Positions 1 through 64,000 of a stretch of 64,000 bases of DNA are shown here, piece after piece. Origin of the DNA: the human T2T-CHM13v2.0 reference genome, Homo sapiens. Numbering within the stretch: the stretch's first letter is position 1; each line of letters starts with the position of its first letter. The notes beneath the pieces were generated by a model, which was given only the letters and a program-made list of their open reading frames with translations, was not told the origin of the DNA and did not search any database. The DNA lies in NCBI RefSeq assembly GCF_009914755.1, contig NC_060928.1, one strand, 5' to 3'. The position numbers and the translations under genes are program-made.

Positions 1-2123
<2,123 letters not shown>

Positions 2124-2269
2124 CTATTACATTGTTTTTCTACTATGTCATTCTGATTGAGCAAACAAATAATATAGATATAATAGCAAAAGATGCTATA
2201 AAATTTTCTATTTTTTAGAATGCTTTATAAAACTTACTATTTTTTACCTACTATCTAATTTTTTTTTAC

Positions 2270-3548
2270 CCCTTGAAACAAAACTTCTAAAAATATTGTC
2301 ACACACTTTCTTCATTTCTTCACCACCAGTCATTTCTTAAATCTACTCTAATTAGACTTTCATGGATACCACTTCAAACTTGAAATTTCAAGGTTGCAAG
2401 TGCATTCTATATTGCTAAATCCAATACAAAACTTTTAGCACTGAAAGGTTTGATGCTTACTGAAATTATCAGGAGCATCACTTCATTCTTCTGCATAAAC
2501 TCTCTTTATATGATTTCTGAAATACCATTCTATTTTGTTTTTTTCCTATTTCATGGATCATTTTCACCCAGCTTCTTCTGTAGGTCCTTTTCTAAATTTT
2601 CATGATTTAGACCTAAGTATTGGAAATGGCTAGAGCTTGAGAAGAGATCTTTTCTTATTTTATTTTACACTCGACATTTTGTGAATTTTTGGAGTCCCAT
2701 GGATATAAATATCATTAACATCCTGAGGATTTCAACCTTTATACCTTCAAACTGTACTCTTGCTTGAAACTCAGGCTTATGTGTCAAACTGCACACATGA
2801 CATTTCCATTTAGAAGCTATTTCAAACTTAATAAATAAATCCAAAACAGATGTTGTACTCTCTGTAAACTCTACTCATGCAGTCTGCCACTATGATTGAT
2901 AGAAACTGCATTAACTAGTTCCTGTGGAGACTAGTGGAGACTAAAAGATCAGTCTCCACATAGAAATCAAAAACAAAGGCGTATTATATCAACGGTCCTC
3001 ACAAAGCACCGTGATAGCCTCTTATCTCATTCAAAGCATGTTTTAAAATCTTTATAGTGGTCTACACAATTTGATGTGATCTTCTCTACACCATTGTATG
3101 ATCCTCTGACTTCATTTTAACCTTTATTCCTATTGCTTACTCTCTTCCAGTAAAAATTGGTATGGACCATACCAAGCACTTTCTTGTTCTGAGGCCTCTG
3201 CACTTGCTATTTTCTCTCTATAAGCCCCTTCTTACACCCCTGCAGATGCTTGCTCTCACACTTCTTTCTGTTATTTGCTCTAATATGACTGTCATAGAGG
3301 CTCAGCCTGATCATCCTCAATAAAATAATCCATTACACCTAAAATGATTTAGCTCTCATACCGGGCATCACGTAACTACAAAGCATATTTGCTTTATTTG
3401 TTTACTTTTTACCCCAGCTGAATATGAGGCCCAGGATGGCAATAACTTTATTTGTTCTTAGTATTGATATATTCTTGCACTAGAAATATCAACTAACACA
3501 CAACAGATGTTCAAGAAATATTGTTAAAATGATGGATGATTGGATGGG
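2270..3548 (+). mobile_element. Degenerate L2 LINE, 3' portion
   Basis: L2-like motifs (CTAAATCCAAT, GCACTTGCTATTT, GAATATGAGGCCCAGGATGGCA) ending in a GATGGATG-type tail; boundaries approximate. Confidence 0.6.
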
Positions 3549-4219
3549 CAAAGGGATAGATGAAGAAATAGGTGAATGGTATATTACGCTATCAGAGATA
3601 GAAACCCTAAAACCCACTCCACAGACAAAACACCAAGGAGGAAGTAAAACTTTTAGAAATACTTAGGGGAATTGAAATATAAGATATTATGCCAATTCCT
3701 AGATAAAGCTCCAAAAATAAGGCAAGCTTCCAGAAATAAATTGGTTTGCATTTATGAAGATAGATATTAACTTCACAGGATAACAAGTGCTGAAGCAGGA
3801 GAAAAATTATTTTAAGCATAAAAGTAGCATAGAAATAGCAAACAGAGCTGATGGACCTGAAGGTACATTAGAAGGAGGAGTGTTTATAAGGGAAATTCCA
3901 TTAAAAATTGCATGAATTAATTATGAAATTGAGAGAGTGGGGAAAAAAGGAGGTAATGAATTTCTCAGAGAATCATATCAGGTGTTGATAGTAATAAGTA
4001 CAGTTGAGACACTTTGGCTTCAATCTTTGACACAATAAAAACATATTTTCCAGGATATAAGACAAAATGGCAACAGCCTTTTCATTTTTAATATCTTCCT
4101 GTCAAATTGCAAAATGTTGATGAGAGGCCTGGCTAATGAGAATAATTTTAATTAGCTTGATGTAAGCCCCCAATCCTAATAGATTTTATGAAACTACAAG
4201 ATTAAAAATTTAACACTAC

Positions 4220-5837
4220 TTATGGCCATATGGAGTGGCCACTGCGAAGACACTGGCTACAGTAAGTGAGGTGTGGCCAGGGTTGTGTGCTTCTTGGGCC
4301 AGCAGGAGCCAGGAACAGGTGGGAGCCTTGGCTCCTATTGAGTTGGTGATGTGGGGGCCCCACATTCCTGTGTGCAGTTGCAGCTGGCCAGCTGCTGCTC
4401 CAAACACAGTCATCCTTGTGCTCTCAGGGGCCCAGGAAGGCCCCCTGCCACCATGGGCTTGAAAGTGCTTGCTTCTGCTTCTTCTTACTCCCAGCACCCA
4501 CTCTGATTTCAGAGCAAAGTTGTGTCCAAGTCCAGGCACTATTAAGACCCAGCCAGGTGTGTACATACTTGGGGTGGTGCTGACACAACAGCCCCTGCTG
4601 CTTTGGCCCCCTCTGGACCTCAGGTGCCAACCACAAGCATAGAAGGCAGACTGAGGAGGAGTTGAGAGTGCCTTGGCATGGGCTTGCAGGGACCCCTCGA
4701 CATGAATAGCCTGGATGTTGTGGATGACTTATTGATGGCCGCAGGAGAAAAACAGGATCCTGGGCAGAAAGAGTCAGGTCCACTGTGAAGCCCCACTTTC
4801 AAGCCAGGGGTGACCTAAAGCCTGGGATCGGGGCTGTCATTTCCAGGTGAAATCTGGCCCAGAGTGAGAACTTACATAGCTTCTTCCCAGACCACCTATG
4901 GCCACCAATGAACCAATCAGCATGCAGTTTCTCTCTTATAAGCCCATAAAGACCCCAGACTCAGTCAGCCTCTAACAGACATAAGGACTACCAGTTGCAT
5001 AAAGGAGCTATCCACTGCAGGTCTCCTCTAGGCTTAGAGTGGGATATGTGGACAACCTGCCTGTGGAAAGGAGCTACCCACTGCAATTCTCCTCTCCAGA
5101 CACTCGTCTGGCCACTCGTTGAGATGACCTGCCTGCAGAAAGGAGCAACCCACTATGGGTCTCCTGAGAGCTGTTCTGTCATTCAATGAAGCTCCTCTCC
5201 ACTTTACTCCCCCTCCAGTTGTTCACGTATCTCATTCTTCCTGGATATGGGACATGAACTCTGGACCTGCCAAATGGTGGGACTAAAAGAGTTGTAACCC
5301 AAATAGTGCTGAAACGTGTCCCTGTGCCTGCCATGTTGTGGGTGATGAGGAGAGAAGAGATGCAGCCCTTTTGGGAGCCCAGACCTAGGGGCTCCCTGAG
5401 CCAGGGTCGTGACACCTTCTTTGGAGCTCTGTAGTCCCTGGAATCTCCAAACTTCTGAACACAACCACATTCCCCTAATCCAGAGGTGGATGCCTGCAGC
5501 AGAAGCCATGTGCAGTACATCTGGTTCAACTGTAGCTTTGCATGGAGCCAGCATCTGTGTTGCCAACCCTAGCTGCCTGCCCTGCTGAACAGCCAGCATG
5601 CCTGGCTATGTGCAGTAGCCAATCCCTGTGCTTACTTGCTCACACTCTCCTTGCTGCCCCACACCTAGCTTGCCCTTGGCAAGTGTGGGATCTGAGCTGG
5701 TACTGCAAGCCAAGTGCAGCCTGCCAGGCCAAATGGGTAGAATGAGCCCAGCAGGAGCCAGCAATACTTAGGCAGAAGGTGCCACTGGCCACAGAGGTTT
5801 TCAGCTGGTGAAGTGACACCTCAAGGATCCCATGACA
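4220..5837 (+). mobile_element. MER52-family (ERV1) solo LTR, ~1.6 kb
   Basis: GC-rich island starting TTATGGC..GGAGTGGCCACTGCGAAGAC and ending GGATCCCATGACA; perfect 4-bp TSD CTAC at 4216-4219 and 5838-5841. Confidence 0.85.
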
Positions 5838-7397
5838 CTACTAAATTGATCACATAGCAACTAATATTTTTTCTCTTATATTCTAAACCTCCCTTCTGAC
5901 ATTTTGCTTAAGTTAATAACATTACTTTTAATATCATGGAAATATTTGGCATTTTTCTATTTGTCTCCTTTCTGAATCACAATGATTTCTGTAATGGATT
6001 TAAAATGAGTCATATTCATATGTGAATTAATTATTTTGAGAGAATATTTAAGAGAAATTATGTTAGAAATTAGTTACAGAATCCGCTATAGATTTGAATA
6101 GGGGATATTCTATTAGATTATCTCAAAGATTTTTTTTTTTTTAAAGAGTATGCAGGAGTTCAGAAGATAAATAACCAGAAATGAATGTGTCCTTACAAAT
6201 ATTTTCCTACCCAAAGGAAATTGGTAGGTAGTTTTATTTGGCAAGAAAGCAGTACTGTAATTTTCATCAGATGTTTTTTCAACATTGCTAAATATATGAG
6301 ATAATAACTACTCCCTCTGTTTTAGAAACAGTATTTTCTCAATTATACTAAAAACCAAGGTGTTATAATCATACTATATATTGGTTTTCAACCCAATAAC
6401 CATTCTTTAGTGATAATAACCCTGTCACCTTGAACTGAACAAGATTTTATCCAGAACTGTTTAATTTCATAACAGCAGAGATAGATGGAAAAATTTAATG
6501 AATGTTATCTGACTAAATAAATGAGCTTCTCATTTTCAGATCTATACAAAAATCCCAACTCATATCAGACAAAAATTAAAATTGTGTGTAGAGGGCAGAA
6601 GGACTTTTGATTCATTTTATGTTTATTGATTAATAGACTTCTCATTTTTGCCAGGAGATTGCTGCAAAATTGCAATCTATGTGAATAATTAATTGGATAG
6701 TCTTGTTTCCCTAACCGAAATGAACAAATGACACCTACATTTAGGTGGGATAAATAGGCTTCTTTTATCATCATGCTAACATTTTTCCACTATTTTTATT
6801 TCAATTAACATGCAAATGAAAGTAGCATCCCTAGTATTACAAAACAGATTTTGTAACAAAAGAGAGATGTTTTTAGCAACTTTCTGGTGTGCATGAGAAA
6901 CAATTAATTTTTACAGCTTAGAGAAAATAAAGGCAATATTATGTATTTCCTTGTTTAGTACAATGATCCACTAGCAGTTTAAATAAAGTTGGCTTATATT
7001 AGATTTATTTACAAGTGTTATAATAGAGAAATTGTTGTCTTTTATTGAGCAAACCAATATACAGCATTTTCATTTAAAATATTTTCCTAAAATATATTGA
7101 TGTTCTTTAGAATACACAAAATAAAATTACTGAGTTAATTTAAAAAGCATATTGTCTAAAAATACTGAGGAGGCTCTATAGAAAATTACTTATCTATTAC
7201 CTAGTCATTTCCAATAGCTAAGACATTTCCATTAAAACCTATTTTGAGCATGTGTATGTGTTTGTTTTATCAAAAGTGCCTTTTAGTTTCTTATACATAC
7301 ATAATATAATTTATTCTATATTATAATTTTTAGGTTTTTTTGGTTGCTTAGCTAGAAACAGTTGAAAACCATCTGTTAAAATCCAGGTGAGCATTTA

Positions 7398-9953
<2,556 letters not shown>

Positions 9954-10040
9954 AGGTGAGTATTTACAGGGAAATTTTAATTTTCTATTTTTGAATTAGT
10001 GACATTAAAATGTATTTATAATAAATATTTCTAGTAATTA

Positions 10041-10098
10041 ATTGCAACAGTTAAAACTAATATTGCAACAGTTAAATATTGCAACAGTTAAAACTAAA
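10041..10098. repeat. Short tandem triplication of ATTGCAACAGTTAAA
   Basis: Copies at 10041, 10062 and 10078. Confidence 0.85.
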
Positions 10099-10133
10099 AA
10101 TTGATGGTGCTTGACATTCTTAATGAATCAAAC

Positions 10134-10433
10134 GGCCTGGCACGGCGCCTCATACCTCTAATCTTAGCACTTTGGGAGGCCAAGGCGGGTGGATTGCCTG
10201 AGCTCAGGAGTTCAAGACCAGCCTGGGACACATGGTGAAACCTGGTGTCTACTAAAATACAAAAAATTAGCCTAGCATGGCAGCGTGCACCTGTGGTCGT
10301 AGGTACTAGGGAGGCTGAGGCAGGAGAATTGCTAGAAACCAGGAGGCGGAGGTTGCAGTGAGCTGAGATCGTGCCGCTGCACTCCAGCCTGGGTGGCAGA
10401 GCAAGACTCCATCTTTAAAAAAAAAAAAAAAAA
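10134..10433 (+). mobile_element. AluS element
   Basis: Full dimer with A-tail; degenerate TSD AA(T/C)GAATCAA(A/G)C at 10122-10133 and 10435-10446. Confidence 0.9.
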
Positions 10434-13400
10434 GAACGAATCAAGCATAAGTTTTCTATATTTAAAATTCTCAAAGTTACATGAAATTCATGCAGTGATA
10501 TGTGCAGAAATTATCATACACCTTTGGGCCATATTTAGAAAGATGAAGGTGTCAAAGGATGAACATGTATTTGTACCAGAACTAATTATAATAGAACCTT
10601 CTGATAAAGGATCAGAAGCAATTATGGCTATAAATACAGTATTAGATGTTCTATGATCAGAACTCTAGATTAATAATTGGGACATTGGGTCTCTGGATTT
10701 ACTTCACTTCTGATCCATATTACCAAATAATAGGCCTTATACAAATGCATTTCAAAAGCTTGCAGAAGTGAATGAATGAAAGCTTGCAGATTTATTTCCT
10801 CATACAATGATACAAAATACAATTCTGAAATCATTGTCTCTCATACTTATTTTCTTTTTTTAATTGTTGTAAGACAAAATGGAATATATATTGAATACAT
10901 CTGTAATTGTTGGAAATAAAATTATATTCACAAATAATTTGTATTATTTGTTAAGAACAAAAGCAAAAACAAAACTTATCTCTCATTAACACATTGAAGT
11001 TTAAATGTAGCGCCAATGTGCCATGAAAGTTGTCATCTATTCCTGGTAAACTGATGTAAAAATATAAAAAGAAATAATGAGAAAAAAATGGTGCCACATA
11101 TTGAATACTCTCTGAAGGAAATATTAAGACTGTAGGTAGGCACTCTTGGATTAATATTCTCAAACATTAATAAACAAAAAAGGATTAACCATTACTTAAT
11201 GAAGAAACATATTTAATTTCCCATTTAGACAAGCAAACACGAATAAAAATTCAGAAATAGAAATAAATTTTTAGGAGCTGAACTAACTTTTGGGATTGCC
11301 TTTAAACTGTAAAAAAATCTTAATTTATTTTGTTTGCTTCTTTTTTTCACTTTTGATTGATTTCCACGGATGATTTATATTCAGCAGGTTTATTATGGTA
11401 GAGAATAACAGACTTTATGGCTGTCAGGAAATGCTAGAAGTAAGATGGTTGGCAGTAGAATTAATTGTCGTGATCAAAACCAAACTAAACAAAAACAAAA
11501 ACTGTGAGATAAGGCCTCAGTCTAAAGTTAAAATAACTTAGGACAATACTGTATAGGGAAAAAGACAGCAAGAGCCAAAAAGACTGCCTGAACCATATAA
11601 AGAAGGCCAGGGTTCTGAACAATGCTGTAATTTAAAGAAAAACTAAAATGTAAAGCAGAAAAGTGAGACAAGCATCAGTGTACGTATCAGAACTAAATGG
11701 CAGGCCTCTAACTTTCCTGGGTCACCGCTGAGACATTCAATACCAGGTCTGCTACAGAGAGGCTAAAGCCATCTATAAACCAAAATCACACCACAAAACC
11801 GGAACTGAGTTCCTAACATGCTCCTTGCCTGATCAAAGTTGTTTAAGGAACTTGGAATGCGTGAACCAAGTTAAACTTTTCCTGTTTTCCTTAAATTGAA
11901 CAAATAACTCATAAAATAGTCTATTTGGTTTGGATTAAATCAGCATTCTGAGTTCCTCACCAGTCTCCGAGTGTGATCTGTTATGATTCTGAGTTTAGTT
12001 AACTTGTTTTTTCCTTCAGTCTTTTAAAAATATATTGAAATAGTTTTTGGTATAACTTTTCAAATAAATGATTTATAAATGATGGACCAACAGTACTTGC
12101 ATTACCAATAATATCTTCAATAACAGTACCAATACACCATTCTAAATGAGTAACTTTTTATCTAAAAAAGAAATATATATTAAGGTTTCTCTTAATTGTC
12201 ATATAATTACACAGTACTTGTGTTTTATTTTATCACATTGGCTTTCACATTTATGAAAACAGAAAATATTTCAAAGGCTCTGTTGATATACAACTTACTC
12301 CGCAAGAAAATGCAAACCTGTCTTTATGGGAGTTTTGCAACTTTTTTATTTTCTTTACCTATTGACCTACTGGAAAAGAGCTGTTACATTTTTGCATTAA
12401 TCTCTGTGTGATAGCACCAAGAGAAAACTGCTCCTGGGAGACCAAAACAGTTGCCAAGACAAACAAGTAAGCAGACTCTGTCGAAAGGGAGCACTAGACA
12501 CGCGCCATGCCTGAAGAGCAGCATGTCAGTCTGTACCTATACCTGTCCTGAGATTTTAAGTATAAGACCTTCCAATTAATTGTTCAATCAATTTCATTCA
12601 ATTGCAGAATGACAACAGCAGCCCTTAACTGTAAGCTGGAGAGCAAAAAAAAAAAAAAAAGAAAGAAAAATGAAGCTTATTTTCTTTGTCTTGATAACTC
12701 TGATCAAGATGATAATTTGTCCAGATGCATATCTCCTTATTTCTTTGAAATTTCTACAGAAGTGATCCTCAAAATAAACAAATACAAATAAGAAACTAAA
12801 CAAAATCAAGTAAAGAATCTTCATCATGACTAGAAACTAAGGGTTAGAATCATAGTCTTTTCAGAATCATTGATGACTGTTTTTTTTAGAGAGCCCACAG
12901 GTGGGACCAAACTAAAAGAGGTCTGTGTGAAATAGGGTGATGTACAAGGAATAAATATGAGAAGCATCCATTCTAATTCAATCAGTTCATAGGATAATCA
13001 GGTGCCAATTCTATGAACAGGTAGCAATTGGCTTCTATTAGTATTGATGAGAAGATCAAGTCTTAACATTTTATTGTCCCCAGCCTCTTCTGGCAAAGGC
13101 CAGAGATTACAGGTTTTTTTCTTATTGTGAAAATCATACCAAATTCAGAGAAGTAGCAGAACAATAAAACTGTACACTAACTACTTATAATAACACAAAC
13201 TTCTGATTCAACATAGACTATTTAGTCTCCTCATATTGTACATTTATGAGAATATATATTCAGGCCACTACCTCAATGTTGGCATACAATTTTGAGCGGA
13301 AATTAGCAAAATGTCAGCCAACATCATGCCAATATCTACCTGACTGTAAACCAACTCTGAGTAAAGACTAATCTTTCTGTTTAAGTGGCAGAAAAAAAAA

Positions 13401-13558
13401 TCAGTGGATATTTTTAAAGACTATGGTTCAAAATCACATATTGAATTGAGAAGACTGACCATTTGAAATAAAAAGAATAAAAGTAAAACATTTTTAAACT
13501 ACTAATTTCAGAAAATTCAAGGCAACTATAAGCAAAAAGAAGCTGTGTGCAAGATCTG

Positions 13559-13589
13559 CATACACACATACACACACACACACACACAC
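13559..13589. repeat. (CA)n microsatellite
   Basis: Direct reading of the sequence. Confidence 0.9.
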
Positions 13590-16500
13590 CCCTATTCAGA
13601 TCCTATTCAAAGTAACAATAATATTATTATCACATAGGAAAAATGTAAACAAAATATGTAAATGGCAGGAATATAATTACAAAACATTGTGAAAGTTAAG
13701 AAAAAGTTAACTCATTTCATGTAATGTAATGTTTCCTTCTTTTTGAAAGACACCAGTATTCTACATAACACTAAAATTATAGAGCCCCAGACTTAAAGAT
13801 GCTATTATATCATCAATTTTAAATGTATCTTGTATCAAAATGTTATTTGCAAAAGTATCTTAGAATCAGTGAAATACAGTAATTTTGTCAATATGCCAGT
13901 TTTTCTAGGATGGAGTGACATTCTCATAATTAGATCAACTACTTTAAATTTATGTCTAACAATAGACATATTATATATAATATAAACACATATGTATTTG
14001 TTGGCATATGAGTTCAATTAAAACTCTACATGTATTGACATTAGAAACATTCTTTTGAAAGAATAAATTATGAAATAAAATAAAATGAGTTTCTATTCTA
14101 TTTATGTAGAATAACAAAGCAGGTTTAACCTAGTAGATATTAAAATATATACAAGAACAATTATTATAGGAGGGGACTATTGGAATGATGGTATCCAATG
14201 AATAGTAAAATAGAGTAAAATCAATGGTCATGAAATAAAAATAGTGAGTATAAGAAATGAATACACAAGCAATTTACCAACTTTCAGTGAGGAGTAGAGG
14301 AATCATTCCAAAATATGCCAAAGGGGGCTTCACCTGAAATTTTAGAGCTATGATGGCCAGTGGCAATATGTCAGAGGCAAATTGACTTTTCTGAATATTT
14401 CATCCCACTTTATTTTTGAAAATTAGCTACAGTACCAAACACTTTTTAATCCTTTATTATAAAGTAGGGGCACTATAAAATAGTCTGATATTAATATGCA
14501 GGATAGAGAACTCAGAAATTCTTAAAATTACCAAAAACTCAAATGAACATGCTACTCTTTAATGGGAAAAAATCGCTTGAAAATGCATATAAATACATTC
14601 TAAAATGTTTTCAACTATAGCAAAAAGTTCAATACTTTGAAACAAAATGTATTTCATTACTGACATGTTACAATATGTGTATGGAAATTCCCTTTCATAT
14701 AACCAAACCTAGAAAGAGATTCAAAGTGTAAAAATTCAGATGCTGTAGGTCTTCTAAATATAAGAGATTTGGAACCATGCAGAATGTTTATAAGATCATC
14801 TCACTCCAAAAAGTAGACAATTAAATTAATTATAAATATTAAATAACCAACTTAAATAGCATAGGCTTTATAGATAATTTGAATTGCATCAGACAATGCA
14901 AACATAAATATTTAAAATATAGCATATTTGTTATATATCTCCTAAAATAATACAAAATAAACCTAGTAATCATATATGAGGTCTTTTACATGTGAATAAG
15001 TTGAATACTCTCCAAAGATCAACTTTATCTCAGATAAGTTTGCTTTTCTTATTTGGGGACCAATTTAAATTAGTGAGAACCGCTTAATAATATCAACTAC
15101 TAACAAAGTATTTACTATTCACCACACAAAAAATCTAAGAGATAAAGAAATATTCTGAGTGGATGTGTTGTAACAAATGCAGACTCTAATCTATGTTTTA
15201 AAATTATAGTCTATAATTTCTTTAAGTTATATCTTTTTTTCATATTTCTATCACAATTAGAGAAAGAGATAAAAATAAAATAAGGAGGAGGCTATTAGAA
15301 TTCAAACCCTCATTCAACTGAGTTGCCATTACAGGACATATTTTTTTTTCAGACTATGATAAAGAAATTGACACTCAAATAAGTTTATTACACAACTACA
15401 TACACACATGGATGCACACAAACCTGCATGCACATTCCCTCTGCTGTGATGATAAGCAAGTTAATCCATCTCACTAGGTGACTGACACCTGGCTCTACTC
15501 ACGTGCCACTCATGAATGAGATTAGAGTTTTAGTAAAATATTTTAAGGTAGATGAAAAATTCTCCATATGGGTTTATTTCCAAAAGTGAGATGTGCATAC
15601 TCAGAAGATCAGCGTTAAGTATGAAAAACTTTGTGAATTTGATTTTCAAATAGGAAGAATAATCAGTTCAAATTGTGTTCATTTATTAATCAGAAGTCAA
15701 TATTATTTGTTATTACAATGAAAAAATACTTCTAAGGATAGAAGTGTGTGAATATAATGAGGATTACTAAGAAATAGACACAAAAGTCAAATTACTTATA
15801 GAAATGTAGAGAAAGTAAGTGATTTTCAAAAAAATAAACATCGGACTGTGGCAAGAATTTGAAAAGAATTAAAAATACTAAAAAATCTCTTTTAAAAGAC
15901 ATGACTAGATGAAGCAAAAGTAATGGGTGTTAGAGTAGCCTACGTGTTATTTAAAATAACCAATGTGATGTCCATGAATCAGTTAGATTATTTCACATAG
16001 ATAATTCAGAAAATATTTAGAGAATAGATATAAAAATGTCTAAAGACATGGAAAATAAGTTCCACAAAAGCAGGCCCAATAGTTCTCACTTATTTAAACT
16101 ATCAGTTTATGCCAACTATTCTGGGATCACATAAAACTTAACAAAGACTAAGTTTACTCACAATTTATCTCATAGTTTTTGACCATATGATATTAATTTA
16201 TATTTTCATATCTCAGCATTAACGTAATCGTTGATCCCTAATCTTTCACTATTTTCATGATATTAAAATGTTTTACTTCAATTTAAACTATTGTATTTAT
16301 GATTAATAAATGTTTTTATGAATGGATTATTTTAAACATTTGGTAATAGGAGAATAAAAGTATAAATATTGATATTTATTGAATGTTTATAATTTTTTGT
16401 ATTAAAAAATACGAATAAGTGCTAATTATTGTAAAGGGAAACTATCAATTCAGAAGCTGTTAAGCCAGGTCCAGGATTGTCTATATTTTCTGAAATTATT

Positions 16501-16899
16501 TTTATCAAAGAAAATGGAAAAATGTCTACCAATTATAAATGAGAAAAGTGTAATCTCCAAACGTGCTAGAAACAAGTTGCTTTTATATAATGCCAATTAG
16601 TTATTTTTTCTAAAATAATTATTAGCCTAAAACATATATAACACACATACTATTCTTGAAATAGTTAATGTCACATATATATAATAGTCTATATATCACA
16701 GTCCATGCCTTATCCAGTTATGCCTAATTAACTTCCTAGATTAGTAAAGTATAATATATGACTACTCTAATTTTATTGAATATTTAGAAACATTAAGTAA
16801 TAAAAAGGAGAATACATAAATGCAGCATCTTTATTAGTTAAGGTAACACAACCTGTAACATTCCAGGACAAGTAGTAGAACAAAAATACATAATTTCTG

Positions 16900-19880
<2,981 letters not shown>

Positions 19881-19964
19881 AAATTTTAAAGTAAAAGTCA
19901 TACAATCTTACTGACTGAAAGAGAATAAATAAAATTATTTTATAAAGTACACCAAGTAAAGACT

Positions 19965-20170
19965 TTAAGAACTTGGAGTTAAATGTTCAGCAGTAGTAAT
20001 TATCTGCTCTGGACAAGTTACTTAATTTCTTCAAATCTCACTTTCTTAATTTGTAAATCAAGGATAATAACAGAATCTGCTAAATAAAGGCTGCAGATTA
20101 AAGCACAAATTTAGGTAAACTGTTGAGCATGATGCCTAGGCCATAGTATTTGCTCAATAAATACAAACTG
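19965..20170 (+). mobile_element. MIR SINE
   Basis: Core GGACAAGTTACTTAATTTC...TGTAAAT..GGATAATAA; 3' end TGCTCAATAAA. Confidence 0.75.
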
Positions 20171-21032
20171 TTAATCTCACTATTATCAATAGCATATTAT
20201 AAATTTAAATATAATTATAAATGATGGCATCTAGTAATAATATAATTTCAACACATCAGAAAAATAGCAAAATATTGCTTAGAAAAATTTTAATATGAGT
20301 ATAGAAAAAAATTAAAATATGGAGAGCAGACAAGAAATAAAGTCCCGCATTTTATAAATGTCCCTTTAAAAATAAAAGATAGAAATGCTCTTTTGCAGCC
20401 AATTCTCAATGTTGGTTACAGTTTAAACTCACTTTTACTTTAATCTCAGTGTTTCAACTTACTGTAATGAATTCTTGAACAGAAGAAAAGATTTAAGTTA
20501 TCTGTCCCAAAAACGTGGAAATAATATGGGGTAATGATAAATATGTGGTTACCTATCCTTCCAAAAATCATATTGGAAACATATGCCATTATAGATTATA
20601 TCTGTGTGCAATGCTTCACAAATTATCAACATCATGGAATATTTTTCTTAGCGTTAACGATTAACTGTTATCATATTTCCAGAGAGTAATTTGGTCTTAT
20701 ATGCCACATGTTACGTATAAAGTTGTTAGAAATTTGGTAGTGTTTCAAGAGTGTTATTACTTGAATCTAAAGATAATTTCTAAGTAAAGGGTTGGAATTA
20801 TCTGAGTGCCTAAGGAGTATTTTATTCCATCTTATGTTTTATAAGAAGGTTCTCTTAAAAATTCTTATTTTGCATAATTTTGTTCCAACTAATTTAAAAG
20901 AATTAGTTTCAGGCCTACAAGGCAAAACTGTCTGGAATTCAGCTGAACTTCCAGATGCTGTTTAAATAACATGAAAGTAATTATATAAATTTTAATTAAT
21001 AAGGCATCATGAACTTTTTCTATTTTTCTTAC

Positions 21033-21813
21033 TAAATAAGCAAATGTACATTGGAAGTATATGCCTTTTAGAAGGATAAAATAATTTTTGGTGTATTATT
21101 TGGTATTTTAAATATATGCCTGTGGGTAAATAGAATTAAAAGTCGATGGCCCTGAAGGAAAACTGAAGCTGATCTTTTCCAGATGTACCAAAGAGACACA
21201 TTTAGGAACCAGAAGTTGCATTTATATTGATATATTTTTCTAGGTTTGAGAAGTTCTCTGTTATTATCTCTTTGAATAAACTTTCTACCCCTATCTCTTT
21301 CTTTACCTCCTCTTTAAATATTTCAAATCTCTTTATAGATTTTAAAATGACTATTTAATGTAGTGATGTGAATGTTTAGCAATTAGGTGTTGTCTTATTT
21401 TTATTTTTAACCAAACTTAATTTAATATTTGAGGGACTATAGTAAATAATATTTTTTGACTAGAACAATAAATGGATTAATATATATTATTTTATTCCTT
21501 ATGTTAACTAACATTTTTACTAATATGTTTACTAATATTACTTATATGTATATATTAGTAATAATATATGTATATATTAGTAAACATAAGGAATAAAATA
21601 ATATGTATTAAATTAAGTTAGTTTAAAAATAAAAATAAGACAACAGCTAATTGTTAAACATTCACATCACTATATTAAATAGTCATTTTGAAATCTATAA
21701 ATAGATTCATTTTTTCTTACCCACAGGCATATATTTAAAATACCAAATAATTTACCAAAAATTATTTTATCCTTCTAAAAGGCATATACTTCCAATGTAC
21801 ATTTGCTTATTTA
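21033..21813. repeat. Interrupted long inverted repeat (arms 21033-21129/21717-21813, 21326-21427/21606-21707, 21484-21511/21577-21604)
   Basis: Manual reverse-complement alignment gives 95/97, 95/102 and 27/28 identities. Confidence 0.95.
21125..21317 (+). repeat. Dispersed direct copy of 24970-25150 plus 25460-25475 (donor site without its Alu)
   Basis: 109-bp exact match, 21172-21280 = 25021-25129; flanks align with about 10 substitutions and one 4-bp indel. Confidence 0.95.
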
Positions 21814-21827
21814 AGAAGAAATGAGAT

Positions 21828-21980
21828 GATACATATGCTATGAAGTAGAAAGATAAAAATATGTATAAAAACTTTGACATTTTGTAATAGAACAATAAAT
21901 GTATTAATATATATTATTTGAAATGATATATATGCTATGAAGTAGAAAGACAAAAATATGTATAAAAACTTTGACATTTT
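21828..21980 (+). repeat. 56-bp direct repeat (21828-21883 and 21925-21980); the spacer 21888-21919 also occurs at 21461-21492
   Basis: GATA(C/T)ATATGCTATGAAGTAGAAAGA(T/C)AAAAATATGTATAAAAACTTTGACATTTT twice; TAGAACAATAAATG(G/T)ATTAATATATATTATTT twice. Confidence 0.92.
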
Positions 21981-23726
21981 ATAATCTTTTCTGAAACTTT
22001 AAAATTAGCATTTCCCCTTAGATTACTAGCAAACTGATAATCTTTGAAATTCAATTGCACTAATTTAAAAAATGGACATAAAGTCAGATTTAAAAAAAAA
22101 TGTAATCCTGCTTGGCTCTTTGAAATACTTTTAGTTGAATTATTAATTCCTTTGTCAACAATAGTAGTTAGTATTGATTATAATCTTTCCAGTTGTATGT
22201 TACCTTCACACTCCCTCTTTCACTCCCATAGTCTTGTGACTATATACCACCTTTACCAGTCCTACACGGTATACTAATTTTCCTCATAGGAATGTCACAG
22301 ATTTTAGAGCAAGTTCCATTTAATGACTGTAAACTTTTAGATAATCCCTTTTAGAAAATCCCACCTAGCAACAGACTCTAATGGAAATGACTGTTGTACC
22401 AATTAATCATTATGAAAAGAATTTATAAAATAAAGGTGCATCAATGCTGCTGGTATGATTTCATTTTAAATATAAGGAGATGAATCCTCTCAACATTATT
22501 GTAGTAACTATAATATTCACCAGAAATTACAAATATAATTTTTTACATATTGACATTTTAAGCCTCAAAAAGAATGTCATGTAATTAGAGCTGCAATACA
22601 TCTCAATTGCAATAAAAGAATAATTACTTGAAAATAAATCTCAGTCTTTAATTGAAAAGAAAGAACCAGATAGTTTGTCTTTGCAATTTTGAGGAAGGCG
22701 GTATTTAATTAAATTCCACACGAATACTACTATCACCGTATATAAAAGAATCAAACATTTACTGATAATTTAAAAAAGATATTTTTAGACTTTATTGCAT
22801 TTAAACCAGGCAGTTTATATTTTTTAAAAAAATATAGTAAGCAGGCACGTCTTTTGGAAAGATTTTTACGAGGGAAAGATTTGTATTAAAAATAGATACT
22901 TCTTTCTTTGAAATAGTAAAGTTTGGATAACACATTGAGGATGTGAACATAAAAGTATGTGTAGAGTATAATTTATGTTTATTAAGTACCTGTTATGTGT
23001 TAATCACTGTTCAAAATATATGTTATACTTTCTCTACCCCAGCCTTCACCACAACCCTGTATTTACCTGTGAGAAATCAGACTTTGACAGATTATGGACA
23101 CAAAATTAGTAAATAACAAATTTTGCCTAATTCTCAATGCCAAGACCTTTGTATAATATGCCATGTTCTCTCAAATTATTAAAATTATTAAGATGTGTGA
23201 ATAGACTGCACAAAACTCTATGTAATAAATTGTATTACAATATGGGAACTTCTTTAAAGAAAAATTCATCAGAAAACTAAGAGTGATAGTGTGGGGCAGA
23301 GGACAGGGGGTTGTAAGAATATTTTATTTGACCAACCTATGTAACACATGGCTTTATAATAATGATCTCAAGAGATATGATATGTAATTTAGCACCTCAA
23401 GCTTCAACTTGAAAATAAAGTATATGCAGAAATATGTGTTATAAAATGTGCCTTTAATAGTCAATAAAACTAGCAAGAGTCATTGCTTATTACCTGATAG
23501 CTAGTAGGTTTTCAAATTAAAAAATTCATCTGTTACACTCCACTTAGCATATCTATAACTTTCCAACAAAGGATACAATCTTCAAGCAATTACTTTAATG
23601 GGCAAAGGATGGAAGGCTAAAATAAGAGGTAATAGAAGGGAAAATGAAAAGCAATTGTATATTGTCTATTAAGACAGAGAAGGAGATCACCTGGAGATGC
23701 AAATCTGTTTTCTCAAATGACTGTAT

Positions 23727-23845
23727 TAACAGCATATATAAAAACTGGAAAGCAGCATATATGCATAACAGCATATATAAAAACTGAAAAGCAGCATATA
23801 CATATAAATATATGCTTTATTAATGGTATATATAAAAACTGAAAA
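23727..23845. repeat. 39-bp tandem duplication plus a partial third copy
   Basis: TAACAGCATATATAAAAACTG(G/A)AAAGCAGCATATA at 23727 and 23766; TATATAAAAACTGAAAA again near 23829. Confidence 0.85.
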
Positions 23846-24237
23846 ATTCAGACAGCTTCAGATGTAGTCACAGATATTTTTATATTTGTAGTATTTATTA
23901 TAATTAACGTAAAGCAACATGCAGAAACCAAAAGAGTGATTGTCATGATTCACTGAAGCAACTATATCTACATCCATATAGAAATATGTCTCACTAATTA
24001 TGTATCTGTACTAAAACAAATCTGTTGAAATTCTTCACTCATTTTAAACCCTAATATTAACCTTTTTATTCAGTAATATTTAAAAAAATTTGTAAAATTT
24101 TAATTACACATTTGAGCAAGCTTGTAACTCATTGGACATAGTGTGGAATAAAAATATAATCTAGAGCACAAGAAGTCAAGAATATAAGAGAAATGGTTAA
24201 GCACTAATATGCTTTCAGTGGCAAGTGAGATTTTTTT

Positions 24238-24276
24238 CTTTAAACAGGGTCTGGTCCTGCTGCCCAGGCTGGAGTT
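24238..24276 (-). mobile_element. Extremely 5'-truncated Alu (J/monomer-like 3' end), 39 bp
   Basis: Minus strand AACTCCAGCCTGGGCAGCAGGACCAGACCCTGTTTAAAG; perfect 16-bp TSD CAAGTGAGATTTTTTT at 24222-24237 and 24277-24292. Confidence 0.85.
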
Positions 24277-25143
24277 CAAGTGAGATTTTTTTGAGTCACC
24301 CTACTGTGACAAAGTTGTCATCTAGTGATAAAAATAATTTAAAAGGGAACAATTTGATACTAGTGTAGGTGTTGGCAGTGTTAGAACTTCTTATCCTTTT
24401 GAGCCAGCGAAAATTGCCAAGACTAAAGATGGATAGTTACTTGAAATAGATTGTTTCTGTAGGATACTGAAATATTTAGTAGGCTCTTCACTTTGACTAC
24501 TATATTACACTTAAAAAGTTTAAGTTTATATTTTGTGTCAAAATATTATCCTTGCAATAATCATATTTTTGTCTTTATTTTTAATTACTTAAACACTTTT
24601 ATTCATATGTACATTTTTCCATCCAACTCTAGTTCATGATGTTGGCTTTAGAGTTAGAGTTCCTCTGTGTTAGGAATTCAGAGCTTCCTAGCAGGGTATC
24701 TTCAGCGTCTGAAAATCCTTTGACAAGATACAATGGCTTTTACTCAAAATTATCTAAGGGTAAGAATATATTACCAAAAACATGATTATCGGGTGTCTCT
24801 TTTGAGAATTATCATATTCTTTCTTTAATCATGGGAACCTTATCTTTCCTTGTTCTCAGTCCTAATAAGGAAAGAAGAGAGTTGAAATAACAAATGAAAA
24901 TGACTAATGGAATATTCTTTATATTTTTTCATAGAGAATAAAGGATATGAAATGATGCCTGATGGCAAAGGTAAATAAACAGAATTGAAAGTCGTTAGCA
25001 CTGAAGGAAAATTGAAGATAATCTTTTCCAGATGTACCAAAGAGACACATTTAGGAACCAGAAGTTGCATTTATATTGATATATTTTTCTAGGTTTGAGA
25101 AGTTCTCTGTTATTATCTCTTTGAATAAAGTTTCTACCCCTAA

Positions 25144-25449
<306 letters not shown>

Positions 25450-25489
25450 TAACTCTTTCTTTACTTCCTCTTTAAGATCAATAATTCTT

Positions 25490-25780
25490 GGCCGGGCGCG
25501 GTGGCTCACGCCTGTAATCCCAGCACTTTGGGAGGCTGAGGCGGGTGGATCATGAGGTCAGGAGATGGAGACCATCCTGGCTAACACAGTGAAACCCCCT
25601 CTCTACTAAAAAATACAAAAAATTAGTCGGGCGTGGTGGTGGGCGCCTGTAGTCCCAGCTACTCGGGAGGCTGAGGCAGGAGAATGGTGTGAACCCGGGA
25701 GGCAAAGCAGTGAGCCCAGATCGCGCCACTGTACTCCAGCCTGGGCGACAGAGCGAGACTCCGTCTCAAAAAAAAAAAAA
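25490..25780 (+). mobile_element. AluY element
   Basis: GGCCGGGCGCGGTGG start; TSD AAGATCAATAATTCTT at 25474-25489 and 25779-25794. Confidence 0.95.
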
Positions 25781-28331
25781 GATCAATAATTCTTAATTTG
25801 CCATTTTGAGGTAATTTTGTATATCCTACAGGAGTGTTTCATTGTTTTCTATTTTTTCTTTTGTTTCCTCTGTGTATTTTCAAATAACCTGTCCAGTCTC
25901 ACTAATTCTTTCTTCTGCTTGATCAGTTCTGCTATTAATGGACTCTAATGCGTTTCATCAGTATGCCAATTGCATTTTTCATCTCCAGAATTTCTCCTTG
26001 ATTCTTTTGAATTATTTAAATCTCTCTGTTAAATTTATCTGATAGAACTTTGAATTCCTTCTCTGTATTATCTTGAATTTTTCTGAGTTTTCTTAACACA
26101 GCTAGTTTGAATTCTCTATCTGAAAGGTCGCATATCTCTGTTTCTCCAGCATTGGTTCCTGGTGCCTTATTTTGTTACTTGGTAAAGTTACGTTTTCCTG
26201 GATAGTGTTGATGCTAGTAGATGTTCTTCAGTGTCTGGGCATTGAAGAGTTAGGTATTTATTGTAGTCACTGTCTGGGCTTGTAGGTGCCTGTCTTTCAT
26301 GGGAAGGCTTTCCAGACATTTGACAGGACTTAGGTGTTGATCTAAGCTGGGGGCTCCACACACCCAGTAACAATGTGGCCCTTGTGGACTCGTAGAGGTA
26401 CCACCTTGATGGCCTTGGGCAAGATCTAAGATAATTCTCTGGATTACCAGGCAGACACTGTTGTCAACTTTCCTTACTTTTTCCCAAACACACAAAGTCT
26501 CTCTCTGTTCTGAGCCACCTAAAGCTGGAGGTGGAGTTACAAAAAACTCCTCCCTGTGGCCACCACCACTCGACTGCACTGAGTCAGACCTGAAGTCAGC
26601 CCAGCAGTGGGTCTTGTCCAAGGCCTGTTATATCAACTCCCTGGCTACTGCCTATGTTCACTCAAGTCCCTGGAGCTCTACAATCCAGTAAATGGCAAAG
26701 ACAGCCAGGCCTGTGTCCTTCCCTTCAGGGAGTTAATGCCCCCAGGCCCTGAATGGATCCAGAGGTGCCCTCAGGGAGTCTGGGATTTGAATTAAAAACC
26801 TTAGAAATCTACCTGGTGTTCTATTCTACTGTTGCTGAGCTGGCACTCGAACCACAAGATGCAGTCCTTCCCACTCTTCCCTCCCCTTTCCAAGGGCAGA
26901 GGAGCATCACTCTATAGCTACCACCACCCAGGCCACTAGGAATACTGCCAGACTACCTCTGATGTTCCCTTAAGGCCCAACGGCTTTTAAAATGTCTTGT
27001 GGTGAATGCTGCTTGCCCTGGGACTCACCTTTCAGGGCAGTGGGCTTCCTCCTGTTTCAGGGAAGGTCCAGAAATGCCATTCAAGGGTCAAGTCCTGGAA
27101 GCAAGAGCCCACTTGGTGCTCTACCACCATGTGGCCATGCTGGTACCCAAGTTGCAAGACAAAGTCCCCTTTATATTTTCCTCTTCTTTTCTCAAGCAGA
27201 AGGAGTTTTGCCCTATAGCTAACACAGCTCAAAAACGTGCTGAGTCTAATCTGAAGCCAGCAAGTCTCAAAGGCTAACCCAAGGTCCTAGATCTAGTAAC
27301 TCGGTGTCACTGTTGATTATTTAGGGCCCAAGGGCTCTTCAGTTAGCAGGTGATTAATGCTGCCAGGACTAGGTTCTTTCCTTCAAGGCAGCGGGTTCCC
27401 ATCTGGTGCAAGGATGTGTCTAGAAATGTCACCTGGAAGCTAGGGACTGGAAAAAAGGCCTCCTGACTCTGACTGGTGCCCTATCCTGCTATGGCTTAGC
27501 TGGTATTCAAGATGCAAGTCAAAGTCCTCTGTATTTTCCCTCTTCTCTCCTAAAGCAGGAGGAAAGGGTCTCTTTTGAAGCCAGGAGCTGTGCAGCCTGG
27601 GGTTAAGGGAGGGATGAGGCCAGCATTCCCTTGGCTGCACCTACTTATGTCTCAGTATGTCACGTGTCTTCTCAGTCCACTGTCTCTGGGCCTAGTTCAG
27701 TGCTAGGACTGGCCTAAATGTTGCTGTCCTCATAGCCTATACTGCTTTTCAAGTTCATTTAGAGACACAGAGTTCTTTCAAGTTCACTTAGAGACACAGC
27801 ACTTTAGCTCATGGTAACGAAGTTTGCAGGAACTCAAGTTCTGACCACTGGGATGGGCTAGTCATGGGCTAGTTCCCTCTGGCTAGCGCTGATATAAGGG
27901 CTCTCTCCATAGGCAGATGTCAGCTGAGTTTGGGCCAGTTTTTCTTTCTGCTGTAACAGAACAGCAATGAGTTTAATGCCTCACAATTGCTGTGTTCTCC
28001 CTCCCCCAGCACCCAGAGACATTCTCTGCACCACCCTGTGGCTGCCAGGAGTGAAGGAGGCATGGCATCCGCAATTCTGGATTGTTTTATTTATCTCTTC
28101 AGTGACTCTTTCAGTGATGTGAAGATAAAATCAGCTACTATGGGGACTTAATTGATTTTTGGTTCTTGTAAAGGTGTTTTTGGGTTTTTTTTTGTTTTGT
28201 TTTGTTTTTTCTCTGTAGATAGTTGTTAAACTGGTGTTCTTCGGTGGTGGTGGCGGGATGATCATTGGAGACTTCTTTTCCACCACCTTGCTCCTCCTCT
28301 GAAGTGGTATTTATATTGATATTACTAAACT

Positions 28332-29027
28332 TGTTACAGGTAGTTAGACAGGCATGAGCGGGACAGAAGAGGGCTCTCCCCCACCCACCATGAATGTCAG
28401 GTGATGGTTTGACAATGATCGCATTGCCCCTCTAAAAGTGATAAATTGAGAGCCTGCCCTAGGGAAAAGCCATTTCCTGATGGTCCACACCTGTAGCACT
28501 TAAGTGCTAATTGAATGCAGACACCAGGGAGAACCAACTTCCTGGCCATACACGTTAAGAGACAAAAAGACAGAGTATGACCTTCCAGGGCACACCACTG
28601 GAAAAGGTAAGAAAGCCTCAGGCGGGCATGCATAAAACTTCCTAAACACACTGCTGTGCTCAGTTCCCAAGGGTAAGGAGGGCACTGCACATGCGGGCAG
28701 CCCATCCTAAGGGAAGAATCATGGGAAAGGGGTACAACACATCAGAAGTGGGCCAGCCTATAAAGTCCTAGAATCATGGTTAAACGCCTCACTTATCCTT
28801 CAAGTGGCCTCACTTATCCTTCAAGTCGCTTCCAAGTGTACTTTCCTTTCTTTCCTGTTATAAACCCTTTTAAAATAAACTTCCACTCTTGCTCTGAAAC
28901 TTGTCTCAGTCTCTTTTTCTGTCTCATGCCCCTCAGTCAAATTTTCTTCTGAGGAGGCAAGAATTGAGGTTGCTGCAGATCCATATGGATTTGCTGCTGG
29001 TAAGTCGGATACCTTCCACTGGTAACA
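28332..29027 (+). mobile_element. ERV1 solo LTR (MER50-family-like), ~700 bp
   Basis: TGTTAC...GTAACA inverted termini; TATAAA near 28759 and AATAAA near 28874; 4-bp TSD AACT at 28328-28331 and 29028-29031. Confidence 0.85.
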
Positions 29028-29980
29028 AACTTAGTCCCAATTCTTCTTCTGATTTTATAGTACAATTACCTTGTTACTTCATGATTCTAATGAAAATTCT
29101 GAATACATGCAGAATTATTTCCCTTTCCTTAAAAATTACCAGTATCACAACCTAACAAGAACATTTTCCTCCCACGTTTTCTAATTATCATTTGAAGACT
29201 GAAGCTTTCACCTTTTTTTCTAGAATAAAAAGATAGATGATTAGTTTTAGTTCAGGAAACTTGTTTCTATAGCTATTTTTTGTTCTCTAAAATTTCTCTA
29301 CTAGGTTGATGGATTTTTCAAATCCTCAGATGTAGACCCCCTACTGATTATAAATCAGTTGCAATTTCTAAAGTGGGTGAACAAGTGCTACCTGATTTTC
29401 TTTAGGTTTCTCACATACATTTTCAACAACATCTTAAAATTTGTGGTAAGTTTAATATTTTTTGAGGAAATTAAAATAAAATTTACTGGATATCTTCATA
29501 ATTATACCTTTTGGCATAATTTAGCTGATAGAACTTTCTTAAAAACAAACTTAGAATGTCACTTCTATGCTTTGGCTCAGTCCTGTAATTATGTTTTCAA
29601 AGCACTCAATGAAAAAAAATGCACGTATAACTGAAAGAAATTTACAGACATTTTATATGTCTCTACATAACTCAAAGGCAAATTACACATTTAATATTAA
29701 ATTTGAGATCTTAGACAAACATATTGTGAATAGGCCATAAAACAAGGTAAGTTAAAGAAAACCCATTTCCATGCAGTTGTACATGGGACATCTGACTCCA
29801 TAGTAGTCTTTATCATTCATTTATCTACAAATTCTAATAGATTGTCAAGTAAATATATTCAAATATATTCAATTGTAATTAAATTAATACAAATAATTTA
29901 ATTTGGAATTATTCACAACTAAATGTTTTATCACAATCTTTAAAGTATGCAATATTTTGATAATTTATATTAAGATCTAC

Positions 29981-30470
29981 TGTATCGGGGTTCAATCAGA
30001 GGAGCAAAACCACTGGAATGTGTATATAGATAAAATGTGGGATCTGTCACAAGGATTTGACTTTTACAACTGCGGGAGCTAGTCAGGCATTCACTGTAAG
30101 CCTGCTGTGTCCATGTCTGATTCTAAACCCTGAAGTCTGTGGCAGATAGTGAGGAAGAGATGGATATATATAAAGTTGAAAAAGAAAAAAGACACGCAGG
30201 AAACCATAAGAACAGACTGAAATCCACATCCCTTAATGATGTACGGATGTCCTGCAGGAGAAGCTAGACTTGCTCCCTGTGATGCTAAATAACTGTCCCA
30301 GAAGTCGGAGAAAAGGAAGGAGGATCTAGGAATGATGGAGCAGTTGCAGGTCTGGCTGCTGTCTCACACCAAAGAGGTCAGCCAGTAGATGAGTAAGAAC
30401 ATGTGTGAACCACAAAATAGTTGTTGCTTCATTTCGGACCACCAGATCTCACACAAGAAATTACTGAATA
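29981..30470 (-). mobile_element. Old ERVL LTR (MLT2-like)
   Basis: Starts TGTATCGGGGTTCAATCAGAGGAGCAAAACCACT, followed by AAGGATTTGACTTTTACAACTGCGGGAGCT; right boundary approximate. Confidence 0.5.
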
Positions 30471-31119
30471 CAACTCCACTATTTATTAGGTAAAAATGAA
30501 TATACAAGGTTTAGATAAGCATGAAAATAAAGATAATCATGGTTTTAATTGATTGAAGGGAGGGGTAAAAAAACCTCCCTTCTGCTACAAAGAACAAATT
30601 TAAGTAAAACAGAATCTGAAAAGCTAAGCATAATGTAGCAGAAAATTTATTGCACATATCTTAAATGATCTGTAAAATAAATTCCAAAATTGCGATACTT
30701 CATAAATTCATAATACTCTATAATTCATACATGTCACAGTTAATCACTTATCTTTCTTCAAAAATAGAGCATAACATTTACTGTATTTTTATATTCAGAT
30801 AACTAAATGAATATCATAGATTTCTTGGCCTAAAAGAGTGTCATGAAGGGAATATCTATTATTAATTGAGTACTCACTATATGTACAGTATTTGATAGGC
30901 ATCTTAGAAAGTTACTAGTAAAATAAAAACTTGTGTTTGAGTACAAAATGAGTGCCCCATTTTGTTTTGTGTCCCTATACCATTACAAATATTTCATTAT
31001 ATTAATAAATTCCCTGTACTTGGAAAAATTTGGGGGTTTACCAAGAAGATACCAAAATTTATTTTGTAATTCTGATATTTTCTTCAAGCAGATTAGAATA
31101 ATTAAACATATCAATATTT

Positions 31120-31447
31120 GCCTGGCACGGTGACTCACGCCTGTAATCCCATCACTTTGGGAAGCGGAGGTGGGCGGATCACGAGGTCAGGAGATAGAGG
31201 CTATCCTGGTTAACCTGGTGAAAGAAACCCCGTCTCCACTAAAAATACAATTAGCCGGGCGTGGTGTCGGGCGCCTGTAGTCCCAGCTACTCAGGAGGCT
31301 GAGGCAGGAGAATGGCGTGAACGCAGGAGGCGGAGCTTGCAGTGAGCCTAGATCGCGCCACTGCACTCCAGCCTGGGCGAAAGTGTCAGACTCTGCATCA
31401 AAAAAAAAAAAAAAAAAAAAAGTGTATATATATATATATATATATAT
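31120..31447 (+). mobile_element. AluY element with A-tail followed by (TA)n
   Basis: GAATGGCGTGAAC and GGAGCTTGCAGTGAGC diagnostics. Confidence 0.92.
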
Positions 31448-32419
31448 AAATATTGAAAATGTTCGAAGTTCTTTCCAATACTTAGAAGGAACTAAGATCA
31501 AATCATATCAGTGCTTGAATATGCCAGTTGAGAGCTCCAATATTAATTCCCACTGATAATCCTCATTGCATAACTAGGAATTCCCAAAGTGAGTCTAATA
31601 TGAACTCAGAGAGCAAACTTGGTTTCTGGCTGGGTAATTGCTAACTTCAATTGCTTTTATTTTTAGTACTTCATCTCTTCTCTGGCCACTGCTGTCCAGA
31701 GATTTCCTGTCAACGCTCACCCTCAGTTCACTCCTCTGAGGTGGGTCCATCAAGGTAAAGCTGTTCTCTGCTGAACTCAACAAGAGACATCCTCAGGCTG
31801 TTGCCTCCAATTTTTATGGGGCCAAAAAGCCAGGAAATCTCTTGTAAAGACTTTTAACCAGTTACAGAGATTCCCATGAGGTTTTTCATAGAATTCATGA
31901 AGTGACACATGAAATTACACAGCAAATGTCTGTAATGCAACACAAAATTTAAAAAATGTGTATATATATTTGGCAAGAAAAAGTTGATAAGACACCAGTG
32001 ATATTAGAGTTAATATTTCACTCAGCAGAAGTTAATACAATGTGTAATTTGAAATTCTGTATTAATCAGATGTGAAATGAAAATTTCTTATTTATATTTT
32101 TAAAAAGTTATGTTTATATTTCACCGAAGCTTACTTAATGAGTTATACATTTTAATTGAGTGTGTATTTCTTTTATAGACTCAATTAAAATTAATTGACT
32201 ACCTATATGGATGCTAATTAAAAAAATTATTACTTACAAAATTATTTATTATTTATGATATTATTTACTATGTCATTTGTATATTCAATATTATTAATTT
32301 ATGATATACTATTTTGTTATTAAAATATGTGTTCTTTAAAACAAAAACCAGCCCCCATTCATAAAACTGATTGGAAGAGGTACTAGTTCAGCTGACCAAT
32401 AGAAAGCTGCAATTATGAT

Positions 32420-32640
32420 AATAAAAATAACAATGTAATAATTAATATTTATATGGTAAATTCAATGTGCTGGGAACCGTTCTAAATAGCTCACATATAT
32501 TAGCTGAGTATTGCCATTTAAGAAAAAAAAAAAAAACAATGCTGAGGCCTAGAGAGGTAAAGTAACTTTCCCAAAATCACCAAGCTGTGAAGTGGAACTG
32601 CAATGTAACTTTAGGTACTGTGTGAATTTAACTACTGTAC
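32420..32640 (-). mobile_element. MIR SINE
   Basis: CTGAGGCCTAGAGAGGTAAAGTAACTTTCCCAAAATCAC is the reverse-complement MIR core. Confidence 0.75.
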
Positions 32641-33313
32641 TTTAATTGTTTAATAAATATATTAAAATATGTTAAATGATACTTAAGTTATATTAAATTA
32701 TGTATTTTAACATGAAGTGCAGGAAGATGTTAAGACTGCCAGGCAAGAGTTGTTTTTTAATTAATCTTTGTATCTTCAGCGCCTAGCCTAGTGCATCACT
32801 TAGAGTGGTGTCAGAAAAACTAAACAATTCTGTTCTCAGGGAGTTTTAATACAGGGAGTAGAGACTTTTACATCTTTTGGAAAGTTGATGGAGAAAAGAT
32901 CCCAAAAGCCATTGTTAGAAGCATGTTGCTCACAGGTTCTACCCCAGAAACTGGAGAATCTCTTAGAGGTTAGTGTGCTGCCTCCATTACTGTGCACAAC
33001 TGGCAAGTCAAAACTGGGTGATTCCCAAGAACATTCCCTAAGAGTAGCCATGTGAATCTTGCTTATAGCCTTTAAGCATCTGCTCCCAATGATCTCCAGA
33101 GAATAATGGTTCTTCAGTTCTGCCTTGCAGATCTCGTGCTAGTTTCCCTCATAGAAAATTGATAATGCAGATCTATATGTTAAAAGACATTCTGAGAAAT
33201 AATTCCAGACATCACTGTTATGAAACAGAGGAGAAGGTGAAAGAGGATATAAGAGGTGTCAAGTTGATAACAGGCAAACTGTAATAGCCATACCTGATAT
33301 AAAGTAAACTTTA

Positions 33314-33717
33314 TGCATTAGTCAGCATACTCCAGAAAAACAGAAACAACAGAATACACAGAGATACAAAGAGATTTATTATGAAGGATTGTCTCAATTA
33401 TTGTGAAGAAGTCCAAATTCTTCAGGGTAGACCGACAGCCTGGGGACCCTGAGAATAATCGATGTTGTAGTTCAAGTCTGAAGGCAGCCTACTGACAGTA
33501 TTTCCTCTTTGGGTGGGTTCAGTCTTTATTCTATGAAGACCTCAACTGATTAGATCAAGTGCACCAACATTATGCAGGGCATTCTGGTTTACTCAAAGAC
33601 TACTAATTTAAATGCAAAACAATATTTTTATAGACACATCTAGCATCCAGAATAATATTTGACCAAATATCTTGGAATTACGGCCTAGCAAGTTCATACA
33701 CAAAATCAACAATCACA
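33314..33717 (-). mobile_element. MLT2 (MLT2D/B-like) ERVL LTR
   Basis: TGCATTAGTCAG..CTCCAGAAAAACAGAA..GAGATTTATTATGAAGGATTG...AAAATCAACAATCACA termini. Confidence 0.8.
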
Positions 33718-33797
33718 TCCTTCACAAATAATTTTAAAGCAAATAATATAATAATAATTAATGTTAAATCCAACTATTTTTATTAACTAAACATTGT

Positions 33798-33878
33798 ACT
33801 ATATATATGTGTATATATATATATATATGGCACACATGTATATATATGGCACACACACACTATATATAGATATGTGTG
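33798..33878. repeat. Compound (TA)n/(CA)n microsatellite
   Basis: Direct reading of the sequence. Confidence 0.85.
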
Positions 33879-35802
33879 TTTACTATACCCTTGCTGCAAG
33901 CTTCCATCTGAACAGATTCTTAGCCTATTTTTACACGTGGAAATATAGTACAGCTTGAGATTGTGCAAAACAAAAACCTCGACATTTTTTCACATAAAAT
34001 AATCTTTTTTATGTGTCAGTAAAATTCTTAATTATCTTCATAGTTTTATCTAGTTCATACTTGGTTTTGAATGGAGACTTCAGAAGATTCTACGTGGATA
34101 GGTGTTTACGGAATAATGTAACAGAAAAGGAAACAAGATCTGATTGAAATTGTTGAGTGCCATTTTCTGATCCATTCTGTTTCTGATAATGTGGTCACAT
34201 GCTGCTTTGTAAATTTCTGTTATGTAGAACTAGAATTTAACACTTATAATCGTAAAAGTAATCGCATATTTTCTGCATGAAAAAGATCATCATAACTGCT
34301 GGCTTTTAATCAATATTTATTGAGCCTTCATAGGATGCACTAAAAAGATAGGCTAGGGATTATGTGTTTGAATTACTAATCAGTTGGATAATAAACTTTT
34401 TTGTTATTATTATTATTGTGTGTAAATAATAGAAAATAATGGATTTTAAGAAAAGAAAATAAACTTACAACGCTACTGTAAAAGTATCTGAAAAGCACAC
34501 ACAGAAATTTTGTTTAAATAATTTTGTTGAATGTGTTTCTTCATTTTATTCACAGGTTCTATTCAAGTAGTGAAAAATTATGGCACCAGTATCTGTCATT
34601 TATCACTCCTGGAAGCAGTAAGATGCAACTTCATTTGTTGAAAGTCAGGGATGTACTGGCTCGTTGCTAAATATTAGAGAAATGCACTATGACAACAGCA
34701 TATGAAATGATACAGATATTTCTGTGTTTAACGTGTCTGTTTTCTCATTTTAATTTGTTTTCATCTCAAGAATCTGCCAATATCCCACTCTTCTTTTATT
34801 TCCACACTTTAAATAAAAAAAAAAAAAACAGGACAGAGTGGGAAGAACATTCATGCGTCTTCAAACCACTACTGCTATACCATACTTCATTGTTTCTCAG
34901 GCATGAGTGTTATGACCAAATTTAGGGTCCCCTGGGACTCAGCTTCTATACAATAGGATAATATGAATAAATTTTCCAGCCTCAGTAGTTGTTCTCTACA
35001 AGAGGAAATATGATAATTTTTTCCCTCTGTGACATAGGAAGTCGGATATAATATCATCTATAAAATTATATGATTAATTGAAAATGGATCAGAATGTAAA
35101 AAAAAAAGTCAGTTTATCTCTTTAGGACAGCTACATTTTGATAATAATCATATTTTTGTCACAAATACATTTCAACAATTAGGAATAAAGACCTATAGAG
35201 GATATAGAAAATGTGTGTATTTATTTGTATGTGTGTATATACATATATGTATATATTCTTTATGTGTGTGTATATGTGTGTACGTGTGTAAAATCCTATT
35301 GAGGGTGCTCAAAATACAGTTTAGAAAACATAAAATTAAAATATGAAACAACAGGGTACAATGGCACACAGTATATAAGTAAGCTGGAATATGTTTATTA
35401 ATGGATCCTTCAATCGGAAATAGTCTGCTGTTGTTTCTACTTCCAGTTTTATACATTAATGGATGCCCAGGGTATCCCAATGTCAGTTTTCTTAGACAAA
35501 AGTATTAGTTTGAGAAAACCAAGCGCCATAAATATGTTGTGGAGAGCTAGAATATCCATGACATGTCTACTATATCTCCTATATTATTGTAACGAAAAAA
35601 ATACATTATAATAAAATGTAATCAGAGGAAGTACATTTGTTAATATATAATTATTTATTGACTACTATGTATAACCGTCATTTTAGGCTCAAAGAATGGA
35701 AGAAAAAACAATATTAATGTAATTACTATACTGAAAGTTCATATACTATAACCCTAAAAAGTCAACAAACAAATATTCATATATATAAACAAGGGATAGT
35801 AT

Positions 35803-36305
35803 GCTATTGATCTAGGTCCCCAGAGAAACTGGATTCACCCCAGAGGATTCAAATGAAAGTATTTCAACAAAGAGATCCCTTTCACAGAGATAGTCAGGCT
35901 TAAGGAAACAAGCAAGAGATTGTGAGGTAATCAATAATTAGGAATAGCAGAAAGCCAAAACTATCTGAGGGCTGAATGGACAAAGGAAAGGAAGGGATAC
36001 TGAAGCTCATTGAAAACCAGGACTGTGGAGAAGGGGCTGTAGTCTAAGAAAGACACAGAGACTGCTAGAGATGCTATGCAAAACAATATTCTGACACAAC
36101 AGGCTAATAGTGCTGACAGGAGGGAGCAAAAATGTTTTTTAAAAAAATTAAGAACAAGAACAATAAAAAAAATTTAAAACACCTCTGTCTTCTCTGTGCA
36201 TCCCATCACCTGTAGGTGGTTCCCACTGCCTGAACTTCCAGGAAGCCAGCTAATCAGGAAATAAATTGGGGGAGGTTAACAAATTTGGGCAAGAACACAT
36301 TACCA
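35803..36305 (-). mobile_element. Possible old MaLR LTR (MLT1L/M/N-like)
   Basis: Purine-rich, less AT-rich block with MLT1-like motifs (TTAAGGAAACAAGCAAGAGAT, CCCACTGCCTGAAC..GGAAGCCAG); weak match. Confidence 0.4.
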
Positions 36306-36681
36306 TCAAGAGACAAAGCTATTTCCTGAACAACCTTCGATTTACACAAAAGCTCATTTTTGTAACAATAATGCTTTGTTTCCTCTCTTCAAGTATCCGT
36401 TTATCTAATGAGGCTCCAGCTAGTTTCAATTAATTTTGTAATTGTAACTACTGCTCTCTAACATAGTTTTTATTAATTTGAAAGTAAAAAAAAACATACA
36501 GTCTCAGAGATGACAGTGTGTGCTATTAAATAGAACTTCATGGAATCTAACTATGATAATCAGTTCTTTTTACTATAACCTGTGGCCTATAAAACATTTG
36601 GTTGACAATACAAAAAGAAATCTCTATAATAGAGGCACATATGATTTCAAGAACCAATGATTTTCTGTCACCTAGACAATG

Positions 36682-37140
36682 GTGCTATATCCTTGGGTGC
36701 TGACTAGACTATATTCTGAGGGAAGCCAAATCTGAGTCACAGTTTAGTGTCAGGATGTTTAAGACCCTACTATCAGCACCTGTGGGAAGAAGGGAAAGCA
36801 AACTAGACAGAGCAGGCACGACTGCCTCAGCCAAACCTCCTCAGAAGCTCTGGAGTAGAAATGGCCCATCTAACCTGTCCTGGGCTGAGCAGGAATGAGT
36901 AGCCCTTATAAATGCCTCTTTTTTCCATCTTTCCATCTTTTCTCCTTCCTCCAACCTCAATTAATCGTTAGTTATTTGCCATCCTAACAAGGAGATGGCT
37001 TTGAGCAAGGTATTTCTCAGCAACAGGCCATCCTGAAAGTGTTGATGGCTGAAGGCTCTCATCAGACAGCATTCTTGGAATTAGGACAATATTTCTTCTT
37101 TGAAGGAGCCTCTCCATTGTCCCTCTTCATATTCATCACA
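36682..37140 (-). mobile_element. Old ERVL LTR (LTR33/LTR41-like)
   Basis: TCTGAG..AGTTTAGTGTCAGGATGTTT..CAGCACCTGTGGGAAG..GCCTCAGCCAAAC..AGCTCTGGAG..AATGGCCC. Confidence 0.55.
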
Positions 37141-38456
37141 GATACATTTTCTCCTGAGATATACAAACTAACTTTGGCAATGATTCATTCTTTCCGAACT
37201 TGAATAGATTTATCTTTCTAGAAGTACTGGATCCATATATGCCTGCATATTATTTATGTCCACTTAACCTGTCTCCTTTCTAAACCTTACCTAATTTATT
37301 ACACATATGTCATTCTTTCAGGCAATTTCAAATCAGTTTTTGAATTCTCACTCAAATATAGTTGCCAACTGTAAAAACTCCTCTTTTCTTTCTGCTTTCA
37401 TAAACACCAAAATCAAAGGAAAAAGAGCTTTAAAATTTACTCTTAACCTTCTTCAAAATGCATGGTGGGTTTGTGGTAAATTTGTGATATTTCAGACAGA
37501 ACTTCACTTACTGGCTACAGCAGTTGAAAATGAAGCAGAAGGCTGTTATGATCATTGGACCCTGAAAATCCCATGCACCGTTGTTAAAACAACATGGTTT
37601 CTGTCTTCGGAAAAAGCTTTCACTTTTCTCTCTCTAGCCAGCTAAAACAGAATGTAATTAGGACAGAGAATGGAAATCTAAAGCTCAAACAAAAGGCTGT
37701 ATTGTTATGAAGTTTAAAGGTGAGTTTGTACAAATATCAAAAACTAATTAAGTAGAACAGGTGATATTTAACTACTTTGAGACTTCAAAAAAGGAAAATT
37801 GATTTTTGTCTCATTGGATTAAATTACATTTTCATACTGATTGACACAAAGTGCTTCTGTTACTTCTCTTCCAGACAAGGTAAATACACTAGCTGCTATT
37901 TATTCATGAAACTCCGTCTCTCAAAATTTCAGGGAATGTTATTCTAGCATTTTATTATAGAACAAATATTCTGACAGGTGATGATATTTTGGAAAATAAA
38001 CAGCAATATATACCCAATCACTTCCACTGTGTAATTTAGACCTAAAAAATAAGGCATAGAAGTGGTAGAACATATTCACGGGTCAATGCTTTCTGTCTGA
38101 TATAAATTAAGATCAATCAAATCAATAAAACATAATTAAATTTTGACCATTAATATTTTTGGCAGTCCCAAAACTAAGGTATTGACTAAGTACTGCTAGT
38201 AGTTCAATTATCATTTCATTTACTTCCAGGAAGTTATAAAACGACTAAGAAAAAAAAAGATGTAAGAAGCCCAATAGAACCATTAAGCAACAAGAAAGTT
38301 AAGAAAAGTTTCTTTAGAAAATGGGGCAGGGAAAAGCATGAAAATATGGAAAGAATCTTATTCTGTGAATCACAAAATACTCCCCTCCACCTACAGAAAG
38401 ACACCAGTTTTAAACAATTTGCCTTGCTTTGCTTTGTTTTATAAAGTGAATAATGT

Positions 38457-38849
<393 letters not shown>

Positions 38850-39084
38850 TTAAAAACAAAATAATTGCATGGTCACCGTTCTAGGCTTTTATTGTGTTGA
38901 TAGGAGGCTAAAACAGCGTGGACATTCTAGGGACAGTAAAAGGATTTGTAGAATCTCTGTGGGATCAGATCTGGAGAAGAAATGAAGCACATTTAAAAAC
39001 GAAAAACAAATACAAAAACCAAACACAAAGCCTCATAAAAAGATCAGGGCTATCATAGGGAATTTTATTACTGTATTTTGTATC

Positions 39085-39520
39085 CTCACTTTCCTCCTCA
39101 AACTAAAATTTCAAATGGCTTTCCTTCTTTCCTTAAAATTTAAGAAGCTTAATATTTTCTAAAGGTCTTAAATGATTTTACACCTGATTACTTTTCTGAT
39201 CTTATTTCCTATCATTCTTCAGAATGGCTCATTCTGCTCTAGCCACACCAGAATCATCACAATTCTGTGAATATTCCAAGTATACTCAAAACTCAAGCCC
39301 GTTGCAAAAGCTGTACCTTACATTCCAGATACCCACATAGCTTGCTTGTTATTTCCTTCAGCTCTCTGCTGAAATATCAAGGGGAACTTCCCTGACAACC
39401 CTATATCAAATTTCACCACCCACTGTGATCTGTTTAACCATGCTGTTATTTTTTTCCACAGCTATGGTCACTTTAGTATGGTCATTAAGGAAGTTTCAAT
39501 AAATATATGCTGAATGATTA
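39085..39520 (+). mobile_element. L2 LINE 3' fragment
   Basis: TCAAATGGCTTTCC, TCTGCTCTAGCCACAC, CTTCCCTGACAACCCTAT, TCAATAAATATATGCTGAATGA. Confidence 0.65.
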
Positions 39521-39842
39521 ACTGTATCTCGGTACATCCCTACAAAAATAGTTAGGATAAAATAAACTTTCATTTGTGGGTTATGAAATTGGACATCCTT
39601 TAGGGGATAAAATGAAGCACTTAATAGAGCTCTAAGATAAAGCAGGGTTACAGCTAACAAATGCCTCCATGGTAATTATTGAACTAGTCAGTTACTCTGA
39701 GAGAAGAGAAAAGGATCTCATAGAATTATATCTCTGTGTGAGTGAGGTACAGAGAAAAGAAAATGAGAAATTTCAGATATTTATTATTTAGTAAAATGAT
39801 GGCGATATACTATAAAGGAATTTTGTTAAATTCTCTATGTTG

Positions 39843-40179
<337 letters not shown>

Positions 40180-41149
40180 TCATATGGTTCTGGTGCATGG
40201 CTTTATGGTGATTTGATGTGCCTGAAAGACAGTAAGGGAACCAGATGCCCTATGTAGATAAACAGTTTATCAAAGGTATTCTTCCTCACTGATGAGTTTT
40301 TATAAGGAGCTACAGAGCAAATAATTAGAAGCTTAAAATGCTGGAGAATGTCAAATTTCCTATGTTTAATAAGGAATCATATTTGGCTCATTCCAAACTG
40401 TTTTAAAAACTTCATGGATAAACAAAGCCAAATATTTAATACCTGGCTACATTTACTACTTTTCAAGTCTCTCTCAAAAAGCATTTTTTTTTAAGAAAAA
40501 TAAGAATAAATCTAGTCTTAATATTTTTCTAACTGTAGAGGAATAAACTTTTCCTACAAACATAGAAGACCCTGAGGGAATTCAATATTCTCTTTCAGGT
40601 GACTAACATTTATTCAATAACAGTGGAAATGAGAACCACTAAAAAGAGAGGAGACACTTTGTTCCAGGCCATGCCACTAAATCTTTGGTTCCATTTGTTA
40701 AATAAAGTGAAAAAGCATCTAGTTGTTCTAGACTATTAGTTCTTAAAGAGTACAGTGTTTTAGAACAAATATGTAAAAGGGATTTAATCCACCTCTGAAC
40801 CTGAAATCAGGGATTTCAGGTCCCTCTGAACCTGAAATCAACCTTTTAATGTGAATGTCTCTGTTCTTCATTATTTCTGCATAGATTATATCAAAGTTTA
40901 TTGCACACTTGGTGATTTAAAAACATGTTGAAGGGTTGATTGAATAAGTCAATACATGAATTAGTGTGCTCAGTAGGAAAGAAGCATATTTTAACTTCTG
41001 TTATTCCTATTAATAAGAACATTAAAAAGTAGGGAGACCATTATGTTCTTGTGACAAACTAAAACAGAACTAAACATCTTGAGTTACTTTTCTTGAATTA
41101 AATTAATACAAAAATTTAAAATGATATTTCAAGTTACATTTTTCAAATC

Positions 41150-41270
41150 TTTTAAAAATTATTTTATTGCTTTTTTATTTTTAAGTTCCAGGGTACATGT
41201 GCAGAATGTGCACATTTGTTACATAGGTAAATGTGTGCCATGGTGGTTTGCTGCACCTATCAACCCATCA
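41150..41270 (-). mobile_element. Short L1PA 3'-end fragment (L1PA8-10-like)
   Basis: TTAAGTTCCAGGGTACATGTGCAG..GTTACATAGGTAAATGTGTGCCATGGTGGTTTGCTGCACCTATCAACCCATCA. Confidence 0.85.
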
Positions 41271-41621
41271 AAAGTGAAGTGATCTTCAAATTCCATGTTA
41301 TCGATTTCCCACTATGATTATGTGTCATAGTAGAAAAATTTTAAAGTTGCTAAAGAGTAATCTAAACCAATAATGTTTCGTGAAATATTGTTCACTGGCC
41401 ACTTGTATAATGTACAACTGTGGAGACTTTTAAAAATGGTGAATTTAGTCCCACAGCTGGCATGCTATCAGGACAAAGATTTTTGACAGATTGGGCACAC
41501 AATGTCCATATCAGAGTTGCTTGAAAAATAGAAAAATGATTTTTACTTATCATATGGTTTAATATGGTCATAATGCTTCAACATAGTGTGTGGGAAGAAC
41601 AGAGCACTCTAAGTAAATGCT

Positions 41622-41977
41622 TGTATCAGTACGTTTTCATGCTGCTGATAAAGACGTGTCAGAGACTGTGTAATTTATAAAGAAAAGAGGTTTAATGGAC
41701 TCACAGTTCAACGTGGCTGAGGAGGCCTCACAATCATGGCAGAAGGTGTCACGTCTTACATGGCGGCAGATGAGAGAGAATGAGAATGAAGTGAAAGGGG
41801 CTTCTCCTTATAAAACCATCAGATCTCATGAGAGTTATTCACTATCATGAGAGCAGTATGGGGGAAACCCCTCCATGATTCAATTATCTCCCACCAGGTC
41901 CCTCCCACAAAAAGTGGGAGTTATGGGAGCTACAATTCAAGATGAGATTTGGGTAGGGACACAGCCAAATCATATCA
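41622..41977 (-). mobile_element. THE1 (B/C-like) solo LTR
   Basis: TGTATCAGT..CATGCTGCTGATAAAGAC...CCAAATCATATCA; 356 bp. Confidence 0.9.
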
Positions 41978-42677
41978 GTGTTGCATCCCAGAGTATCATA
42001 GTTTTTCACATCTGGTTGGTTAGAACCTGTCCCATGGCCTCACATAACTTAAAGGTGGTAGAAGAGTATACTTATGCAGGCACTTGGAATAAAAGAAAGT
42101 AACAAAACCACAGAATTCAAATCTCTGAGTAATGGGACTAAAAAGCTATTTTAAATACTTTCAACAAGTTCAATAAGTATGACGAAATTTATAACCACTA
42201 CTCTGATTTAACTTCTGTAAATGTGTTAGAGAGATTTTGATTTGAACTATTACGTTTAATTCCTTTACTCATTTAATTCAATAATGTAATTGAAAATATT
42301 TGGTTCTGATTCAGTTTGTTATGCAAATATAATGCTCTCCTAACTTTTAAAGTTTCTGTGAATGTAACCAAAATTAATATATACCACTTTCCTAGTTCAA
42401 AATGTTTATCATATAACATCAACAAAGCATAGCACTTATTAATATTTTATTCTGCTTATTGACTATCTAAAAAGATGAAGTAAAAAGTAAATGCCAGGGG
42501 AAATACATTCCTGTTTGTGAAGTTTCTGAAAAAGTAAGCTATTTTTGCGCACTGCAGTATTTGATGAAATAGTCATCTCAACTACCACAGCCAGTTGAAA
42601 ATCTCATTCCCTCCATTTGGAGACTTTTACATTTATGTTTACAGAGTTGTCTCAGGAGCTAAAATTAACAAGAAACT

Positions 42678-42718
42678 ATATACACACACACGTACAAACA
42701 CAAAAACATATATATGTA

Positions 42719-42749
<31 letters not shown>

Positions 42750-42754
42750 TATAT
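42678..42754. repeat. Compound (CA)/(TG)/(TA) microsatellite
   Basis: Direct reading of the sequence. Confidence 0.8.
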
Positions 42755-43517
42755 AATTTCTTAAACCTGAATATTAAAACTAAATAGAACTACCAGACAA
42801 TTAGGCTCAATAATAATAAATAGGGTGCTTTGATGATTTAGTGAAATTTGTAAGATAATATAATAGTTATGCTAATAAACAAAAAAATGTGAAACAATCT
42901 TATGCCAATCAAAAATGAGCCTCATCTAAATCTGCCATTGTCTTAGATGACTATGAGAAGAAAATATAGTATGAAACAGATTTTATGTGAATGACCAGAG
43001 GGGATTACAAAACTCTGTGACTTAAGGTGTTTCTCTCTTCTCTGTGAGGGGAACAGCACATCATACTGATTTTTTGATTGAGCCATTTGACAAGCTGGAT
43101 GGCAGGTCACAGCTGAAAAGACAGCTGGTGTTAGGCATTACCCATCACTCATATGCCAAAAAATATTGTGAGCTCAACTTTGCAATGTTCAAGCACATGC
43201 TGATCATGGTCTTTATCTAACATCACATCAGAAAATAGAATAGGGTGTTTTCATCGAGCAAAATTGAGTAAGTCCACATAGCCTATGGGATATTTTGAGT
43301 TATACTGCCATAACCAATAATTTGACCAATGCTGACAATCGATTGAATAATTCAGATACATTTAATTTGAATCAAGAGAGAATATTGAGGTATACAATTT
43401 AATTGATATAGTTACCATAACGATTGTCAATTTTCCGCCTCAGTTTATTACTGTATGTGAGCAATTATAGCTCAGTGAACTCTAATTTCTGAATCATGAA
43501 GATGAATACACATATAC

Positions 43518-43562
43518 AGAAAGAAAGAAAGAAGAAAGAAAAGAAAGGAAGGAAGGAAGGAA
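43518..43562. repeat. (GAAA)n(GGAA)n purine tract
   Basis: Direct reading of the sequence. Confidence 0.85.
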
Positions 43563-45039
43563 TTGGTGTATAATACTATTTTTTACTAAAATGCATAATC
43601 AATTTTATCCTCTACATCTTGCTTGACAGTTTTGGTGTATTACCTGTATTGACTAATCTATTTTCTTACCTATTTTCCCTAATATAGGACAGAATGAAAA
43701 GGATCTTTTAGAGAAAAGCATTGCAAGGGATATTTGATTCCTTTACATAGAGTAGAAGAAAACCATGGTTTATAAAGGATATGAATGTTATTACTTATAA
43801 AGTAGATTTTAAACAATTAAAGTGATTTATTGCAAACTATTTCCTTCTATAGGTTATCCTGAGTGAGGTTTTTCAAGCACAAAGAAAGGGAGAAAGAATG
43901 GATGTTTTTGAAACTTGACATTTCAAATAAATATATAAATAAGATGTCATATATTGTCATACCTTGTCAAAATTAGAATAAATAGAATCCTATTTTATGC
44001 CAGATATGGAGATATAATTTAAATTGCATATGGAGAGAAATATATATTTATCTTTTTATAAGCATTGAATAAAGAATAAATGATTCTTTTTTAACTTACT
44101 ATTATTTACATTTTAATTGCTGTTTAATGCAACTACCAGACATTAATTCTATATTTTATTTATTACACAGAAATACATGCAATCAGTACATATATATTTT
44201 ACTTATTATGCAAATATTGTTGTTTTATATCTGTAACAAAAGGATCCACTTAAATGTGTTGGGTAGATGATAAATTAAAAAATGTACCCAGCTGGGATAG
44301 ACAAATTAAGGTTATAATTAGTAAGAAGTTGATAACATTAATTTCCCATCCATAGCAATTACTAGTACATACTAAAACCATAAGCAGTAATGTTTGATTT
44401 ATAATGTAGTTACTTTAAGAGTCTATTAGAGAAATTAATCAAATCTTTTTTATCACCACAAATCTGGAATATTTTGAAAAGGTGTTAGAATTTTTTATTT
44501 AGTGGTAACACTTTTTTTTTACAGTCACAAGATTTAAAATTAGCTTGTCTCATTCATGCACATTGAAAAAATCCTCCCCTCAGATGATAGCATCAAAGAA
44601 TCAGTCTTTGTGTGTACAGAATAAACGTCAAGGTTAATTTGGGCTGAAATGTGCACAACCCTCATTAATGACTTTCAGGAAAACTTTAATGTGATGGGAT
44701 TTCTTCTGGGCAAGCTGTGCATTGGAAAGGAGGTTTAGAAGTCCTCAGAGACATTTATCTATCTCACTGAATTCCATTCCTATTACTGTAAGAAACCACA
44801 TTATTTTTAAACCTCCTTACTAACTTTGATACTCACCCAAAATGAGGAAAACATTTAGTGATAATGTGAGTAGACAACAAATAGTATTTATTTTAAAAAT
44901 ACTAGCAACTACTTGAAGTGTTTTTTTTCTATTAAAGCTAGTGTTTTTGTTGTTATTACAGAATTTATATATTCCCTGCTGCACTGTCATATTGAAACTA
45001 CAGAGGCAAATAGTAATGCAAATTTTTAACTTTAAAAAA

Positions 45040-46280
45040 AATTAAAAATTTAACTTAAAAAAAAATAAAGAAGATTTAACTACAGAAAATTTCCAAGAAA
45101 ATACCAAAATCTCCCAAATACACTTCATTCATTAAGGTTTTCCTATTGTAAATGTTTTGCACATTTGAATTATTATTTTCTCCTGCTTTCTCTCTCATCC
45201 TCACATTTGTGTTTATATAAAAATACATATACAGTCTCACACATATATATGATTAAGAACCATTTGAGAATAACTTGGAAACATGAAACTTTTCTTTTAA
45301 AAACATCCGTGTATATTTCTTAAGACAGAAGCATTATTTATATAATTATAATAAAACTATCAAAGCCAGGAAATTTGACATTGATGTATTAACATGATCC
45401 AACATACAGCTTTACTCAAATTTTGCCAATTTTGCCCCAAATTTTTCTCCTAGAACTTTCTGATCCAAGATCAACACAAGGATACACATTGCATTTACTT
45501 TTTATGTCTTTTTTTGTCCTTTTTCAATCTGAATTGATTTTTCAGTCATTCTTTGTCTTTCAAAACTTAAAAATTTTTAAGACCATATGCTTGTTTTTGG
45601 AGAATGCCTCTCAGTTTGTGTTTGTCTGATGGTTCATTAGCTTTTGGCTTTGGATATGCATTTTGGACAGTAATATTATATAAATATTCATCTTCAGTGC
45701 AATACATCAGGAGGCATATGATAATCATTTGTCTCCTATTAGCTATGTAAACTTTGAACACTTGTTTAAATGGTAATCTCCAAATTTCTCTCTGTAAAGT
45801 AACTATTGTTACTTGCATAATAACTAAGTAATTTGAAGGGTGGTTATTTTTTGATAATGTAAATAACCTGCCCATTATCAAAATTTCATTCATTAGTTTT
45901 AACATGTATTTTTGCCATAATCTGTTGTTGCTATGATTTTTGCATAATGGCAATTATTTATTCCATATGTATCAATTGTTAGTCTGTTGTAAAAAATATA
46001 TTATCCTTCTTTTCTATTTATTTTTTATGTCTTGCCCAATGCATTTTACTTAATTTGGTGAATTAAAATCTATTACTATCATTATTTATGTTTATTCCCA
46101 AATTATTCCAGTTTAATCAATGTGAACTCATTCAAATGTCTTCTTTAAATTTTTGACACATCTTTATCAGTTTTGTATACTTTATTTTTCTGTCACAAAA
46201 AGATATTCCAATCTTATATAAAGTACTTCTTTTCTTCCCCAGCCCTGCAACCATCCATTTCTCTAAGAAGCAATGATTCT
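45040..46280 (-). mobile_element. Old L1 3'UTR (L1MC4/5-like)
   Basis: AACCATTTGAGAATAA, CAGGAAATTTGACATTGAT, GGATACACATTGCATTTA, CCCCAGCCCTGCAACCATCCATTTCTCTAAG. Confidence 0.7.
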
Positions 46281-47285
46281 ATATATTAAAATATTCAGAA
46301 AATGATTTGTTCAAGTAGTGTAATTTTAAAATTATTTTTAAAAATTCAAATTTATATAATTTAGAAAATTTGAGGGACATAATATTACATATGTTTGTCA
46401 ACACAAAAATATAATTTAACCTTGGGAAATATAAAATATATACTATTTTATTATAAAGCAAGATTTTTTTAACACAATGTGATTTAGAAAACTATATATA
46501 ATACACTATTAAAAATAATAATGTTTTCTCAAATGTACTGACTAGTAATACCACAGTGAAAGGTAACATAATTTCCCAGGTAAATTTGGAAAAATAAAAG
46601 AAATATTCAGAGTTAAGAACAACAGTAAAAATATTATTTAATTAGGGCTATTTATATCCCACCAAGGGAATCCCAGAAACTTGACACTTAGGCAGTTCAC
46701 AACCTCATCTTATCTAGGTATATCATATTATAGTCAAACTCAAGTCTATATCACTTACCTTAGTACTTGAAATATGCTAAGTATGTGCTAATTCACACTT
46801 AATGAATAAATAAAGAACTCATGTTATAAAGGTAAAATGGGTAGCTAAAAATGAATAAAGAATTAGAGAAAAAATTTAGCCACTTCTCAGAAAGATTTCC
46901 ACCTTCGTTGAGGAGGTGCTATGACAAAACAAATTTGAAGTAGATGCTTAGTCTCAAAGGGCAGACTAATCTTATATTTTGTATTCAAAAAGGAAATTAT
47001 TCTCAGAAATAGGAAGAATATAACACAATTCTTGGTAAGGAGAAAAAGTTGGTCATGATGGATAACGTGAAATATATGGCCTCAACATAAAGTACTTGAA
47101 AATCAAATAACAAAAAACGTATTATATTTGTGTTGGCATACAAAGTTGTTTGTGAGGAAGGACTAAAATTTTATCTGGTTGGAAAATAGGGAGGAAGTCA
47201 GCATTGATTAAAGATGTTTTACAACAAGAATTCATAAAGCATTAGAGCATAAGATAGATTTCAGAAGAGCAAATATTTCAATGTG

Positions 47286-47646
47286 TGGATTAGTCCGTTC
47301 TTACACTGCTATAAAGAAACTACCAGAGACTGGGTAATTTATGAACAAAGGAGGTTTAATTGACTCACAGTTCCACATGGCTGAGGAGGCCTCAGGAAAC
47401 TAATCATGGTGGAACGGGAAGCAGACATCTTCACAAGGCAGCGGGAGAGAGAGACAAGAGTGAGACAGGAACTGCCAAACCCTTATAAAGCCATCAGATC
47501 TCGTGAAAACTCACTCACTATCACGAGAACAGCATAGGGGAAACTGTCTCCATGATCCAATCACCTCCCACCAGGTTTCTTCCTCAATACTTGCAGATTA
47601 TAATCAAGTTAAGATTTGGGTCAGGACACATAGACAAATCATATCA
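47286..47646 (-). mobile_element. MSTA-like solo LTR
   Basis: TGGATTAGTCCGTTCTTACACTGCTATAAAG...AAATCATATCA; 5-bp TSD ATGTG/GTGTG. Confidence 0.9.
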
Positions 47647-47789
47647 GTGTGTTTGTAGTTTTGGGCACTAGGATACACTGGAAAGCTGGATTGATTTGAA
47701 TTTTACCCTGTCATTTATTCAGCTGATAACTTTTACTGGGTCTTTGATTCTAAAAACTTTCATTAATTGTATTTCCCATTGTAAGAACT

Positions 47790-48420
47790 GGAAACTTTTT
47801 GAGTCCTGTAAAATCGTTTTAACCAGTCAGTTTATTCTTGAACCTATCCATCTTCTGCAACACCTTGCCAAAACAGTCATTAGTAGCCAGCAAACACTAC
47901 CAAATGTTATATTTTCTAACTATTCCCTTAGAGCTGTCAGACAATCAAAAACATTTTTCCACCTCCAAAATTATTGCAGATGATAGGTTTAACAAATGCT
48001 ATGCCACTGAATAGCATGGATCACAAAGTTTCTAGCCTGTGGTATTACTTTCCTAGGTACATGTTGCCTAAATGCTAAGCCATTGTTAAATATTTTAGTT
48101 TTTGGTCAAAATAGTACCCTTATTTTATATCAATTTCTTCACCAATCAAGATAGTCTAAACTATGTTTCACAGGGATCTGGATACCTCAATATTTTCTCT
48201 CTAAGATGTAACATTTCTTCCCTTTAAGTATTGCAGATAGGACAAAGAACGAAGACGTGGAAGATCACGTAAGACCTTTTAGAATCTAGCTCAAGGATTG
48301 GTGTACACCATTTCTTTTCACATACCGTGGAGCAGCAATACTCACAGAAATATTTATATAGCAAATAGGGAAAAAATGTCCTGTTATTCTTAAGAGAAAA
48401 TGAAAAACTATTTGGTGACC
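47790..48420 (-). mobile_element. Possible MLT1 internal fragment plus partial LTR
   Basis: AGTACCCTTATTTTATATCAATTTCT resembles an MLT1 internal/LTR junction; upstream CCACCTCCAAAATTATTGCAG..GCCACTGAATAGCATGG. Confidence 0.45.
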
Positions 48421-49782
48421 AGGGATCACTTCTCTGAAACTTGAGATAAGGAAAAACATTCTTTAACCACATGTGTTATAAAAGCGGCAATTGGTGCTTA
48501 TAAAGGGGGGATTTAAGATGGCAGAGAAGAACAATGAGAAAATTTGTGTCATTATATGTATCTAGACAAAAGTGAAACAAGATTGAAACTAATGAAGAAT
48601 GAAGATAATGGAGGGTAAATTCCACATAGGAGATATATCATCAAAGAATAATTATTGCATTAGAAGACTGAATTAAAATTTAGATAAAGGAATCACAGAT
48701 CTATTTTCAATTTTCTCACTTGGAAGACAAGGTAAATAGCTCTCCCGGACAATATATAAAATATATCCTATCTTTAAATGGATAAACTTTAGGTTACACC
48801 TGTTGAATTTGAATTGCCTATAAACTGTCTTCATAACATACTGGCAGTGGGAATACAATTTTGAAATTATGAACATAAATGAAGGTAAAATCATTTACAT
48901 AAATATAAATATTAGTTATAGCATTATAAATGGACACGATCCACTTAATTTATATATATATATGTATTTTTTATTCATCAAATATATACATAGCACTGTG
49001 TTCCAGGTAAAGTAATATATGTTAGAGATTCGAATAAAAAAAAAAAGGGACCCCCAACATGGAGTATCTCATCTCTATAGCTAAAATTAAAATAATGTAA
49101 AAATAAAAATACAGTCTAATACATACCAAATAGAAAACCATTATTATTGCATGTACATAGGTAGATTATACACCAGATAAATATTAACATTGGTGCTAAC
49201 TGAGAGATAGGATCCTACATTGGTTTTACTTTAGTGTGTATTCTAAATTAACAATTGTCAAATTTGTAACAAAATAAAGCTATATAATACAGTTATCATT
49301 GAGTTATTTGCTTGTTTGTCGAATACTTTGGGAGGTGCTTAATTTTTTTGTTATTGCCTTTCTTAATTTCCTTTAGTAGGGATTAACAGTAAAGAGATTT
49401 ATTAAACATGAGTCATGAAATAAAACATTAAGAAGTCTGAAGCAAGGACTCTTGGAAATTCCAGGATTTAGAGACGGCAAAAGACATAAAGAGAGTGGAA
49501 TCTGCAAAAGTGACCAACCTTAGATTGTTATTAATCAACTTTCAAAAGAACTTCACTATAGTGCAATTTAGTCTAATAATAGGGTGTTGATGATTAAACT
49601 GAAAATGATAAATAGTTGTAGTACATGTAGATTACCTAGCTTGCTGATAATTAAAATAATTCAAAAGTAGGTAAAATAAGCCAGTAGCTAGAGGAGGATA
49701 TAAATAAATTAAATGTGTATGCAATTATTTTTTATTAAAGTGAACTCTTGAAGCATCTAATTCTCTTAATAAAAGCTATAAC

Positions 49783-50043
49783 AGGCATCATGCCTGTAAT
49801 CCCAGCACTTTGGGAAACTGAAGTGTGAGGATCACTTAAAGCCAGGGGTTTGAGATATAGTGAGAACTGGGCAATATAGTGAGAACCGGTCTCTACTAAA
49901 AAATAACAATAATAATAATAATCAGGTGTGTTGTGCACAGGTTTGAATCCAGGAGATAAAGGTTGCTATGATCTGTGATTGCACCACTGCACTCCAGTCT
50001 AGGTGGCACAACAAGACCCTGTCTCAAAACAAGTGAAAAAAAA
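49783..50043 (+). mobile_element. Degenerate AluJ
   Basis: GGATCACTTAAAGCCAGGGGTTTGAG, GGCAATATAGTGAGA, ATTGCACCACTGCACTCCAG, AGACCCTGTCTC. Confidence 0.85.
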
Positions 50044-53000
50044 TTAATAGACCTACATTTTTGTGAACAGTCATTGTGAAGTATTTAATTATATAAAGTT
50101 AGTTCTAAATTCTTATTGTTATGATTATTGATCCCACTCCTAATATCTCAGGTTACACAATTCAGTTTATAGATCTCTTTATTAATTTTACTTCAATTTC
50201 TCCAAAATTAAAGCATTTATAGTAGACCTTCCTGTTGGAGAGTTGTTCAGTACTTATTCAGAAGGAATTCAAACTGAAGACATTTGGTGAAAAAAGTTAT
50301 TAATTGAGAGATCTATGAGCCTATTTAAGTGAAATTTTTATTTTTCTAAATTTAATTCCCTGGCCATTGATTTTATTAATGAAATATTCAACATTTTCTA
50401 TTATTAAAGCAAGACATAATTTATGCCTTTATGAAAATATTCAAACACTTTTAACAATCAATCAATGGTATAAAATTTGCATTTCTAATCTGTAGCCTTT
50501 CATTCTTTTGGCCTCTCCAGTGAAAAAGTATGAATTATGTCACTGACACTCTGAAACTTATCAGACTAGAAAAGGGCAAGACACCTTCCCTATCTAATAA
50601 ATGATGTGTGTTACACTGACAGTGAGATGAGGTGTCTCTCAACAAATACCTTATGTTTTCTCTGCCCATCTGGGAGTTGACTTAGCAGATAGAAACCTGT
50701 CACAAAGTGTTAGTAAAAGAGCAACATACAGGAAACTCTGAAAAAGAGCACGCTGTTGTATATAAATGTATCAATATTTCATAACGAATATTTTTTCTGT
50801 GTTATTGCAAGGCGATTCAATGCTTCAAAATAATTAGGTACATTCAATAACAGTCAAGATAGCAAGCAAGTGAAATGCAGTGATTTCTTTATCTAGATTA
50901 TTCTATAGTATGTATTTCTCAAAGAAGAAACAAAGAAAATTTATTATTAAAACACTTATGACATCAAATAGAGTTCTATTAAATGCCTTAAATTACGTCA
51001 CAAAAATTTTTCCTTATAATTCTGATTATATCATAAATCATCCTAAATTGTATCACTATCTTTCACAAATGTCTGTAAGGATGTCTTATTAAGAAACACT
51101 TGTGAAGTACACAGTCCAGAAACAGAGGCTTGCTAAAAGACTGAAATCTAATAATAGAACTATAGAAAGCTTTTCCTTCCCCCAACCTTACCACTATATC
51201 AGTAAAAACCTACTTACAACAGTTATTTTTACCACATGCATTACATCCAGCTATCAAGAAAAAATATAAGACATAGCAAAGGTGAAATAAAAATAAAAAC
51301 AAAAGCCCCCACAACTTGAAGAAATAGAGCAAGCATTAAAGTAGACACGTCAGGGAGGTTGAAACTATCAGCTCCAAAATTTAAGACAATTGAAACTAAT
51401 ATTTTAAAGGCTCTAATGAGTAAAGTAGGAAGCATGAAAGAACGCTGGGCAATGTAAACAGAGAGATGTAAACAGAAGATAGGCAATGTAAACAGAGAGA
51501 TGGAAATCCTAAGGAAAAAAAAAAAGAAATGAGAGAGATCAAAGACATTGAAATGAAAATGAATAATTCCTTTGATAGACTTATTAGTAGACCAGATGTG
51601 TCCAGTATGAAGAAAGTATCTTTGAGCTTGAGGATATATCAATAGAAATTTCAGAAACTGAAAAGACAACAAAAAATAGAAAAAAAATAACTAACAGAAT
51701 ATCCAAAGACTCTCAGAACTACAATAGGTGTAACAGAAACATTGGAAATACAAGAAAGAGACTAAAATACAGAAGAAATATTTGAAACAATACTGACTGA
51801 GAATTTTTCCAAATTAATGTCAGACACCAAACCACAGATCCAGGAAGCTATGAGAAAACCAAGCAGGATAAATGCAAAAAAAAAAAAAAAAAAAAAAAGA
51901 AAATACACCTAGGAATATTATTTTCAAATTACAGAAAATCAAAAATAAAAATAAATCCTGAAAGAAGCCCAGGGGCAGGACAGAACATACCCCTTACCTA
52001 TAGAGGAAAACAGATAGGAATTACATCTGACTTGCCCTCAGAAATTATGTGAATTAGAGGAGAATAGAACAAAATATCTAAAGTGTTGAGTGAAAAAGAA
52101 ACAACACCAGTGTAGAATTCTGTGTTGAGTAAAATTATTCTTCACAAGTGAATCTAAAAAGACATTTTAGACAATCAAAAATTGAGGCAATTTGCTGCCA
52201 GTAGATCCACCTTGAAAGAAATGTTAAAATAATTTCAGTAGAGAGAAAAAAAATTATATAGGTTACAAATTCTAATTTACATAAGGAAATGAAGAGAATT
52301 GAAGAAGGAATAAGTGATGTTTAGAATCAATTATTCTTAATCTATCAGATAGTTATTTGTTCAAAATAATAAAAGCAACCATGTATTTGCTTATGTATGC
52401 TAATGTATAAACATATATGCCTATGACAAGTAGAATGAATGTCAGCAAAGATGCAAGATGTAGGAGTAAGGAATTAATGTTTTTTTCTTACTATATGTTA
52501 CCTTCACAATGTTGAAATGGTATGATGCTATTTGAAAGTGGGCTTATATTAGTTGTGAATGTATGTTGCAAACTCTAGAGCAACCACTAAAAAAATTTTA
52601 AAAAACACACAAAACAGTATAGCTAATATCTTAAGAAAGGAGAGAAAATTGAATCATATATAATGCTCAATTAAAGCCACAAAAGTCAGAGAAGAGTGGA
52701 AGTCAAAGAAAAAAAACAAAGAACGAAGACTACAAATGGAAAACAGTAAAAGAAAGCAAATATTAATCCAATTATATCATTAATCATGTTGAACATCAAT
52801 GATCTAAGTACCCCAACTATTTAGATAGAGATTGTCATAGTGGATCAAAAATAATACTCAGCTATATGTTGTCTAAAATAAACCTATTTTAAATACATAG
52901 ACACATATAGATTAATAGTGAACATTTGGAGAAAATATATGATGCTAACAATTGAAAGAAAGTAGGAGTAGCTATATTAATTTCAAGCAGAGCAGACTTC

Positions 53001-53681
53001 AAGCAAGAAAAGTTATCAGAGATAATGAAGGGCATTATATAATAATAAAGAGGTCAATTTCTCAAGAAGAAAACATAATCCCTTACATATATGTGAATAA
53101 CAATAGAGCTTCAAACTGTGTGATGCAAAAACTAGTAAAAATGCAAGGACAAATGGGTGAATGCGGTAACATATTGGGAACCTCACCACCCTTATTTTAG
53201 AAGTGGATATATCAAGCAGGCAAAAAATCAGTAAGGACATATGTTAACAACACCATCAAACCACTGATATCCATATAGATTATTTCAATAAATATGTTAG
53301 ACTACTTTATCCAATAATAGAAGAATACACACTCTTCTCAAGGTCTCACTTGCTCTTCAACAAGATAAACCACATTTTGGGCCATAAAGCAGACAGACTG
53401 TAAACATTAAAAACAATAAATCATACAATATCTGCCCTCACAACAAAATAAAATTAAACTAGAAATTCATTATGAAAAGATAATTGGAAAATACCAAAAT
53501 ACATTGAGATTAAACAAGACACTTCTAAATAATGCATTAAAAAAATTCTCAAGAGAATATTTGAAAATTTTAAAAATAAAAATAAAAGCACACCTTGTAA
53601 ATTTTGTGGGATGTAGTGAAACCGTACTGAGAAGAACATTTACAGCATTGGATACATATATTAGAAAATATGAAAGATCTA

Positions 53682-54567
53682 GGCAATACCATTCAGGACA
53701 TAGGCATGGGCAAGGACTTCATGTCTAAAACACCAAAAGCAATGGCAACAAAAGCCAAAATTGACAAATGGGATCTAATTAAACTAAAGAGCTTCTGCAC
53801 AGCAAAAGAAACTACCATCAGAGTGAACAGGCAACTTACAGAATGGGAGATAATTTTTGCAATCTACCCATCTGACAAAGGGCTAATATCCAGAATCTAC
53901 AAAGAACTTAAACAAATTTACAAGAAAAAAATCAAACAACCCCATCAAAAAGTGGGTGAAGGATGTGAACAGACACTGCTCAAAAGAAGACATTTATGCA
54001 GCCAACAGACACATGAAAAAATGCTCGTCATCACTGGCCATCAGAGAAATGCAAATCAAAACCGCAATGAGATACCATCTCACACCAGTTAGAATGGCAA
54101 TCATTAAAAACTCAGGAAACAACAGGTGCTGGAGAGGATGTGGAGAAATAGGAACACTTTTACACTGTTGGTGGGACTGTAAACTAGTTCAACCATTGTG
54201 GAAGACAGTGTGGAGATTCCTCAAGGATCTAGAACTAGAAATACCATTCGACCCAGCCATCCCATTACTGGGTATATACCCAAAGAATTATAAATCATGC
54301 TGCTATAAAGACACATGCACATGTATGTTTATTGTGGCACTATTTACAATAGCAAAGACTTGGAACCAATCCAAATGTCCATCAATGATAGACTGGATTA
54401 AGAAAATGTGGCACATATACACCATGGAATGCTCTGCAGCCATAAAAAATGATGAGTTCATGTCCTTTGTAGGGACATGGATGAAGCTGGAAACCATCAT
54501 TCTCAGCAAACTATCGCAAGGACGGAAAACCAAACACCGCATGTTTTCATTCATAGGTGGGAACTGA
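53682..54567 (+). pseudogene. L1 ORF2p C-terminal fragment, frameshifted near the A-run at ~53925
   Basis: Two overlapping frames in the ORF track; lacks the EN and RT domains. Confidence 0.9.
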
Positions 54568-54785
54568 ACAATGAGAACACTTGGACACAGGATGGGGAAC
54601 ATCACACACCAGGGACTGTCGTGGGGTGGGGGGAAGGGGGAGGGATAGCATTAGGAGATATAACTAATGTAAATGACGAGTTAATGGGTGCAGCACACCA
54701 ACATGGCACATGTATGCATATGTAACAAACCTGCCCGTTGTGCACATGTACCTTAGAACTTAAAATATAATAATAAAAAATAAAA
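53682..54785 (+). mobile_element. 5'-truncated L1PA (L1PA4/5-like): ORF2 C-terminus plus 3'UTR
   Basis: ORF track 53670-54092 and 53956-54567 give recognisable L1 ORF2p C-terminal peptides ([43 protein letters not shown]), followed by a G-rich 3'UTR and A-rich tail. Confidence 0.95.
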
Positions 54786-55405
54786 GAACATTGGGGCAAA
54801 TCCGATTACTGTTACCAAGGTAACACAAGAAAAGTTCCTCAAACTAGGAAAATCTACTATTTACTGAGGCTTGTTTTCTTTTTTTGTATCTGCACTAGTG
54901 ATTGACCACTGTTTTAGAAATATCATTTCCACCTTATATGTATATTTTTAATATTAAGAATGAGTAAAATAAAACCATATGAATTATAGGGTCAAAAAAA
55001 AAAAGGAATGAAATTCTGACACATGCTACAACATGGTGAAACCTGAAGACATTATGTTAAGTTAAACTAGCCAGACACAGAAAGACAAATATTGTATAAT
55101 TCCTCTTATATGAGATACTTAGAATAGGCAAATTCATACAGACAGAAAGTACAGGAGAGGATACCAGAGGCTGGGGAATGGAGAAATGAGGTGTTATTGG
55201 TTAATGGGTACAGAGTTCTTATTAGGGATGATGAAAAAGTTCTGAAAACAGATAGGGGAGATGATTGTGCAACATTGTAAATATACCTAATGCCACTGAG
55301 TTATAGACTTCAAATGGTTAAAAGGGTAATTTTATGTTATGTATCTTATACAATTAAAAAGCTCAAAAAATAAAGCTTGGGAATTTTTTTTTTAAAAAAA
55401 GAAAA
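54786..55405 (+). other. 3'-transduced flank carried by the L1PA (unique sequence, an L1MB-like 3' end at ~55004-55360, AATAAA and a second A-tail)
   Basis: The 19-bp TSD AGAAAA(T/C)ATGAAAGATCTA at 53663-53681 and 55406-55424 encloses both the L1 and this segment. Confidence 0.85.
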
Positions 55406-56175
55406 AGAAAACATGAAAGATCTAAAATCAATAGCCTAAGCTTCCAACTTAAGGAAATAGAAAAAGGAAGGCAAATTCAATCCAAAATATGTAGAAAATA
55501 AATAAACAATAAGAATTAGAGCAGAAACAGAAACTGAAGTTTAAAATGAGAAATCAATAGAGAAAATCACTGAAAATACAAACTGCTACTTGGAAAGGAT
55601 TTATAAAATTGATTAACATCAAGCCAGGTTAACTCCAAAAAAAATACAAATGACTAATATTGGATCTGAAACATGAGACCGCAACAGATTGTATGAACAT
55701 TAAAAGGATAATAAAATAGTATTCTATGACTCATTCTATGTCCACAAATCTGATAAGAGATAAAATAAATCAATTATTTGAAAGACACAATTTGCCAAAA
55801 CTCACACAAGAAGAAATAGACAATCTGAGCAAGTCTGTAGGTATTAAATAAATTGAATAAATAATTGATAACTTTCCAAAATAGAAAGCACAAGGCACAG
55901 ACAGGATAACTGGTGAATTCTAACAAACATTTAAGGAATAAATTATTCAAATTCTCTACAATCTCTTTTAGAGAATAGAAACAGAGTGAATATATTCTAA
56001 CTCATTCTAGGAGGCCAGCATCATCCTAATACCAAAGTCAGACTAAACAATCTCAAGTAAAGAAACTACAGACCAATATCTCTCAAAAACATAGATATAG
56101 AAATTATAAACAAAATATTAGCATATTAAATCCAACAATATCTAAAAAATTATGCACCACAACCAAGTAGGATTT

Positions 56176-58653
<2,478 letters not shown>

Positions 58654-60960
58654 AGTAGGATTTATCTCAGGTATGCAAGGCCATTTCAGCCTTTGAATAT
58701 CACCTAATGGAACCCATCATACCAACAGTGTAAAAAATAAAATTTACATGATAATAAGAATAGACATAGAAAAAGATTAGCAAAATTTAATACCCACTCA
58801 TGACTAACAACTCTCAGGGAATTAGAAATAGTGGAGAACTTCATCAACTTGATAGAGAATATCTACAAAAACATACAGCTAACATCATACTTAATGATTA
58901 AAAACTGGAGGCTTTCTCACTGAGATCAGAAGTAAGGCAACAATGTATCCTCTCACTGCTCCTTTTCAATATTATATTGGAAGTAGTAACTAATATAATT
59001 ACACAATAAAATATATAAATATTTGGAATAAATTAATAAAATTATATTTGTTCACAGAAGACATGATTGCATATGTACAAAATCTGAAAGAATTGACAAA
59101 AAAGAAACTATCAGAGCTAATAAGCAATTATAGCAATATCGTAAGATACAAGGTAAATGTACAAATGTCTATTGCTTTCCTATATGCCAACAAGGAACAA
59201 GTGGAATGTGAGATTAAAAACACAATACCATTTACATTAGCAACCAAAAAATATTATAAGGTGTACGTCTAACAAGATAGATACAAGAACCATATGAGGA
59301 AAATGAAAGAACTCTGATGAGAAAATCAGAGAAAAATTAATAAATGGAGATATAGTTTATGTTCCTGAACTCCAATCAAAATCTCAGAAAGTCACTGAGT
59401 GAATAGGGACAAACTGATTCTAAAGTTTATAAGGGAAGACAAAAAGACTCAGAATGTCCAAAACAATACTGAAGTACAAAAAAAAAAAAAAAAAAAAAAA
59501 AGACATAGAACTGACACTACCCAATTTCAAGGCTTAATATAAGGCTATGCTAATTAAGCCAGTGTGATACTGGTGAAATAATAGACAAATAGATCAACGG
59601 TACATAATATAGAGCCCAGAAATAGACCCATATAAACACAATCATTACAGCTTTGACAAAAAGACCAAAGGCAAAACAGTATCAGAGGTCACATTTTCAA
59701 CAAATGATGCTGGAATGACTAAATATCTACATGCCAAAGGAATACATGTAGACACAGACCTCACACCCTTCACAAAAATTAACTTAAAATAAATTATAAA
59801 GTTAAATGTACAATACAATGCTGTGAAACTTGTAGAGTAAATGGCATAGGAGAAAATCTAAAACTAATATTTTTAACATGAGATTGAACAATCTAGCTTT
59901 TTGGTATTAAATGAAAGGAGTTCAAAACATATCTACAAAAAAAACTTGCAACCAATATTTATAGTAGCTTTATTTATAATTGCCAAAACATGGAAGTAAC
60001 CAAAATGTCCTTCAATAGGTGAATGGATAAATAAACTGTGATACATCCAGATAATGGAAGAGTAGAAATGTAATTACACATTACTGTGTGAATAAAAGGC
60101 TACATGCTGTATAATTCCATACATATGATATTTTAGAAAAGGAAAAACTGTGGATACAGTAAAAAAGATCAGTGGTTACCAGGGCACTGGGGTTAGGGAT
60201 GAATAGGTAGAGCATTGAAGATATTTTATGCAGTAAAGATGTTCTATATGACCCTATAGTCGTGGATATATATCATTATACATTTGTTCAAATTCATGGC
60301 AAGCACAACACCAACAGTCAAACCTAATGTAAACTATGGACTTTGGGTGATTAGGATGTTTCAATGTAAGCTCAACAATTGTAATATATATACCATTCCT
60401 GTGGGGGATGTTAATAATGGGGGAGGTTATACCTGTGTGAATATATGGGTTATCTCTGTACCTTCCTCTCAATTTTTTTGTGAATCTAAAACTGCTCTAG
60501 AAATAAAAAGTATTTAAGAAATACTAGCTTATTTGGTATTCAGCATGTTCATAGATAAATCTGTACATGTTTCCAGCTTCCTAGAAAATCTACCCTACTA
60601 TAGCAGTAAATTTTGGCCCATTTAAATTTTATGATAATGTTTAGTTGTTTACCTGATGTAAAAGAGGAACCACGTATTTTATGTGATTTAATTTGTTTGA
60701 TATCACTTGTAAAACACTCAAAAGTAATTTAGTAGAAATAAATGTTTGCTTTGGCTTAAGAGAGTATATTGACACTATAATTTCTAAATTCTTTTCAGTT
60801 CTGGAATATGATCTATAGGCTATTTCACGTACATTCTCAACCTCATGCATTGATGCCTTCCAAAAATAAACTAACACTTAATGTCATGATCTCTACAAGA
60901 ATTATTGTATTCTCTCTATATATAATTTTATAAACTGCTTACCTTATATATAAAATTTAA

Positions 60961-61305
<345 letters not shown>

Positions 61306-61964
61306 TGAAAGATTCATTTTTCCACAGAGGCCAAAAGAGACTTTTCTTCTTTACCACATATTATATATTGAAGATGAAAGCTGTCGAAATGGAGAAGCTA
61401 CAGTTATCAAAGTCCATAAGGCAATTATAACTTTAACAAACAAATATAATCCAAATAATTGTAAAATTTAGTGTCTCTCAATCAACAAAACTGCAAAATA
61501 TATCCAGTCAATCACGATAATCCACTTTTCCCAATTGCACTTATTTCCTCAGGTTTGGAACATGCGTAGGTTTTTCATTTATCATAAACATAATATATAG
61601 TAGTTATACATGGGGAACGACTTTTATCCTTGTCTTTAAACATGAACCACTCCATGTCCCTTACTTCATGCTGACCTACTTTTCATTCCAAGAGTATACT
61701 ATGTCAAAAATGACTGATAAAAACTCATTCTAGTTTTAAATAATTTCTCCAAACCTACTGCCTAATCTTAGCTTCTCTAGACCTGTAGAGACATTGTCAT
61801 CAGTAAAGTAAAATTCACATTATGGCTAACAAAAGTGAAGCATCCTAGGCCAGCAAGAATAATAAAGGCCATATCCCCATCTAATTTCCATGTATTTCTC
61901 ATTGAATGGATGTTATATTTATAATAAGAAAATTATTGGTTATATGCAAATAGATGTATTAGAG

Positions 61965-62200
61965 CATAAGGCTATGACACAGATGCTGTGAGTTCACACC
62001 TTTGCTCTGTCATTTATTAATTGTGTGGCCTTAGATAATGTTTTTATCTTCTTTGTGCCTACTATTCCATTTTTAAAAGATGGAAATTATATTAGTGCCT
62101 AACTCATTGAATTATTTCAGACAATAAGTGAGAAACTACAGATTGTTTAGAATATTCTTAAATCCAAAATAAGCATTCAACAAATGCTATTATATAATTT
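61965..62200 (+). mobile_element. MIR SINE
   Basis: GAGTTCA..CTCTGTCATTTATTAATTGTGTGGCCTTAG..TGTGCCT..AGTGCCTAACTCAT..AAGCATTCAACAAATG. Confidence 0.7.
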
Positions 62201-62769
62201 TTATTTTGCTTATTATTATAATTATAGAGTATGATACAGCCGTAACAGGGAGATCTTTATTTGCTCAGATGTAACAAATCTCTAAGTCACAAAAACCACC
62301 TTTACTCTCTTAGATAAGAAAGAACAATTTGTAGGAGGATCCTTGAAAGAATTAAAACTAGTTTTTAATATCTTATTTGTTTTGTTTTTGGTTGGCCTAC
62401 AAGGGCCAGTGTCTCACGAAAATGTGTTTCTGTGGAATGAGAAAAAGTTCATCAGAATCCAATGAAACAAGGAACTCAAATGAAATTGAAGCATGCTTCT
62501 GGAGTTAATTAACAAGTAATAAGGAGAATAGCATCAAAATCTTGGGCTCTGGTTAGGTATTAATAAAATAGTATTGAATGCTTTACTTTCTAAATAGAAT
62601 CTTTTCAAGAAGTTCATATTTTTCTTAATTGAACCTTTTGCTCATTACATGATTTAGTAAGACTCTTGGCTTATTTTGCCTGTTGTTTTCTTTTCTAATT
62701 TTGTGTAGATTATCAGATTATGTCAGCTATGCCAAAAAGAAACAACAAAATGTACTTAGCATTCTTTAT

Positions 62770-63700
62770 TTTTTAAATTTAAAGTATATAAAACTTGTTT
62801 TTAACAGAATTATTAATATATAATACACATACCATCAAATTCACCATTTTAAAATAAAACTAAGTGATTTTTAGTATATTCAGAGTTGTATGGACATCAC
62901 TAAAATATAATTTTAGGAGACTTTGGTAATCACAGAAAAAAACTTTATATCTATTAGCAGTAAATCCTCATTTTCCCCTTCCCCTGGCCTCTGGAAACCA
63001 CTAATCTACTTTCTGTCTTTATGGATGTACTTACTCTAGACACGTAATAAAAATGAAATTGTACGATATGTTATCTTTTATAGCTCACTTCTTTCACTTA
63101 CTGTAATTGTTTTAAGGTTCATCTAAATGGTATAATGCATCAGTACCTCAATCCTTTTTATTGCTGAACAATATTATGTTGAATAGATGAAACACTTTTT
63201 CTTACCTATTCATCATTCCATGGTTATTTGTTTTCTTTCTACTTTTTGACTACTGTGAATAATACTGCTGTGAATATGAATGTACATCTTTTTGTGTGGA
63301 CATAAGTTTTACTTCTTGTTGCTATATAATTAAGAGTTAAATTGCTGAGTCATATGATAACTCTACAGTTAACATTGGGAAAAACTGAAAAATTATTTTT
63401 CATGATGGTGATCTCATTTCCTTTCCTCAACAGCAATTAATGACTGTTCGATTTTCTCAATATTCTTGCCAACATTTGCTACCCTCTATCATTTTTATTA
63501 TTGTCATTTTAGTGTGTGAAATAGTATCTCATTGTAATTTTTATTAACATTCCACTAATGAATAATGATGTTGAGCGTATTTTTCTGTGCTCATTAATCA
63601 TTTGCATAACTTCCTGGAAGAAAATGTATACGTAAAAACTTTGCTAATTTTTAAATTGGGTTATCTACCTCTTAATTGTTGAGTTGTAGTATTTTTTAAA
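62770..63700 (-). mobile_element. L1MB/ME-type 3' end
   Basis: TAATACACATACCATCAAATTCACCATTTT, GAAACCACTAATCTACTTTCTGTCT, GAATAATACTGCTGTGAA, AGTATCTCATTGT. Confidence 0.8.
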
Positions 63701-64000
63701 ATCACAATTTTAATTGATGATGGAAAGCGAAAGTTTGATAGTAACAATGAATTAAGAGATCCAATATAATAATAAAGCAAAATAACTATTATTTACATAT
63801 TCTGGTAAATAAATGTGGACATTAATTAATTTACTCAATAAGTAGTTACAGAGTACCTTCTATTTCCAAAACACTTATCTTAACATTGAGCTTACAGTGG
63901 TGATATGCCTTTTAGGGCTTCCATTGTTGACAAATAAGGATATGAATTAAAAGTATCTATTCTGTTGCTAATACTCACCTAGTAATAAACAACAGCAAAA

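What the first reader, a model, noticed from the sequence alone, without database searches (positions are those of the whole stretch)
21033..21980. ~780-bp interrupted palindrome assembled from local templates (probable multi-step template-switch product)
Seen: three nested inverted arm pairs (97 bp at 95/97, 102 bp at 95/102, 28 bp at 27/28) around an AT-rich centre near 21545. The right arm is almost continuous (21577-21813). The left arm is broken by a 193-bp copy of a locus 3.85 kb downstream and by a segment containing a 32-bp copy of 21888-21919. A 56-bp direct repeat lies just to the right. Junction microhomologies are visible: GGTAA at 21125-21129 is shared by arm A and the distal donor, and ATATTATTT is shared by the 32-bp copy and arm C. 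TTTTTCTTAC occurs at both 21023 and 21711. Established: serial microhomology-mediated template switching (FoSTeS/MMBIR) creates such inverted and direct mosaics, and long palindromes are usually unstable. Inference: this is an old, fixed complex rearrangement. If transcribed it would give ~225 bp of non-Alu dsRNA stem, a possible ADAR or Drosha/Dicer substrate, and as DNA it could form hairpins or cruciforms.
Basis: partly seen in the sequence, partly recalled or inferred. Interest (0 to 1): 0.8.

Follow-up and report, generated by a model that had tools for sequence, protein, structure and literature searches.

The report
Old patchwork palindrome built from neighbours
An 800-base, single-copy, AT-rich inverted repeat in a human chromosome 4 gene desert is a tens-of-millions-of-years-old scar of DNA copying that jumped between nearby templates; it is a clean example of a known kind of mutation, with no sign of function.

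Summary
Window 21025-21821 is an interrupted palindrome. Arm pairs: A 105 nt at 96%, B 102 nt at 93%, C 38 nt at 92%. The right arm is continuous.

The left arm carries a 188-193-nt copy of 24970-25475. That copy spans a boundary between unique sequence and a LINE-1 element and stops inside the LINE-1, which continues for at least 1.5 kb only at the donor. So the direction is donor to palindrome.

Other local copies:
- a 34-40-nt repeat (21453-21492 and 21880-21919)
- a 67-nt direct repeat (21822-21985)
- a 22-mer found only twice in the 3.1-Gb genome, both in this neighbourhood

Arms and flanks are otherwise single-copy, so this is not a transposon family.

All eight repeat pairs diverge alike: pooled 35 of 571, or 6.1%, homogeneity p = 0.93. 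That fits one event or a short burst, probably 15-60 Myr ago. Junctions share 3-16 nt.

Best reading: a fixed product of replicative template switching (FoSTeS/MMBIR type), with fold-back.

It fails the PATRR definition. No Rfam match, no annotated gene. One step versus several, and which arm is ancestral, need primate outgroups that I could not reach.

The parts
21025..21129 (.). Left arm segment A (outer), inverted partner of 21717-21821
   Evidence: 101 of 105 complementary, E 9e-45. It contains a 60-nt perfect run, 21033-21092 with 21754-21813.
21125..21317 (+). Insert 1: direct copy of the donor 24970-25153 plus 25463-25475. It begins in the GGTAA shared with arm A and replaces about 12 nt of the arm.
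   Evidence: 178 nt at 94.4% plus 31 nt at 90%. The first 97 nt occur in the genome only here and at the donor. The last 94 nt or so belong to a LINE-1 family, and that homology stops at 21317 in 25 of 29 HSPs.
21310..21346 (+). 19-nt, 1.9-copy tandem at the junction of insert 1 and arm B. CTCTTTA is shared by the donor end and the start of arm B.
   Evidence: TRF gives 83% matches; junction print.
21326..21427 (.). Left arm segment B, inverted partner of 21606-21707
   Evidence: 95 of 102 complementary.
21428..21476 (+). 49-nt asymmetry present only in the left arm, flanked by a TTAATA direct repeat. Its 3' part starts the 34-40-nt repeat 21453/21459-21492.
   Evidence: Global alignment of the left arm against the reverse complement of the right arm; junction print. 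No source was found for 21428-21452 in the window.
21477..21514 (.). Left arm segment C (inner), inverted partner of 21574-21611
   Evidence: 35 of 38 complementary, with a 22-nt perfect run.
21515..21573 (.). Very AT-rich centre, remodelled by slippage. It has a 12-nt, 3.2-copy array (21500-21538), a 22-nt tandem pair (21543-21586), and weak inner arms 21513-21538 with 21552-21577 (77%, 13-nt loop).
   Evidence: The inner 135 bp (21477-21611) is 87% AT.
21574..21821 (.). Continuous right arm (C', B', 9-nt link, A')
   Evidence: In the genome it matches only itself and the two left-arm pieces, with 1 first-look candidate.
21822..21985 (+). Two 67-nt direct repeats (21822-21888 and 21919-21985, 63 of 67) separated by a 30-nt filler. 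The filler belongs to the second copy (21880/21886-21919) of the 34-40-nt repeat.
   Evidence: Single-copy in the genome apart from the local match.
24970..25475 (+). Donor locus of insert 1: unique sequence 24970-25072, then an antisense LINE-1 ORF1 fragment from 25073. It is now split by an Alu (25154-25444; 18-nt target-site duplication 25136-25153 and 25445-25462) that the copy lacks.
19763..19790 (+). 28-nt stretch matching the reverse complement of 21568-21595 (26 of 28). Its 22-nt core has only these two copies in the genome.
   Evidence: E 1e-5; pattern with up to 1 mismatch gave 1 forward and 1 reverse hit; the reversed control gave 0 and 0.

Best explanation
Window 21025-21985 is a fixed, neutral-looking scar of error-prone replicative repair. 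It formed in one event or a short burst, roughly in the catarrhine-ancestor time range. A 3' end repeatedly left its template and re-primed at short homologies within about 4 kb (FoSTeS/MMBIR-type template switching, including a fold-back). It is not a gene, and not a transposon.

Shown:
- The arms are inverted copies of each other.
- Insert 1 is a copy of a locus 3.85 kb downstream, and the direction is donor to palindrome.
- The copy was made before an Alu entered the donor.
- Further short copies link the centre and inner arm to 19763-19790, and the left arm to the right flank.
- All copies are equally diverged.
- All partners are otherwise unique in the genome.

Inferred, as the most economical path:
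1. The ancestral order was left flank, A, a 12-nt link, B, the 49-nt segment, the 34-nt segment, the 67-nt segment, right flank.
2. Synthesis passed the 34-nt segment.
3. It picked up 22-28 nt like 19763-19790 and slipped in the AT-rich centre.
4. It folded back and copied the left arm in reverse, skipping the 49 nt between the TTAATA repeats.
5. It then copied the 67-nt segment.
6. It resumed at the 34-nt segment, which duplicated both the 34-nt and the 67-nt segments.

Insert 1 entered the left arm in the same episode or soon after, at GGTAA and CTCTTTA, and broke the symmetry.
For: Local copying is far beyond chance: E 9e-45 to 3e-76. It is confined to this spot in the 64-kb window.

Direction of insert 1:
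- Only 2 of the 40 scored genome matches (from 2027 first-look candidates) cover its first 97 nt: the insert itself and the donor.
- Its last 94 nt lie antisense inside LINE-1 ORF1 in 5 of 5 family loci checked.
- Family homology runs on to 27298 at the donor in 28 of 28 loci, but ends at 21317 in the copy.

Relative timing: the copy keeps the empty site of the donor's Alu.

Not a repeat family:
- Right arm: 1 candidate.
- Flanks: 1 candidate each.
- Right-flank repeats: 2 candidates, both local.
- Inner part: only weak AT-rich low-complexity hits.
- Control repeat: 7778 candidates.

A 22-mer occurs exactly twice in 3.1 Gb, 1.8 kb apart.

Equal age: the 8 repeat pairs give 35 of 571 mismatches, 6.1% (95% CI 4.3-8.4), homogeneity chi-square p = 0.93.

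Junction homologies, with the share of 200,000 random position pairs in 19-27 kb that reach the same length:
- GGTAA, 5 nt (or TAA, 3 nt): 0.9% (or 7%)
- CTCTTTA, 7 nt: 0.11%
- ATATTATTT inside a 16-nt identity: 0.018% or less

Literature, passages read:
- Inverted templated insertions flanked by microhomology are the MMBIR signature, and they occur as germline variants (PMC8421209).
- Fold-back at 2-8 nt of inverted homology makes human inverted duplications, some with insertions (PMC3907307).
- Template switching creates hairpin-forming inverted repeats in primate genomes (PMC5453318; PMC10710096).
Against: No outgroup or population data could be reached, so neither the unrearranged allele, nor the order of events, nor the single-event claim is shown.

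- Six or seven switches is many for one event.
- Insert 1 is absent from the right arm. So it either came later, or the fold-back used a parental strand rather than the nascent one.
- Microhomologies were read after the fact, in 72-77% AT DNA that has since diverged 6%. Exact switch points are therefore uncertain: 3 versus 5 nt at the first junction.
- Gene conversion between the arms could make them look younger.
- The homogeneity test has little power with 28-190-nt pieces.
- The whole-genome DNA search works by shared words and scores only the best candidates. The control shows it finds families at 85-89% identity, not that it would find a very old family at 70%.
Confidence: 0.7

Rival explanations
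1. Serial, independent events over a long time. A plain inverted duplication (palindrome) arose first. Because it was fragile, it later suffered separate breaks that were repaired with templated insertions (polymerase-theta end joining, SDSA or NHEJ capture), slippage deletions and a tandem duplication.
For: - Insert 1 is absent from the right arm.
- The 49-nt asymmetry is flanked by a 6-nt direct repeat, as a simple slippage deletion would be.
- The centre shows separate slippage arrays.
- The reviews read say that longer, more similar arms with short spacers are more break-prone (PMC7999016).
Against: - All 8 repeat pairs have the same divergence (p = 0.93).
- Arms pooled give 14 of 245 (5.7%) and insert 1 gives 11 of 191 (5.8%). 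Any series must therefore have been compressed in time.
- From recall, not checked here: a 188-nt insert copied from 3.85 kb away is larger and more distant than typical theta-mediated inserts.
Confidence: 0.22
2. A member of a foldback, MITE or other DNA-transposon family with long terminal inverted repeats, or two copies of one interspersed repeat inserted head to head.
For: The shape alone: an element of about 800 bp with arms of about 250 bp.
Against: - The arms match nothing else in the 3.1-Gb assembly, while control repeats gave 2027 and 7778 candidates.
- No direct target-site duplication flanks 21025 and 21821. The bases outside the arms are themselves inverted complements.
- One arm holds a copy of a neighbouring locus.
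Confidence: 0.03
3. A selected hairpin-RNA locus (miRNA, endo-siRNA or long dsRNA precursor), or another functional structured element.
For: The RNA fold of 21015-21830 gives -347.8 kcal/mol, z -30. Template switching is reported to have seeded about 20 human miRNA genes (PMC10710096, passages).
Against: - No Rfam match at E of 1 or less in 20500-22500, or at gathering score in the whole window.
- The hub's table annotates no gene or functional element in the 64-kb window.
- The arms have decayed at the same rate as the non-paired copies, so pairing does not appear to be conserved.
Confidence: 0.03
4. An assembly artefact, such as a chimeric or missed-adapter palindrome in T2T-CHM13.
For: None specific. 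Palindromes are a known artefact class (recalled).
Against: - The arms differ at 14 of 245 sites.
- One arm carries 196-nt and 49-nt asymmetries.
- The insert differs from its donor at 11 of 191 sites.

From recall, an artefact would be near-perfect and symmetric.
Confidence: 0.02

Closest known systems
FoSTeS/MMBIR complex rearrangements and MMBIR-type templated insertions (PMC8421209, passages read; original FoSTeS and MMBIR papers recalled only)
   Same: - Several short segments copied from nearby templates.
- Both direct and inverted orientation.
- Microhomology at the joins.
- Duplication at the point of resumption.
   Different: - Described cases are de novo or somatic, or are 10-100-nt inserts with templates within 100 bp.
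- This one is an evolutionarily fixed fossil, tens of millions of years old, with inverted arms of about 250 nt and a 188-nt insert from 3.85 kb away.
- Single-event origin is not shown.
Fold-back inverted duplications (PMC3907307, passages read)
   Same: An inverted copy adjoins its template, with a short loop. Short inverted homology at the turn and occasional inserted sequence are also shared.
   Different: - The described cases are kb-to-Mb duplications with 0.8-70-kb spacers, terminal deletions and dicentric intermediates.
- Here the copy is about 250 nt, the loop is 13-59 nt or less, and the event is interstitial with no loss detectable.
Template-switch mutations, four-point model (PMC5453318 and PMC10710096, passages read)
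   Same: A switch-and-return during replication creates a reverse-complement repeat and hairpin potential in one step. This is documented in primate genomes.
   Different: The model covers one short-range switch-and-return. Its authors state that it does not treat long-range or multiple successive switches. This locus needs several, one of them 3.85 kb long.
Palindromic AT-rich repeats (PATRR11, 22, 17, 8 and others; PMC4940405, passages read)
   Same: A single-copy, several-hundred-bp, AT-rich palindrome with an especially AT-rich centre and no homology to other PATRRs.
   Different: - AT content is 76.5% (87% in the inner 135 bp), against more than 90% for PATRRs.
- The arms are 92-96% identical, with 196-nt and 49-nt asymmetries, rather than nearly perfect and spacer-free.
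- No translocation breakpoint is known here.
Long inverted repeats by the Wang and Leung criteria (as quoted in PMC4319165, passages read)
   Same: It meets all three criteria: stem over 30 bp, stem identity over 85%, spacer under 2 kb.
   Different: From recall, most such repeats in the human genome are pairs of interspersed repeats, like the Alu pair at 25239-25708 in this window. This one is built from unique sequence.

Membership tests
PATRR | Several hundred bp long | tested here: met
   The span 21025-21821 is 797 bp, with about 245 nt paired per arm.
PATRR | More than 90% AT (PMC4940405) | tested here: not met
   76.5% AT over 21025-21821; 87.4% over the inner 21477-21611.
PATRR | Nearly perfect palindrome without spacer (PMC4940405) | tested here: not met
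   The arms are 92-96% identical. The left arm has 196-nt and 49-nt extra segments. The centre is 59 nt, with only 77% inner pairing.
PATRR | Site of constitutional translocation breakpoints | not testable with these tools
   No breakpoint data are held. The PATRRs named in the passages read are at 11q23, 22q11, 17q11, 8q24, 4q35.1, 1p21.2, 3p14 and 9p21, not 4q13 (cytobands partly from recall).
Foldback/MITE transposon family | Multiple dispersed copies in the genome | tested here: not met
   The arms hit only this locus. Controls gave 2027 and 7778 candidates. Sensitivity below about 85% identity was not calibrated.
Foldback/MITE transposon family | Direct target-site duplication flanking the terminal inverted repeats | tested here: not met
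   The bases outside 21025 and 21821 are inverted complements of each other (TTTCTTAC and AGAAGAAA), not direct repeats.
FoSTeS/MMBIR-type complex rearrangement | Inserted segments templated from nearby sequence | tested here: met
   - Insert 1 comes from 3.85 kb downstream, with the direction shown.
- The 34-40-nt repeat lies 427 bp away.
- The 22-28-nt match lies 1.8 kb upstream.
FoSTeS/MMBIR-type complex rearrangement | Microhomology at the junctions | tested here: met
   Junction homologies are 3-5, 7 and 9-16 nt. Random position pairs reach 5, 7 and 9 nt or more in 0.9%, 0.11% and 0.018% of cases. The junctions were read post hoc on diverged sequence.
FoSTeS/MMBIR-type complex rearrangement | All junctions formed in one replicative event | tested here: inconclusive
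   Equal divergence of all parts (p = 0.93) is compatible with one event, but the test has low power. Outgroups are needed.
Long inverted repeat (Wang and Leung criteria) | Stem over 30 bp, identity over 85%, spacer under 2 kb (as quoted in PMC4319165) | tested here: met
   Stems of 105, 102 and 38 nt at 96, 93 and 92% identity, with spacers of 587, 178 and 59 nt.
Four-point template-switch mutation | Explained by a single short-range switch-and-return | tested here: not met
   At least three separate template sources plus the inverted arm are needed.
Known structured RNA family (Rfam 15) | Covariance-model match | tested here: not met
   0 matches at E of 1 or less in 20500-22500. 0 at gathering score in the whole window.

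The most novel reading that the evidence does not exclude
A single replication accident with at least six switches, in the germline of a catarrhine-age ancestor, both created a PATRR-like AT-rich palindrome with arms of about 250 bp out of unique sequence and disarmed it in the same act. Disarming came from the 188-nt templated insert, the 49-nt skip and slippage in the centre. The locus would then be a natural, datable record of how a long palindrome is born and made tolerable. It may still form hairpins on the lagging strand (perfect stems of up to 60 bp), or dsRNA if it is ever transcribed.
Probability: 0.3. Interest if true: 0.5.

Novelty: new member of a known kind. Interest (0 to 1): 0.32.

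Why it matters
Multi-switch replicative rearrangements are mostly known from patients and tumours. Evolutionary template-switch studies model only single short switches (PMC5453318). This locus is a fully readable, fixed, unique-sequence example at an intermediate scale. The donor direction is provable from an interrupted LINE-1, and the relative date is bracketed by an Alu insertion.

It also shows how a long AT-rich palindrome can persist once it is asymmetric. It is a useful teaching case and a possible test locus for hairpin-induced replication stalling. Nothing here suggests a function or a disease link.

Tried and rejected
- **Base rate from the genome.** I drew 100 random 10-kb stretches to estimate how often unique-sequence inverted repeats of this size occur. 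Rarity genome-wide is therefore not measured. Only the 64-kb window serves as context.
- **Pfam on the donor-side repeat.** Nine stop-to-stop ORFs from 25781-32000 gave 0 families. The family was identified instead from 12 ORFs in other genomic copies: 5 with the L1 ORF1 domain, 1 with the endonuclease domain, 6 with nothing.
- **Source of 21428-21452.** Only chance-level matches of 10-14 nt were found in the window.
- **GAP-Seq palindrome lists.** The supplements of PMC4057610 have no entry at my approximate hg19 or hg38 coordinates. Six files totalling 13 kb of text were searched, and my coordinate conversion is from recall.
- **Literature for this exact locus.** I found none. The five searches were by mechanism and palindrome class, not by coordinate, so this is not proof that the locus is unpublished.
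- **Transposon, artefact and RNA-gene readings.** Rejected for the reasons given under rival explanations.
- **The TTTTTCTTAC pair (21023 and 21711).** It is real, but 10-nt matches at E of about 2 are common in this AT-rich window. In the inferred pre-insert left arm it would form a 10-bp inverted repeat around segment A. I could not show that this matters.
Full report
**Observation**

Three nested inverted pairs exist:
- A: 21025-21129 with 21717-21821, 101 of 105, E 9e-45. It includes a 60-nt perfect run.
- B: 21326-21427 with 21606-21707, 95 of 102.
- C: 21477-21514 with 21574-21611, 35 of 38.

The right arm (21574-21821) is continuous. The left arm carries two extra segments: 21130-21325 (196 nt) and 21428-21476 (49 nt).

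To the right lie two 67-nt direct repeats (21822-21888 and 21919-21985, 63 of 67) separated by 30 nt. The motifs GGTAA, ATATTATTT and both TTTTTCTTAC copies are present.

As a single strand, 21015-21830 folds at -218.8 kcal/mol as DNA (shuffles average -60.7, z -35) and at -347.8 kcal/mol as RNA (z -30).

In a self-BLAST of all 64 kb, only nine low-copy local repeat pairs exist. The five young ones all lie in 21025-25153. The other four are 70-76% identical, old repeat copies.

**The insert and its donor**

21127-21304 matches 24976-25153 at 94.4%, and 21287-21317 matches 25445-25475.

A whole-genome search (the assembly, 3.1 Gb, is searchable) with 21127-21325 returned 2027 first-look candidates, of which 40 were scored.
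- Only two cover the first 97 nt: the insert itself and the donor.
- The other 38 cover only positions 90-194, at 89-95% identity, many of them on contig 23.

In five of five family copies checked, that 94-nt piece lies antisense inside an ORF carrying the L1 ORF1 domain, Pfam Transposase_22. Twelve ORFs were scanned: 5 had that domain, 1 had the endonuclease domain, 6 had nothing.

At the donor, the LINE-1 homology starts at 25073 and runs to at least 27298 in 28 of 28 family loci. In the palindrome it stops at 21317 in 25 of 29 HSPs. A piece that spans a boundary between unique sequence and LINE-1, and ends inside the LINE-1, can only be a copy of the donor locus. So the direction is donor to palindrome.

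The donor now holds an Alu-type insertion at 25154-25444. It has an 18-nt target-site duplication, and the copy keeps the empty site. The copy therefore predates that Alu. The name Alu and my impression that both Alus here are Y-type rest on recalled diagnostic features, not on a tool.

**Other local templates**

- 21453-21492 and 21880-21919 are direct copies. The core is 34 nt with one mismatch.
- 19763-19790 matches the reverse complement of 21568-21595 at 26 of 28. Its 22-nt core, searched with up to one mismatch, occurs exactly twice in the genome, at these two places. The reversed control pattern gave none.
- TRF adds a 19-nt, 1.9-copy tandem at the right junction of the insert (21310-21346). 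This accounts for the 8 nt I first took for orphan filler.
- TRF also adds a 12-nt, 3.2-copy array at 21500-21538. Together with the 22-nt tandem pair 21543-21586, it shows slippage in the centre.

**Not a repeat family, not an artefact, not a known RNA**

- The right arm matches only itself and the left-arm pieces (1 candidate).
- Both flanks (20300-21024 and 21986-22700) are unique.
- The right-flank repeats are unique apart from the local match.
- The inner part gives only weak, two-stranded AT-rich hits.
- As a control, another repeat of the window (41616-41981) returned 7778 candidates at 85-89% identity. The search does see interspersed families at that level. Very old families near 70% identity might escape it.
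- No direct target-site duplication flanks the arms.
- The arms differ at 14 of 245 sites and are asymmetric, which does not fit a sequencing or assembly palindrome.
- Rfam gave nothing, and the hub's table lists no gene in the window.

**Age**

Mismatch counts:

| Pair | Mismatches |
|---|---|
| A | 4 of 105 |
| B | 7 of 102 |
| C | 3 of 38 |
| Insert 1 | 10 of 178 and 1 of 13 |
| 40-nt repeat | 4 of 40 |
| 67-nt repeat | 4 of 67 |
| 28-nt match | 2 of 28 |
| Pooled | 35 of 571 = 6.1% (95% CI 4.3-8.4) |

The homogeneity test gives p = 0.93.

The Jukes-Cantor distance of 0.064 gives about 27-32 Myr at 1.0-1.2e-9 per site per year. Across rates of 0.5-2.2e-9 it gives 15-64 Myr. The rates are assumptions from recall. 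By recall, 6% is also about the human to Old World monkey neutral divergence. A polymorphism cannot last that long, so 'old and fixed' is a sound inference. Gene conversion between the arms could bias their figure downwards, but the insert-to-donor figure (5.8%) agrees with it.

**Junctions**

- Arm A to insert: GGTAA is shared by the arm and the donor if a 4-nt gap follows. In the ungapped register only TAA is shared.
- Insert to arm B: CTCTTTA is shared by the donor end (25468-25474) and the start of B, followed by the 19-nt slipped repeat.
- The 49-nt left-only segment is flanked by TTAATA on both sides.
- The 34-nt repeat and arm C share a 16-nt identity on the left arm. Of this, ATATTATTT is also shared with the right arm.

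Among 200,000 random position pairs in 19-27 kb, homologies of at least 3, 5, 7 and 9 nt occur in 7.2%, 0.9%, 0.11% and 0.018%. These junctions were read after the fact, on sequence that has since diverged.

**Mechanism**

The pattern has several features:
- several short copies, direct and inverted
- all templates within 4 kb
- microhomology at the joins
- duplication where synthesis resumes
- equal age of all parts

This is what FoSTeS/MMBIR-type template switching with a fold-back step produces. The passages I read describe inverted templated insertions with flanking microhomology as the MMBIR signature, present as germline variants (PMC8421209). They also describe fold-back at 2-8 nt of inverted homology, sometimes with inserted sequence, as the origin of human inverted duplications (PMC3907307), and template switching as a source of hairpin-forming repeats in primates (PMC5453318; PMC10710096).

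The path with the fewest unexplained bases takes the left arm as ancestral:
1. The ancestral order was left flank, A, a 12-nt link, B, the 49-nt segment, the 34-nt segment, the 67-nt segment, right flank.
2. Synthesis passed the 34-nt segment.
3. It copied 22-28 nt like 19763-19790 and slipped in the centre.
4. It turned back and copied C, B, the link and A in reverse, skipping the 49 nt between the TTAATA repeats.
5. It copied the 67-nt segment.
6. It resumed at the 34-nt segment.

Insert 1, which the right arm lacks, entered the left arm in the same episode (using a parental strand for the fold-back) or shortly after.

It leaves about 31 nt (21428-21458) and the 13-nt start of the filler without a source. 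This ordering is inference. Only outgroups can settle it.

**Comparison with known kinds**

- It meets the quoted criteria for a recombinogenic long inverted repeat: stem over 30 bp, identity over 85%, spacer under 2 kb (PMC4319165).
- It fails two defining features of PATRRs: more than 90% AT, and nearly perfect without spacer (PMC4940405). Here AT is 76.5% (87% in the inner 135 bp), and the arms are 92-96% identical with large asymmetries. By the principles in PMC7999016, cruciform extrusion and fragility should be low.
- It exceeds the single switch-and-return of the four-point model, whose authors exclude long-range and multiple switches.
- It is not a transposon family.

I therefore file it as a new member of a known kind: an evolutionarily fixed, multi-template replicative rearrangement.

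**Limits**

- No primate orthologues, population assemblies, Dfam, expression or editing data were available.
- A look in the GAP-Seq supplements found nothing at approximate coordinates.
- My five literature searches were by mechanism and palindrome class, not by coordinate, so they cannot show that the locus is undescribed.

Noticed in passing
window 25154-25444 and 25490-25780: Two Alu-type elements sit in opposite orientation only about 45 nt apart inside the donor LINE-1. Each has its own target-site duplication: an 18-nt one at 25136-25153 and 25445-25462, and a 14-nt one at 25476-25489 and 25781-25794. Together they form a 209-nt, 89% inverted repeat with a 52-nt spacer (I1). That is a second and tighter hairpin-capable structure 3.7 kb from the palindrome.
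   Followed up: partly
window 25475/25476 and 21317/21318: The copy in the palindrome ends at donor base 25475. That is exactly where the target-site duplication of the second Alu begins, at a TTT|AA-type site. From recall, this is the kind of site the L1 endonuclease nicks. It may be coincidence: by my rough post hoc estimate, about 2% for two Alu sites in about 500 nt. It may also be a recurrently nicked site that once started the template switch.
   Followed up: no
window 25073 to at least 27298: The LINE-1 at the donor lies on the minus strand and begins, at 25073, inside ORF1. It is therefore truncated on its 3' side, with no ORF2 or tail to its left. This is the opposite of the usual 5' truncation and suggests an older deletion or rearrangement breakpoint at 25073.
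   Followed up: partly
window 19763-19784 and 21574-21595: A 22-mer present exactly twice in the 3.1-Gb genome, on opposite strands 1.8 kb apart. The left-arm copy (21493-21514) has two changes.
   Followed up: yes
window 21023-21032 and 21711-21720: TTTTTCTTAC occurs at the outer edge of arm A and at the A'/B' link. In the inferred left arm before the insert, its complement would sit at the inner edge of A. Segment A would then be bracketed by a 10-bp inverted repeat, a possible fold-back primer. This may be chance in AT-rich DNA (E about 2).
   Followed up: partly
window 23721-23845: An imperfect tandem array with a period of 23 to 39 nt (CAGCATATATAAAAACTGAAAG-like, 3.4 copies), lying between the palindrome and the donor.
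   Followed up: no
window 41616-41981 and 47280-47650: Two copies, 72% identical to each other, of a roughly 360-bp high-copy family: 7778 genome candidates, with the best at 85-89% identity. The size and copy number suggest a solo LTR. I did not identify it.
   Followed up: no
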